Source: Phaeosaccion multiseriatum
Taxonomy: Eukaryota; Protista; Ochrophyta, other classes
Assembly: GCA_965112735.1 (NCBI GenBank)
Contig: OZ218950.1
Location: 6,758,001-6,822,000 of the forward strand
Reading direction: 5' to 3'
Length of the DNA stretch: 64,000 nt
Below are positions 1 to 64,000 of this stretch, one piece after another. The notes below the pieces were generated by a model. That model made no database searches. It saw only the letters and a list, made by a program, of their open reading frames with translations, and was not told the origin of the DNA. Position numbers and translations under genes: made by a program. Position 1 is the stretch's first letter. Every line of letters starts with the position of its first letter.

Positions 1-146
1 GGGCCGGGGAGGAAGTCGCGGTGCCCGTTTGAGAACACCCCAGGGCAAAACGAGACAGAAAATAGAGGCGAGGCGGACGTGCTCCTCCCCCCCTGGGCCT
101 CCCGCTTGTTCGTCACGGTATGTCACTCAAGCATTCACTCAACTCA

Positions 147-1377
147 CCTGCGAGAGGAGGAGGAGCGCGAGGCCCTTGGTGGTGTTGGTGCCGTTGGCCA
201 GGCCCTCGTCCACCACAGTAGTCCACAGCTCCTCCAGCAGCTTCAGACGCTTCGTCCCCAGGCCGGGGGAGGAGGCAGCGGGGCGGGGCAGGGTAAGACC
301 CAAGTCCGCCCACAGCCGGGGCCAGGCGGCGTGCACCTTGGGGAAGCAGGAGGAGGAGGCCCGCAGGGGGGGGAGGAAGGCCGCGCACTTGCCGGCTCGG
401 GCCACGCGCTTGTGTCGGGCGCCTTTGGGGAGCAGTGCCAAGGCCTCCCCCACGGCGCCTTCGTCAGCGCCCTCCTCCTCTCCCTCTGCCGCCCCTGCTG
501 CCGCCTTGGAGCGAATGAGTTGGTGGATGCCGAGGAGCAGCAGGAGCTGGTCCGGTTGCAGCGCGTCAATGCTTAGCTTTGACTTGGCCTTGGCGGACTG
601 CTGCTCCTCCTCCTTCTCCTCCTGCCCCCCTTCTTCCTTGGAGGACGGATCGCCGGTCACGAGCGGCAGCAGCACGGGAAGGGCCCGCTCCTGGAAGACG
701 TCCAGACTGAGCGGTGCAGCGATCGCCAGAGCGGCTTCAGAGGCCACCTGCCTTAACCACCGGCGCTTTCCATAGAGAGCCACTACCGCCTCAAGCAGCC
801 GGAGAGCCCGCCCCGACACATCGTCCTCGCCCTCGCCCTCATCCCCAGCAGCGGCTCCGCTATCCAACCTTCCCGATCGTGCGATGGCCACGCACCCGAA
901 CATCCGCCCGAAGAAGAGGTCCCGTTCCTCATTTCCCTTGATGTTCCCCGTGCTCTCGGTCACCTTAAAGAGCTTTTCCTCGACCTGCGCGGTGGAGACT
1001 TGGCTGGTCGGGAGCAGCCGCAGCACTTGGCTCAAGCACGCTGCGAACCCCAACCGGGCGGAGTCGCGGGAGGAGCAGAGCCCCTTGACAAGCCTCTGTA
1101 CGGCGTACTGGCCATCTCCCGCCGCGGCTTCACTTCCTGACAAGTGGCGGACGACGGAGATGGCTGCGGCGTGGCGTGTGGCTCCATCGTTGCTCGCCAG
1201 GTCCCAAAAGGCCTGCATGAAGGCCGAGAAGGCAGCTGCATTCTCCCTCTTTGGAGCTTCTATTTTGTTGGTCGCTTTCTCCTCTTCGTCCTCCTCCTGC
1301 TGCTGCTGCGGCTGCTCCATCTCCTCCTCCTCTGAGGACGAAGACGCGTCCGAGCCGGACGTATCCATTGCTGCCAT
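147..1377 (-). CDS. MYBBP1A: MYB-binding protein 1A / Pol5 (DNA polymerase phi) family, first exon; gene continues off the left end of the window
   Basis: N-terminal motifs 'FWDLAS...RHAAA' and 'YAVQRLVKGLCSSRDSARLGFAACL', 'EERDLFFGRMFG', 'LYGKRRWLRQ' are typical of Pol5/MYBBP1A. Donor CAG|GTGAGT near 147 on the minus strand. Confidence 0.85.
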
Positions 1378-1639
1378 CGCCGTCCCTCACAGCCCTAATA
1401 TCGACGCGGTCCTGTCTCTCTTCTTCTCGCTGACCGCTGTTCCTTTTAAGGTTTCCACTGCCCTCAACGTCTGGCTTTCTCTGGCTGGAGATCGGCTGGA
1501 CCATTGAGCGTAAAAAAAAAATCTAAGAAACTGAAACTGAGGAATACCCCATCCATTGACTTATTGAATTCCAACTGCTTGCCATTGCAAAATCTTGCCC
1601 CCCATACGAAGCTCATCAGACGAGGCTACGAGGCCTTAC

Positions 1640-4600
1640 ATGGAGGAAGCCTCCCGATGGGCACCCGCTCTGGAGCTCGAGAAGACGAGCCGCGCGTCTC
1701 AGCATGCCATCGAGGCAGCCATTGCCGCCAAAGCCTCGGCACAGACCACGGCCGCGGCGGATGCTTCTGCTGCTGCCATCGCTGCTGCAGACGAGCACAC
1801 GGGCGGGGGGGGGGGACGAGGGCGATTTATCATCCAAGGTGGTTGGAGGGTGCCAACAGCACGCTCTCGCACTACCGAGATTGGAGAAACTTGGAGCAGG
1901 CCCTTACGGCGAGTCTAGAGGACGATGTACTGACGGCGCTGGGGAGGATGAGCAGCGACCACGAGATCGCCAAGCAGGCCATGGTAGCTGCCATTGGGGA
2001 AGAGCTGGCTGTGGGGGCGGGGGTGGCAACCAAGGTCGCGCCTGGGGGTCTCGCGCCATCTGCGACTATCCGCGAGGAGGGCGGCGGGAGTGGAGGGGGA
2101 GAGGAAGAGGATGAAGACGGCCAGGACGGGGGAGAGACCGACGAAAGTGGACACGGGGAGAAGACGAAACTTCGAGGGAAAAGCAGTAAGAAGAAGAGGG
2201 AGTCACACAAGGGCTCTCTGGCAATGCTCAGGGATTCGCCCGCGGGAACCATGTGAGTGCTGAGTGAGTGATGAGTGATGGAGAGAGAGCAAGTGTGAGT
2301 GATGGAGAGAGAGCAGGTGTGAGTGATGGAGAGAGAGAGAAGTGTGAGTGATGGAGATAGAGCAAGTGTGAGTGATGGAGAGAGAGAAGTGTGAGTGATG
2401 GAGAGAGAGAGCAAGTGTGAGTGATGGAGAGAGAGCAGGTGTGAGTGATGGAGAGAGAGAGCAAGTGTGAGTGATGGAGAGAGAGCAAGTGTGAGTGATG
2501 GAGAGAGAAGTGTGAGTGATGGAGAGAGAGAGCAAGTGTGAGTGATGGAGAGAGAGCAAGTGTGAGTGATGGAGAGAGCAAGTCTGGGTGACGGAGAGAG
2601 AGCAAGTGTGAGTGATGTAGAGAGAGCAAGTGTGGGTGATGGAGAGAGAGCAAGTGTGAGTGATGGAGAGAGAAGTATGGGTGATGGAGAGAGAAGTATG
2701 GGTGATGGAGAGAGAGCAAGTGTGAGTGATGTAGAGAGAGCAAGTGTGGGTGATGGAGAGAGAGCAAGTGTGAGTGATGGAGAGAGAGCAAGTCTGAGTG
2801 ATGGAGAGAGAAGTGTGAGTGATGGAGAGAGAGCAAGCGTGGGTGACGGAGAGAGAGAGCAAGTGTGAGTGATGGGTGGGTGATGGAGTTAGAAAGAGCA
2901 CGTGAGTAGTGAGTATAGTGAAACAGGAGGCCAACCCCTGATGTACGGAAGTCTGACGAATGAATGATGTCTTTCAAGCACACTCATCAAGCCTCCCCCC
3001 TCTCATCCTCCTCCTCCCTCCCCCCCATACTCCTCACTCAGCCTGAGCCGCCCCTTCTTACTCGCGGAGCCCTACATAGGACGAAACGAGAGAACCCTCC
3101 TCATTCAGCAGTGCCTGCGGTCCCTCGCTAGCACCGTGGACGACCGAGCCCGGTCCAGCAACCTCCTGCAGCAAGGTGCCTACGTAGACTACGCTGCACA
3201 TGTCAAGGCGATGTACGTCGAGACGATCGAGCGAGACACACAGAGGCGGCGTCACAACCTTCCCTCAATCCCTCCCTTCCCCCTCCCGTCGACTCCTTCT
3301 CCTACGGCCTCGACCGTACCGCACAATGGAGTGTCACCGTCGGTGCCAGAGTCTTCCGCTGCTGCAGCTGCTGCTGGTGGTCCAGCAGAACAACAAGGGG
3401 AGGGGGAAGGGTCCAACCCACACCTCCCCCCGCCTCCTTCTTCTGAGCCCCCTCTCTTCCCCTCCACTGCCTCCCAAAGGCCCCTAGAGGACGTCAAGCC
3501 CATCAAGCCTGACGGTGAAGGGCAGAGCAGCAAGAACCGGGGGGCCGAGAGGCGGCAGGCGGCAAGGGAGAAGAAGTGGGCGGACATGTGGGAGGAAGAG
3601 CTTAGCGATAAGCTCTTCACCACTGCAGATGCCCACAACCGCACGCACGTGAGCAGCAGCGGGACAACGAGTCAGGCTATCATCGCTCTGGCCTCGCTAC
3701 GGGGCTTCGACTTTACACTGGACGTAGCCGAAGAGCCCTCCTGTCGGCAAAAGTTTGCTCCCTCTGTCGGGGTCGTGCCTTACATCTCTACCCTGCCGGG
3801 AGGAGGGGGCGGCGTCGGAGCCCAGGAGGAGCGCGATCTCCGCCGACTTGAGCTCAATGACTCTGAGCACAAGGTCATGGCTTGGTTTCCGAGGCGGCTG
3901 ATTGGAAGGCAGCTGCCGCACGAGCTGCGGAGGAGACTGTGGATACGGTGGCTGCTGGATCCGTCGCAGAGGCATCGACGTGGATGGCGTACGGATGCTG
4001 AGCAAGGAGGAGGAGGAGGAGGAGGAGGAGGAGGAGGAGGAGGAGGAGGAGGAGGAGGAGGAGGAGGAGGAGGAGGAGGAGGAGGAGGAGGAGGAGGAGG
4101 AGGAGGAGGAGGAGGAGGAGGAGGAGGAGGAGGAGGAGGAGGAGGAGGAGGAGGAGGAGGAGGAGGAGGAGGAGGAGGAGGAGGAGGAGGAGGAGGAGGA
4201 GGAGGAGGAGGAGGAGGAGGAGGAGGAGGAGGAGGAGGAGGAGGAGGAGGAGGAGGAGGAGGAGGAGGAGGAGGAGGAGAAGAAGCGGCTGGTGCAGAAG
4301 GAGAGGATGAAGCTCCTAACGACACCAAAGAAGATGATCATCTTGATGCTCATGACATCGACGACTTTCCGGATGACGATGGTGATTACGCCGACTGGGG
4401 AGACGAGGAGGGCCCTGGTTCTAAGCGTGTCAGTGGCAGATTGCTGGACAGGCACGACCCTCTGGTCATGAGGAAGGCAGGACGAGGAGGAGGGTTCGGA
4501 GGAGTTGATGACGAAGACGAAAACAGCAACCCAGGAGGCCCAAGAGAGGATCGGAGCACCCTCCGCGCCAAGCGTTACGTGATGAATGTGGCCATGAATG

Positions 4601-5134
4601 TGCATCGCTTGGCCGTGGGGCGGAAACTCAATCTCGCCGAGGCACCCATCCGAGGCTTGGCAGACACTTTGGTCAACAACAAGGCCATGTTGGCGTTTCC
4701 TTGGCTACGGTTACAGCACAGGGTGGAAGCGATGGGGGAGGACGAGAGGAGGGAGAGGCAGCAGAGTTCCCACGCCTTGGGTGGTGGTGGTGCTGCTGGT
4801 GTTGCTGCTGCTGTTGCGCTTTCTGAGGGTGCTTCTTCGGCGAAGAGTGTTGCTTTCGAAGAGGGAGAGGGGAAGGAGGAGGAGAGGGGGAAGAGTGGAG
4901 CTGCGACCGCAAAAGAGGTCGGTGATACGGACAAGAAGGAGAGGAAGAGAGCGAAGAAGGAGGCCAAAAAGAGGAGGAAGGAAGAAGAAGAGAGGGCGAA
5001 CAAGGACAAGGGAAAGGAAGGGGAGAAGCAGCAGGAGACTGACAAGGAGAAGGAAGAGGAGGAGGATGGAGGGAAGGAAGAGAAGAAGAGGAAGAAGAAG
5101 GAGAAGAAGGAGAAGAAGAAAGACAGGGAGAAGA

Positions 5135-5170
<36 letters not shown>

Positions 5171-8100
5171 CCGCAGACGCAGAGGAGAAGAAGGACGGCG
5201 ATGAGCTGCTGCCCCCCCCGGCCTCATCCCCCGACACGGAGAGGCGGCAGCAGAGGTGGCAGGATCCCCAAGACACGTTGCTGGACACGGCAAGGGCCGA
5301 CATTTTGAAGGCGAGGCGGAGGCAGCAGGACCGGGCCCGTGAGTATGCCTTTTGCCGCCTTCGCCATGTGGCGGCTGCGGCTGTGAATGAGCACTACGTC
5401 TACGGAGGTGTGTTGCTGTCCTCCCACGCCCCCATCGCACTTGTGTTGACTTATGTCATGGGGGGGAGGAGTAATGCAGAGCTCGCCCTCGCCTCCCTCG
5501 CCGCCTCCGGGGATGAAGATGAAGATGGAGACCCAGGTACGTATGTGCGTTTGTGTGTGTGTGGGTGCATGTCTGTGTGTGTGCGTGTGTGTGCATGTGT
5601 GTGTGCGTGTGTGCGTGTTTGTGCATGTGTGCGCATGTGCGCATGTGCGCATGTCCTGTGTGGGTGCGTGTGTGTGCGTGCGTGCGTGCATGCGTGTGTG
5701 TACATGTGTGAATGCGTGTGTGTGTGCGTGTGTGTGTATGTGTGTGTGCGCGCGTGTGTGTGCGTGCGTGCCCCCCCCCCCTGGGTCCTGGTGCATGGCG
5801 AGTTGAGGGATAGGATGATGAAAGCAACTTACCAAATGTTGTGTGGGCATGCGGAGCGGCCTTGAAGGGAGCAAGAGAGTATTTGCCAGTTGAGAGCAGG
5901 GACGTGTGGAGAGAAACACTCGTGATGCGTGTTCAGCTAAGCACTGGTCTCCTCCCCGCCCGCCCCCCCTCCTCGGCATCAATCGTCACCCACCCCAATG
6001 TCCTCAGACTTCACTTCTCAACTGGCCATTGAAGGCAAGCAGGATCCTCGTGGTCCCTTCTGGTCCCTCAGCACGAGTGCGATCGTTGCAATGATGGAAA
6101 CCATCACCGCTCACCACATGCCCCCCCCGTCCCTCACGGCCTCGAGAGCTTACGACATTCTGGGCGAGCGCGACCCGGACCTGTGCGCACATCTCTTTCG
6201 ACTCTTTCCCACGACCAGCTCTGCGCTGGAGTGGAGGAAGAAGCAGGCGGAGGAGGTAAGCAGCAGCGGCGGTGGGGTCTTCTCCTCGAGTACCGCAGCA
6301 GCAGGAGGAGCAGCAGGAGAAGTGGGAGGGCGAGAGCAGGGCGAGCGGTCAGAGAGCGGAGTGGGGGAGGCGACCTTTGTCAAAGACGTTCCCACTCAGA
6401 GGAACAGCTCGGGCATTGTGTCAGCAGGTACCAACACTCGGTCGGCAAAGGATGACATCATCCTCATTTGGGCAGAAGATGGTGAGTAGCGTGAGTAGCG
6501 TGAATGGGGTGAGTGAGGGAGTGGAGTAGGTGAGTGAGTGAGTGAGTAAGTGAGTGAGTGAGTGGGTGAGTGAGTGAGTGAGTGAGTGAGTGAGTGGGTG
6601 AGTGAGTGAGTGAGTGAGTGAGTGAGTGAGTGAGTGAGTGAGTGGGGTGAGTGGGATGTGTGTGGGGTGCGTGGGTTGTTTGAGTGTGAGTTGGACGGGA
6701 TGATGGAGGAGAGCTCGAAGAGAGCGGAGAGGGACGGGCGCTCCTCGACACACCACAGAGCGCACCTTACCCCTATCCCTGAATCGAGGCCACATGCAGT
6801 CAGTACCGCACTGACCCTAAGGCTTTTGCCCCACTACTTTCGCTTCCTGTGGCCTTTCTGCGAGCGGCTCAAGGGGGCTTCACTTGCGCACTCAGTGCCT
6901 CCCACCAAGCATCTCCCTCGCCTTAACGCTCTCCCTCCCTCCCTCCCTCCCTCCCTCCCTCCCTCCCTCCCTCCCTCCCTCCCTCCCTCCCTCCCTCCCT
7001 CCCTCCCTCCCTCCCTCCCTCCCTCCCTCCCTCCCTCCCTCCCTCCCTCCCTCCCTCCCTCCCTCCCTCCCTCCCTCCCTCCCTCCCTCCCTCCCTCCCT
7101 CCCTCCCTCCCTCCCTCCCTCCCTCCCTCCCTCCCTCCCTCCCTCCCTCCCCCGCTCTCTCCCCCCCTCCCTCCCTCCCTCCCTCCCTCCCTCCCCTCCC
7201 CTCTCCTCCAAAAAGCTCTCGTCGGGTGGCTGCGAGAAGACGCCCTCCTGCTGGTGTGGGACACTTTATTCATTGCTGAGGGAGGTTGGGCCACCGAGAT
7301 GCCCATTTTTATCGCCGATATCGCCATAATGCTCCGAGAGCCCATTCTCTCGTACCTCAAGGCCGAGACTTTGTATGCAGATGTAGGCCGACTATCACGC
7401 AGCCTCTACACCAAGGATATACGCGATCGATTGCGACGTCGTGTGGCGAAGGCGGGCTTGGCTGTGTTTGAGGCGGCGGGAGGGGAGGAGGGGCTGAAGC
7501 TCCGGAGAGGGGAGGAGGAAGAACGGCGGAGGGAAAGAGAGCAAAGGGAGAGGGAAAAGGCGGAGAGTAGGAGACGCAGGGCGGAGGAGGAGAGGCAAGC
7601 AGACGCAGCAGCGGCAGCGGCACTGGCTGCGGCAAGGGAGAGAGGGGAATTCTTTACGGGAGAGGAGGAGGAGGAAGAGGAGGAGGGATGGGTTCCAGAT
7701 GAAGGGGAAGAGGAAGGAAAGGGGGAGGAGGAGGAGGAGGAGGAGGAGGAGGAGGAGGAGGATGAGGAGGAACAGGAGGAGGAGGAGGACGAGGAGGAAC
7801 AGGAGGAGGAGGAGGAGGAGGAGGGGGGGGAGGAAGAGCAGGAGGAGGAGGAGGAGGAAGAGGAAGATGAGATGAGGAGTGAGAGAAGGAGGAGGAAGGA
7901 GAGAAAGAAGAGGAAGAAGGAGAAGAAGGAGAGGAAGAAAAAGAGGGAGAGAGAGGAAGAGAGTGAGCACAGCACAGGAGTGTCTGACCAGGAGGAGGAG
8001 GAGGAGGAGGAGGAGGAGGAAGATCCGTCCTCATCGGAGAGGAGTATTGCGAAAAGGAACAAGAAGGCAAAGAAAAGGGAGAGAAAAAGAAAGAAGAGAG

Positions 8101-8594
8101 ACAGGGACCTCAGGTCAGCAAAGTCTGAAGACCAAGAGGAGGAGGAGGAGGAGGAGGAAGAAGAAGAGGAGGAGGGAGAGGAGCACGAGGGGGAGGCGGA
8201 GGAGGAGGAGGAGGAGGAGGAGGAGGAGGAGGAGGAGGAGGAAGAGGAGGATGACGAGGAGGGAGACGAGGATGACAACAACAACGACGACGACGAGGAG
8301 GAGGAGGGGGGGGGGGAAGAGGACTATGAGGAGGAGGAGGGAGAGGAGGATGACGATGACGAGGAGGACGATGAGGAGGGAGAGGAGGAGGAGGAGGAGG
8401 AGGAGGAGGAGGGAGAGGAGGGAGAGGAGGACGAGGAGGATGGCAAGGAGGATGATGACGACGACGACGACGAAGAGGAAGAGGAGGAGGAGGAGGAGGA
8501 GGATGGAGAGGGAGATTTGTCCTCATCGGAGGTGAGCAAGGAAGAGAAGAGCAAGAAGGCGAAGAAGACGGAGAGAGAACCGCGATCAGCATAA
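1640..8594 (+). CDS. Large low-complexity protein with a divergent Rab-GAP/TBC-like domain; exons approx. 1640-2252, 3042-5536, 6008-6481, 7216-8594
   Basis: Phase-compatible GT-AG junctions join '[10 protein letters not shown]', '[10 protein letters not shown]' and '[24 protein letters not shown]' (TBC C-terminal helices). Exon 1 appears to need a frameshift at the G-run 1801-1816. Long acidic/Lys-rich tail. Confidence 0.55.
2270..2875. repeat. Intronic minisatellite, ~24-26 bp unit (GTGTGAGTGATGGAGAGAGAGCAA), ~25 copies
   Basis: Tandem array visible directly after the donor at 2253. Confidence 0.95.
4006..4278. repeat. (GGA)91 coding microsatellite (poly-Gly)
   Basis: Uninterrupted triplet run inside ORF 3136..5865. 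Confidence 0.95.
6931..7200. repeat. (CCCT)n intronic tract just before an acceptor
   Basis: Visible directly; acceptor AAG at 7215. Confidence 0.95.
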
Positions 8595-8907
8595 TCGGAA
8601 GGCCAAGAGGAGGAGGACGATGGCGACGATGACCTCGAGGAGGAGGAGGAGGAGGAGGAGGAGGAGGAGGAGGAGGAGGAGGAGGAGGAGGAGGAGGAGG
8701 AGGAGGAGGAGGAGGAGGAGGAGGAGGAGAAAGGAGGACAAGAAACTTAAGAAGCACGAGGAGGACAAGAAGGACAAGAAATATGGGAAACATTGGGGAG
8801 GCGAATGGCTGACGGTTGTGAATTTACTTTGCCCTCGGCCGACCAAGCTCAGACGCACGCACACGACCGCTGCCCGATAGGCGGCCTTCCGAACATCTTG
8901 ACGCTGC

Positions 8908-8985
8908 AGCTAAGCCTAGCTGAGGTTGGAGTGTTCTAAGCTAAGCCTAGCTGGGGTTGGAGTGTTGTGAGCTAAGCCTAGCTGC
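8908..8985. repeat. 31-bp-period tandem repeat (2.5 copies) with hairpin core AGCTA-AGCC-TAGCT
   Basis: AGCTAAGCCTAGCTG starts at 8908, 8939 and 8970. Confidence 0.85.
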
Positions 8986-9922
8986 GAACGCGCAGTCAAA
9001 GCTCTTGGAGCGCTTTGATTTGCACCTTGCCTTGGGGCTCGCTGCGAGACACACACACACCTGTTCAAGTAAGAGTCGAAACAAGGCGAGGTGTGCTGAC
9101 GGTGTACCCTTCCGAGGGCCTCACCAGCAGCAGTTTGCACCCTAAGGTGCCATCTATGTCTTGGCTGCGGCCACGAGGGCGCGCGGCAAGGTCCCTCAAT
9201 GCGCCCATCCAGCTCCATCCAGTACCATCTAGTACCATGCAGCACTATCCAGCACCCAACTGTTGCAATGGCCCCCGGCCAGCATGACATCTTCGACGAT
9301 CGATGGACGAAGCTGCCCAACGGATAGTGGCTGCACCGTCTGCGCATGTGCCAGAGGATAGGAGAGAAGAGGAGAGGAGCGGCCAAGCTGGCTGTCATTA
9401 CTTCGATCGAGCATCAGCAGAGAGTGTGAAGAGAGTTTATCGTTTATCGTGGGCGTCTCAGGGATGCTCGCTTGCCAACCCCCTCGAAGGAAAGTACTTG
9501 GAGCAGAAGCAATCACAGGGTTGAAGGATAAAGTTCCAGGGAGGAGAGCTGAGTTTCAGGTTCAGTTTCAGTTGATCAGACTCCAACCAACTAGTCCCTG
9601 CCATTAGGCAGTAGAGGACAGGCGAAAGGCTCATAGGGGGAAAAAAGGTGAAATTTCAACTTCCATCCTCCAGCCAAGTTGGTAAGTTGGTGGTACAGTA
9701 CAGGCGGAACTGAAACTGAAACTGGCTGGGTTAAAACCCTTCCCCTCCCCCTTCTTTTCCTGCCTACGACGCTGCACCCATCACGGATCTTTCGCTGGAC
9801 CTCGTCGCCCACTCAAGTGGTGCATACCAAGGGATCTGGAACCTTCAAAAGGGTGGAAAGAGGCACGCAGGCTTGGGGAAGGAAAGCCAATTATAGGGGG
9901 GGGACAGCAGACAACAGGCAAG

Positions 9923-12900
9923 ATGTCAACGTCCGCCATCTCTGGTGTGAGCCTGGACGGCTGCTTCTCCCTGAGAGTGCCTTGCGAGTGCCTCAGCCAA
10001 ATCTTTCGCAAGACGCAGAAGCGAGTGAACAAGGAGCTAACATTGGCCACCAAGACGGTTGAGGCGCTGCCGGATCGATTTTCAGAAGCAGCGGCAGCGA
10101 GAGGGCACAGTGTTCCCGTCTCCTCCACGCACTCGAGCGTGACCACCTCTTCGGAGACTTCCTCCTCCTCGGCTTCGACGTTGTCGGTCGCGTCAGGAGC
10201 AGCAACAGCGTCTCAACGTGGGGAGAACGAAGGAGTGGTACCTCCGCCGCCCGGAGGAGCAGCAGTGAAGGAGCCGAGTCCTATTCAGCAAAGCCGGCGC
10301 GAGATTGAAGAGCTCATGATTTCACTGCGGCGGCTTCGGGAGGCGGTGGTGGAGGCGGACGAGGAGGAGAGGAGGAACCTGCATCGCTTCAGCACCAGGC
10401 TGGCCTCTTTGAAGGATGAGACGCAAGCCGCGTGTGCTGCAGCAGAGGACACCTCATGTCCTGGCGTCACCTCTGCCTCTGCCCCGGCTGCCAAAAGGAG
10501 CTTAAAGTTGAGGGACTTTCCTCAGTTGGAAGAAGCCATGGAGGTGGAAGAAGAGGCCGAGGAGAACGACGAAGACGACGACGGCAACCTACCGCGACAG
10601 CAGCAGCAGCAGCAGCAGCGGCAGCGGCAGCAAGGGAGAGCTACCACTACACTAGGCGGGTTCGCTCACCGGGGTCGCAGCTTCAGCGGTGGGGGCTATT
10701 ACAGCAACGGAGTGGGAAGGTACCGCGGCAGGACAAGCACTGGCTTTGCCAACGGTGCAGGATTCGCAAGAAGCGGGAGCTGGACAGGTGTCGGCAGCAG
10801 CACCAGCAGTAGCACCACCACCAGCAGCAACAGCAACAGCAACAGCAACGGCGCTGCAAGCGGGAGTAGAAAGAGAAAGAGCATGAGCTCCAGGTGGAAG
10901 GGGTCTCTGTCGCGGCTGAGAGGGTAAGGCGCGAGAGGATGTATGGCGGTTTCAATCACTCACTCACTCACACTCTCACTCTCTCTCTCACTCTCACTCA
11001 CTTTCTCACCCTCTCACCCTGGGAGGGGGTATGAGGAAAAGGGGGCAAAAGTGATGGTCGAGGAGAAGCCGAAAACTCGATATAGCGGAGTAGTGAGAAG
11101 GAAAGTCGTAGGGCCTGTTCTCACGGCACTCATCCTCACGCTCTGCCCCCCCCCTTCCCACTGCGCCTCCCTCCACCCTCGTCGCTGTTCTTGCAGTGAG
11201 CGTGCGCCCCCTCCCTCCCCGAATTGGATCCAGCGCCGACTTGACGTGTGGATGGGCCACTATTTGCTCAGGTAAGTACGTAAGTAAATACGTAGTCGAA
11301 GCCGCTGTGCCCACTACTGCTTGCCTTGTCTGTCCTTGTGTGTCCGCTGTGCTCACTACTGCTGGCTTCGTCTCTCCTTGTCTGACCGTTTGTGCTCACT
11401 ACTGCTTGCCTTTCTGTCCTCCTCTGTCCGTTGTGTTCGTTGCTGGCAGGCGGAGCGCCGCTCGAGGAGGAGGGCAAGCGTTCATCGACACTGCCAAGAA
11501 GCTCACCGAGGAGGCGGGCCTCCAGGACATGCTGGACATCGAAGTGTTTGAGAGGTCCGTAGGCTCTCTCTCTCTCTCTCCCTCTCTCTCTCTCTGTGTG
11601 TGTGTCTCTCCCTCGCTGTCTCTCTCTCCCTCGCTGTCTCTCTCTCCCTCGCTGGCTCTAGCTCTCTCTCTGTCCGCGTGCGTCTCTCCGTCTCTACTTC
11701 TCGCTTGTGGTGGTAACCTCCCCCCCGGGGCCCTCCTGGTAGTCTGCCCCTGCCGGTAGCAGCTCTGTATGTTTCTGCATCCATGCGTCTGCCTTCTTCC
11801 TTCTTACCTCGCTCCCTCACCCCACAAGCAATCCCGCGACGCCCCCCCCCTTCCCCCTGCCCCCTTCCCTTCCTCTTCCCCCTCCCCTCCCTACCACGCT
11901 GTACAGGGCGCTGGGTATCGAGCAGGCACTGCTACACTGCGACTGCGGACCTGCCCTGGAATGGTGCTCAGACAACGGCTCCAAGCTACGCCGCCTCGAC
12001 AGCAGCAACAGCAACGAGGGCGGGGGTAGCGCGGCTGTTGGAGCCACGGCGGGGGGGGGAGGAGCTGCGGGAGGGAGTCTGGAGCTCAAGTTGCGCAAGA
12101 GAGTCTTTTTAGAGCTCGTGAGGGACAAGCGGAAGGTGCGTGTCACTGTCACGTTCTGTTGCTTTGCGTTGCCATCTGTGTCGGCTATTGGGTATTGGCC
12201 AATTGGGTACCACCGTACACCCAATTGGGGTACCACCGTACACCACACCCCGCACAACCCCCCTGTGCCCCTTCCTTCTCCCTCCGAATCCCCCAACTGC
12301 TTCGACTGCCCCCTCACATTCCCGTGTGTTGCCCATACGTTGCCCACCCCTTTCCTTCATGCCCCCCTCCCTCTCTGCAGGAGGAAGCCATGCGCTACGC
12401 ACAAGAGTACCTCTCCCCTCATGCCGCGGCGCATCCGTTGGAGGTGCAGCAGGCCATGGCCACCCTCGTCTTCGCCGACCCCGAGCTGTGCTCCTTGCCA
12501 GACTATAGAGCGCTCTTCGCGGAGGAGAGGTGGGCCGAGTTGGCCGGCTGCTTTAGGGTAGAACAAGAGCGGGTGAGTGAAGTCAGTGAGAGGAGAGTAG
12601 AAGCAGGGGAGTGTGAGGATGGGGGAAACGGGTAGGGAGGAGGGAGGGGGGGGGGAGATGCGAGACTTTGGCCCACGCTGTCTTGCATGTTCGGCCTTTC
12701 CTCCGTCCCCCTCCTGGCAGCTCCCATGTCCCACCTGGTTTCGCCCCCCTTCTTCTCTCCGCTTTCTTCTCTTTCTCTCGCTCACTTACTCTCCTAACCC
12801 CTCGTCCTCCTCCTCCTCCTCCTCCTCCTCCTCCTCCTCCTCCTCCTCCTCCCATGTCCCCCCCCCCCCCTTGCTCTGCTGCCGCAGGTGCTGGGTCTGC

Positions 12901-13954
12901 CGAGGTGTCCCGTGCTTGAGGTCGTGCTACAGTCCGGCCTCTCCGCACTCAAGACGCCACAATGCTACAGCGACAGCTGTGATATGCCAGGCCAGACAAC
13001 CAACCCGCGCGCCTCGTCCAAAGTCTCAAAAGCGCTTACAGCTGCTGATTTGGCCTCTGTAGAGGCATCTGCAGCCGTGGATGAGAATAGGACCAGCGTG
13101 GGCTGCACGTTAACAACAGAAAGCAGCGGTACCGGGGACGCGCAGGGCATGACAGCAGCAGCAGCAGCAGTCACCGACCAAGGGCGAGGCGAAGGCAGCT
13201 TGCCACACTCTCTCCCCTCCCAGTGCCCCGTGTGCAGCGACGCGGGGAGGATGTTGGCTGAGAACTTACCGTTCTCCTATCGGGCACAGAGCAAGTGAGT
13301 GAGTGAGTGAGTGAGTGTGTGAGTGAGTGAGTGAGTGAGTGAGTGAGTGAGTGAGTGAGTGAGTGAGTGTGTGTGTGAGGCGCTGCAGTGGCCGTGCTTG
13401 GGCGGCAGCCAACCCAATTTGAGAGGGGGGGGGAGGGTTGGTGGGTAGGTGGGGCTGTACTGTGAAATCGTGGGGAGGCCTTCCGGATGAGGGCGGACGG
13501 AAGAAGGGAAGGAGGCACACATCCGAGCGTCAGTCTCGCTTTTGTCCGCCCCCTCTCCTACTGCCAATGGCTTGCTGGCCAGTCTCGCCATTTCCCGCCT
13601 CCTCTCCTCCAATTGTACTGCCTATTGCTACTGCCTATGGCTTGGTGGGTAGTCCTATATGAAAGGAGCGAGTAAGTGGCTCTCTGCCCCTCGCTGGATG
13701 GAGACACCCGAACGTTTCGCCTCCCTCACCCCTCCCCTCCCCTCCCCTCCTTCTCCCGCCCGCTCAGCCTCATCTGCCGCATCACGGAGCGTGAGATGGC
13801 AAGTTTTGAGCCCCCTCTGGCGCTGCCCAACGGGAGGGTGTACTCCGCCCAGGCCCTCCGTGACCTTGCCGAGGCACACGGGGGGAAAGTCACGTGCCCC
13901 CTCACACAGGAGACCTTCTCCTTCGACGAGCTGAGGAATGTATACATTATATAA
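9923..13954 (+). CDS. MAEA: Macrophage erythroblast attacher / Gid9 (CTLH E3 ligase subunit), multi-exon
   Basis: 'LRVPCECLSQIFRKTQKRVNKE' N-terminus, LisH 'RRLDVWMGHYLLR', CTLH/CRA exons, and C-terminal 'LPFSYRAQS...PPLALPNGRVYSAQAL...VTCPLTQETFSFDELRNVYII'. Confidence 0.9.
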
Positions 13955-14795
13955 GTGGAGTGAATACGACGAGCGGGGGGGGGGGGAGAGGGTAGGGTGC
14001 CGCTTCGACCCTGGAATGCAATGCACATATTCGGCACGGGCGGCTTCTCGGCTCCTATCAGGGACGTCCTTGTGTAGGGGTGAGGAAGGCACTCAGATGG
14101 CACTCTAATGGGGAGGGTGGGGGAGGGGTGGAACTGCTGGAGGAGAAGTGACACGATGAAGGGAGAAGATGGACTCTGGAGGGGGGGCTGGGTGGGAGGG
14201 GAGAGAGGAGAGGCAGAGTAATGTACATGTAGAAAGAGAGACGGAGGCACAGGGAGAGACAGATGCAGAGAAAGAGACGAAGAGAGGCAGGACTTCCTCC
14301 CGAGATCGCACACGCTTTTTCTTCTCTTTCTTTTTGAGAGTCAACTTCCTGAGACCCTGTCGTAGCCCTGACACGCTTTTGCGTATCATCTATCATCATA
14401 CGACTTGCTGCGGCAATATGGCCGTGGGGCCGTATTCGACCTGTATGGCCCTACCCTGCCCGTATGCGTGCTATTCCCCTGCCCATACGTTCGCGGGGCC
14501 TGTACCAAGTATGTGGTTGGAGTAACGAAGGGCAACATTAAAAGTGAAAAGTGTCGGCCCGGAAACACCTTCCTCCTCACCCGGCTCAAGCCAACCCTCC
14601 CCCGTAGAGAAAAGCTAAGGAGGACGCTTAGTGTAACTCCCCAAGGTGGTGGCCTCTTCTTGATCAGCAGCCACTCTCAATCAGCGGCAGCCCTTTTGAA
14701 GAGGAAGCGCCGCTTTCCTCCTCGCCTTCTCTCTAATTTGAAAAACAAATCCTGCCTCCTCGGCTCTCGCGAGTCCTGTTTAGCAGCGGGGAAGG

Positions 14796-17700
14796 ATGGC
14801 GCTGGTGGACAAGGACAAGTTCCACAGCCGTATCAACCGCATCTATACGCAATGGACAAAGGGTGAGTCGCCATTAGGGGAAGTGGGGGGCGCCTTAGCC
14901 CCAAAGGACCTGCCTTCTTCCCCTCCTTCCGCAGATACACACTTGCAGTGTCACCCCTACTCTTCCTTCACGGTACCGTATGTCGTTGGCTCTACCATGC
15001 AGCGCTTTCGACAAAGGGACTCTCCTTTGCTGTCTCTCGCCCTCCGCACACTCCTTGCGCCTTGCTTCCTCCCCCCCCCTCGCTTTTCAACCCTCTTTGT
15101 GGCAATCGACACGGATTGTGTCCCGTAGACTCGTCTTCCTCTGCTCCGCTCTTCGCAAGCTTACACCTTGCTCCAGGCCCACACTCTTGTCAACGTACCA
15201 CCGTATTTTCTCCCCCATCTGATCCTTTTTCTCGTCCCTTCTCTTCCTTCCTCTTCTTCTCAACTGCCTTCCTCTCTCTTTCCCTTCCATGCCCCCGCCC
15301 CCTTCCCACCCCATCCTAACGCACACACACACATGTTTATGTATATCGCAGGAGTGTCGTCCTCCAACCCACTCTGGTCCAGCTCGACGTGCCTGTGCTT
15401 CCCCTCGAGGAAGGCGGCGGATGAGGACAGTGGGTACCCAAAGTCCGCCGCCATTCACCTGCACCTCTTCGGCATCGAGCTGTCAGACACAATCATGTTG
15501 CTGACCCAGAGCGGCAAGCTGTACATCTGCACCGGCCCCAAGAAGATTAAGCTGCTGGAACCGGTACGTGGGCTGATTACCTTGGTTTGTGTGTGCTGCA
15601 GTGAGCCAAAGGAAAGGGAAGGGACGGCTGGTGCTGCTGCTGCTGATCACAGTCGAGGGAGAGGAGAGGAATGTAGCCGGTGCGGGATGGGTATATTGCA
15701 CGCCGAGGAAGAGGGGAGGAGGGGGGCTTACGAAAGGACGGGCATGTACACCGAAAGACAGGAACGAAGTCAAACAGGCAGGCAGAGGCGAGAGGCCGTA
15801 TCCTCTCCGACAGTTCCCCAAGACCCCTCTCCTCTCTCCTGCGCACCATCACTGGTGCATGTATCATTGTACATTACACGCCAATGCCATCATCTGTGAC
15901 CCTTTGTGTGACCCCTCCTGTGACCCATCCCTCACCTCCACTCCCCTCCAATCCAGTTGGCGAAGGCGAACGGCGCGAACGGAGACAACTCTGTACAGGT
16001 AATCCTCCTCGAGCGCAGCAAGGAGGACGGAAACGCCCCCAACCACGACAAGATGATGCAAGCTATGAAGGTACCGTGCTCGGAGGGGGCGGTGGGGGGA
16101 AGGGGGAGGGAGAGAGGGAAATGGTGGTGGGAGGCGGAAGAGGGCGGGGGGGGCAATGATGCGGGAGGCAGGGAGATAGAGGCTGAAGATAGAGAGAGAC
16201 GGAGAGAGGGGGGCTAGTGAAGCAGGAGGGAGAGAGAAGGAGGAAAAGGCCTGAGGGGCGGGAGAGAAGCCTAATGTGGACCCGTCGCTTCTGTCTTGCT
16301 TTGCTTTGGTCTCTCTGCCCTCCCCCTTCTTTAGGAAGGGAGCAGCGAGGGCAGCACAGTTAAGATGGGCACCCTCCTGAAGGAGAGCTTTGAAGGAGTG
16401 GTGGTGAAGGGCTGGCTCGAGGCGGTCCAGCAGGAGGGCATTGAGAAGGTGGACGCACTGGGCGGCGTGAGCTACCTGCTCGCCGTCAAGGATAAGGACG
16501 AGGTGGAGAACATGCGCAAGGCTGCCGTGCTCAGCAACAAGGCCATGAAGCATGTATTCATTGACAGGTGAGGGAGAGGGAGGGAGGGAGGGCGTGACGG
16601 AGGGCGTGACGGAGGGCGTGACTGAGTCAGTGAGGGAGGGAGTGAAGGAGTAGGAAGGGAAGAAGTATGCGCCTTAGGGGGCAGTATACAGCAGCGTAGT
16701 ACCAACTTTCCAGCAACTTTGATTTCCTCGGAGCGGGGCTTTGCGGCCAGCTGGCGGTACTCTGCACTCAGCTGTGCCCTCCACACCCCGTGGAAGCCCC
16801 TCCCCCCTCATTTCGGCCTCCCTCGCGCCCTATCATTCGCCCTCCCTCCCTCCCTCCCTCCCTCCCTCCCTCCCTCCCTCCCTCCCTCCCTCCCTCCCTC
16901 TCTCCCTCCCTCCCTCTCTCCCTCCCTCCCTCCCTCCCTCCCTCCCCTAACCCATCCCCCCTCCAACAGGATGCAGGAGGTCATCGAAGAGGGCGTGACC
17001 ATCACGCACGAGAAGCTTGCGGAGGAGGTCGATGGTGCCATTGAAGACCCGTCCAAGATGGGCCTGAAGGTGTCCCCAGACCTCGTGGAGGTGTGCTACT
17101 TCCCCATCGTGCAGTCCGGGGGCACGTACAACTTGAAACCGTCGGCGCAGTCCACCAAGGATGGGCTCAAGCACGACCTTATCATTTGCTCTCTGGGGTC
17201 GCGCTACAAGGGGTACTGTGGGAACATTGCGCGAACGTTCTTCGTGGATGCGCCCACCAAGGTGGAACAGTGCTACAAGACGCTCTTAACGCTGCATACA
17301 AAGTGTCTCGATGAGATGCGGCCCGGGGTGACCATCAAGCAGGTGGTGGACGTGGCACACGCGTACTTGAATGAACGGCACAGCGATCTCCTGCCCTACC
17401 TCGTCAAGAGTCTGGGCTTTAGCTTAGGGCTGGATTTTCGAGACTCCTCCATGCTCATATCGGCCAAGAACACCCTCAAGCTGAAGGAGAACATGGTCAT
17501 GAACCTGTGTGTGGGCTTTCACGACGTGCCCCTGTCTGCTCGGGAGCGCAAGGGCACGCCTTACAAGATGGAGAAGTTCAGTGTCATGGTGGGGGACACG
17601 GTGCTGCTGCGGAAAGATGATGTACCGGATGTGCTGACCAAGAGTGGGAAAGAGTGGACCGACGTGAGCTACAACCTGGATGATGAGGGCGGGCAGGGCA

Positions 17701-18791
17701 GCGGTGATGATGATTCCTCGGGCAGTGAGGAGGGGGGCAAGCCAGCAGGCGGCAGGGAGGTGGTTGACCTTGACAAGGGAGGTATTGTGCGCTCGAGCCG
17801 ACTGAGGGAAAAGTCGGGCGGTGCAGAGGCCATGGAGGCGGCGGCTCAGAGGGAGGAGCGCATGGGTGTCCTTCTCAAGACCAAGGCCAAGCAGAAGGCC
17901 GCTCAAATGGCCAAGTCGAAGGCTGGGAAGAAGGACGACGCGGACGAGGAGGAGGAGGTGGAGGAGCTGCAGGTATATGGGAAACCGGAACACTACCCGG
18001 AGAAGACAATGCCCAATCAGATTTACGTGGATATGCAAAAGGAGGTGGTGTTGGTGCCGATCAACGGACAACCCGTGGCGTTTTCCATCCACACAATCAA
18101 GAATGTGGTGATGCCCGACGCGGACCAGAGGAGCTACTACCTGCGCATCAACTTCTTTGCCCCCGGTCAGAGCCTGGGCAAGGAGGCGAGCCGGGTCATG
18201 GCCAAGTTGGTGGAGAAGCACGACCAAAAGACCTTCATCAAGGAGCTCACGTACCGCGCCTTGGACGAGAGGAGCTTGGCCACATGCTACCGGCAGATTC
18301 TGGAGCTGCGAAAGCGACTAAAGACGCGGGAGCAAAAGGCGGTGGAGGAGGCTGACCTTGTGGTTCAAGCCAAGCTCATCCGACTGAAGGACCAACGCGT
18401 GAGCCGGCTTGCCGACCTGACCCTGCGGCCCAACATTCAGGGCAAAACCACCGGCGCGTTGGAGGCCCACGTGAACGGACTGCGCTACAACTCCGCCAAG
18501 GGCAGCTTGGACATTCTCTACACCAATATTCGGCACGCCTTCTTCCAGCCCTGTGAAGGTGCGGTGTGTGTGTATGTGTGTGCGTGGGAGAGGGAGAGGG
18601 AGAGAGGGAGGGAGGGAGGGAGGGAGGGAGGGAGGGAGAGACCCAGTGCGGAAAGCCGACTTTCGTCTTGCCTTTTGGCTTGCTGCTGCTGCTGCTGCTG
18701 CTGCTCTTGCTGCTGCTGCAATTAAGGCCTTGTTCCTTTGCCCTCTTCCGGCTCGCCCCTCCTCTGTGGTTCGGAGAGTCACTGCCGCCTA

Positions 18792-18840
<49 letters not shown>

Positions 18841-21313
18841 CGACCCCAAACACACACTTTTGGGCCTCCTCTGCTCTTTTCCTCCCCCCTCTGTCCTTTG
18901 TCCTGCCCCTGTGTCCTGCCCTTGCCGTGCTGCCCGCCTCTCGTGCCCCTCTCACATGTCCACCTATCATCCGTCTCTCTCCCCTCCCTGTCCCTGACCC
19001 GATGGATGGCTGTCCGTGTGCTGTGCAGGCAAGGACACTCGTGTGATTCTGCACTTTCACCTCAAGCATCCCATCATGGTGGGGAAGAAGGCGCACCGCG
19101 ACATTCAGGTCCGTCTGTCAGCCAGTCAGTAAGCCAGCCAGTCAGTAAGCCAGCCAGTCAGTCAGCCAGTCAGCCAGTCAGTCAGTCACTCAGTCAGTCA
19201 GTCAGTCAGTCAGTCAGTCAGTCAGTCAGTCAGTCAGTCAGTCAGGATATGGATTGGGCAGTCAGTAAGGAGAGATTCGTCAGTCAGGATAGGATAGGAT
19301 CGAACAGAGGGCGGGGGACAGGCCAGTTAAAGCAGCAATCAGGCGGCAATAGCAGGTGGAACTCTTCTCAGCTTATCTCTCTCTCTCTCTCTCTCTCCCC
19401 TCCTCTCTCCATCTCCCCCCCCCCTCCCTCCCCCCCTCTCTCTCTATGTATGTATCAGGTGTACACAGAAGCCATGGACAGCACTGTGAACTTGGACGGC
19501 GCTCGCCGCAGCCACTACGACCCCGACGAGATAATGGAGGAGCAGCGCGACAGGCAGCTCAGGAAGAGGCTCAACCTAGCCTTCAAGGACTTCGCCAGCA
19601 AGGTGAGTGGTCAATTTCAGCTTGTAGACCTGGTCCAATGTCCAGTATTGTAACTGACTTTCGGGATGGTCGATAATAGTGCGGATCGGTGTTTGGGTCT
19701 TGGGGATGGATCGGTAGTAAGGGTGTGATGACTATCTCATGCTTCTTTCTGTGGGTGTACCGTAACTCAAACTCATACTCAAAACTCAAATCTCAAACTC
19801 TAACTCAGGTGAGCAAGGTGGCCAAGAATCACGGGCACGACCTCGAGTTCGACATTCCCTTCAAGGATCTCGGCTTCCACGGCACGCCCTTCAAGGAAAT
19901 GGTGTTTGTGCAGCCTACCACCTACGCTCTCATCAACGTCACTGACCAGCCCTTCTTTGTGGTGCCGCTGGCTGATATTGAAGTGAGTGTGGGGGAAGGG
20001 AAGGGAAGGGAGGGAGGGAGAGGGACGGAGGGAGGAGGGGAGGGGAGGGCGCAGAATCGAGGAGCGGGCTCGGTTCGTGTGCGCTGGTCAGCAAGGGAGA
20101 GAGATGATGACTGTCCTTACGTTTCTTGGCTACTCTCTTGGTCGGCAAGACTTGATGCCTCTCACCCCCTCCCTTCCGCTTGTGCCACGCTGCACACGAT
20201 GGCTTAACATCTTATCCTTGCTCCTCCCTGTGTGTGAATGAAATGAATGTTTCTCCCCAAAACAAATCACATCCCATGTGTCACTTTTCATTAATTCAGC
20301 ACGTGCACTTCGAGCGAGTGAGCGCCACATCCAAGAGCTGCGACCTCAAGATCGTCATGACCGAAAACATGAAGGAGGAGGGCGGGGGGCAGCCCAAGGA
20401 GATCAAGATGGTGGAGCAGCACAAGTACCTCAACGTCATCATGGTAAGTGCGAGTGTTGGTGCTACAATACGGGGTATGTGTGTGTATTACACAAGTGGC
20501 GGCTCCCTCTCGTGGGGGGTTTGGCTCCCTAACTCCCTCACCTTGCCCTCGTTTTGGTTCCTTTACGCTTCTGCACCTTTGTTGCATTTTGCATCCGTTC
20601 CATCTGATCCGCTTTCCAGTCTCCCTCCCGCATTTTACATTCAATCTTTTTAATCTTGCGTAGAGAAAAGAAAGTCCACCCCTTTATGTGGCATTAAACA
20701 TGCTCTGCTTCTGCCTCACTCTCACTCTCTCTTCTGTGCTACCCTGTCACCCACCTGCTCACACACACAATGCCCATGCTTCTCCTCTCTCTCCTCCTCG
20801 CCTCCTGTCGCGCAGGGCTGGCTAGAGGACTCGGCCATAACGTACACTCAGTCGGCGCGTCCCTGGAACTGGGGCCTCTTGCTCGCAGACATTCGCAGCG
20901 ACGAGCGTTTCTATCTCGACACGGATGAGGAAGGGATGCGCAAGCCGGCAGGGTGGGCCAAGCTGCGGATGGACGGGGGGTCAGATAGCGAGGCGAGCAG
21001 TGAGGGGGAGCAAAGCGACGAGAATTATGAGATGGACGACGCGGAGGAGGAGGAGGAGGAGAGCGAGGAGGAGAGCTTCGATGAGAGCGAGGAGGACGAG
21101 AGTGATTTTGATGCAGAGGACGACTTGAGCGAGGAGGGGGAGACTTGGGACGCTTTGGAGAAGAAGGCGGCAGCGTCGGACAAGGTGCGGAACGAGTGGG
21201 ATGGAGAGGGGGATCGACGAGGAGGAGGCTCCTCGAAGAGAAGCGGCGGGGGGGGGGGAGGGAAGAGGAGCGGTGGAGGGGGAGGAGGCCCGTCGAATAA
21301 GCGCCGCCGATGA
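14796..21313 (+). CDS. SPT16: FACT complex subunit SPT16, multi-exon
   Basis: Peptidase-M24-like region 'CYFPIVQSGGTYNLK...CSLGSRYKGYCGNIARTF', 'LVPINGQPVAFSIHTIKNV', 'GALEAHVNGLRY', 'FDIPFKDLGFHG', and acidic C-terminal tail. Confidence 0.97.
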
Positions 21314-21746
21314 GGGCACACGCGTCCATCGTTGTTGGTATTTCGTGTTTGATTGGCCCGCCGGGCCCTGCTGCGCCATCCGAGAGAGGCAGAGTTTCGC
21401 AATCGCTCGGGCTCTTGAAGTTTTAGTAATGAAAAACGAAAAACCGCAATGTCGGAGCCAACTGTGACAGAAAGAATTGCCAACTGCGACGGCCGTCTCC
21501 CACCTGGTCCTCTGTCAAGCCCGCCCCCGGGGTCCCAGAAGACAAAATCCTGGAAAAAGGAGAGAAAGAAAAAACAAGGAAGGGGTGTTGTTGGCGGGCA
21601 AGAGTGGGACTGTAGCGTGGCACGGCCCTCATCTGTGCTCACAAAGCCCCAGCCTGCTGCTGTGTTCCCAATGGTGCTCTGGTTTGGGAAAAGTAGTGGC
21701 TAGGAAGGGAACAGGGAAGGAGCTGGCGAGCGCGATTGAAAGAGGG

Positions 21747-22536
21747 ATGACGACGTACTGTATTGGGGTTAGGACGGGGGTGGTGGAGGGGACGAGGAGT
21801 GGAGACCAGCGGCAAGGTATCTCCGATCTCCTCGCCATTGGAGAAGGAAACGCCAGTACAAGTGAACGGAAGACTAAGAGAGCGAGGGGCAGCAGCGAAG
21901 GCCAAAGAGCTGCCGACGACGGACGGGACGAAAGCTTGACAGTTCGCCTCGCTGCAAGGGGCACAGAACTCGGAAGGAGAGATCCCAACGGGTCTGAGAG
22001 GGAGGGGGGTGGGTGCAGGACGAGGGCCAGGGGTATCGGCAACACAGGCAATGGCACAGAGGGGGGGAGCAGCAGCAGAGGAAGCAGCGCCGGGGCGAGT
22101 GGTGGGAGCAGCCAAGAGGATGAAAGTGACCCCCTCCTCGCCCTGTTGGCGCTCGGAGGGGCAGCTGCAGAGGGCTATCCTGACGGACTGGTGCTGAGGG
22201 CGTTGCAGTATATGCCTGTAGGACCGGAGGAGGAGGGGAACGAGGAGGCGGTAGGGCAAGAATGTGAGGAAAGTGGAAGGATGATAGGATGCGGGGGGGG
22301 GCAGGACCGATTCCACAGGCACCTAAGGCGCAAGTACTGCGAAGGGTATAGTGATGGAGCACTTGCTTGTGCGTCCAAGCAGGGCCTGGAGGACGCCTTT
22401 AAGGACCGGAACAAGCAGTACAGACAGACCATGGTCAAGCGAACGGCCTACGCTGACGTGCCCGTGTTCCTCCAAGAGGCCTTCAGAATGGCCTACGAGA
22501 AGGCCTACACGAGGTGCACAAAAGACCTTGCGGTGC

Positions 22537-22610
<74 letters not shown>

Positions 22611-22691
22611 TGTGTGTGCCTCTATCTCTATGTGTTTGTGTGTGTGTGTGTGCCTCTGTCTCTGTGTGTTTGTGTGTGTGTCTGCCTCTGT

Positions 22692-22765
<74 letters not shown>

Positions 22766-24609
22766 CTCTGTCTCTGTGTGTTTGTGTGTGCGATCTCTCG
22801 TCTGAGGTCGTACGCGCTTCGCTTCGCTTTAATTGGGGGGCAGCCGGCCTCGCACAGTCTCGCTTCTTATCAGCTACTCCGACGGCCTTTACCTTTTCGA
22901 GCCCTGCTCTGACACGCCGTTGGCCCCTCCCCCCTACCAATCCCTCTTTGATTGCTCTCGTATTCTGTGCACTCCGCGCCCCAGGCGAGGTACAAGATGG
23001 GCAGGAGGGATGCGACGGAAGGGAAGGAGTTTCCGGCCTCCAAGAATAGAAACTACGCCAGCTGGCACCCGCTTCTCAAAGAGAGGTATCTGGAAGGTAT
23101 TGCCTCCATCAAGAAGCGTATGGATAGAAAAGCGGCAGCAGATGCTGCAGCGGAGGGGCTGAATCATGTCGAGCGGTGTAGGCTGCTGCACCAGTCAGGA
23201 CAAGAAGCGGAAAGAAAGAGACTGATGGGTGTTGTTGCAGGAGGTCCCGTCGGTATGGCTGATGCTGCTGCTGCTTCTACTGCCGCTGCGGCGGCCTTTG
23301 CAGCCGCCCAACGGAAGGGGCTAGCTTGTCCGACAGGGGGGGATCCAGGTCTTCTAGCAGGGGAAGGGGTAATGGGGGTGGCGAGGCAAAGGCAAGAGCA
23401 AGGGCAGTTGACCTCTCCAGTGGCAGCGGCAGTGGCAGAGGCAGTGGCAGAGGCAGAGGGCAAAGTTCAAGGGAGGGTCTCCAAGAGGCCGAGGGTGCAG
23501 AAAGAGGAAGAAGGCGAGGCAGGCGGCCTCGAGGACAGCATAAAGTCAAGGGGTGGATCTGGTGCTGTATCACCAACTCATGCTGGTGCTGTATCACCAA
23601 CTGTTGCTGGTGCTGTTGCTGCTGCTGCTGATGCTGCGACCAATGGCAGTCTACCATGGAACTGGCCGCGACAACGGCAGCATCGGAGGGCGCGGGGCGC
23701 AAAGGAGCCCATTGTGATTTCCGTGTTCAGTGCCAAGGGTGGAGTCATGAAGACAACTCATACAGTGTCTCTGGCCTTTGCCATGGCCCAAACGCGGGGC
23801 ATGAGTGTTCTGGTGTGTGACCTCGACCCTCAGGGCGATGCGACAAGGCTTTTGCTGAGAAGCAACGCCCGCAAGGCCGGATACTGGACGGAGAAGAAAG
23901 AGTGGGAGGGGGAGGACTGCGACTTTCGCGGGTACATGCAAAGGGCCATCAGCCCTGAGGAGCAAGAGCTCTGGGCGGCCAAGTATAACGTCGTAGCAGA
24001 GTGTGCCTTGCCTGACCATGACCCGAACAAGGTCAGGCTCGTTCGCAGTGTGCCAGAGGGGCACGATGTGCTGCCGCTGCGGTATCGCGTCATTCCAGAG
24101 GAGGTGGAGGTTCCAGACAGAGGGACTGGGGAGGAGAAGAAGGGCAGGGTGTGGGTGTTCGTTGGCGGTGTTCACGTGCAAGACATGGAGGAACTGGTGG
24201 CGGCCCAGGAGGGACGCAGCCAGGGGCTGGTGACTTGGCTGTGCCGTGCGACGGCCGAAGCGATCAGTGCAGACGTCTTGTTCTACGACCTATCTCCAGG
24301 CCTCTGCGCCTTTCAGAGAGAGGTGCTGATGGACTCAAGCCACATCGTCCTCGCCACCAAGCCGGATTGGTTCTCGTTCCAGGCGATTGAGTGCTTCCAT
24401 TCCAGAATGGCCGAGAATCGTAGGGTGTTTCGAAGCGTCGGAGGAGGCTATCGAGGGGTCGGCTTGTCGTGGCTCCAGCACTGTCTTCTCTCTAGAACGG
24501 CCACACCTTCTTGCCAGCAGCCAGAGGTGGTGGAGGAGGAGCGGAATGATGTTTTCGACCCACGCGATAGTCTACCCAAGGTGTTGGGCTTCATCATCGG
24601 AGGCTGCAG

Positions 24610-24673
<64 letters not shown>

Positions 24674-24918
24674 GGTGGTAGTAGTTGTAGTAGCAGCAGT
24701 AGCAGCAACGAGGCAACAGGGGGGGTTGTTGGGCCCAAAGCAGCCTCTGAGCCGGAGGGGAGCGGGGTGGCACTAGTCCCCGACGGCCACGCATCAGCAG
24801 CGAGGGAGAAGATTACCAGCGACGAGGAGACAGCCAGCTACGAGGAGAAAATTGTGACTGCGCTGGTGAGCCGAGTGCAGGCCATGCTCAGAGCGTTGGC
24901 AGACGTGCGCGTAGAGCT

Positions 24919-24956
<38 letters not shown>

Positions 24957-25468
24957 AAGGAGCAGGAGCAGGAGTGGATAGCGGGGCAGGTGGCGGTGGC
25001 GGTGGTGATGCTACCTCTGCCCCTGCTGCTGATGCTACATGCTCATCTGGTGATGATGACGCTGCTGCTGCTGCTGCTGCTCCTGCTGCTACTGTATCTA
25101 CTGTATCACCAAGTGATACAGATGATGCCCAGCACGTGCGCATGTCCTTGCCGGAACACATGTACTCGTCACTCCCCTGCCAGTGCCTGTTGGGCCGAAT
25201 CAGCCTTGCCACCCGCCCATGGCCGACCATGAGGGGAGCCTTGCTGCGGCGGCCGGAACACCTCCAGCAGCAGCAGGTCCGCACAAAGAAGGAGGAGGTG
25301 GAGGCGGAGGACGGGGGGGAGGGGTGTCTGATGCCCCACCGGGAGGAGGAAGAGGCCCGTGCGAACCGCCTGCGGCAGTACGACCAGTGCGCCGACAACA
25401 TTCTTTCGCTCGTACGCCGCCAGGCAGAGGGAGAGTCCGGTGGACCTGAGAGAGTTGACACCCCTTGA
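21747..25468 (+). CDS. Protein with a ParA/Soj-family (SIMIBI) ATPase domain; exons 21747-22532 and 22985-25468
   Basis: Deviant Walker A '[10 protein letters not shown]', A' motif '[13 protein letters not shown]', Walker B '[11 protein letters not shown]', plus '[11 protein letters not shown]' and 'PKVLGFII'. Phase-0 intron GCG|GTGCGT...CCCCAG|GCG. Start codon tentative. Confidence 0.8.
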
Positions 25469-25624
25469 CAATCGAAACGCTCTGGCCTTGAGGTCTTTTG
25501 TTTATTTTGATTTTACAATACCGCTTTTCTTCATGCCATCACTGCTGCAATGCTAATGATAATAATAGTATACACGAGTGCCAAAAAACAAAGAAAAGAA
25601 AACCAAGTATACAGCAGTAGTTGT

Positions 25625-26073
25625 TCATTTTCCCTCCTTCGCCAGCTGGAGTAACCTGGCCCGCTGCTCCTGGGCGAGGCGTTGGACGGCTGGAGAGGGT
25701 TCGTTGCTCTCCCCACCGGAGGCGAGGGCATCCATCTCCCTGAGCGCTTGCCACGTACTAGGCATGAAGAAGATAGACTGCGGCTGCTGCTGCTGCGGCT
25801 GCTGCGGCGTAGGTGGTTGGGAATGGTGACCGGCTCCTCCGCGTTGGTCTCTCCCCCTCGCCGCGGGCGCTTGCGCTTTGCCTCCTCGCGCGTTCCTCTC
25901 CCCGCGCCCCGCAGCACGCTTCGTAGAGGGAGCAGGAGCCGCTTGCGCCGAAATTTTGTCGTCGTCATCGGAGGAGGAGGAGTCATCCGAAGAGTCATCA
26001 GCAGTGGCCGAGGCAGCAGTAGCAGCAGCGGGTGGACCTCCTCGAGGGCGAGGAGGAGAAGCTGCAGCACCAC

Positions 26074-26119
<46 letters not shown>

Positions 26120-26749
26120 TCCATGAGAAGGTTCTTCGTCGTTGTCCTCACCAGCCCGCGTCCCCCCCTTGGCAGCAGCTCCTTCAGTCACCCCGGCTTT
26201 GCTCTTCCCGGGGCTGCCCTTGGCTTTCTTCGCAGAGGGTCCTTCACCCGCATTCTCTTCCTCGTCGTCTCCCGAGCCGCCGCCGTCGCCGCTGCTGCTC
26301 CCAACGGCCCTCTTTCGAGTGTTCGTCCCGTCGCTATCCCCATTCGCGGTCGCGGCTGTGGAGTCATCTGCAGCTGCCTCTCCGCTTTTCTTCTGCTCCT
26401 TCCTCGCTTGCCTCTTCTCCCTCTCGGCTTGGGCATCGTTTTCGGCCTTCTCCAATTTCTTCAGCGACTTTCGCGCCTTTCTCCCAAATGCTGTCGCTTC
26501 TTCTGTGGCCTTGACTAGACTGTCAACATTCTCTGGCGTATCTTGAAAGCCACTCAAAAGGGCTTCAACCCGCTCCGCCGCTTTTTTCGCCTTCTCTGCT
26601 TTGTCTCGCGCAGTGAGGCGGGCTGCTTTGATATCGTTGGCCACTCTCCCCCTCCTCCCTTTCTTCAGTTCAATTGCTATCGCGATGTCATTCTCCGCAG
26701 CACGGGCATCGTCCACTGCAATTCGCGCGGCGACCTCCACGTCCCCCAT
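25625..26749 (-). CDS. Hypothetical coiled-coil/low-complexity protein, single exon
   Basis: 374-aa ATG-initiated ORF with a charged helical N-terminus, lying between AT-rich intergenic stretches; no recognisable family. Confidence 0.6.
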
Positions 26750-27444
26750 TTGCGGTAAATCCCCTGCGGTAGATGGCGCTTCCTCCTCGTGTAAGCTTTC
26801 CTCCTCGTGTATGCTTTCCTCCTCGTGTAAGCTTGGGGGTGATGGCTCCTTATTTGGAGATCAAATCAAGGAGGAGGGAGGAGAAGCCAGCAGCAGCAAA
26901 GGAGAATATTTAACCATAGACAATTACGCAGTCCTTCCCTTCCTCCTCTCTCTCTCTGCTCCTCATTCATCTCCAAGCATTTCTGATGAACAATTTCCCT
27001 TCCCGCGCCCCGCATTTATTAACCAAACTGTATTCCGCATCCTTACTACAAAACCATATCACAAAAACCCCGCCCCCCTTTCTTTATTTCGTGCTCTCAT
27101 CTTACCTCCGCAGTGCGAATCAAATTTGCAGCAGTAGTATCAGCCGCAGTAGCATCCGTCATTGAAGTTAGCCTTCTTTTCGACAGTGTTGGAGATGTTG
27201 TTGAAATGCGAGCGGGTCTGGATTTTTGACAGCACAAAATGAGAGAGCCAACCGTGAGTTGGGGTGGAGCACCAACATGGAAAGCTGCTCCCACTTCCTT
27301 TCTCTTTCACCCTCATTTTATACTTCCCTCCTCTCCCTTCTATATAACCTATCCTCTGACTTCACTTCGCCATGCCTGCACAACAAGAGAAGGGGGTTTG
27401 GTGATGAGAGGGAGTGCGGGGTCCCTTCTTTCAGGAGCGAAGTC

Positions 27445-28764
27445 ATGCGAGCTCATTTTAGGGTTGTGGTGGCGGCGGCGATTGTTTTCCCCTTGACCAG
27501 CGGCTTTACTGGCATCATTGTCTCGAACAGCCCAGGAAGAGCAGCAGGATCAGCAGTGAGAAAAGCAGGGAGGCAAGCCGAGATAGCGTTGAAAGCGTCT
27601 CCGCAATCGCTTGTTGCCTCTGTGACCGCTATCGAGAAGGATGCAGAGGAAGGCGGCATTGAAACAATCCGAGGCATCAAGTGGAAGCACCTCACATTTG
27701 ACTCGTCGAGGGTGTTGCCTGTGGTAAGTGTAGGGCCTGAAAAAGAAACAAGGGTTCAGTGCAACGCTGGACTGAAGGTCTCACAAACCCACTCGGCTGC
27801 TAATTCCCTGCGACGTTGTGCCCCTTCAGAGTACGAAAAATGGAAGCGGGAATTGGCCTGCTTTGATCCTCGTCTGCCCCATCGGAGTAGGTCAGTGTCC
27901 CCCCCCCCTCGCTCCCAAGTGCTCACATGTCTAATTTGTATCACGAAGTCTCGCCCGTGGTAAACCCTTCCTCATCAAGCGATGACGTTCTTCTTGGTGC
28001 GAACTCAAGTCCTGTCCACCCTCAACTCCCCTGCCTGACTGACTCCCTCCAGGCATCAACCGCAGCTTCTTCTACCCGTTTCTCAAGGCTTGCAGAAAGC
28101 AGGGCCTCATCGAGGCACACGCACCAGGTCAGGGCTCCACTCTACTCAGATGGATGTCTTTTGTCGTGCACTTTGAGCACACGATGCCGATGCCTTTCGT
28201 TTCGTTGCTTGCCTCATCAGAGTCTTCCATCCATCCTTTCCAAACCCGCCTGCCCGTCCCTCCTCCTTCCCCTTCTCCCCCCGACACCGCAGAGCTACAG
28301 GGCCTGGGCAGCGCCACCCCCCTCCCTACTCGACAGGACCCGCCACTTACGTCCTGCCAATGGGCCGAGCAGCTTCTAGACTACACTACCAAACACGTCA
28401 CCCCTGGCAAGAACGTGAGTGCTTCCAACTGCGTATCAGGCTTTCTTCTGACGACAGTTACACGCACATGCACACGCACATGCACACGCACACGCACACG
28501 CACACACACACACACGCACACGCACACTCTCTGAAACGAGGCAAGCGGTGTCTTTGCCTCTGAGCTTTGTGAAGGTGTATGTCCCTATTCACCATGTCCT
28601 CCTCTTCACTCTCACGGGTCTGATCTCATCACCCCGAGTACTTCCCACTTGTCCCTCTCCGTTTTGTCACCCGTTTCTACCACTCCTGCTCTGCTCCGCC
28701 CCGCCAGATTGTCGTGGTCGGGCAGGGGGGTTGTGTGCCCATTGCATTAGAAATGTATGCACAA

Positions 28765-28808
<44 letters not shown>

Positions 28809-30397
28809 ATCGCCACCCGCTGCAGCAGGGGTCTCTCCTTCCATTTCCGGTCTCGTCTTAGTGGGCCCTCCGCGGATCGATCGCCTCGCCAACCCCAAGC
28901 CTCTGAAGAAGGTACTTTACGGCGAGCGAGCTGTCCTCGCATTTATCTTCACCTCATTCTTGTTGCGTGAGATTGTGAGCGTCACCTCATAGCCTCGCCC
29001 TTGCCCTATCGCCCACTCTCTCGCTGTGCCTTCGACCGCTACCATTGGCGTTATCTCCCTGCCCCCAAAGCGGTTGCGAGTGTACGGCCTCGCTCGATCT
29101 GTGCTGGGCTTTGCCTTTTATTGCTGGGCGAGAAGGAGAAAGTTCCTCGCAGACTTTTCGAAGAAGGAGTTGTTTGCGAAAGACGAGGTGAGATACCATT
29201 CATTGACTGACGTGCGAGGCACGGGCGGGGCCTTGGGGACTGGGCGCGCAGAGGGTTTCCCCCAAGAATTGGCTTGACGCTTTGATTTTGGGACTCCCTG
29301 CTGCATTGCATGGCTCTGCTGTGACTCTACCTCCCCAGACTCACTGTGATTACGCAGTACTGAATGTCCCAAAAAAAGGTGAAAAGGAATATTGCCCGCC
29401 CCTCCTCCGACCTGTGGCCTTGGTGCCCTCTGCTACCCTTGACCTATGCAATGCTGCTGCTGCTGCTGCTGCTGCTGCCCCCTCCCTTTCCTTTGCAGAA
29501 TGTCGACGCCCGCTGGTTGGATGCGTGTGAGAGTGACGCTGCGGACTCGCAGAAGCGCCACGCTGTCTTTTCTTTCCTCGTCGGGAACACCATAGACAAA
29601 GACTACACGTGAGGAGGCAGTTTGCAGGTTCATGTCAAGGAACAAGGGGTGGTAGGGGTGAGGGCGGGAGTGCGCCCTGGTTTCGGGCTTTTTCTCTTGG
29701 GCTTTATGTGATCCCAACCCCACCGATCATTGTGTTGTTCGCTCAGCCACTCAGTTAATGTTTGCTTTTAATTTGCTGGTTTGTTTATTTATTTATTTGC
29801 TTGTTTGTTTGTTTGTTTGTTTGTTTGTTTGTTTGTTTGTTTGTTTTCTTGGCTTGCTTGTTTGCTTATCTGTTTAATTTGTTTGGTTATTTGTTTGTTT
29901 GTTCACTTTCCTCCCAAGCGAGGTGCTGCGTGAGGTGCAAGTGCCCGTCTTGGTGCTGAGTGGCAACGATAATAAAAAAGTGCAAGACTTCTCCGAGAAG
30001 GCCAAGCAGGAGATACCCGCCCCCATCGACAAGGTCCGGGCCATTGCGGCGCTGCTGCCCGACGGGGAGGCTGGAGTCGTATCGGGTGAGTGACTGGCTG
30101 CTGCTCTGGCTGCGGAGGGGGAAATGTCGGCGGGGTTCGAATTTAATTTTTGATAATTATTAAAATTATTGACCGGGGAAGACAACGTCCCACAAACATC
30201 ACACCTTGTCGGCCTGCTCAGCGTGACCTCACGACCCCTTCACCCTTCATGACTACTTGTTCTCACACCCACCCACATCCTCCACCCCCCCCTCTCCCCC
30301 CGATACGACCGTAGGCTGGAATGTGGTTCCCTACGAAGAGCCCCAGGCGCTGCTGGACACGGTTACAGAATTTTTGGAGCGGAAATGCAAAGCGTAG
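27445..30397 (+). CDS. Probable plastid-targeted alpha/beta-hydrolase-fold protein, multi-exon
   Basis: Signal peptide 'MRAHFRVVVAAAIVFPLTSG|F'; hydrolase-like segments 'LPHRSR...W', 'ELQGLGS', 'IVVVGQGG', 'VQVPVLVLSG', 'GWNVVPYEEPQALLDTVTEFL'. Confidence 0.7.
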
Positions 30398-30445
30398 TGG
30401 GGAGGGGGGCGGCGAGGAAGAGCTTCCAGGCACAGCGCTGGTGCT

Positions 30446-30674
30446 AGGGCACAGAGAAGAGGACAAGCGGGGAGTGGATCAAGAGGACGGGAGGGGAGAG
30501 GCGAGAAACGGGAGTGGCTTGGACGGCTACATTTTTCTAACACAGATCACGGGCAACTTCCAACTGAACTTCCAGCGATCTGCGTTAGGAAAATATACCC
30601 GGCCGCTCCAGTTTCTCCCCTCTCTCCTCCCGTCCTCTTGATCCACTCCCCACTTGTCCTCTTCTCTGTGCCCT
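30446..30674. repeat. Long imperfect inverted repeat (arms 30446-30548 and 30577-30674); MITE/foldback or hairpin RNA
   Basis: Left arm AGGGCACAGAGAAGAGGACAAGCGGGGAGTGGATCAAGAGGACGGGAGG is the near-exact reverse complement of the right arm's outer half. Confidence 0.9.
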
Positions 30675-30702
30675 CTCAAAGGGCAGTGTGCTGCACTCCC
30701 TA

Positions 30703-30806
30703 TAAAAGCCGGATTTGTCGTGCTTTGTGAGCACCTTGACTGCTTCAGGACCGCAACACGCTCTCCTCTGTACCATATTCGACAGGCGGTGGAACTTACG
30801 AGGCAT
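30703..30806. repeat. ~105-bp direct repeat, copy 1 (copy 2 at 32138-32242)
   Basis: TAAAAGCCGGATTTGTCGTGC...AGGCAT is near-identical in both copies. Confidence 0.95.
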
Positions 30807-31306
30807 TTGTTTTTTTTTCAATTAATTAAATTAATTTTAATTAAAATGCGTGAGGACTTTCAATCGAAAACGACGCTGCTCGAACCCTTCCCCTTTGCCG
30901 TCGCTGTAGCGGCACTCTCCTTCCGTGCCTCCTCCTCCGGGATCCAGGTATCGTGGCATGACAGCTGTGGGAGGGGGAGGGTTGAAGCCCCCTCCTGGCT
31001 TCGGGCTTCTGGTCGCAGCCAGGCCAGACGGTCTGGCTTCTGGCTTCTCAGGCTGGGCTGCTGTCCTGCTGGCTTCCAGGCCCAGTCAGTTATTTAGTGC
31101 GGTTTAAGGTGAGGAAATTGGCTTTTATTTTGTACTTCGATAATTTTATGTACTTCAATACTTACGGTAAATGCCGGTTGGGATTTCTGAATCGTCTTTT
31201 CGTGACGGAACCCAGGTTCCGCGCTCCTTCCCTCAACAACACAACACTACCTTTGCTGCGGTAATATATATACGAGGACCTGCCTGCTGTCATGGCTGCT
31301 GGTGGA

Positions 31307-31969
31307 ATGAAGACAACCGTGCTGGCATCCCTGTGCCTCACCGCTTTGATCCTTTTGTCTCAGATCGACGGGGGCGAGACTGCGACCTGCAAGTACTGGG
31401 ACGGCAGGGCGCCCTTTTGCAATGGCAGCTGCCCTAGCAACTGCAAGACCGTCACCAGCAGCAAGAGGGGCAACGGAGCTACCTGCTGGAGCGGCCGTAA
31501 GCGACTGTGCGACTGCTGCATCGAGCAGGACCTCTGCACCCCAACGCAAACATCCGCCAAGTGCTATGGTGTAGTGCTCGTTTGCAGAAATGAGCAGCTC
31601 ACCATCGACTTCACCGGACGCACGAGAACGAAGACATGCTCCGCTTACGTATGCGGTGGCTGCATCGGGTTCCCATTCCGCCGTAGGGCTCGGCATTTGG
31701 AGTATTCCTCTTCTGACGATGAAGAAGAAGAGGACACGACCTGTGGCGATAACATCTCGGCGAGGATCAACCCTTTCGGCGAGGACATTGTGGAGGATGT
31801 CGGAGTTGACTTGCTGACCGAAGAGGATGTGGAGGCTCTGATCGTGGCAACGTACGGCACTCCCCTTACAGATGCAGAGGAGGCTAACACTGTACGCGTG
31901 GGCTTGACCGAGCCTATTGTGCCACCTGGAGGAGCTGATGACTGTGGCGACTGCACCTGTGAGTCATGA
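31307..31969 (+). CDS. Intronless secreted cysteine-rich protein precursor
   Basis: Signal peptide 'MKTTVLASLCLTALILL', Cys-rich core 'CKYWDGRAPFCNGSCP...GNGATCWSGRKRLCDCC', basic 'RRRAR' site and acidic tail. An alternative in-frame ATG lies at 31292. Confidence 0.8.
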   Translation: MKTTVLASLCLTALILLSQIDGGETATCKYWDGRAPFCNGSCPSNCKTVTSSKRGNGATCWSGRKRLCDCCIEQDLCTPTQTSAKCYGVVLVCRNEQLTIDFTGRTRTKTCSAYVCGGCIGFPFRRRARHLEYSSSDDEEEEDTTCGDNISARINPFGEDIVEDVGVDLLTEEDVEALIVATYGTPLTDAEEANTVRVGLTEPIVPPGGADDCGDCTCES

Positions 31970-32137
31970 GAAGATGCACGACAAGGAACGGACCCTTGCC
32001 CGCTAACTAACCGTTGCCGCCAGGACGCAAACTTCGGTGCTGACCAAGAAGAAGGCTTGTTGCGATGTCTTCCCCATATTACAAGTGTGTGTGGCTGTGT
32101 GTGTGTGTGTGTGTGTCCTCGGCCCTACGCACGACTG

Positions 32138-32242
32138 TAAAAGCCGGATTTGTCGTGCTTTGTGAGCACCTTGACTGCTTCAGGACCGCAACGCGCTCTC
32201 CTCTGTACCATATTCGACAGTCGGTGGAATCTTACAAGGCAT
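32138..32242. repeat. ~105-bp direct repeat, copy 2
   Basis: Matches 30703-30806. Confidence 0.95.
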
Positions 32243-32319
32243 GTAGTTGTTCTTTTCAATTATTTTTTTAATCAGTAGAATAACATAAAAAGTAAAATAG
32301 ATTGTGCAATGATTAGCCT

Positions 32320-33041
32320 TTATGAAACGAATATGTGTCCGCCACGACAGCCATGTAGCACCATCTTCTCCCCAAGGACTGCGTGTACCTCTTCTTCAGA
32401 GTCGAAACGAACCTGGTTGAAGACGGAGCGAGAGAAGGAGGGGGGCGGATAGTAACGCCGAAGAGACATGCTGGGAGGAGAGCGGAGCGCCGAGAGGCGA
32501 GCGCAGGGTCCTGGTTTGGGAGGGGGGATGTGAGGTGGTGGGAAGGCAGTGGATGGCAGGAGAGGGGAGGGATGGTGTAGTCCCGAGGGAGAGCTGCACG
32601 CCAGCGGGTGCTCTTGTGCTGAAGCGCGCATTCTTGGCGTCTGGGCAATGGCGTAGTAGGAGCTCTCCCGGAGACTGTCTCGTACACTCTGGACAGTGTC
32701 TTCCTTAGCAACATGAAGGTGGAGAAGAGCCTGAGGGAGGGAGATCTGAGTGGGCATAGGCAGGGAGTAGGAACGGAGCAAGAAAGGCCAAGCAACAAGG
32801 GGAAGGGAAGATGACGTTAGGTACACACAGAAGTGACTGGGGGAGACAGCAGGACTGGCGAGAAAATTAGGAGGGGCCCGGTGAGGGAAATGCTGAATCT
32901 GTCTGGCATGCAAAGAAGCTTCCTCTCCAGGTCCACCACAGCCCCCTCCAGTACGCGGTGTGTCTCTGGATCAATGGACCCTTCCCCTTTGCCGTCGCTG
33001 TAGCGGCACTCTCCTTCCGTGTTTATCTTGTACCGTACCAT
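32320..33041 (-). pseudogene. Possible degenerate small gene with ubiquitin-like fragments
   Basis: Pieces 'MVRY...RFSISLTG', 'LHLHVAKEDTVQSVRDSL' and 'MVLHGCRGG' loosely echo ubiquitin. Acceptor-like sites are present but good donors are lacking. Confidence 0.25.
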
Positions 33042-33392
33042 AGCTGTATAAAAAAGAAAAAAAGGAAACAAAAGAAAGAAATAAAAAAATTACTATTATA
33101 GGGATGGCACTCGACGGAGGCACCCCCTTCCCCTCCCCCCTACTAAAGCCCTTTCTTTTTTTCCTCCTCGCCCTCCTCACTCCTCCCCTTCCCGATCGCA
33201 CCCCGTTCTTCTCCTCCCCCTTTCCTCTTGTTTCCTCTCTTTTCCTCCTTTCTTTCATCCGAAGAAGGCTGAGTGATTGAGTACTTCATCGAAGGGAGCT
33301 CGTGGGAGACGAGCCAGGAGGAGGAGGAATTCTCGGCTCCACTCATGCTACAATAGGATACAAGCTCAGGGGGAGGGGCTGGGCGGGGGGCT

Positions 33393-36183
33393 AATGGCCC
33401 TCCGGCAGGGGGTCAGAGCGGGAGGAATAGCACGGGGAGGCAATGGTGGTGGTAAGGCGGCCGGCAGCAGTACAGCGGTCGCCACTCCACAGGACAAGAT
33501 CCAGGCGCTGCAGAAGGCAGAGCGCTTGGTTTCGCTCATTGTGCGGGCCTTCTATGAGGACGACGTGATTCTTGTGACGGACGTGCTCATCACGGAGAAG
33601 TACCTCCGGGACCGAGACGACGACCTTGGTGACCGACTAAACCTCGCCCCGAAGCAGGTACGGGGCAGGAAACAGGAAGGGGATGAGAGCAGGGGCAATG
33701 GCTTGTAGGTTTCATGCTTTCATGGCACCGGGTAGCTGCCAACGAGTGGGCCGGAAGAGTAGGGGAATTGCTAATAGGGGGGTTGTTTGGAGCGCGAGTG
33801 AGGGCGTGATGGAGTGAGAACGAACACCCCGTGTCAGCACCATGGCAGAGCACGGCGCAGCATCCTTCCTAAGCCTTGGTGCCCAACCAAAGAAAAGCCA
33901 CCAATAGACACCAGGCCGTGGCCTCATCCCCATACCCATACCCATATTCCTCACACCCGCTGAGGACAACACCTCCTCCCTCCCTCCCTCACTCCCTCCC
34001 TCCCTCCCTCCCTCCCTCCCTCCCTCCCTCCCTCCCTCCCTCCCTCCCTTCATTCCTTCCTTCCTTCCTTCCTTCCTTCCTTCCTTCCTTCCTTCCTTCC
34101 TCCCGCCCGCCCTACCTCCCTCCCTCCCTCCCTCCTTCCCTTCCTCTCCCTCACTCCCTCCCCTCCTTCCTTCCTCCCTCCCCTCCGCTGCTGCAGGTGC
34201 GGGCCGTGCTCGCCCGGCTGGAGCTGGATGGGCTCGTGTCGCAGGAGAATATGTCTGACGAGTTCTTCGGAAGCAGGCCTGCCAACTACTACTACATCGA
34301 CTACAAACACGCCGTCGACGTCATCAGGCTCAGAGTCTACATCATGCAGGTACGTAAGACTTCAGTAAGGGCTGCTGCTTTTGGGGCTGGTGCATGCTCT
34401 CTCTCTAGTACAACACTTGACCGACCGACCGACCGGCCACCTCCTTCTTATCCAACTTGACCGACCGGCCACCTCCTTCTTATCCAAGAACGAACGATCG
34501 CACGCACCATCGAAAACCCCAGCCCGAGCCGTCCCGTCTCTTTTCCATGTTGTGTTGTTGCATGTGCTCGACTCAACCACCGCTTGTTGTTGTTGTCTTT
34601 CTTTTGTGTAAATCAATAACCCCACGTCCCTCCCTTTGCCCTACCTACCCCACCCACCCCCTGCAGCAACGTCTCAAGGCGGCGGAGGCCCGCGCCCTAC
34701 TGCAGCAGAACTACAAATGCCCCATATGCGACGCTACGTGAGTCACCCCCTCCCTCCCTCCTCCTCTTCCTCCTCCTCCTCCTCCTCCTCCTCCTCCTCC
34801 TCCTCCTCCTCCTCCTCCTCCTCCCTCCTCTCCTCCACCCCTCCCAGCAGCCATTCATTCGCAACCCCCGACTCCCTCGAGGGCGTCGCTTTGCTTTGCT
34901 TTGCCGCCACTGAACCTCTGGTCCGTCCATCCCCCCTATTTCCCCATCTCCCGCACCGCTGTCCAATGCATGGGCATTGTAATTGATTACATGGCGTCCC
35001 CACCTCACCTCAGCTACGGTGCCATGGAGATCCATCGCCTCATGAATGCCGCTGGGGGCTTCTGCTGCAGTCACTGCTGCGAGTTTGACACGCACGAGAA
35101 CTGCGGTGGGCATGTCCCGCACAGCCTTGTGGAGCAGGTACATTGCATAGGGATGGCAGTGGATGGAGGGCAGTGCATGGATGGCAGCGGATGGAGAGCA
35201 GTGGGCATTTCTTTCTCGTGATGCCCCCTCTCCTGCCCCTCACTCATGGAAGGCCTCGAGAATTTCCTTTCCAGGGGGGAGGGAGAAGCGACTTCTCGAG
35301 AAGCTCTCTTCTCTTTTTGTGTTTCTGCGGTTTGTCGGCCGATGTTCCCTGAACCCAGCCAGTCGCGTTCTCTCCTTCTCGTCCTGCCCTCTCCCTCTCC
35401 CTCTATTCGCCTCCTCTTCTCCCCATCCTCTCCCTCAGGACTCAACAACAGGGCTCACAGATGCCAAACGCAACCTCCGCATGCTGAATGAGCAACTCAC
35501 TGCGAGCTCAGACCCGATAAACTGCGAACGGGGAGGGATCCTCGAGCTCGTCAACGACCTCAGGGACCAACCCGTTCCCAGCAACCTCCCCTCTGAGCTC
35601 CGAGCGAGAGGAGTGGGTGGGAAACTGGGCACCGGAGCATCGGCGGCCAAGGCGGCAGCTCGCTTCGACGACGGCATCGATAGCATTGTGCGAGGCGCGG
35701 GGGGGGGTAGCAGAGGCTGGGGGGGTGCAGGTGTTGGAGGGGGGGCAGGAGGAGGGATAGGAGGGAGGAAGCGGAGAGGAGACGGACTTGCAGCGGATGT
35801 CCACATGCAGAAGGTGTATTCGCGCAACCGGAGAGGGCAGGAGATTGTCGTGGAGATGGAGGCCAACAGCGAGGATGAGGAGGAGGAGGAGCATATGAAG
35901 GGGGTGGTGCCCACCAAGGGACAGGTACGAAGGAGGTTCAGGACAGCAAGTCGCCGTGTGGCGCTGTTGGAGGGGGGGGGGGGGGAAGGAGGAGAGAGGG
36001 AGGAGGAGAGAGGGAGGAGGAGAGGGGGTGGAGGGAGCAGGGCGTGGGGTGTGGGACTTAGGGTATTGTGCGTATGGACGGAGGAGGTGGTCCACACTGG
36101 AGGGTAGTGCAAAGTATGCACAAGTGTCTTTTCTCTCTCTCTCTCTCCCTTCTTTGCTACGGCCGAGACTGAAAAAGACAAGC

Positions 36184-36229
<46 letters not shown>

Positions 36230-36581
36230 GCTTACTTTTGGTGCTGTTGTTATTGTTGTCGCTACTGCTGCTGTGTTGTTTTTTGTGCTCCTTAGATAAA
36301 GAGGGAGGCGGAAGCGAAGAGGAAGGATGCCGAGGCCCTCGCTAGGAGGATGAAAAAGTCTCAACCCTCCTTCCTCAAGGGCAGTCGAATATCCGGCACA
36401 GGGCTGGAAGAGGAGGAAGAGGAGAAGGAGGGGGGGGGGGGGGGCAATGACCAAGGCCAGGGCGTTGTCCACGCCAACGGGGGGGGTGGGGCAGGAGGGG
36501 CGAGTGGTACAGCAACTTACCAGCAGCAGGCAGTGACCAAGCCACAGTTACAAGCGGGGGCAAACGGCACGGGGGGGGTTA

Positions 36582-36628
<47 letters not shown>

Positions 36629-37270
36629 GAGGAGGAGCATGCAGAGAACGGGACAGAAGGGGGGGGTGGACCTTCTACTTCATCCTCCTCGCGGCGCTTC
36701 AATTCACTCATGCAAGTCGAGGACGGCGTGGTCCTGGTGAGAAGCACCTCCAGTCTCTTGTCCGACGAGGCAAAGTATATGCGTTTCAGAAAAACGTATG
36801 TGAAGGAGCTGAAACGGCAGAGGAGGATCTTGAACAACGCGGCAAGGGCGAAGGCGGCCCTGGAGCAAGCACAGGAGGAGGAGGAGGAGGAGGAGGAGGG
36901 AGGAGGGATGGGGGAGGGTGGGGAAAGGGACGACGAAGGAACTACTGATAGGGAAGCAGACGAGGAGTGGGAGGACGTCTTGAATGGGAAGGACGATGAA
37001 CAAGGAGAAGACGGCAGTGACGGTGACAACAATGGCAGCGACACGCAGGAGGGGGAGGAGCCCCTCCGATTGGACTTGCAGGGCTTCTCTGCAGAGGAGC
37101 TGCAAGGAATCGTGCTGGAGCTGGGGGAGGGGCCGGCGAAGAAGACGGTACCCCTGGGGGAGGTGCGCCTCTCCTCTTTGGAGGAAATGACCGCAGAGCA
37201 GTTCCAGGCTTTCTACGACCTCACCCAGACCCGAGCGTCGGATGGAGGAATTGCTCCGGGGCTGGGCTGA
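33393..37270 (+). CDS. GTF2E1: General transcription factor TFIIE alpha subunit, multi-exon
   Basis: 'LIVRAFY', winged helix 'KQVRAVLARLELDGLV', 'YYYIDYKHAVDVIRLRV', Zn ribbon 'YKCPIC...FCCSHC', and C-terminal 'EEMTAEQFQAFYD'. Confidence 0.9.
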
Positions 37271-38255
37271 AGTGAGAGGGGGAGGAGGGGGAGGAGGAGG
37301 AGGAGGAGGAGGAGGAGGAGAGAAGGGGGGGGGGGGGGCGGGAGAGGAGGAGCAGGAAGAGGAGAAGGGAGAAGAAGCAGATCAAGCTTTGTGGCTCTGA
37401 TGGATGCACACCATTTCTTGGGCAGGGCTTGCTTGCGTTGCGGCCAACGGTTTAAGTACTAATGTCAACACTTTCACCCACTGCGCGTGTGTCGTAGCTG
37501 AGAGAGGGGCGGGGTGAGGTGAAGGGATCCTTTGCTGTCGATTGCTCACGACAATCTCCCTAACGAGGCAGAGCCACCGCAGCACCCCCCCCCCCCCCCC
37601 ACACACACACACACGCACACACGCACGCACACACAAACAGCCCATTGCTATGCTAGCTACTTACTGACTTACTGACTGTCTGGGGTGTGTGTGTTCCCTG
37701 CGGTAGTCCAGGGATAGATGCGTGCATACCCACCAGCGGCGGCGATGAGGCAGAGGAAATACAGTGGGTAGTCAGTCTCGTTCAATCAAAAGCATTTATT
37801 TATCTTTCGGTTACCTTTCCTCTCTCTCTCTCTCTCTCTCTCTCTTGCCTCTCACTGCTACTTACTTGGGCATTTGTCTCGACCCTTTGTCTTTGCCATC
37901 TGTGTCTCTACTTATACTATCTACTCTCCTACTTGCTTCGTCCGATGCTCGCCACTAGCTGCCATCACCTTCCCCACCTACTCCTCCGGTCCCGTGTGCC
38001 GTAATACTCGGGAGATGGGTTCGAACAAACACAAACGACAAGCCAAGGCTGTCATAGTTTGGCACGCTCCAACGCCTACCAAGAAAACACATAGCACATA
38101 CACATGTACAGAAACTATCGCCGACGGGACGGGCGGCAAAAGAGGCAGAGCTGCGCCCACCCCTACCCACCCCTCATCGCTTCTCGATACTCTCCCCCTC
38201 TGCTGTCACCACCACCACCACCACCACCACCACCGCACGCACGCACTCTCTGTCC

Positions 38256-38296
<41 letters not shown>

Positions 38297-38686
38297 AAAC
38301 GCACACACACAATGCAACCGCGTCTTCAAACTCCACGACTCAACTAGCTACTTACTGCCCCTAGCTACTGACTATTTCACTCAACTACGGCCTAGCTACT
38401 GGCTATTGCTGTCACTGCCCCTGGGGAAGTGTCTACCTATCCTCCTGCGAAGGAAGGAAGGAAGGAAGGGGGGGGGGGGTTTCCTTCCCTCTTTCCTTCC
38501 CTCTTTCCTTCCCTCCCCTCTCCTCTCCTCTTCTCTCCTCTCCCTCTCGCAGACCCTCTCTCACCGCCCCCACGAACACGAGCACTTGGTGTACGCGGTG
38601 GACGGTGCGACGCCACGGGGAGGGGGCGCGAGGACGATGTCCTCTTCGTCGCACTCTGGTCTGCCCCCAGTGGGACGGTGGAGGCC

Positions 38687-39679
38687 TCAGTAGGCACAGC
38701 TCGGACACGCACACATGGGGCCGTGTACGCACGCTCCCCCCTGGATGCCCTGCTGCGCCTGGGGCTGGAGCTGCGCCTGGCGCTGCGGCTGGCCCCCCTG
38801 GGGCGCTCCTGCTCCTGCTCCTGCCATGAAGTTGTAGCCGACGTCCGTTGCCATCGCCGTCGGGTAGGAGGAGCTGCTACTGCTCTTGCCCGGACCTTGA
38901 CCCTGACCCTGCGCAGCCGCTGCCGCCTTGCCCCCGTACTGCTCATGATAAAGCCGAGCAAATTGTTCTGAAACCGACGAGGTAGTCAGCGAGCCACCGG
39001 GAGGGGCGGGGGGCGATGTCGAAGGAGCAGGCGGGGTGTACATACCACTACCTGACGTATCGGCGCCAGCGGCGGCGGCGGCGGCAGCTGCAACGCCCAT
39101 GAGTTGAGGTGGTGGGCTGCTGGAAGGAGTGCTCAACCCCATCTGCGCCATCAGCAGGCCCGGAGGTGGAGGTGTCGATGCACTGCCGCTGCTCATGTAA
39201 CCGCCGTACATGCCCGTTCCCATCAAGGGCATGCCCTGCTGGAAGGGGTAGGGCGACGAGTTGCCCGCGGAAGAGGAAGAAGAGGAAGAAGAAGGTGCTG
39301 CTGCTGCTGCTGCTGCCATCCTTCCACTCGCCCCGGCTGACGAGGCGTCGTTGCTACAACTGCTGTTGTTGTTCTTGTTGTTGTTGTTGGTGGTGTTGAT
39401 GCTGCCGCCTCCTCCGTCTGCCAGGAGCGAGTCTCCGTCCTCCAAGCTACTCGACGAGGACTGAGATCTGCCGATGCGCATTACCCCTGCTGTCAGTGCA
39501 TCCGCCGAAGGAGGAGGCGGCGTCGTACTCAGGCCCATCCCCGCCATCCCGGGGGGTTGCGGAGAGTAGCGGCCCTTGATCTCCGACAAGATGCTCGCCG
39601 CGTCCATATCGTCCTGACGCTTCCGCTTCGGCAGACCCCCTCCTCCTCCTACTGCTCCTCCTACTGCTCCTCCTCCTAG

Positions 39680-39721
<42 letters not shown>

Positions 39722-41947
39722 CCCCCCCCCCATGCCGATGTCCCCCCCCGAGGGAGAGGGCCCCCTCGGGTTCAGCGAGAAGGCTGCGGCCAGGCTCTGT
39801 TGGTACACCGGGCGTGGAGAAGCAATGTGTGTGTGGCAAACCCGCTGAGCGGCGGTAGTAGCCCCTCCGCTGGTGTCTGTAACGCCTTCTCCTCCTGCCT
39901 TATGGTGGTGTGGACCCTGGCCCTGGTGAGCCACTGCTGCCCCTACTGCTGCCGCCTGAGCCGCTGCTGCTGCCACCGAGACCGCCGCAGCTGCCGCCGC
40001 TGCCTGTTGATGATGCCAAGCGACGGGGTCAGGAAGGAAGTTGTGTGCCGCCAGAATCCCTCCTCCTGCTCCTCCTCCTGCTCCTGCTGCTGCTCCTGCT
40101 CCTGCTCCTGCTCCTCCTCCTCCTCCTCCTCCTCCTCCTCCTCCTCCTCCTCCTCCTCCTCCTCCTCCTCCTGCCAGGGCCTGAGGCGAGGCGTTATTAG
40201 GGACAGGGGAAGTGGACTTGATTCGAGCGAGGTCGGCTCCAACCCCCATGTGCTGTTGGAAGTATTGGCTCATCTGCTGCTGGTGCTGCTGCTGTTGCTG
40301 GTGGTGGTGTTGTTGTTGTTGGTGGTACTGCAACTGCTGCTGGTGCTGCTGGTGCATATACTGCCGATGCTGCTGATGGTACATGCTCTCCTCCGGCGAC
40401 ATGTCGTCCCGTCGTAAAGGAGTCTGTTGATGGGGGTGCTGCCCGGGGGGGGCGTGGTGGAGGCGCCTGCGTTGGCTGCTGTCGTGCTGTTGCTGCGCTG
40501 CCCGACTGACGGCATTGAGTTTGACAAGCTTCTCCCTGAACTTGTCCTTGAAAGACTGATTCCCCAAGAACTCAGTCACTACATTGACGTCTGCCGCGGC
40601 GCCTGCTGCTACTGTGTGCTTGGAGGAAGAGGAGGAAGAGGAAGAGCCCCCCCTCGCATGATTTCTGTCGCCGGCCCTCGCCGCCAGACCATTCCCGCTA
40701 ACGCTACTGCTGCTACTACTACTGCTGCTGCTACTGATACCACCCCCTCCCTTGGAGGCGAGGGGGTTTTCTTGCTCGTCGTCCCCCTTGTTCTCATCTG
40801 ATGATGGCGCACCGCCATCCCCCCCCTGCCCGTCCTCCTCCCCAGCGGTGCGGGCTCCCTGCTGGGCGCTACCCTCGTCGTCCTTCATCGCCGACGTCCT
40901 CTGTCCTTCACCTGCGTCGTCTCCGTCCTCGCCATCCTCCTCCTTCCCGTCATTGTTGTTTGCTCTCCGCTGCTGAGCTGCTTCTAACGCCGCTGCGGAG
41001 GCCTGGGCTGCTGCCGCTGCGACAGCCTCTTGGCGATATGACCTCGCTCCTTCCTCTCCTCCACCCTGTTGCTGGCCTTGTTCTGCAATGGTCTCGTTTG
41101 CTGCCTCTTGCGCTGCTGTACACACTCGGTTGAGCTCCTCTAGGCTAGCGGCCTTTCGCCGCTTCACCCGCCCGTTGGAGGACCGAGGTCTTTCTCGCGG
41201 TAGCAGCGCCACCGCCTCGCCGCCGCAGTCGCTCACCTCCCTGTCGCGACGGCACAGCACGGCACAGAACAGTACCAGGGGGGTGAGAGGGGTTGGGGGG
41301 TCCGTGAGGTCACGGTTGGGGAGTTGTGTCTCAGCCTCTCTCCCTGGTAAGCTCCCTGACAAGCTCTCTGCTCTGTCCTTCCCCGACACACCTGTGTAGC
41401 CTCCGAACGTGCCGCCGCATGTACGAGTACCAATGGTTCTTGACGTGGTTGTCGGTCCGCCCTGGTAGCTGCTTGGCGATTTCTGCCCACTTGTTACCGA
41501 GCTCTTGGTGCGCTTTGGCCATGATGGCTTCTTCCTCCTTGGTCCAAGCCTCCTTGCGAATGGCAGGGTCTGTAGTGGGAAGGGGGCGACGTAGAGTGTG
41601 TGTGGGTGGGTGGGGGTGTGACGCAGGACAGACGAAATGAGCAGTGAACTGATTGCCTTCTGTACACCGAGAACAGTCCGACTTAGAACAGCCCCCACAA
41701 GAGGCATTTGCAATCTCCCGCTCTTGCAAGACGCCAAACCCGGCTGGCGTTGCTCTAGCTTACCGAGGTGGTTGTGCCATCTCTCCCAGCACTGTTTCCC
41801 CGTCCGACTCTTGATGTTGTAGTCATGACTGAGGTAGTCTGCTATCAACGTCCAGCTGGCCTTCCCGTACTTCTTCACGAGTCGTCTGATCGCCTCGTCT
41901 TCCTCCTCAGTCCACACCCGTCTCCCCCTACTGGACACCGCTGACAT
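38687..41947 (-). CDS. R2R3-MYB transcription factor with long low-complexity C-terminus (introns approx. 41763-41571 and 41392-41243)
   Basis: 'WTEEEDEAI...[11 protein letters not shown]' joined to '[14 protein letters not shown]...[24 protein letters not shown]'. Confidence 0.93.
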
Positions 41948-42382
41948 ACTCCCTTCCTCCTCCCTTCTCCAGGTCCTTCGACCTCTCTCTCGCGGCCTGC
42001 CACAATGTGCTTCTTTTTTCTTCTAGACTGACTGCTGTTCCGTTAGGTGCTGTGTGCTGCCGCCCCTTGCGAAGCTCTCTGGATGAGGCTCTTGCTCGTG
42101 ATGGCGTGCGTTGCGCTGCGACAGTAGGCGCTATTGCCTGTTGGCTCCTGCTATAAAAACTGAATCCGGTTTACCGAAACACACTCGCTGCAATGGTCCA
42201 TCCTTGTGTGCTGCTCTTCCTTCTCAATGAAACTATTGCTGGGCCTTCCTCCTCGCGCAAACCAGGCCGATTCCAAAACGGAAAACGAAACGTTCATATT
42301 TCAATGACTTACTCTCCTCTCCCTCCTTCTAAGTCAATGATCCCCTAATGAATCCGGGATTTGATTTCTCTCCTTTTTGGAA

Positions 42383-44538
42383 ATGGTACTTTTCTCCTCC
42401 ATGATGAAGCAGTTCTCCTTCCGCAGTACTAAAAGCTCTGGCAGCAGCAGAGAAGAGGGAGAAGGGGAGCAAGTTCCTCCGCCGTCTGCTACATCAGCCT
42501 CACCTTCACCACCACCACCACCACCAGCGGCAGCGGCGGCAGCAGAGGGCTCTGCTGGCAATGAATTTGTAGGGCCGGAGGTCGAGGACACGGAGCAGAC
42601 GGTCGCAGTGCCCCATCCCCCTCCAGCAGCGGGGCTGGTCGCAGGGCGGGAACGCGGGACCCCTTCTCCGGAGAGGCCAAGCGATGGGGAGGGCTTTGGA
42701 AGCAGCATGAGTAACCAAAACGCTTTGGCAGTAGCCGCGGAGGCCGAGGCGGCGGCCGAGTCCAGGAGAGCCGGAATGGACGAGGCGAGGGAGAGGGCTC
42801 GGCAATATGTCAGGCAAAGCACAGCGGATACGGTTTGTTCCTTGAGCGGCGAGAGGGGTCGCAACGTCATCTTCCACCTCACTGGCTTTGGGGCGTTCCA
42901 CAAGGTGGAGTGTAACCCCACCACGCTACTGATGCAGGTGGGTTTTCATGAAGGAAGACAGAGGAGGAGGTGGGGTGGGGGAGAAGGGGGGGGATGCGAA
43001 AGGCATGACGCTGGTGACCATCACTCACTCTTCTCCCTCTCACTCACTCTTTCATCTCCCTCTGCTCTCTCCGTCTCTCTTTTGTACCTCTCTACGTCTC
43101 TCTCTCCCTCCCTCCCCCCTCTCCCTCCCTCTCCGTATCTCTCTCCCCGTCTCTCTCTCCCTCCCCCCCCCTCTCCCTCCTTCTTTCCGTCTCTCTCTTC
43201 CCCCCTCTCTCTATCTCTCCCACCCTTTCTCCGTCTCTCTTTCTCCGCCCATCTTTTTCTGGCGCGCAACTACCAATTTGGCCTGCCCCACGGCTATACA
43301 TCCCCTCCCTCACAGCGCCTACCGGACGCCTTAGCCCTGCGGAAGCGCGAACGAGGAGGCAGCAGTAGCTGCTCCGTAGCGAGCTACACCATCCTCGAGG
43401 TTTCCGCTGTGGGATGCTCCCCTCCCCTCAAACATCTCCATGCTTCCGTGGCCCCCAAGTGGGACGACGATAGTGGTACCGGCACGGCCATTGTGTACAT
43501 TCACTGCGGCGTGGACGCAGCCAACACTACGGGCTTTAAGCTAGAGCAATGTGCCTATAATCAGGTGCGTGAGGGCGAGGGCGAGCTTTGTAACAGGGCT
43601 TTGTACAGTAGCTCCACGTCAGCACTGTCTGTAAAGCAAAGCAGCGGCACTTTTTTTATCCTTTTTCTCCTTCTCACTGTTGTCACACTTGGCCTCTCTC
43701 AACTCGACGCTCTGCCTTCTCTTTTTGTACGTGCGTGGGTATCGTCTGGCATTATAATTCGCACACCTGCGTGATATCCCAGGCGTGTTTCCGAGTGCCG
43801 GATGTGCGAGGGCTTCAGCTTGACGACGAGGTCATCATTCCCGACAACGAGAAGGGACACTGTTACAGGTGAGAAAGAGAGAGGAGAAGAGAAATAGAGG
43901 GAGAGAGAGAGGGGGGGAGAGGGAGGGAGAGAGGGATCTACAGGTTAGAGAAATAGAGCTCCTCCTCCTCCTCCTCCTCCTCCTCCTCCTCCTCCTCCTT
44001 CTCCTCCTCCTCGTCGTCGTCGTCGGAATCAGCATCAAGAGGTCTACTGCCTCCTCTCCCGTCCTTCATCGACCTGCGGGCCCTGTCCGCTGATCTGACT
44101 TGTCCCTCGTATCCCACCCCAACCCCCTCTCCCTCCCCCTCCCCCACCTCATGTCTCCTCCGCCCCCATCCCACATCCTCCTTCGCTTCCTCCCCCTCCC
44201 TTTCCCTTCACCGCAGGACGGACCTGCCCCTCGAAGCCATCCGCGAGAACCTGGATACTGTCCGGGGCTGGGGAGACAAGGTTGCAGTATCCACAGACGC
44301 CGGCCGTTTCGTATGTAACCTTGCTTACTATCGCAGCCTTCACCTCTGCCACAAGAGGAAGGAAGGCAAGGAGGAGGGGGCGGCGGGGAGGGCGGGTGCG
44401 AGGGCACTAGACGCCAACGTGTCACGCCATGTTCTCTTCTTGCACGTGCCGCCCGAGAGCGCGGTGTGTATAGAGGAGCAGTCGCGCTTCGTAATGGACC
44501 TCATGGACGCCATCGAGCTTTATGTCAAGCACCTCTAG
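42383..44538 (+). CDS. Pyroglutamyl peptidase I (peptidase C15), multi-exon
   Basis: 'LTGFGAF...NPT', 'IHCGV', catalytic E in 'FKLEQCAYN', C in 'DAGRFVCN', H in 'LFLHVP'. Confidence 0.9.
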
Positions 44539-45506
44539 TGTGGGGGGATGGTAGTGGATGGACGGTCAGAGGAAGGGGATGGCAGCAGATGAACGGTGGA
44601 GGCAGGATGGCAGTGGATGGACGCCATCGATCTCTGCGTAGTCAAGCACCACCAGTAGGGGGGGGGATGGCAGTGGATGGACGGTAGAGGCGGGATGGCA
44701 GTGGATGAAGAGTATGGGGGGAATGGGTGTGGATGGATGCTATCGAAGTCCATGTCAGGCATATCTAGCAAGCCTGTAGAGGCATGCATGAGAGGAGGCA
44801 GAAGGGTCCAGCATGACGATGACGCGCACGCACGCACACACACACACACACTCACACACATAATGCATGTGCTGTGTGTATAATATATATATGTATGTAT
44901 GTATGTATGTACGTATGTTTTCTGTATGTTGTTACGGTATCACGTATCACGGGTCCTTTTCCTCGCACTTACATTCTCCAGGCCCCAGGCAAGGCAAGGA
45001 AGACGAGTGGGAGGATCTTCGCTTGCATTGTATCACCAACTGCTGGTGCTGGTGCTGTGCCTCTCTCGCAGGGGCGCCTCTGACAGAGCCTCTGGCCTGG
45101 CCTGTGGGCGACCCCCGCTTACGCAAGCACGCACGCACGCACCCGCACCCGCACCCCCCTCCCCTCACTTCACCTCACTCGCTCCACCCCCACCACTACT
45201 TCGTGGCAGCCACAGAGCACAAAATACAGCCGTCACAGTGCTGTCACAGTAACACTCCCCGCTCAAGGCTCAAGAGATTCTCACCTCTCATCTCATCTCT
45301 GCTCTACTGCCTGCTATCATCTCCACTTGTTAGGTAGTTCTCCATCGTCAAATCGTCGTCATTTGTTGTCGACATGTGAACACCCGTGCCGTCGTATGGA
45401 GCGTAGGGTATCGTAGCCCCCCCCTACGGGTCGCTCTGCTGACTTCTTTTGTAAGCCCTTACGTACGTCTTTACGTACGTCCATACGCCCCTATACCCAT
45501 ACGCCC

Positions 45507-48500
45507 TTATGCCAGCTGTGGCTGGAAGTCGTCGATCCGTGAGAGCAGCGTCTTACTGTAGTTGGGAGAGTAGTACTCCACGATCTCGGGCGGGTAGCAC
45601 GCGTTGATGGAATGGATATACTCCTCCAGCTTGCCGTCCACAGTCTCGTTCAGCTCCTGCAAGAACTGCAGGCCTCCGTTCTGTGCGTGTGTGTGTGTGT
45701 GCGTGTGTGCGTGTGTGCGTGTGTGTGTGTGTGTGTGTGAGATGTGGGCGCTCATTCTCTCTTGTGTCTTTTGTGTCTTTCTCCCCCTCCCTCTCTCCCT
45801 CTCCCTCCCTCCCTCCCTCCGTCCGTCCGTCCCTCCCCCCCTCTCTCCCCCTCTCTTTGCCCCTCTCTCCCCCCCCCCCCCCCTCTCTCACCTGTACGAA
45901 GGCTCTCCTGGCCTCTGCATCTTGCGGCAGGAGCTGCGCGAACTGCCTCAGCACGTACTTCTGGACCTGTTTCATTCATTCAGTTTTCGTTTCATTTTCA
46001 GTTCCTCAGTTCCAGTTTCAGTTCAAGTTTCATTATCCACTCACGATAACCGAATCAAGAGTCCTCTATTGTGGATCGACATTTGGAGGTTACAGTTACA
46101 GTCACTGCACTAATCAACATCATTCTCGAATATCGAATGCTCCTTCCTGTCTGTACCTACCTTGACGGGGGAGTCCCTAAGTAGTGGCTGCAGAGCCTGC
46201 AAGTGCGTGCACTTTGCCAGGATGGCCTTCAGAGCGCGTTTGCTCTTTGTCTAAGGGGGCGGGTGGGGAGGGCAGGAGAGTTGGTTGGTTGGTTGGTTGG
46301 TTGGATGCGGGTGGGTTCGTTGGTTGGTTGGTGCGCCCAGGCAGCCCCAACGCCTGTGCCCATATACCTGTGTCGTTACCCACACCCATACGCCTCTATC
46401 ATACCCATTGACATACCTGCAGGTCCTCCGAGGAGTTCTCGTGCACCATGCAGGCCAGCAGATGCCTGAGCACGTCGCCCTCTGCGAGCGCGCGAGCGTG
46501 GTCGGGCGTATGCCTCCCCACCTGTCCCAGAGACCAGGCACACGCAGCCTTGATATGGTCCTCAGGCTCTTGTACCAGCGCCTCCTTCAGTGGAGCCACG
46601 CCCTGGGTGTGTTTGCCATTTGTGATTGTGAGTGTGTTGGATGAAAAGGAGGAGCATCGGGGGGTGGGTGGGTGGGTGATGTGGGTGGGGTATGGGTATC
46701 GATGATGATGTAGTGGTGTATAGATGGGGGTTTGGGTGTGGGTGTGGGTATATGGAGGTGTATGGGTATGGATGTGGGTATGTGGAGGTGTGGGTTAGTT
46801 ACAGGGGTGATGGGGTCGCACACGGACACGTGCACTTATCTATATATCCATACACACACATACACACGCATACACACAATAAACACACACATATATTTAT
46901 ATATATACACATAAACACATACACACACACATACACACGCACACACACACGCACACACACACCTTAGACACGATGACGGCAAGTGCGAGCGTCTCACTGA
47001 AGGCCGAGATGTATCCCAGCGCCATGATACCCGGCAGCTTGGCGTTGCCCTGAGCGTCAGCAACATAGTCGACGAGGGCAGCCGCTCCTCCGCTGTTGAC
47101 GATGAGCTTAGCAAGCTCGGGAGTGTGTTTGGCCACCTCGCGGATGCACGTGGCGGCGTTCTTGCGGACGAAGAGATCAGTGTCCTGGGAAGGAGGGACG
47201 GAGGGAGGGAGGGAGGGAGGGAGGGAGGGAGGGAGGGAGGGAGGTGGAGGAAGGAGGGAGGGGGGGCGGTGAGAGAGCGCCGGGGGAGGGGAGAGGGAGG
47301 GAAGAGAGGCGGAGAACACGAGAGAGAATGGGTCGAGCACACTAGTATACTGGCACTGACACTGTACCTTGAGGCACTTGAGGATGTTGGGGAAGATCTC
47401 CGCCTCCACCACGACCTCTGCCAAGTCCACACTGTGCTTGGCGATCTGACCCAGGCAGCAGCACACCTGAGGACCGGGGTAGGGGCAGCAGTGGGAGGGC
47501 GGCGCGGCAGAAGCGAGAGAGGAGCGGTTACGGTATGGCAGAGCGAGGAGGTCGGGGAGGCATCAGCATAAGGGCTTTAATTATTCAGGGTTGCCTCCCT
47601 CTCTCCCTTCCCCGCCTCCTCCCTCCCTCCTCGCCCCCCCCACCTTACCTGCCGCTTGAGCTTGCAGTCGGGATGCACAATAAGTGGAGCGAGATAGGCC
47701 ACAGCGCCCGAGTCAACGACGGACTGGGCGAGCTCCGGAGAGTGCTTGCAAATGTCGCTCAGGGCCGAGGCGGCGATGCGTTTAAGAGTGATTTCAGGCT
47801 CCTGGATGCACAGGACGAGGAGAGGAACAGTCCCCGCGTCCAGAACGTTCTGCGCAAGGTCTGTGGAGAGGAGGGGGGAGGGTGGGGAGGGAGAGGAGAG
47901 GAGAGGAGAGGAGAGGAGAGGAGGCAAGATAGGCAGTAGCGCGTGAGTCTATGTGCGATTGGGTATCGTCCCCCCCCCCCCCCCCCCCTCCATCAACTGC
48001 CATCCCTCACCTGCGGTGTGCTGAGCGATGTACCCGATGGCCCAGGCTGCCGCCTCCTTGACGGTAGGGTCGAACTCCTCAAGGCAGGGCACGAGTGCGT
48101 CAAGGGCTCCACTGTCCACCACCGCTCGTGCAAGGTCAGGGGAGTGTTTGGCCACGGCGCGGAGGACAAAGGCGGCTGCTTTCTTGTAGAATCTGAGGCA
48201 GGGAAGTTGGTGATACAGAGAGGAGGAGGGAAGGAGAGTTAGGTGAGACCTCACAGCGGGGTTGTGCTGACCGAGCGCCGCCTACGCGATACGAAAGACA
48301 GGCACACAGATAGAGACCCGAGAACCTCTCCAGATCGAACCGAGCCACCCCCTCACCCCGATCCTACCTGTTCTGCTCACTGAGGCTGTAGACGAGCTGG
48401 GGTAGGATCTCGTTGGTCACAACGGCCTCGGCAAGGTCATCGCTGTAGTTGGCAAGGCGACCCAGGGCAAGGGCGGCGCTTTGCTGGATGCTCGGCACGT

Positions 48501-49062
48501 TGTCCAGGAGGAGGGGGCGGAGGAGCTGTGGGTGCGTGTGTGTGTGTTGGTTTGGATGTGTGCGTGTGGGGGGGGGGCGTAGGTGGTCCAAGGAAAGAGA
48601 GGGGGAGATGGGGCGGGGAGTGAACCAGAGGTGCGAAATCAGCCACCACCGCAGGCCGTATCCCTCTTTCCTGCTTCATCCTCCGTCACTACCACACCCT
48701 TTGACACGACGCTGATCAACCGCCCTACAGCCCCCAACTCTCTGTCTCCACTGTACTCCCACACCCATCCAAATCTCTAAAGCTGAGCCCCATCCCCTCA
48801 GTCCGTAGCTCCTGCATGTTCCCTCAACGCATGCTCCCCCCCAACTCACGACCCCGCCATACATCCCACTCGCGGCTGTGCTGCGGCAGCAAGGTAGACA
48901 GATGTCTTCTCCCCAGCCATATTTGCGTACCTGCATCACTCCGGCATTCTGCATGACCTCAATGTTCTGAGGCCGGGTGGCGGCCTCTGCGACGGCCTGG
49001 ACAAAGGTCACTCTCGCCTTCTGATACGCCTCAAAGTGCTGCAGCACAGACACTCCACTCAT
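45507..49062 (-). CDS. SPAG6: Sperm-associated antigen 6 / PF16 axonemal central-pair armadillo protein, multi-exon
   Basis: 'FEAYQKARVTFVQAVAEAATRPQNIEVMQNAGVM', 'AALALGRLANYSDDLAEAVV', 'YPPEIVEYYSPNYSKTLL'. Confidence 0.97.
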
Positions 49063-50529
49063 GGCCGACGTTGGGGCGGGAGAGACAAGGGGCCCAGCGG
49101 CAGCTGCTTCTATTCCTTCGCGTCTGAAGAGGTTTTCGTTCAATAGAGAGTGCCGTGGGTCGGCATCCACAGGGGCAGGTGGGGAGGAGGTGAGCGAAGA
49201 GTTGGGAGAGGAGAGGATCAGTGCGGATCGGCAGGGAAGAGAAAGCGTAGAAACATCAGTGATAAACACCAACCCCCACGCGAGAGTGGCGTGCGCAATA
49301 GTGGATGACAGCGACGGGCAAGCTTCACGAAGGTGTGAATTTCTGCTTGTCCTCTTTGCTGTTGCCCAGCTTGCTCGCCTCGAGCCCTAACCCTTATCCC
49401 TCCTTTCTTATACCTGAAGCCTCTCGTTCTCTGTCCTCTCTCTCTGTGTAGTCACCTCCGTAGGATGTTAAGGCGGCAAGAGTTCACGGACAATCGTTCA
49501 CGCCGTCGCCTACAGTTTCATCTCAGTTTCCGGTTTCGTTTTTGGTATTTTTTCGGTCTCGAGGTCGACCGAGCGGCTCGACAGGAAAAATCGAGCGAGT
49601 CCCTCCCCTCTCTTTTTTTTTTTTCTCTTCTTACGCCCCCTTGCGCACTCCTGCTCTTCCTGTGCCAGCACGACTGGGTGGGGGGGTGGTCTTCCTTTGG
49701 CACGGAAAACGGTGAGCGGGAAAGGAGGGGGTAGGGGAAGGGAGACAGGGGAGAAGGTTGCTCCCTTCTTTCGAAATTAGAAAATAGAGAAGGGAGATGG
49801 GGGGGAGTGAAGATGAGGAGGAGCAGCAGGAGCAGTTGTGACGAAAAAAGCGGAGAAGCTGCACAGCTGAGGTCTGTCACCAGTCTTGTCTGCTCCCCTG
49901 CCAAGTGCGATACAGGAAAGAAAGAGAAGATGGGAACGCGTTGGGTGTCTTCCTTCCAGAGAGGAGTGGATTGGGAATGCCTGAGCTGAGTACCTCTATG
50001 GGTGCATACCTGCGAGGGCGGAGAGGCAATGAGGAGTAAGGGTGGCCAGCCAGGAGGGACTGAGAGTATAACGCTTTCTCCTCCCCCATCCAAGGAGAGA
50101 GATCGGCAATTTGTTCCACCCTTCAGGGCATGCTCCCCTCCCTTGCCAGACGCCCAACTCATTCCCTTTCTGCACAATCACATCTCGGACCTACCGCTCT
50201 TCTCCCTCCACTCTTGCCGTTGCGACACTCATTTCCGCTAATGGCTCGCAGCCAGCAGGATACATTTGGAAGGAGAGGGCATGGAGCACAGGGCTTGGAG
50301 CGGTGGGAGCGGAAGGTGAACCCAAACCAGACAAGCCCGCAGTCTGTCGACAGGAGGGCGGAGCGAAGACGAGGAGGGAAGGCCTGGCCTGTAGCACGCC
50401 CGCGAAGGCTGCCTGAGGACACAGGGGAAGGAGAAGAGGGAAGGGCACAAGGACAGAAGAGAGGTGACGGCTGTCCGTGAACCGTGAACGAGCGTGCGCG
50501 CGTGAGTGTGTGCGTGCGTGCGCCGAGCC

Positions 50530-51500
50530 ATGTCGTCCAGCAAGCTAAGGCAGCTTATCAGGGATGTGCGGGCCTGCAAGACTGCGGCGGAAGAGCGAAA
50601 GGTTGGTGGTGTGGTGGAGGGCAGGGGGGGGTGTAAGTCGCAGCGCCTCCAGCGCCTGGCAAACAAGAGGGTTATCAGGGTTATCTGCCCCCCTGATTGT
50701 GTGCAGCTGACACGTGCATACGTATGTGTAGCTTACCCACTCACCGTACTCTGGCGACTCTCGACTAAGTATCGTTTGGCCCGCTGTTGCTCTGCTGTGG
50801 TGCTACTGTGGTGTTGCTGTGGCTGGTGATGGTGATGGTGCTGCCCTCCACACACGACGATAGGTGGTCACAAGCGAGTGTGCAAGCATTCGAACCTCCT
50901 TCAAGAACAATGACGAACACTCACGCGCCCGCAACCTGGCCAAGCTGCTCTACATACACATGCTCGGTGAGTGGAGGGAGTGGATAAGCAGTGGTCTTGG
51001 GGGCAAGAGTTTGGTGAACCACACACAACACACACGCACACACCTCCCTATTTCTGTCCCTAGCACCCTCTCTCCCTCTCACTCCCTTACCTGTCTCTCC
51101 CCCTCTCTCTCTCCCTCTCTCCCTCCTCTCTCTCTCTCTCTCTCTCTCTCCCTCCCTCTCTCCCTCTCTCTCTCCCTCTCTCTCTCCCCCCCCCCCCCTC
51201 TCTCTCTCTCTCTCTCGCTCCCTCTCTCCCCCCTGCCCTACCTCCCCTTTCCCTTGTTTCTTTGACCAACAGGGTATCCCTCCCACTTCGGGCAAATGGA
51301 GTGCGTGAAGCTGCTTGCCAGCCCCGTGTTCGCTGACAAGCGTATCGGATATCTCGGCCTCACCCTCATGTTACAGGAAGTGGACGAGGTGGGTGGGTGG
51401 GTGGGGAGGGGTGGTGGGCGGAGATGGGGGCAGGACAGGGAAGCAAGCGGAGTACAGTTGTACACGCACAGAGAGGGAGAGAGAGGGAGAGGGAGGGAGA

Positions 51501-51542
<42 letters not shown>

Positions 51543-54500
51543 CCTTCCGACGAGGCGCTCACACATATGTTTGCGTGTGTTTGCATAGAGGACGAGGGAA
51601 GGAGTGAGGGAGTCTTCCGCTTCAATCATAGGGGAGGGAGGGGGAGTCTTATCGCTTCGATCATCAAGTGCGTGTCGGCAGTGATGCATTCCCATGCAGT
51701 TCCAGCCAGTGATTGACCTGTGACATTCACTGACTTATGACTCAGTCGTGTGTACTGATGAGACACCGCCCCGACTCTGCCTCTGCTCTCCACTCTTTGG
51801 GCCTGCGCTCCTTGCTGTTACTTTCAGGTGCTCATGTTGGCCACCAACAGCCTCAAGGTTGACCTCAACTCGGACAACAAATTCGTGGTAAGTGCATATG
51901 CATATGCGTGCATATGCATATGCGTGCGTGTGTGTATGCGCGCGTGTGTGCAGCATTGCCGTCATGTCATGTTCACTCCCTACTCCGCTGCTGCTGCTGT
52001 GCTGGAGCTGTGGGCATCATCACAAGCTCTTGACTGACTCAGGACGGAGGAAGGAAAGAAGGAGGGAGGGAAGGAAGGAAGGATGGGATGCTCACTCACT
52101 CACTCACTCACTCACGCACCCATTCACTCCCTCCCTCCCTCCCCCCACCCTCCTCTCTCCTCCCCTCCCCTCCCTCCCTTCCCCCCAGGTGGGTATGTCC
52201 CTGGCGGCCATCGGAAACCTGGCCACACCCGACATGGCCCGAGACCTTGCCAGTGAGGTGGACAAACACCTCAAGGGGAAGCTTCCATATCTCAGGAAGA
52301 AGGCCGCCCTCACCACAATGCGGGTACTGCGCAAGTGGTAAGTCATGGAATAGAGGGTCACTTCGTTTTAAGGAAGGATCAAATATATGTATGTGTATGT
52401 ATGTATATGTATATATACGATAATATATACGATAGGGGGATGGAGGGTCATTTGAGAGGCATACGGGTCATTCAAACGGGTATAGAGAGGAGCATATGGG
52501 TCGTATCGAAGGGCTCAAAGGTCAGCTGAATAGTCCCTGTTGCGTAACCTTGCCTACACTTCCTGCATGCCCCTCCTTCCCCTCCTTCCCTCCCTCCCTT
52601 CCTCCCTCCCTCCCTCCCTCCCTCCCTCCCTCCTTCCTTCCCTTCCTCTCTCCCCTCTCCCTTCCCCCAGCCCTGAGCTGATCGACGACTTTGTAGAGCG
52701 AGTGGGATCCCTTCTCAAGGACCGCAGCCACGGAGTGCTCCTGTCGGGCCTGCGCCTCATGATCACAGTCATTGAGCTCGAAGCCGAGCAGGCACAGGCC
52801 TTTGCGCACCTCGTGCCCAGTCTTGTGCGCATGCTCAAGCACCTTCTCACCTCGGTACGGAAACACAACAGGGGGGGGAAGGGAGGGGGCAGCGGCACCG
52901 GGCACGCGCCTCTCTCACTCTGTCTCACTCTGTCTCTCTCTCTTAGTTTGAGTTTATGTGTGTGTGTGTCCCCGTCTCTCAATCTGTCTCACTGTCTTTG
53001 TGCTGATCTCCCTCTCTGTCTCTGTGTCCCCTTCTCTCTGTCTCACGTCTCTCTTTCTCTCTGCCCCCCTCCCCCTCCCTTACTATTTATATACTACATC
53101 TATACATATCAGGGCTACACGGCAGAACACGATGTGGCGGGCATCACCGACCCTTTTGTGCAGGTTTCCCTCCTCCGTCTGCTGCGCCTCTTCGGTCTGC
53201 ACACAGATGGGGCGAGTGAGCAGATGAATGACATCCTCGCACAAGTGGCCACCACCACGGAATCGGCAAAAAATGCAGGCAACTCCGTCTTGTACGAGTG
53301 TGTGAGGGTGAGTGAGTGGGTGAGGGAATGAGTGGGTGAGGAAGGGAGTGGGTGGGTGGTTGAGTGAGTGTGTGAGGGTGAGTGAGTGCGTGAGGGAGTG
53401 AGTGGGTGAGGAAGGGAGTGGGTGGTTGGGTGGGTGGGTGAGGGAGTGAAGGAGTGAGGGAGGGGAGGAGGTGAAAGCGCGGCGTAGGCGAAGACCAAGT
53501 TGAGCGTCTATATCCTGCTGCTGCCCATAAACTGCTGCGTCTGTCTTATCCTAGGACCTCCCGGTCTTCCTTCCAAGCCACTCTCGCTCACTCATTCACC
53601 CACTCACTCACTCTCTCCTCCTCCTCGCCCCCCCCCTCCCCCTCCTCTTCTTCCTCCTCCTCCTCCTCCTCCTCCCCCCTCTCTCGCTCCTCCTCCTCCT
53701 CCTCCTCCTCCTCCTCCTCTCCAACCTGCAGACCATCATGAGCGTGGAGAGCGAGCAGGGCCTGCGGCTCATGGCGGTCAACATCTTGGGCCGCTTCCTC
53801 CTCAATAGGGACAATAACATGCGCTATGTCGCACTCAACACGCTCTCACAGGTTAGTGGGAAGAGAGAAGAGGAGGGAGAGGGAGAGGGAGGGACAGGGA
53901 TATCGATCGATGGGAGTCAACAAACTGAAACTGACGAAACGCTCACTCTCTGTAACTGTCACTGTCACTAAAGGTGATTCAATTTGACGTTGCGAGCGTG
54001 GCGAGGCACCGGAGCACCATTGTGGACTGCCTCAAGGACCCTGACGTCAGCATCAGGTACGTTAAGCTTCCATAAGGAGATGCTTAGTTACCATTACAGT
54101 TTGTTGGGCCCTTAGACCACCCCACACAACACCACCAAACAGCAAACGATGGTCCATCAGGTGTTTTTGGATGGTTGTTCTTGTACCGCTGTGTATGTTG
54201 TCCACCCATTTCCTCCTCCTCCTCCTCCTCCTCCTCCTCCTCCCCCTCCTCGTCGTCTTCCTCCCTCTCCTGTATCACCAACAGGTCTAGAGCCACTCAC
54301 CTCATCTTTGAGCTCATCAACGAGAGCAACGTGGCGTCTCTGGTGCTCGAGGTAAGGGAGGGCGAAAGGGGCAGAAAGAAGTGAACAATGGATACATTCA
54401 GGAAAGAGTCAGGAAGAGAAAGCGGCAGAAGAAGAGGCAGAAGCAGAAACCAAAGCAGAGAGACTAGACAGTAAGAGCGAAAGCGGCAGAAGCAGAAGCA

Positions 54501-56790
54501 GAAGCAGAGACACTACACATTCAAGGAATGGGCAAGTAAGTAAGGAAAGGCGCAGACGCAGAAGTAGAGGGCACTCACTAGACAGTCAAAGGAGAGAGAT
54601 TGGATGCTCTGTGTTTGTGTCCTTACTCCGAATCCCCTTTCCCTCCTGTCCGCTTCTGCCGCTCCTTCTCACCCCTCCCCCCCTCTCTCCCTCCCCCCCC
54701 CCCCCCCTCCCCTCTCCCCCTGTCCCGGCTCCCTCCCTCCCCCTTGCTTTCTTCAGCTGCTCAACTACCTCCCTATAGCTCAAGTGGAGCAGCGACGTGA
54801 GCTGTGCAGTAACATCCTCACTGTCGTGCAGAAGCACTCACTCAGTCCCCGCTGGAGGTGAGAGGGTATTCTCTTTATTATATGATATTACTACGTATAC
54901 GAAGTACTTTGTAGTATATTATATTAATACGTGTGTATGAGGTGGCCACTGGAAGGATAGTCGATATCGATATTTATTCGATATCCTATGTAAATGTAGC
55001 TCTCTTCATCTGCACGTTGGGCAGGGTCTAAACTGTCTTGGGTCCTTTGTTCTGTTCGCGTGCCCTCATCCGATATTCTCCTCCTCCTCCTCCTCCTCCT
55101 CCTCCTCCCTCCGCCCCCCCTTCTCCTCCTCCCCTCCTCCGCCTCCCCCCCCTTCTCCTCCTCCTCCTCCTCCTCCTCCTCCTCCTCCTCCTCCTCCCCC
55201 CTTCCTCAGGATCGACACTCTCCTGAACATGCTAAGCCTGGCCAGTGACCAATGCGACGAGGGAGTCGCCGCAGCCACCATCATCTACGTCACGCAAGCC
55301 TCTGATCTGCACGCATATGCCGTGCACAAGACCATGCGCCTCCTCGAGGTAAAGCACTTGCAATTGGGCATCTAATTGGGTATCTCTATGGGCATATCAT
55401 TTCGCACTGGGGGGGGGGGTTCAGGACAGGACAGATGTGTCAGGACAGGGGTGTCAGGACAGGGGTGTCAGGACAGGGGTATCAGGACCGGGGTGTCAGG
55501 ACAGGGGTGTCAGGACAGGGGTGTCAGGACAGGGGTGTCAGGACAGGGGTGTCAGGACAGGGGTGTCAGGACAGGGGTGTCAGGACAGGGGGTATCAGGA
55601 CAGGGGTGTCAGGACAGAGGGTGTCAGTGTAGGATGGGCGTGCCTGGCCTGTATCGACCTAACCCCCTCCCTCCCTCCCTCTCTCCCTCCCTTCCTTCCT
55701 TCCTTCCGTCCTTCCTTCTTCCCCCCCCCAGGCCGACGCTACTCACCGCTCCTTGGCCACTGTGGCTACTTGGTGCATTGGCGAGTACGGAGAGCTGCTG
55801 CTCGTGGCATGTCCGCCCCCAAAGGACAAGGGAGGCTCCCTCGGAGGTGAGTGAGGGCGCCGTCAGGTGCCATCCTCAGGCTTAGTTAGGCTTACGTGGG
55901 CTCACGTAGGCTTAAGTTGGACGAGAAGAAAGGGGGGGGGGAGGGGAAGTATTGAGATGACCGTGCTTCTCTTCTTATCAATCGACCAAGAGAGAAAGAG
56001 AAGAGTGGGGGGGGCTTTTGAAGTATGAGAGAAGATGGCAGTGGAAGGGAGTAAATGAAGGGATGGGAGAAGTACATCGACTCATGGGAATCAACCTAAG
56101 AATTACGTAATCAGGCTAGGAGAGAGAGTCGTTTGGAAGAGTGGGCCCTGTGCTGCCCTCCCGGGTCCTGAACAAGTGTGTTCTTGTTCTGTCTCGTGCT
56201 GAAGAAGTGTGTTCTTGTTCTGTCTCGTGCTGAAGAAGTGTGTTCTTTTTCTGTCTCGTGCTGAAGAAGTGTGTTCTTTTTCTGTCTCGTGCTGAAGAAG
56301 TGTGTTCTTTTTCTGTCTCGTGCTGAAGAAGTGTGTTCTTGTTCTGTCTCGTGTACTTCTTGCCCCCATCGCTCACTCCTCCTCACTCCTCCTCCTCCTC
56401 GTCCCCCCCCCCCCCCGGCCTCGCTCACAGCCGAGGAGAGCGCAAATGGCGACAACCACACGGACAAGGGCCAAGACAACAACAGCAACAGCAACAACAG
56501 CAAGGGATTCGAAGGCTTCGAAGGCTTGCCAGGGGGGCCCGGCTCAGGCTCGGATGGGTACCCCCCCGTGACCTCAGTGGAGGTTATTGACTTATTGGAG
56601 AAGGTGCTCCTGAGCATTCATGCCCTGCCTGTGGTCAAGGGGTATGTGCTCACAGCGCTCACGAAGCTTGCGCCCAAGATCAGCGCCGAGGGAGGCGTTG
56701 TGGCACAGAGGATGGAGGGTGAGTAGTTGGGAGTAGTTGGGACTAGTTGGGGTTGGTAGCCATGCACTCATCTGTCTGTCTGTCTGTCTT

Positions 56791-56824
<34 letters not shown>

Positions 56825-58560
56825 CATATGTCTATGCATGTACCTACCTACCTATCTATCTATGTATCTATGTATCTATCCATGTATGCTTATTCGAATC
56901 CCCCTCTTCTGGATTCTTGCTGATGCTGATGCTGCTGCTGCTGTTGTTGTTTTTGTTGTTGTTGTTGTTGTTGTTGTTATTGTCCTTCTGCTTCTGAATC
57001 ATCCACTGCTGCTGCTGTATCACCAACTGCTGTGGTGTATGACCAACAGGTCTAGTGGGTCTGTTCAGGGGATCCATCCAGCTGGAACTGCAATCCCGCT
57101 CGTGCGAGTACTCGCTACTGCTCAAGACTCACAAGGGGGATGTTAGCGCGCAGGTAGGTACAGAGGAGGAGAAGCGGGAGAAGGAGGAGGAGGTGGTGGT
57201 GGAGGAGGAGGAGGAGGAGGAGGAGGAGGAGGGGGGAGGGGAGGGAAGGGGAGGGGAGGGGGAGGGGAGGGGAGGGGAGAAGGAGAAGGAGGAGGAGGTG
57301 CATCACCCCCTCTCTGACACCAAATGTAGCCTCCCTCACCCCCCTCTAACCCTCTGCTACCCACTCACCCTCTCTCCCACCCACCCGTCCACTCTTCTCT
57401 CCTTCCCATTGACTTACTCCCCCCCCCCCCCTCTGTCCTGACACCAGGTGCTGGACAAGATGCCCGTGCTTGAGGAGTCAGCGATGGCGCTCAAGGCGGC
57501 GAGAAGGGCGAGGAGTCAGGACAAGCGGAATGGGGGGGAGGATCATGATGGTGATGATGATGATGATGACAATGAGGATGACAATGAGGATGGCTATGGC
57601 CACGGGAAGCGGAAAGGAAGAGGTGCGGGGGGAGGAGGAGGAGGAGGGGGGCTTGGGCTTGAGCCACCAACAGGAGGGGGAGGGGGAGGGAGCTATGATC
57701 TCTTCGGAGGCGTAGCAGGAGGAGGCGTTGGAGCATCAGGGGCAGGAGCAGGGGCAGCGCCGTTAGGGGGGGGTGCTGACTTGCTCGATCTGGACGACCT
57801 CTTCGGAGGGGGAGGGGGAGGGGGGGGCGGAGAGGGGGGGCTCCCTGCGGCACTAGCGCCGTCTGCTGCCGTCGATATCTTTGGTGGAGACCTCCTGGGA
57901 GGGCTTGGCGGAGGTGCAGCAGCGTTGGGGGGAGGGGGAGGGGGAGGGGGAGGGGGAGGGGGAGGGGAGTTGGCCGCTCTAGCTACCCCACCGGGTGTTG
58001 TGGAGACGGGGGGCTTGCTGGGAATGGAACAAGTTGTACCACAAGCAACGCCATTGGGAGGAGGAGGAGGAGGAGGAGGAGGAGGAGGAGGAGGAGGAGG
58101 AGGAGGAGGAGGAGGAGGAGGAGGAGGGGGCTTAGAAGGGATGGGTGGGTTGCCTGTTGCCTACCCGCCTTTCACTGCTCTCGACAAGGACGGGCTTGTG
58201 GTAACGTTCCACCCAATCCGAGCGGTTCCCATCAGTGGCAGCAGCGAGGGCAGCAGCAGCGAGGGCAGCAGCAGCGAGGTGAAGGTGGTGTTTAGCAATA
58301 CGAGCGCACATGATTTGACGGCGCTCCACTTTCAGGCGGCGGTACCCAAGTATGTCCAGCTGGACATGCTGCCGGCGAGCGGGACGGTAGTGGGGGCCAA
58401 CGGTGGGGGCCAAGTGACACAGGTGGTGAGGTTGCAGAACAGTTGCCGGGGGAGCAAACCGGTGCTTATGAAGCTCAAGATTGATTACAGAAGGGGGAGT
58501 GGGGAGGGGGAGGCGGTTTCGGAACAAGTTCAGGTGTCGAGCTTTCCTCCGGATTGGTGA
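50530..58560 (+). CDS. AP1G1: AP-1 complex gamma-adaptin, multi-exon
   Basis: '[19 protein letters not shown]', '[19 protein letters not shown]', '[14 protein letters not shown]', '[15 protein letters not shown]', and ear domain '[11 protein letters not shown]'. Confidence 0.96.
55425..55626. repeat. Intronic minisatellite, 14-bp unit CAGGACAGGGGTGT, ~14 copies
   Basis: Visible tandem array. Confidence 0.95.
56170..56352. repeat. Intronic minisatellite, 31-bp unit (AAGTGTGTTCTT[G/T]TTCTGTCTCGTGCTGAAG), ~6 copies
   Basis: Head-to-tail copies with no spacers. Confidence 0.95.
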
Positions 58561-58906
58561 CGCGGACGGCAGGAGGGGAGAGAGGATTGAAGCCGTCTGT
58601 CTATACATCTATACACGAGTGGGCACTGCTGTCTCGAGCCATGCATACACGAGTGGGCATTTCTGCCTGTAGGATGCAGAAATGTGGCGTGTGTGTGTGT
58701 GGAGGAGCGGCAGTAGCAGCAACAGCAGTAGGGCATCTCGCTCTTCGAGGATGGGAGGAAGTTGATGATGGACAATACATGGACGAGTAAAGGCCCGACT
58801 GAGCTGCCTTACCTCGCATCTTTCTTAAATGTCTTCTTCTCTCCTCTACTTGCCTGTTTTCATTCCTATTTGGGGGAAACGAATGGAGGAAAGGGCCAAC
58901 AGAAGG

Positions 58907-58944
<38 letters not shown>

Positions 58945-59925
58945 GGACTGAATGACTCACCTTCCTCAGCCTATGCATAATGCTGTTGAGTCACGATCAG
59001 CGGACTCGCTCAGACAGAGGCGAGGGTGGCATCCGCGCCGCCCCCGTTGGTGATATTCTACTTCCAAACGTCGCCAGCAGCGGAGAGATGAGGAAAAAAG
59101 CGTGGAAACTTACGTAACCTTACGTCTCCTCTCCCTGACTCTTCGCCTCTCCCCCTCTTCTATGGAGATGATCCAATTGCCGGAGAGGTGTTTGTGTGCA
59201 AATGTCCTGATTGGGATTGGTGTGGACTTCATGAGTAGTCAGTAGTCGCGGGCAGCCCGGCTGGCCACGATGAAAGCAAGCTTTGGCTTAGGTGAGGAGA
59301 ACATGAAGGGAGGGCGGAGGGCAAGGGGAAGGGGAGAGAGATGTAAGAGAAGAATGAGCAGCAGCATTTGACGACTTACCTTCTCCCATTGCGAGTGCTA
59401 CTCTTATGGTGTGAGCGGAGTGGAGGCATCTGGAGGACTGCTAAAGAAGAGAGAGACAAAGAGAGGGGTGGGAGAGGGAGAGAGCGGGGCGAGAGGGACG
59501 GAGGAAGCGAGAAATGGGAAAGAGGGAGAAAGATAGACACATATACACACACACACAGAGAGAGAGAGAGGACGGGGCGTGAGCTGATGAGGGCACCTTC
59601 TTATGGAGCTGTGTGCGCCAGGAGAAGTCGCAGCGTCAAAGGGATAATTGCCCAAAAAGGGTGTTACTGGGGTGGTCAACCTCTCATCACTGCATCTCCC
59701 CGTCTGATCAGCCCCCCCCCCCCCCCTCTCTCTCTCTCTCTTTACCCCTCTCTCTGTTCCGTGTATGTGTGTTCCGTGCATGTCCTCCTTCCCTATCTGT
59801 ACTCCTGTCCTCTCGATGCCTCAGGTCCAATAGGGCCCAGCAGAAGCACTGACAGCAGCAGCAGCAACAGCAGTGACAGTTGCAGAGCCGCTGCACATAA
59901 CAAGTGCCCTTTGCAAACATTGCAC

Positions 59926-59950
59926 ATGGCCCGCAACCCAGCCGCGACAC

Positions 59951-59999
<49 letters not shown>

Positions 60000-62811
60000 G
60001 AGAGGCTGCTGTACTACAGGCCACACGGAGGGATGGAGTCAGTACCGCCGTTGCGGTGGGAACGCGAGCAAAGAGTGCGAAAGCAATACTGCTACCGACC
60101 ATCGGCGTAGGAGGCGAAAGCGTGTGGACGGAAGCGGTGGTGGTAGCAGCAGCAGAAGCAGCAGGAGCAGCATTAGCAGCAGCTGTAGAGGCGGCTTTGG
60201 ACTGGCGTGGGCAGTGGGGGTGTTACTGTGCGTGGGGAGCGGGAGCCCCTCGGCGGATGGCTTCATGCAGCAAGGACTGGCGCGCAGTGGGACGGGAAGT
60301 AGTGTTAGCTTCTACTCGGTAGAGCAACAGCATAGAAGTAGTGTTAGCTTGTACTCGGTAGAGCAACAGCATCGAAAGGCGTGTACGATAGGGAGGCAGC
60401 CAAGGTGGACGGAGCAACCTGCCGTGCGCTGTGGTATGAGGAGAGGGGGGCTGGGGACGCAAGCAATGGCAGCAGCGGCGCGAGGACAGGAGGGGGAGGG
60501 CACAGATCACCAACGTGCACAGGACGACGGGAGATGGGGAGCGGGTGGGGGACAGCCACCCCGCCCGTTCTCAGGGGTGGCACCCGTGGATAGAATAGAG
60601 CATAGGGGGGGAGCGACGAGACTGAGAGGAGCAGCGGCAGGAGGGGGGGGGCGGCTGGGCAGTGCCAGTCCAACCAAAGCCGCGGGAGGAAGTGCCGCCG
60701 GAAGGGCGGCCACAGCAGCGGCCGCAGCGGGTGGTGGTGCTGTGGGCGGCAGCGGACCCAGCGGCAGTAGCAGCGGCAGCGCCAGTAGCGGCGGGGGGGG
60801 CTTTACGGGTGTCAGTGGTAGAGGTATGAGGGTGGTTGTTCAAGCGGTAACGGCTGCTGCTGCCGGCGATGGTGGTGATGGGAGCAGCAGCGCCGTCACC
60901 CGACCAAGACCAGGTGTGCGGCGAGCCGTGGGCCGTCCTAGGAAGATTGACAATAGGCCACCAGTTGGGCGACCCAGGGGAAGGCCCCCATCAGCGGGGC
61001 GGTCTGCAGCGGCGTCGAATAGAGCGGGAAAGAAGACGACGGCGTCTTCGACATCTGTGGGCAGGGGTAGGCCAAGGGGCGGGCCCAGGGGGGCAGCGGG
61101 GTCTTCCAGATTGCTTGCGGCTGGGGGTGGAACCCTTTTGGGGACAGGGGGAGGGGGAGTGGATGGGGGGCAGGGGGGCGCTCCGGTGGCAGGAGCGGTG
61201 GTGAGGAGGGGGAGGGGAAGGCCGCCGGGCAGCAAGAACCGAGGAAGAGCGGCTTCTTCACCCTCCCGCTTGGCTGAAAAGACGGCATTTGGGGGGGGGC
61301 TCAGTGTCAACGTCATGGGGAGGATCGACGACACATCAGTAGCAGCAGCAGCAGCAGCAGCAGCAGCCGGAGGAGGAAGAGGTGCTCTGGGTGAAGAGGG
61401 TTGGGGTGCTGGGGGTGGGGCTAGTCTGACAGCGCCTGCAAAGAGAGCAAAGAGAGCTCGCGGACGACCAAGAAAGAACGCGCTCACCTCCTCCTCCTCA
61501 CCAAGGTCTGTGGTGGGTTTCAATGGTTTGTCGGTGGTAGGGTTGGACGCTTTGCCTCCGAAAGTCGTGACGCCCCGCGACAAGGCCGATAGATCCGACA
61601 TCTCGCTGGGCAAGTGGGTGTCCAAGGACAAGGCGAGGCAGGGCCAGGGGCAAGCGGGAGGGAGGGAAGAGGGGCCGGTGCGGAGGACCCGGGCAGAGGC
61701 GTATGAGATGGAGCAGTCATTCAACTTCTTGAAGACCAAGAAGGGCGCCCCTAACGCGGGGCAGACCTCGAGCAACTTTGAGTATTTCAATGCGCTCAAG
61801 CATGACTGCCACCGCCTGCTGGTCAAGGAGGAGGAGTTCTTGTTGGGTGGTTATATTCAGCAGTTTATGTGGAGCGAGCAGAGGAGGAACAATATGACGG
61901 TGGCCATGGGGAGGGAGCCCACACACGAGGAGCTGGCTACGGACCTTAGCTTGGAGCCAGGGGCCCTGGCCAGCGAGATACGCAAGGGCAAGAATGCGAG
62001 AGAGCTTCTCGTGGCCTCGAATCTCCGCCTCGTCGTGTCCATCGCTCGGAGATATCGCTTCCACGGGGCGGCGTTGGAGGACTTGATTCAGGACGGGACA
62101 ATGGGTTTGATCCGGGCGGCAGAGAAGTACGACCCGACTCGAGGCTTTCGGTTCAGTACCTATGCCACGTGGTGGATCCGGCAGAGAGTGCAAATGTCGG
62201 TGAAAAAGCAACGCCTCGTCAAGCTTCCCATTCGTATGCAGGACCAGTCGGAGAAGATTCGGCGGACGGGCTTGCTCGTGTGTAACGTCACGGGGGAGTA
62301 TATAAGCATGGAGGAGGTGGCCGAAAGGCTCAACATCACCACGGCGAGGGTGCAGGAGGTGAAGTTAAAGATGAGGCCGCATTTCTCGCTGGACTTCCCC
62401 AATCGGTCGGGTGGCATGCAGAAGGTGGCGGACAATGCCGCTGACGGGAGCCAGTCGACGGTGGGAGACAACTTGTCTTCAAGGAGTGCGTTGGCGGACG
62501 TCGGTATTGACTACTCGCTCCTACGGTCTCAGCTGGAGTGTTGCATGCACGTGGAGCTCAGTCAGCTCGAGAGAGACATCGTACGGATGCGCATTGGTTT
62601 GGACGATGGGCGAGCAAAGACTGCCAAGGAGCTGGCGGATGTGTTTCAGATGCCGGCGAGGGTGATTCTTCGGGAGGAGAAGGCGGCGATATCCAAGCTG
62701 CGGGAGTCGCACGCCACCTTCGGGTTGAAGAGAGACTACTTTCAGAAGATTGGGATGCCGCAGCAAGAGTGGCCAACCTTCGCCGGACTACGGCCTGAGA
62801 AGGCTGCCTGA
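59926..62811 (+). CDS. Nuclear-encoded RNA polymerase sigma-70 factor (probably plastid) with N-terminal AT-hook motifs; possible extra 5' exon 59270-59291 spliced to 59825
   Basis: Region 1.2 'LLVKEEEFLLG', region 2 'NLRLVVSIARRY...EDLIQDGTMGLIRAAEKYDPTRGFRFSTYATWWIRQ', region 4 'LERDIVRMRIGLDDG'. Hydrophobic stretch followed by 'ADG|F' resembles a bipartite leader. Start codon uncertain. Confidence 0.9.
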
Positions 62812-63004
62812 GAAGGCGGGGGCGACCACTCTTATATAAATATATATATACACACATAAATAGAGAGCTCTCATTTTCTTTTCTTCCTCCCACTTCCCAC
62901 TTCCCTCCCTTACTTCCTCCGTCCTCCCACCTTCTAGTGTACAAAAACGCAAGGGGATTGACTTTACAGGAATCACCTTATAAATATATGGAAGGGAGTG
63001 AGGG

Positions 63005-63518
<514 letters not shown>

Positions 63519-63688
63519 GGGGGGGGGGGAAACAAAACTAAAATTCAAACGCGAGCGAAACGGATTTATGAAAGAGGGAAAAATCCGTCACATAAATAAG
63601 CATAGCAGTAGCAGCAGGACGGATGGGTGTAGACGAGGCTGAGAGGGGGGGAGGGGAAAGGGACTCCCTTCTTGGCGGGAGTAGGGTG

Positions 63689-63952
63689 ATGGAGGAGCAG
63701 CAGCAGGCGCCCTTGGCAAGTGACCCCCTGGTGCACAAGAGACAACATCCCCCACAAGTCCCCACGGCAACGCCGAGCATCATAAAGCCCGGGCGAGACG
63801 ACGGGCCACCTGGAAAAAAGGGCGTGGGTGGCTATAGAGCAGCTCTGGGTGCCGCTTACATGCTCGCCATGGGCGTGTGCGGTATTGTTCTCGTCGCTCT
63901 GGGCAGCACTCTGGAGGACCTTGCTGAGAATTGCGGCAAGACTTCCACTGAG
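63689..63952 (+). CDS. First exon of a probable MFS transporter (MFSD4/FucP-like); continues off the window
   Basis: 'LGAAYMLAMGVCGIVLVALGSTLEDLAENCG' resembles MFS TM1 followed by the G(P/S)TLxDLA motif. Ends at putative GC donor GAG|GCAAGT. Confidence 0.6.
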
Positions 63953-64000
63953 GCAAGTGGGCTAGCAAGTCAAGTCCTTTGCGCTCATACCGCTCCGTTC

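Follow-up and report, generated by a model that had tools for sequence, protein, structure and literature searches.

A nuclear ParA/MinD-superfamily ATPase gene in an ochrophyte alga that groups with xanthophyte and cryptophyte homologues

The 64-kb stretch of DNA analyzed here (the window) carries a plus-strand gene directly downstream of a multi-exon SPT16 gene. The predicted model of this gene joins an exon at 21747-22532 across an intron to an exon at 22985-25468 and would encode a protein of 1089 amino acids. In the upstream ORF, the earliest in-frame ATG lies at position 21747, and translation would end at the TGA at 25466-25468; thus, the interval 21747-25468 given in the initial annotation corresponds to the predicted coding sequence. 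The junction between exon 1 and exon 2 is likewise a prediction. The features of the locus are as follows.

21747..22532, plus strand: predicted exon 1, 262 codons, opening at the first in-frame ATG and ending ...KDLA
21876, plus strand: KRAR in predicted exon 1
22533..22984, plus strand: predicted intron, 452 nt, phase 0, GTGCGT...CCCCAG
22952..25468, plus strand: ORF carrying the ATPase domain, 838 codons, open
22985..23713, plus strand: start of exon 2, an Ala/Gly/Arg-rich low-complexity extension ahead of the ATPase domain
22997, plus strand: alternative ATG in exon 2
23483-23494, plus strand: KRPR in the exon 2 extension
23714..24610, plus strand: ParA-like ATPase core (Pfam, NCBIfam, 3pg5 match, AlphaFold, and Foldseek)
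23735-23758, plus strand: deviant Walker A motif KGGVMKTT with the signature Lys (ORF residues 262-269)
23819-23836, plus strand: Walker A' motif DLDPQG (D290 and D292)
24281-24304, plus strand: Walker B motif (FY)DLSPGL (D446 in VLFYDLSP)
24362-24388, plus strand: PDWFSFQAI
24467-24481, plus strand: SWLQH
24575-24592, plus strand: PKVLG(F)
24611..24772, plus strand: in-frame poly-Ser/Gly expansion inside the domain, a predicted disordered loop (pLDDT <50)
24791..24937, plus strand: long helix, C-terminal half of the ParA-like fold (AlphaFold fragment residues 375-423, pLDDT about 80-90)
24968..25291, plus strand: second low-complexity insert, Gly/Ala/Asp-rich (pLDDT <50)
25148-25171, plus strand: LPEHMYSS block within the second insert, matching MPEQIYSD of Heterococcus P0001 in the alignment
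25337..25468, plus strand: C-terminal family helix, short tail, and stop (AlphaFold fragment residues 557-588, pLDDT 85-91)
25391-25414, plus strand: ADNILSLV in the C-terminal helix
25466-25468, plus strand: stop codon TGA

Exon 1 showed a codon-usage score of +0.15 in the predicted frame and negative scores in the other five frames, which resembled the ParA core; in the exon 2 extension, the score was ambiguous because of repeats. Exon 1 and the exon 2 extension form an N-terminal extension of approximately 500 residues, in which Pfam detected no domain, consistent with its earlier description as a novel N-terminus. The last 127 residues of exon 1, its best-scoring part, had a pLDDT of 43 in a single-sequence AlphaFold prediction, too low to be informative. 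The initial annotation had also described a microsatellite-filled intron and host-style repeat expansions, and both were found. Within the gap between the exons, (CT)27 occupies 22540-22593, and a run rich in (TG) extends from 22593 to 22790, as seen in the sequence and by TRF, and the coding region contains an in-frame (AGT)~31 poly-Ser tract and a hexamer repeat. KRAR (21876) and KRPR (23483) were present as described.

The five motifs quoted in the initial annotation all lie in the single frame of the ORF at 22952..25468 (plus strand), and the two Pfam models proposed there for an HMM search were both reached above their cut-offs: AAA_31 with 48.1 bits (1.6e-12; cut-off, 27) and CbiA with 39.4 bits (6.7e-10; cut-off, 25.4). 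Chance similarity would not produce matches of this strength. In an alignment of 85 homologues, the invariant columns K, G, G, K, D, and D were all kept in the algal protein, as was the nearly invariant Walker B aspartate (D446), and its Walker A motif carried Met where most relatives carry Gly, Ser, or Ala. The AlphaFold model based on this alignment showed pLDDT values of mostly 88 to 97 in the P-loop and Walker B blocks and of 59 to 80 over a family-specific insert, which is present in the core between Walker A' and Walker B. Foldseek assigned a probability of 1.00 to 50 ParA/Soj/MinD-type chains; 3pg5 ranked first, followed by the ParA/Soj structures 8ray, 6iub, and 2bek (probability of 1.00 each), and McdA, MinD, and the nitrogenase Fe protein ranked lower. 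The poly-Ser/Gly stretch, whose poly-Ser part is encoded by (AGT)30.7 at 24611-24702 according to TRF, was missing from all homologues aligned. Additional TRF repeats were located at 24919-25094, including the hexamer repeat at 24919-24974. The C-terminal helix aligned with the last helix of the cryptophyte, amoebozoan, and bacterial homologues. The residues needed for an ATPase are intact, and the protein would be expected to hydrolyze ATP and to dimerize.

The domain has the features of the ParA/MinD superfamily, namely, KGGxxK[ST] with the signature Lys, the Walker A' and Walker B aspartates, the domain models, and the fold. Pfam, NCBIfam, the PDB match, and Foldseek agreed with the initial annotation in pointing to a ParA/Soj-like protein rather than a MinD-, NBP35-, or Get3-like deviant-Walker-A ATPase. 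The NCBIfam ParA_partition model (NF041546) was not reached (39.3 bits; cut-off, 180), and the RepA, SopA, and PrgP models stayed far under their cut-offs with a match confined to the first 45 to 55 residues. The MinD models TIGR01968 and TIGR01969 gave 17.2 and 18.4 bits (cut-offs, 212.9 and 201.75), and the Mrp/NBP35 model PF10609 gave 28.2 bits only over residues 255-307 (52 of 246 model positions). The ApbC and MrpORP models gave 15 to 18 bits (cut-offs, 348 to 450), and no CxxC motif was found in the domain sequence. For Get3/ArsA, PF02374 gave 15.4 bits (cut-off, 24.3) and TIGR00345 gave 12.7 bits (cut-off, 135). The label ParA/Soj was imprecise: the tree described below placed the gene with HEPN- or RelA/SpoT-linked orphan ParA-like ATPases.

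In addition, we examined the genomic context. The upstream SPT16 gene showed 50 to 57% identity to its counterparts in brown algae, Chrysoparadoxa, Phaeothamnion, and Tribonema. Seven SPT16 introns, inferred by tblastn, had donors of the AG|GT type and CAG acceptors rich in pyrimidines and were filled with simple repeats; the predicted intron of the ParA-like gene matched them in splice signals and repeat filling. A nuclear sigma-70 gene is also located inside the window, the GC content was even throughout, and scanning for tRNA genes and Rfam families gave no matches in the window. The gene truly belongs to the nuclear genome of an ochrophyte (stramenopile) alga and is not contamination, which the initial annotation had judged unlikely: it is contiguous with the spliced host SPT16 gene, its intron resembles the SPT16 introns, and the composition is even. 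The annotation had reported no ParB in the window, and a tblastn search of the 64 kb with ParB from a relative's operon likewise found none; HEPN and RelA/SpoT homologues were also not found in the 64-kb window by tblastn.

By Kyte-Doolittle scanning, none of the candidate start Met residues was followed by a signal-peptide-like segment (best 12-residue mean, at most 1.5), which agreed with the previous view that the protein has no signal peptide, and the N-termini of the Heterococcus, cryptophyte, and Balamuthia relatives were also not signal-peptide-like. The NLS-like clusters cited in the initial annotation did not discriminate. Motifs of the K[KR]x[KR] type occurred in 15 of 27 eukaryote-type and 23 of 59 bacterial-type relatives and were not enriched over the bacterial relatives, so nuclear localization is only a guess.

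Next, we examined the relatives of the protein. The best match in a phmmer search of 1.84 billion representatives was the transcript P0001 of the xanthophyte Heterococcus (2.8e-23, 36% identity), which has the same KGGVMKTTH Walker A motif and has LPE..YS and 19 protein letters (not shown) in common with the algal protein. The two proteins were grouped in the tree with 97/79 support and formed a five-member clade with the cryptophyte proteins of Guillardia (XP_005834637.1) and Hanusia with 100/98 support. In this clade, position 5 of Walker A is Met (the alga and Heterococcus) or Leu (cryptophytes), whereas it is Gly, Ser, or Ala elsewhere; the grouping, the bulky hydrophobic residue at this position, and DLD[SP]Q together characterize the ochrophyte-cryptophyte clade, which was not described in the literature searched. 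The Guillardia homologue is located on a 752-kb nuclear scaffold and has no intron; in Balamuthia, the homologue is spliced and its neighbors are eukaryotic genes. All seven labeled eukaryotic sequences were opposite the 17 labeled bacterial or phage sequences across one branch (76/78 support); there were 705 matches in all, and a taxon label was missing for most of the 150 relatives listed. Only one ochrophyte match was below 1e-10 in the phmmer search, and most sequenced ochrophytes appear to lack the family. Such a sparse presence is compatible with numerous losses as well as with transfer between eukaryotes. A word-indexed protein search with the domain gave no matches, and one with the family profile returned only known sequences and three short ParA-type matches (E values of 5e-14 to 2e-9), since its list of candidates was dominated by P-loop words.

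The initial annotation had proposed a lineage-specific horizontal acquisition from a bacterium or giant virus. In the tree, the gene belonged to a eukaryotic, unstudied clade. With a xanthophyte transcript and cryptophytes as the nearest relatives (100/98) and additional nuclear homologues in Amoebozoa, the proposal of a lineage-specific acquisition was not sustained. Instead, the gene probably belongs to an old, patchily kept eukaryotic family that is ultimately of bacterial ancestry; Amoebozoa possibly share the clade. The deep branches of the tree are poorly supported, and one ancient gain is therefore indistinguishable from several gains.

Searches for a source gave no close candidate. In GTDB genomes, identity was at most 31%, with no close prokaryotic source, and in IMG/VR it was at most 28% over the whole domain, with phage- or prophage-like matches. 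Scans of IMG/VR and JGI metagenome contigs for the clade signature gave P-loop-level matches or none, and no sequence with the signature was found in either; BFVD gave one phage ParA alone (2.7e-4). A giant-virus donor was considered and rejected: the full-domain IMG/VR matches were phage- or prophage-like, BFVD contributed only the phage ParA, and a scan of IMG/VR with the homologue P0018 was empty. The suggested giant-virus origin was thus unsupported by either database, and a bacterial donor cannot be named from these sequences.

The neighborhoods of the bacterial relatives were also examined. Among 25 scanned bacterial or prophage relatives, the co-directional downstream gene encoded HEPN_RiboL-PSP in seven cases, RelA_SpoT in three, and ParB in one. 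At the main split of the tree, the HEPN-linked proteins were on the eukaryotic side and the one sampled ParB-linked protein was on the other side (80/100). ParA/Soj-HEPN pairs have been predicted to be toxin-antitoxin modules in which the ATPase is the antitoxin (Anantharaman et al. 2013, PMC3710099); this paper was the only relevant one found in the literature on RiboL-PSP.

Several other explanations of the gene were considered. A decaying or nonfunctional relic, a contaminant, or an assembly artefact would account for the very long low-complexity inserts, the ambiguous codon signal in the repeat regions, the unusual Walker A Met, and the lack of the protein and its close relatives in the searched protein libraries. 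However, the 838-codon frame is open with all family-invariant residues kept, the core and exon 1 show a positive codon bias, and the orthologue of Heterococcus is transcribed, as its sequence comes from a transcriptome; moreover, contiguity with the spliced SPT16 gene and the same composition argue against an artefact. This explanation is therefore very improbable. Equally hard to credit is an organelle protein, that is, a MinD-like ATPase for nucleoid partition or division in the plastid or mitochondrion. The nuclear sigma-70 gene indicates that the host is plastid-bearing, eukaryotes are known to keep organellar MinD, and an Ala-rich stretch with an AAF motif is present at residues 353-370 of the predicted protein. 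In contrast, neither the algal protein nor its Heterococcus, cryptophyte, and Balamuthia relatives showed a signal-peptide-like segment, the MinD models scored 17 bits against a cut-off of 213, and MinD structures ranked approximately 41st by fold. Unlike MinD, the protein also carries DxDPQ and has only a short tail, with no terminal amphipathic helix, past the family core helix.

A recent lineage-specific transfer from a bacterium or giant virus, followed by fusion to a new N-terminus, is less improbable than these two but still unlikely. The wider family is overwhelmingly prokaryotic (the 705 matches are mostly bacterial-type), the eukaryotic distribution is patchy, and P0018 is located on a giant-virus-like, gene-dense contig of 165 kb with 26.5% GC and FNIP and ankyrin genes. 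However, P0018 was not the sister group in the tree, the nearest relatives are eukaryotic with 100/98 support, and prokaryotic and viral identity reached only about 31%. The clade signature was missing from IMG/VR, with only the phage ParA (2.7e-4) in BFVD, and the gene resembles the host in its intron type, codon usage, and composition. A more open alternative, although we doubt it, is that the protein descends from the ParA-like partner of a HEPN RNase or RelA/SpoT dyad and now acts as a nucleotide-dependent sensor or regulator in eukaryotic conflict or immunity and not in positioning. The prevalence of HEPN_RiboL-PSP (7/25) and RelA_SpoT (3/25) over ParB (1/25) beside the relatives and the common tree side of HEPN-linked and eukaryotic proteins (80/100) favor this origin. 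In addition, one relative is encoded next to GmrSD with McrB and McrC genes on its two sides, and a patchy distribution with fast evolution is typical of conflict genes. On the other hand, the window contains no HEPN or RelA/SpoT homologue, no fusion to either was found in the eukaryotic members scanned, and the protein has no HEPN domain. The single PADLOC match was to PDC-M28B, a candidate system, with 20.3 bits over 42 P-loop residues and not full-length, and the bacterial dyads themselves are predictions.

Altogether, an intact but highly divergent ParA/MinD-superfamily ATPase that forms a small clade with xanthophyte and cryptophyte proteins and derives from an ancient bacterial acquisition is the explanation we consider reasonably probable. 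After the acquisition, the gene would have gained host-type introns, in-frame repeat expansions, and the disordered N-terminal extension of approximately 500 residues. As in ParA-type proteins, ATP binding would lead to a nucleotide-sandwich dimer via the signature lysine (K262 of the ORF); the ATP-bound dimer would bind a matrix or partner, and hydrolysis would reset it. The cytosol or nucleus is proposed as the most likely site of action because no organelle-targeting signal was seen, and the disordered extension may supply the partner contacts given by ParB in bacteria. We infer that the protein functions as an ATP-driven dimerizing switch outside organelles.

In bacteria and archaea, ParA-type ATPases organize DNA as well as large cargos. 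To our knowledge, eukaryotic members of the superfamily are known only as the organellar MinD, NBP35, and Get3 branches, and our literature search found no paper on a non-organellar eukaryotic ParA/Soj-type protein. The gene and its xanthophyte, cryptophyte, and amoeba relatives point to an overlooked eukaryotic branch whose bacterial relatives are associated with gene pairs of a toxin-antitoxin or defence-like type. More speculatively, ochrophytes, cryptophytes, and perhaps amoebae might use a ParB-free cytosolic or nuclear ParA, either as a Brownian-ratchet positioning system or chromatin switch or as an immune regulator derived from HEPN-ParA pairs. If true, the ParA machinery would be seen for the first time at work in eukaryotes outside the organelles. 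If active, these proteins would offer a tractable case of a bacterial nucleotide switch re-used in a eukaryotic cell. The ochrophyte-cryptophyte clade may also mark gene flow between red-plastid lineages.

We compared the protein with known systems. Organellar MinD, NBP35/Cfd1/NUBPL/HCF101, and Get3 belong to the same superfamily with the same P-loop type, but their models were not reached or matched no more than the first 50 residues, their Walker A' motif is different, and the fold rank was lower. The Soj/ParA proteins (Thermus 2bek/1wcv, Helicobacter 6iub, 8ray, and pNOB8 ParA 5k5z) have the same overall fold as the algal protein and, like it, carry a deviant Walker A motif including the signature lysine, DxDPQ as Walker A', and the Walker B Asp; because of these common motifs and fold, ATP-sandwich dimerization and slow hydrolysis would be expected. 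In contrast to Soj/ParA, the algal protein is much longer, has extra C-terminal helices and inserts, is nuclear encoded with no ParB in the window, and is apart from the ParB-linked relative in the tree. DIP2308 of Corynebacterium diphtheriae (PDB 3pg5) was the best match both by sequence (4.1e-07, over the P-loop/DxDPQ and Walker B/PDxFSF blocks) and by fold (2.5e-08, probability of 1.00). Both have an enlarged ParA fold (approximately 300 to 350 residues) in which an insert separates Walker A' from Walker B, but DIP2308 is a bacterial protein of approximately 360 amino acids without the extension or the low-complexity inserts, and identity is approximately 20%. It is a structural-genomics entry named 'uncharacterized protein', and the literature search found no paper discussing DIP2308 or 3pg5. 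The HEPN-paired bacterial ParA/Soj-like ATPases (RiboL-PSP/MAE_18760-type), on the algal side of the main tree split, share a DxDPQ.NLT-type motif and the PD.FS, W, and PK.LG blocks with the algal protein; they have 330 to 360 amino acids and are operonic with an RNase gene, whereas the algal gene has no such neighbor or fusion. The Heterococcus and Guillardia/Hanusia homologues have 450 to 590 amino acids compared with 1089 and are without the poly-Ser tract, the Gly/Ala inserts, and the 500-residue N-terminus, but they resemble the algal protein in Met or Leu in Walker A, DLD[SP]Q, an N-terminus without a signal peptide, and the presence of N-terminal extensions.

An 838-codon open frame on the plus strand (22952-25468) encodes the ParA-like domain. 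The five motifs reported in the initial annotation were confirmed, all in this single frame, and are not a chance cluster:

23735-23758, plus strand, KGGVMKTT
23819-23836, plus strand, DLDPQG
24281-24304, plus strand, FYDLSPGL
24362-24388, plus strand, PDWFSFQAI
24575-24592, plus strand, PKVLGF

The gene product (here, the window protein) matched the Pfam families AAA_31 (1.6e-12) and CbiA (6.7e-10), both over the curated cut-offs. NCBIfam models for ParA_partition, RepA, BcsQ, SopA, MinD, NifH and others scored far under their cut-offs and matched the first ~50 residues only, and by the criteria tested the protein did not classify as partition ParA proper, MinD, NBP35/NUBPL or Get3. The best sequence match among solved structures was DIP2308 of Corynebacterium diphtheriae (3pg5), with one alignment block over P-loop/DxDPQ and another over Walker B/PDxFSF. 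In an alignment of 85 homologues, the K, G, G and K of Walker A and the two Asp residues of Walker A' were invariant, and the Walker B Asp, one Pro, one Trp and the Gly of PK.LG were nearly so; the window protein retains every one of these residues. AlphaFold2, run with this alignment, predicted a core with pLDDT >90 in the P-loop and Walker-B parts and a pTM of 0.73. Three low-complexity inserts were predicted to be disordered:

24512-24553, short loop insert
24611-24772, poly-Ser/Gly insert
24968-25291, Gly/Ala/Asp-rich insert

In bacterial, cryptophyte and amoebozoan homologues the last helices aligned with the confidently predicted C-terminal helices of the window protein, and therefore the complete frame up to its stop encodes one enlarged ParA-like fold split by host-style repeat expansions. 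When the fold was ranked against the PDB with Foldseek, 3pg5 came top, followed by ParA/Soj structures (8ray, 6iub, 2bek and pNOB8 ParA), with McdA, MinD and nitrogenase Fe protein under these. These results showed that the ParA-superfamily ATPase domain and fold are intact in the window protein. It belongs to the ParA/MinD superfamily of deviant-Walker-A ATPases and probably works in the same way.

The first ATG of an upstream ORF in a different frame is at 21747; this ORF reaches a GT at 22533 (GTGCGT), directly 5' of a (CT)27/(TG)n microsatellite block, and an acceptor, CCCCAG, ends at 22984. Because both exon edges are in phase 0, 21747-22532 joins 22985-25468 to give a predicted product of 1089 residues. 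This junction is a prediction, with an alternative ATG at 22997. Codon usage was scored with the window's own SPT16 and sigma-factor domains as training set. The score was +0.15 for exon 1 in frame and negative in the other five frames; it was +0.17 for the ParA core, ambiguous in the repeat-rich portions of exon 2 and not coding-like 5' of 21747. The N-terminal ~500 residues are Ala/Gly/Arg-rich and contained no Pfam domain, and a single-sequence structure model of the best-scoring part of the extension was uninformative. The window also contains an SPT16 gene, lying immediately upstream of the ParA-like gene, and a sigma-70 factor gene:

15387-21313, plus strand, gene of 8 or more exons for SPT16 (FACT subunit), located by tblastn with brown-algal SPT16
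59368-62811, plus strand, 1147-codon ORF with Sigma70 regions 2, 3 and 4 in its C-terminal third

The SPT16 introns (195-790 nt) have GT..AG ends and are for the most part made up of GGGA, TCCC and GT simple repeats, and the proposed intron of the ParA-like gene resembles them in its ends and its simple-repeat filling. The SPT16 protein was 50-57% identical to those of Scytosiphon, Ectocarpus, Chrysoparadoxa, Phaeothamnion and Tribonema, with lower similarity to diatom and oomycete SPT16, and GC content is uniform through the window. These results showed that the ParA-like gene is a host nuclear gene; contamination is very unlikely. The Sigma70 ORF is nuclear and encodes a sigma factor of the plastid RNA polymerase, with a very long extension at its N-terminus. 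From the SPT16 identities and this sigma factor, the host is an ochrophyte with a plastid, related to the sampled brown-alga/xanthophyte group yet separate from it. On the minus strand, a 1086-codon ORF (38687-41947) has a Myb DNA-binding domain at its N-terminus and no second recognized domain. A 374-codon ORF (25625-26749, minus strand), convergent with the ParA-like gene and ending 157 nt from its stop, encodes a charged, low-complexity product with poly-Ala and poly-Gln runs and no Pfam match.

A word-indexed protein search with the domain gave no match. An exhaustive search of 1.84 billion representatives gave 705 matches, of which only seven fell below 1e-10; identity exceeded 40% in none. 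The top match was a transcript of the xanthophyte Heterococcus (2.8e-23, 36% identity), which has the identical unusual 10-residue Walker A and the SWLQH, PKVLG and LPE..YS blocks in common with the window protein. The following eukaryotic matches, Guillardia theta XP_005834637.1 and a Hanusia phi protein, have Leu at the unusual Walker A position and DLDSQ; the Guillardia gene is intronless and adjoins a gamma-tubulin-complex gene on a 752-kb nuclear scaffold. Other relatives labelled as eukaryotic were Balamuthia mandrillaris KAL6071139.1, from a spliced gene with eukaryotic neighbours, a Protostelium transcript and a EukProt gene model. The homologues are listed in databases as hypothetical proteins only, and the literature searches turned up no account of a eukaryotic ParA-type protein outside the organelles. 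In a maximum-likelihood tree of 64 rows (LG+C20+F+G4 by PMSF), the window protein paired with Heterococcus (support 97/79) and this pair with the cryptophyte group (100/98), showing that it belongs to a eukaryotic clade common to a xanthophyte and cryptophytes. Deeper branches collapse, and one branch with only 76/78 support splits the seven labelled eukaryotic rows from the 17 labelled bacterial/phage rows.

A recent, lineage-specific transfer of the gene is improbable given this clade. Identity to the window domain was at most 31% in prokaryotic genomes and at most 28% across the full domain in IMG/VR viral contigs, and a BFVD search returned phage ParA as its sole match. Neither the IMG/VR contigs nor those JGI metagenome contigs that also encode a relative contained the signature peptides of the algal clade. 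One ParA-like protein (P0018, L172 8001-9956), whose N-terminal 220 residues are of low complexity, lies on a gene-dense 165-kb metagenomic contig of 26.5% GC with FNIP-repeat and ankyrin genes, which looks like a giant virus; the protein was not sister of the algal clade in the tree, and a scan of IMG/VR with P0018 found no relatives. The main claim of the initial annotation, domestication after horizontal transfer, here read as a recent event, is replaced by an older and wider eukaryotic family.

Bacterial and prophage relatives were examined at 25 loci matching across the whole domain. The co-directional ORF just downstream was HEPN_RiboL-PSP in seven, RelA_SpoT in three and ParB in one. 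The HEPN_RiboL-PSP gene, encoding ~200 aa, lies 3' of the ParA-like gene (e.g., loci L081 6037-6621, L142 6016-6627 and L001 5998-6615). The HEPN_RiboL-PSP and RelA_SpoT pairings are toxin-antitoxin-like or defence-like dyads; Anantharaman et al. (2013; PMC3710099) reported gene pairs of a ParA/Soj-like ATPase with HEPN, in which they proposed the ATPase to be the antitoxin of an RNase toxin. Single relatives had FtsZ downstream or a Schlafen/AlbA_2 gene upstream, and another (P0031, L176 6409-11238) lies between McrB-like AAA_5 and McrC genes with GmrSD genes near, a defence island. In P0005 (L177 7001-8914), which has the look of a secreted effector, the ParA-like domain is fused to a RickCE/Ulp1-type cysteine protease; its contig is gammaproteobacterial and shows rsmI-lpoA-yraN-diaA-BON synteny. 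A further relative, P0002 (L161 6001-9339), is a tandem double ParA-like protein from a bacterial MAG of 34% GC.

The main split of the tree (80/100) placed HEPN-linked proteins together with the eukaryotic sequences and the ParB- and FtsZ-linked ones opposite. The main functional rival, in which the protein regulates conflict or immunity as a descendant of HEPN-linked bacterial modules, would fit this split. Within the 64-kb window no HEPN, RelA/SpoT or ParB homologue was found, in agreement with the initial annotation for ParB, and PADLOC gave a P-loop-level match alone for the window protein; we consider this rival unlikely. As a positioning switch, the window protein would form an ATP-sandwich dimer via K262 (numbered in ORF 22952-25468), its ATP state would bind a matrix or partner, and hydrolysis would reset it. 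Partner binding would most obviously fall to the long extension, predicted to be disordered. Ochrophyte and cryptophyte plastid proteins require a signal-peptide-like N-terminus. None is present in the window protein or its relatives, the sole basis on which the site of action would be placed in the cytosol or nucleus, and organelle targeting is highly improbable. A relic or artefact, set beside the retained residues and the in-frame codon usage, is just as improbable. We regard the identity and ancestry of the protein as very probable and the positioning-switch mechanism as tentative, and the combined statement as somewhat probable. Altogether, the ParA-like gene is part of an older, wider eukaryotic family, and the closest solved relative of its product is 3pg5, an uncharacterised protein.

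Follow-up and report, generated by a model that had tools for sequence, protein, structure and literature searches.

The question raised by this locus is whether a bacterial-type sigma-70 factor has AT-hook motifs built into the same protein, and what such motifs would do there. The analysed stretch of 64 kb (the window) holds eukaryotic nuclear genes, among them SPT16, adaptin, Myb and DNA pol phi. The SPT16 of the window was nearest to brown algae, Chrysoparadoxa and Tribonema, and the sigma factor to Tribonema, Chrysoparadoxa and Vaucheria. The host belongs to the ochrophytes, close to the brown-alga/xanthophyte (PX) clade. Because the gene is nuclear and belongs to an ochrophyte, a role in the plastid is its natural reading, as the original prediction had supposed. 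With moderate confidence we favour the view that it is a nuclear ochrophyte gene for a group-2-type plastid sigma-70 factor with an AT-hook arm that would anchor it to AT-rich plastid DNA.

Pfam matches in the C-terminal ~370 aa of the open reading frame (Table 1) were obtained for Sigma70_r2 (2.9e-22, 78.7 bits versus a cutoff of 24 bits, with the invariant residues aligned), Sigma70_r3 (4.3e-07, 30.4 bits versus 25.3) and Sigma70_r4 (8e-06, 25.7 bits versus 24.1), while PF00140 and PF03979 gave no Pfam match in the sigma protein. The solved structures nearest to the sigma core were cyanobacterial SigA chains (8h3v, 1e-46). Judged by the regions that could be recognised, the sigma is probably of group-2 type, with a region 1.2-like segment in the alignment ahead of regions 2 to 4 and no recognisable region 1.1, the combination that distinguishes group 2 and plastid sigmas from group 1.

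Table 1. Features of the sigma/AT-hook locus, with positions in the 64-kb window.
Feature	Position	Strand	Basis or remark
Sigma/AT-hook ORF	59368..62811	+	1147 codons, contains every listed part
Candidate start	59926..59928	+	most upstream in-frame ATG before the candidate signal peptide
Candidate ER signal peptide	60196..60264	+	FGLAWAVGVLLCV, most hydrophobic stretch of the ORF
In-frame tandem duplication	60296..60376	+	39 nt, 2.1 copies; presumed transit-peptide region
Disordered basic arm (predicted)	60826..61707	+	294 aa; composition, structure prediction
AT-hook 1, (VRRAV)GRPRK	60931..60945	+	translation
AT-hook 2, double core GRPRGRPP	60967..60990	+	translation
AT-hook 3, GRGRPRGGPRG	61060..61092	+	also RG/RGG-box likeness
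AT-hook 4, RRGRGRPPGSKNR	61204..61242	+	extended HMGA hook II / AHL type
AT-hook 5, KRARGRPRK	61450..61476	+	canonical form; best Pfam AT_hook stretch
Linker, hook 5 to sigma core	61477..61776	+	~100 aa, no stop
Region 1.2-like segment, FEYFNALKHDCHRLLVKEEEFLLGGYI	61777..61860	+	alignment; LLxxEEE motif
Sigma-70 region 2	62008..62214	+	PF04542
Sigma-70 region 3	62308..62418	+	PF04539
Sigma-70 region 4	62554..62706	+	PF04545; diverged recognition helix MPARVILREE
Stop codon of sigma ORF	62809..62811	+	

All five motif strings quoted in the original prediction were found where it had placed them, upstream of the bacterial-type sigma core and in one uninterrupted frame with it. Together they hold six GRP cores in five clusters between 60931 and 61476. 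The invariant G-R-P core of the AT-hook motif (PF02178) is thus present six times; the preferred form RGRP accounts for four of the six cores, and around each core a span of 11 residues contains three or more K/R. The weaker form VGRP is found in hook 1 and in the first core of hook 2. Hook 5 and the RGRPPGSKNR of hook 4 fit what we take to be the classical HMGA/AHL consensus, and the identification of the motifs as AT-hook-type cores could be maintained; the GSKN extension of hook 4 is typical of HMGA and AHL. In the 294 aa from M487 to the core, six GRP were counted against 0.56 expected from composition (six were reached in 0 of 20000 shuffles), and four RGRP against 0.07. No comparable GRP cluster was seen elsewhere in the window, in any frame or place. 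Tandem DNA duplication was rejected as the source of the hooks: no two of the six cores use the same codon triplet, and a repeat family in the DNA is lacking, the sole match being 14 nt between hook 2 and hook 4. It is therefore the peptide motif that is kept. The Pfam AT_hook model PF02178 scored 14.3 bits (E = 0.038), under its cutoff of 17.4 bits; since the conserved hooks of bacterial RpoD do not reach it either (15.7 bits), this 13-position model is a weak instrument for scoring hooks.

The hook segment could lie outside the mature sigma factor, as a 5' UTR, an intron, a separate upstream gene or a piece removed with the targeting peptide, which we regard as decidedly improbable. No stop interrupts the sigma frame over 59368-62808 (3.4 kb), and the other two plus-strand frames contain 31 and 39. 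Within 60826-61707 the run of 294 codons without a stop has P ~5e-5 by shuffling, the other frames having 7 and 11 stops. This frame is nevertheless prone to stay open, because it is open also through microsatellite DNA of non-coding look at 59368-59900, and the 5' part of the ORF, open by accident, probably represents promoter or 5' UTR. The GC3 of the arm (0.51-0.65, versus 0.75-0.83 in the core) equals non-coding background and climbs to core level only inside the linker, from about 61500. Disordered coding stretches elsewhere in the window, the adaptin hinge among them, have equally low GC3; this weakens the objection, and low GC3 was set aside as evidence for a non-coding arm. An antisense ORF at 60840..61826 (328 aa, Pro/Ala-rich) was not accepted as a gene; it has third codon positions in common with the G/R-rich sense frame and was read as its shadow.

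Homology to the orthologues begins only at about 61774-61777, and none of nine candidate protein versions had an exact match in a collection of 15 billion sequences, which thus offers no annotated model or transcript; both observations speak for hooks outside the sigma protein. Metagenome contigs scanned for exact copies of 28 nt of the linker yielded 0 matches and no same-species DNA. A protein-guided metagenome scan gave bacterial sigmas only (<=39% identity, found via the generic YATWWIRQ pattern) and no closer relative. Further in-frame ATGs lie 5' of all hooks (60265, 60436, 60466 and 60826). ATG 61315 is 5' of hook 5 only and ATG 61708 leaves no hook, and in principle these two could begin shorter products. 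A start at 61708 would, however, yield a protein that lacks a targeting signal, the one convincing signal-peptide-like stretch lying 5' of the hooks. A specific excess of a peptide motif in varied codons is also hard to explain in non-coding DNA, and transcript-derived MMETSP homologues carry hook and core on one mRNA and in the same polypeptide. As to removal with the targeting peptide, we know of no transit peptide longer than 400 aa.

The candidate signal peptide FGLAWAVGVLLCV is followed by SPSADG/F (the bar marks cleavage before F), a small-x-small site plus Phe in the pattern of ochrophyte plastid targeting, and its nearest in-frame ATG lies ~90 codons upstream. The Vaucheria counterpart reads MKAALLALHLCCLLSVLS, with FAP after the cleavage bar. 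The arm contains 53 K+R versus 18 D+E, and G+A+R+S+P make up 65% of it. In the structure model, residues 1-284 lacked secondary structure and stayed below a pLDDT of 50, and the sigma core was confidently modelled. The hooks are located within this predicted unstructured segment, as the AT-hook motif class requires.

On the favoured reading, the predicted disordered basic arm of ~300 residues would stand where bacterial primary sigmas have the acidic region 1.1, with its five hook clusters (six GRP cores) apparently sharing exon and reading frame with the core. After import into the plastid, the Arg-Gly-Arg cores of the hooks would enter the minor groove of A/T tracts in the AT-rich plastid chromosome, and several hooks together would let the sigma factor, alone or within the holoenzyme, grip DNA according to its composition. 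The arm would be the cis-fused counterpart of WhiB7, of Myxococcus CarD or of the alpha-CTD/UP-element contact, and the outcome would be an RNA polymerase anchored on AT-rich DNA beside promoters, a sigma factor concentrated on the nucleoid, or both. The arm thus probably serves to anchor the protein on AT-rich DNA, as a WhiB7 joined in cis would do, and the proposed tethering to AT-rich DNA or nucleoids appears plausible. Here we purely infer the DNA binding of the arm and its reach on the promoter.

It is also conceivable, if unlikely, that the arm is translated and that its GRP motifs are not readers of AT-DNA, the basic Gly/Arg-rich region having another role, such as RNA binding (RGG or extended AT-hooks), condensates, help in import, a nuclear localisation signal (NLS) with dual targeting, or no more than a low-complexity expansion that is tolerated. 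Hook 3 and its flanks resemble RG/RGG boxes, KRAKRARGRPRK presumably also fits a classical NLS, and the genes of the window are rich in low-complexity expansions such as poly-Gly and poly-Ser. The sub-threshold Pfam score and the fact that the closest orthologues manage without hooks point the same way. Against this, the excess concerns the full GRP/RGRP core and goes beyond R and G alone, and hooks 4 and 5 fit the high-affinity HMGA consensus. Moreover, diatoms, red algae and Verrucomicrobiaceae each conserve this motif independently on the N-terminal side of sigma cores, in proteins that deal with DNA.

Canonical GRP hooks were found in none of the closest orthologues (Tribonema, Chrysoparadoxa and Vaucheria). 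Because these lack them, the six-core array is, on the sequences compared, a lineage-specific expansion. Absence of the GRP motifs from orthologues had been named beforehand as evidence against a sigma-hook fusion; it applies to these three genera, whereas in other sigma lineages the hooks are conserved. The first homologue search used hook words and so favoured hook-bearing matches, for which core-only searches corrected; the genome scan for Verrucomicrobiaceae RpoD also used patterns without a hook. In one diatom sigma subfamily, 108 of the 120 matches of a core-only search had a hook, and the hook is the single conserved island of an extension of ~550 aa. Hooks were present in 11 of 15 rows of a red-algal sigma clade, and one each in sigmas of Micromonas, Myrmecia and Prasinoderma (C-terminal in the last) and in a Planctomycetes sigma. 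In Verrucomicrobiaceae, a conserved pair of hooks occurs in RpoD at 71 of the 80 species loci. None of ~45 recovered land-plant sigma sequences had a hook. At least 16 changes are required to account for the hook label on the sigma tree, so hooks are gained and lost easily; the tree omits P0125, P0129, P0141, P0145 and P0162, chimeric duplicated bacterial assemblies that had supplied the top 'high-identity' fragments.

These distributions bear on the proposal that the arm is a piece of an HMGA/AHL-type eukaryotic chromatin protein fused to an endosymbiont-derived sigma, an inter-domain chimera unique to the lineage. It draws on the AT-hook class being best known from eukaryotic nuclear proteins and on the HMGA/AHL-typical GSKN extension of hook 4. 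A PPC/DUF296 domain, an acidic tail and any similarity beyond motifs of 5-13 aa are all absent, however, and a Pfam scan of 60826-61707 and 59926-60825 with E up to 10 gave AT_hook only. The orthologues are without hooks, hooks come and go easily on the tree, and an identical RGRGRPPGSKNR hook is present in bacterial RpoD, where hooks are kept across most Verrucomicrobiaceae species. Since bacterial sigmas carry hooks too, a eukaryotic chimera is unnecessary, and we consider this part of the original prediction very improbable. Most likely, the hooks arose inside the arm in this lineage rather than being acquired from a fused HMGA or AHL gene.

The architecture had been thought undescribed. 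No paper on sigma-AT-hook fusions was found in the open-access literature and bioRxiv, which agrees with that claim, but the design itself recurs in public diatom, red-algal, some green-algal and some bacterial sequences. AT_hook was absent from precomputed Pfam lists of sigma matches, and this, together with the sub-threshold scores, may explain why the architecture has gone unremarked. More tentatively, and as a possibility that we rate somewhat short of even, cis-fused AT-hook arms could be a widespread, undescribed and repeatedly gained means of AT-tract recognition (UP-element-like or nucleoid) for bacterial-type RNA polymerase. The carriers found in this analysis are plastid sigmas of diatoms, red algae and some green algae, RpoD of Verrucomicrobiaceae, one sigma of Planctomycetes and the present lineage, whose six-core gene is the most extreme example among them and may compensate for a degenerate helix that reads the -35 element. 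Diatoms are major primary producers, and promoter recognition in ochrophyte plastids has, to our knowledge, hardly been studied. If true, an AT-DNA anchor carried by the sigma factor itself would be a simple and testable principle by which a bacterial-type polymerase finds promoters, or stays, on an AT-rich organelle chromosome. The primary sigma of Verrucomicrobiaceae conserves the same fusion, a sign of convergent evolution, and could serve as a bacterial test system for it.

Among known systems, the plastid SIG factors (plant SIG1-SIG6 and algal SIG) share with the present protein regions 2 to 4, probably also a region 1.2 and the lack of region 1.1, nuclear encoding and a variable N-terminal extension, which is a distinguishing feature of plant sigmas (PMC2988416). 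Here, in contrast, the extension is a multi-hook basic arm and the recognition helix of region 4.2 has diverged. The diatom subfamily (for example Cyclotella cryptica HJC23_005933, the Skeletonema marinoi 'RNA polymerase sigma factor' and Seminavis 'SigA'), also ochrophyte plastid sigmas, has a similar long disordered N-terminal extension with RGRGRPRK and/or RPKGRPExVP before the core, a clade-wide motif. It belongs to another paralogue clade, with one or two hooks versus six cores here and ~33% core identity. Verrucomicrobiaceae RpoD (P0104, loci L001-L078) likewise has AT-hooks fused in cis to the sigma-70 N-terminus, and P0104 carries the hook 4 string RRGRGRPPGSKNR, with the identical RGRGRPPGSKNR hook; it is, unlike the present protein, a bacterial group-1 factor with two hooks before a retained region 1.1, and is not organellar.

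The best-studied functional analogue is WhiB7/SigA of Actinobacteria, in which a hook is likewise tied to sigma and transcription is activated: WhiB7 holds SigA region 4 while its AT-hook contacts an AT-rich motif immediately 5' of the -35 hexamer (PMC3905903). In mycobacteria the comparable hook is thus on a separate protein, a Fe-S protein that acts in trans with a single C-terminal hook and without homology to the arm. HMGA and Myxococcus CarD resemble the arm in having several RGRP hooks in a disordered basic segment, and CarD joins HMGA-like hooks to an RNA-polymerase-interacting domain (PMC8156234). The present arm has neither an acidic tail nor a CarD_CdnL_TRCF domain; its partner domain is the sigma factor itself.

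All five hook strings of the original prediction were found exactly as quoted, upstream of the sigma core (regions 2-4) and in the same frame, so the sigma-AT-hook feature in the window is real. The last ~370 residues of the ORF carry Sigma70_r2 (2.9e-22), Sigma70_r3 and Sigma70_r4, each scoring over its curated Pfam cutoff, and the nearest solved structures to the core by sequence are cyanobacterial SigA chains (8h3v, 1e-46). Region 1.1, the acidic segment typical of group-1 sigmas, is presumably absent. Pfam leaves sigma AT-hooks unflagged: AT_hook scores are 14.3 bits for the window hooks and 15.7 bits for bacterial RpoD hooks against a cutoff of 17.4 bits, and AT_hook appears in none of the precomputed Pfam lists of homologue matches.

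Positions of the sigma gene and its features in the window
Feature	Position	Strand	Remark
Sigma ORF	59368..62811	+	1147 codons
Hook 1	60931	+	GRPRK, in frame with sigma core
Hook 2	60967	+	GRPRGRPP, in frame with sigma core
Hook 3	61060	+	GRGRPRG, in frame with sigma core
Hook 4	61204	+	RRGRGRPPGSKNR, in frame with sigma core
Hook 5	61450-61476	+	KRARGRPRK, in frame with sigma core
Region 2.4, diverged	62150-62230	+	also in Tribonema and Chrysoparadoxa orthologues
Region 4, diverged 4.2 helix	62554-62706	+	alignment

The arm, comprising the 294 residues from M487 (60826) to the core, contains six GRP tripeptides against 0.56 expected from its own composition, a count reached by 0 of 20000 shuffles, and four RGRP against 0.07 expected. 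No comparable GRP cluster was found in any other frame or region of the 64-kb window. Over 3.4 kb the sigma frame has no stops, versus 31 and 39 in the other two forward frames, and the probability of an open frame by chance is ~5e-5 for 60826-61707 alone. The six GRP cores are encoded by six different codon triplets (GGC CGT CCT, GGG CGA CCC, GGA AGG CCC, GGT AGG CCA, GGA AGG CCG and GGA CGA CCA) and no DNA repeat family was found beneath them in the window sequence; it is therefore the peptide that is maintained and not a DNA repeat. GC3 is 0.51-0.65 in the arm versus 0.75-0.83 in the core, which is no argument against coding, since GC3 is equally low in other low-complexity coding parts of the window, the adaptin hinge among them. 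Such codon-bias contrast within genes is strong throughout this Phaeosaccion multiseriatum window, single ORFs having GC3 of 0.75-0.88 in conserved domains versus 0.45-0.65 in disordered or low-complexity parts (e.g. 57448-58560, 22952-24000, 60400-61500).

Hydrophobicity across the ORF peaks in the stretch FGLAWAVGVLLCV, which starts at 60196 and is followed by SPSADG/F (the slash precedes position +1). This stretch is a candidate ochrophyte signal peptide, fitting the expected pattern with Phe at +1; the Vaucheria orthologue has MKAALLALHLCCLLSVLS/FAP at its signal peptide. As the candidate lies upstream of every hook, the hooks would be inside the imported protein, and at 220-400 residues from the N-terminus they are predicted to be too distant for removal with the transit peptide. 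This argues against a hook segment outside the mature protein, which is considered very unlikely. Products started at ATG 61315 or 61708 would lack a credible targeting signal. The start codon is the weak point of the gene model: the closest in-frame ATG upstream of the candidate signal peptide is at 59926, ~90 codons off, leaving either an unusually long n-region or an unrecognised small intron. None of nine candidate versions of the protein was present in a 15-billion-sequence collection, and metagenome scans for it returned neither same-species DNA nor a close relative. Over 59368-59925 the sigma frame is open across non-coding-looking DNA with (GA)n, (CA)n, a C15 run and (CT)8, and the other frames have 6-7 stops; this may be coincidence, or the stretch may belong to an upstream coding segment or uORF. 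The presumed transit-peptide region holds a 39-nt in-frame tandem duplication (60296-60376, 2.1 copies, 95% match) with SSVSFYSVEQQHR twice.

The window is eukaryotic nuclear DNA (G+C ~58%) with microsatellites, also encoding SPT16, an adaptin ear domain, a Myb protein and a DNA-polymerase-phi-like protein. Very long poly-glycine (GGN)n tracts lie within long ORFs at 3136-5865 (around 4036-4340) and 57750-58350, one 300-nt block having GC3 near 0.05; (CAG)n and (AGC)n runs occur at 59952-59998, 60145-60183 and 61337-61367, and a long (GT)n microsatellite (62990-63200) directly follows the sigma gene. Similarities of SPT16 (brown algae 57%, Phaeothamnion 55% over part of its length, Chrysoparadoxa 52%, Tribonema 50%) and of the sigma core (Tribonema minus 44%, Chrysoparadoxa 41-43%, Vaucheria litorea 39%) place the host as an ochrophyte near the PX clade; no close relative was found in the collections searched. 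In a FastTree phylogeny of sigma cores (244 rows) the window sigma grouped with xanthophyte and Chrysoparadoxa sequences (support 94 and 99).

Conservation of the GRP hooks in orthologues, a check proposed with the original prediction, was not found among the nearest ones. Canonical hooks are absent from the Chrysoparadoxa orthologue and from that of Vaucheria (transcript-derived, with complete signal peptide), and the sole hook-like string of the Tribonema minus orthologue P0001, RGRKRGRKPK, is non-canonical. Annotated P0001 (371 aa) looks N-terminally truncated: its frame stays open for 150 codons further upstream (JAFCMP010000070.1, L081 4551-5000), including a signal-peptide-like stretch, ILRCAALLAVSACLL, with SSA/FVSPF, and this upstream reading contains no hook. 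The six-core array is thus specific to the window's lineage.

Hook prevalence was taken from searches blind to hooks, the initial homologue search having been biased by hook words. Among the 150 best core matches in 1.84 billion representatives, 13 had a hook-like motif, including red algae (Timspurckia, MMETSP1354), Micromonas, Myrmecia and a Planctomycetes sigma. In a core-only search with a Cyclotella sigma, RGRGRPRK and/or RPKGRPExVP was present in 108 of 120 matches (69/81 previously unseen ones). In 30 aligned diatom N-terminal extensions (~550 aa) the sole islands at least 70% conserved are KR..RGRPRK and R..SVPGA, the rest being unalignable; several hook-bearing diatom sigmas derive from transcriptomes (MMETSP), so hook and core share one mRNA there. 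The second diatom motif, RPKGRPE(F/S/Y)VPGA, a putative hook with an acidic residue after the GRP core, occurs in P0050, P0062, P0067, P0074, P0418, P0453 and others, and is the sole hook-like motif in the Seminavis and Fistulifera sequences, the two named pennate diatoms checked. Five entries of the 50%-clustered library (P0125, P0129, P0141, P0145, P0162) are chimeric assemblies with sigma region 2 tandemly duplicated, which inflates partial identity to the query.

A genome scan with the Verrucomicrobiaceae RpoD P0104 and hook-free peptide patterns retrieved primary RpoD genes of Prosthecobacter, Brevifollis and Verrucomicrobium. Two conserved hooks, KRGRGRPR(I/K)HP (e.g. KRGRGRPRIHPP) and KRRRGRPPKNG, were present in 71 of 80 species loci (L001-L078, e.g. 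L001 around 1501-1800); one other locus was scored on one non-canonical match, and in the remainder the ORF was truncated or wrongly picked. In P0104 both hooks are N-terminal of region 1.1, and its RGRGRPPGSKNR matches hook 4 of the window residue for residue. Genuine fusion to an HMGA or AHL gene of eukaryotic origin is highly improbable, since nothing is shared beyond the motif and the same hooks occur in bacteria. The hook label changes at least 16 times on the sigma tree, indicating repeated gain or loss; land-plant sigmas in the sample had no hooks, and a Prasinoderma sigma has one, at the C-terminus. The original view of a one-off chimera thus gives way to hooks recurring in diatom, red-algal, some green-algal, Verrucomicrobiaceae and Planctomycetes sigmas. 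Full-text searches of open-access papers and bioRxiv found no description of AT-hooks on any sigma factor, nor any paper on the Verrucomicrobiaceae RpoD hooks. The architecture is common in public data, and the window gene adds one case to a recurrent theme, as a variant confined to its lineage and unusually rich in hooks.

The region 4.2 recognition helix reads MPARVILREE in the window and LPAYVILREE and MPPRIILREE in the Tribonema and Chrysoparadoxa orthologues, against the usual VT(R/K)ER(V/I)RQIE. Region 2.4 is diverged as well, so that this subfamily may read the -35 and -10 elements in an altered or relaxed way. An additional DNA contact would be useful with such a helix; hooks and 4.2 divergence are not strictly linked, as the hook-less orthologues are also diverged.

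The AT-hook R-G-R core sits in the minor groove of A/T tracts, several hooks on a single chain bind multivalently, as in HMGA, and ochrophyte plastid genomes are AT-rich. The arm is basic (K+R = 53 versus D+E = 18) and in an AlphaFold2 model (50-sequence alignment) has pLDDT <50 and no secondary structure (model residues 1-284); most of the core is at ~90 or above. A translated arm acting in RNA binding, condensation or nuclear localisation, or having no role, is rather unlikely. The arm would more likely be a built-in, composition-dependent DNA anchor of the sigma. Some 100 flexible residues separate the last hook from region 1.2 and could permit reach to upstream or spacer DNA; alternatively, the anchor may simply keep the sigma, and with it the holoenzyme, at the nucleoid. 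Myxococcus CarD is a documented precedent, joining HMGA-like hooks to an RNA-polymerase-binding module (PMC8156234).
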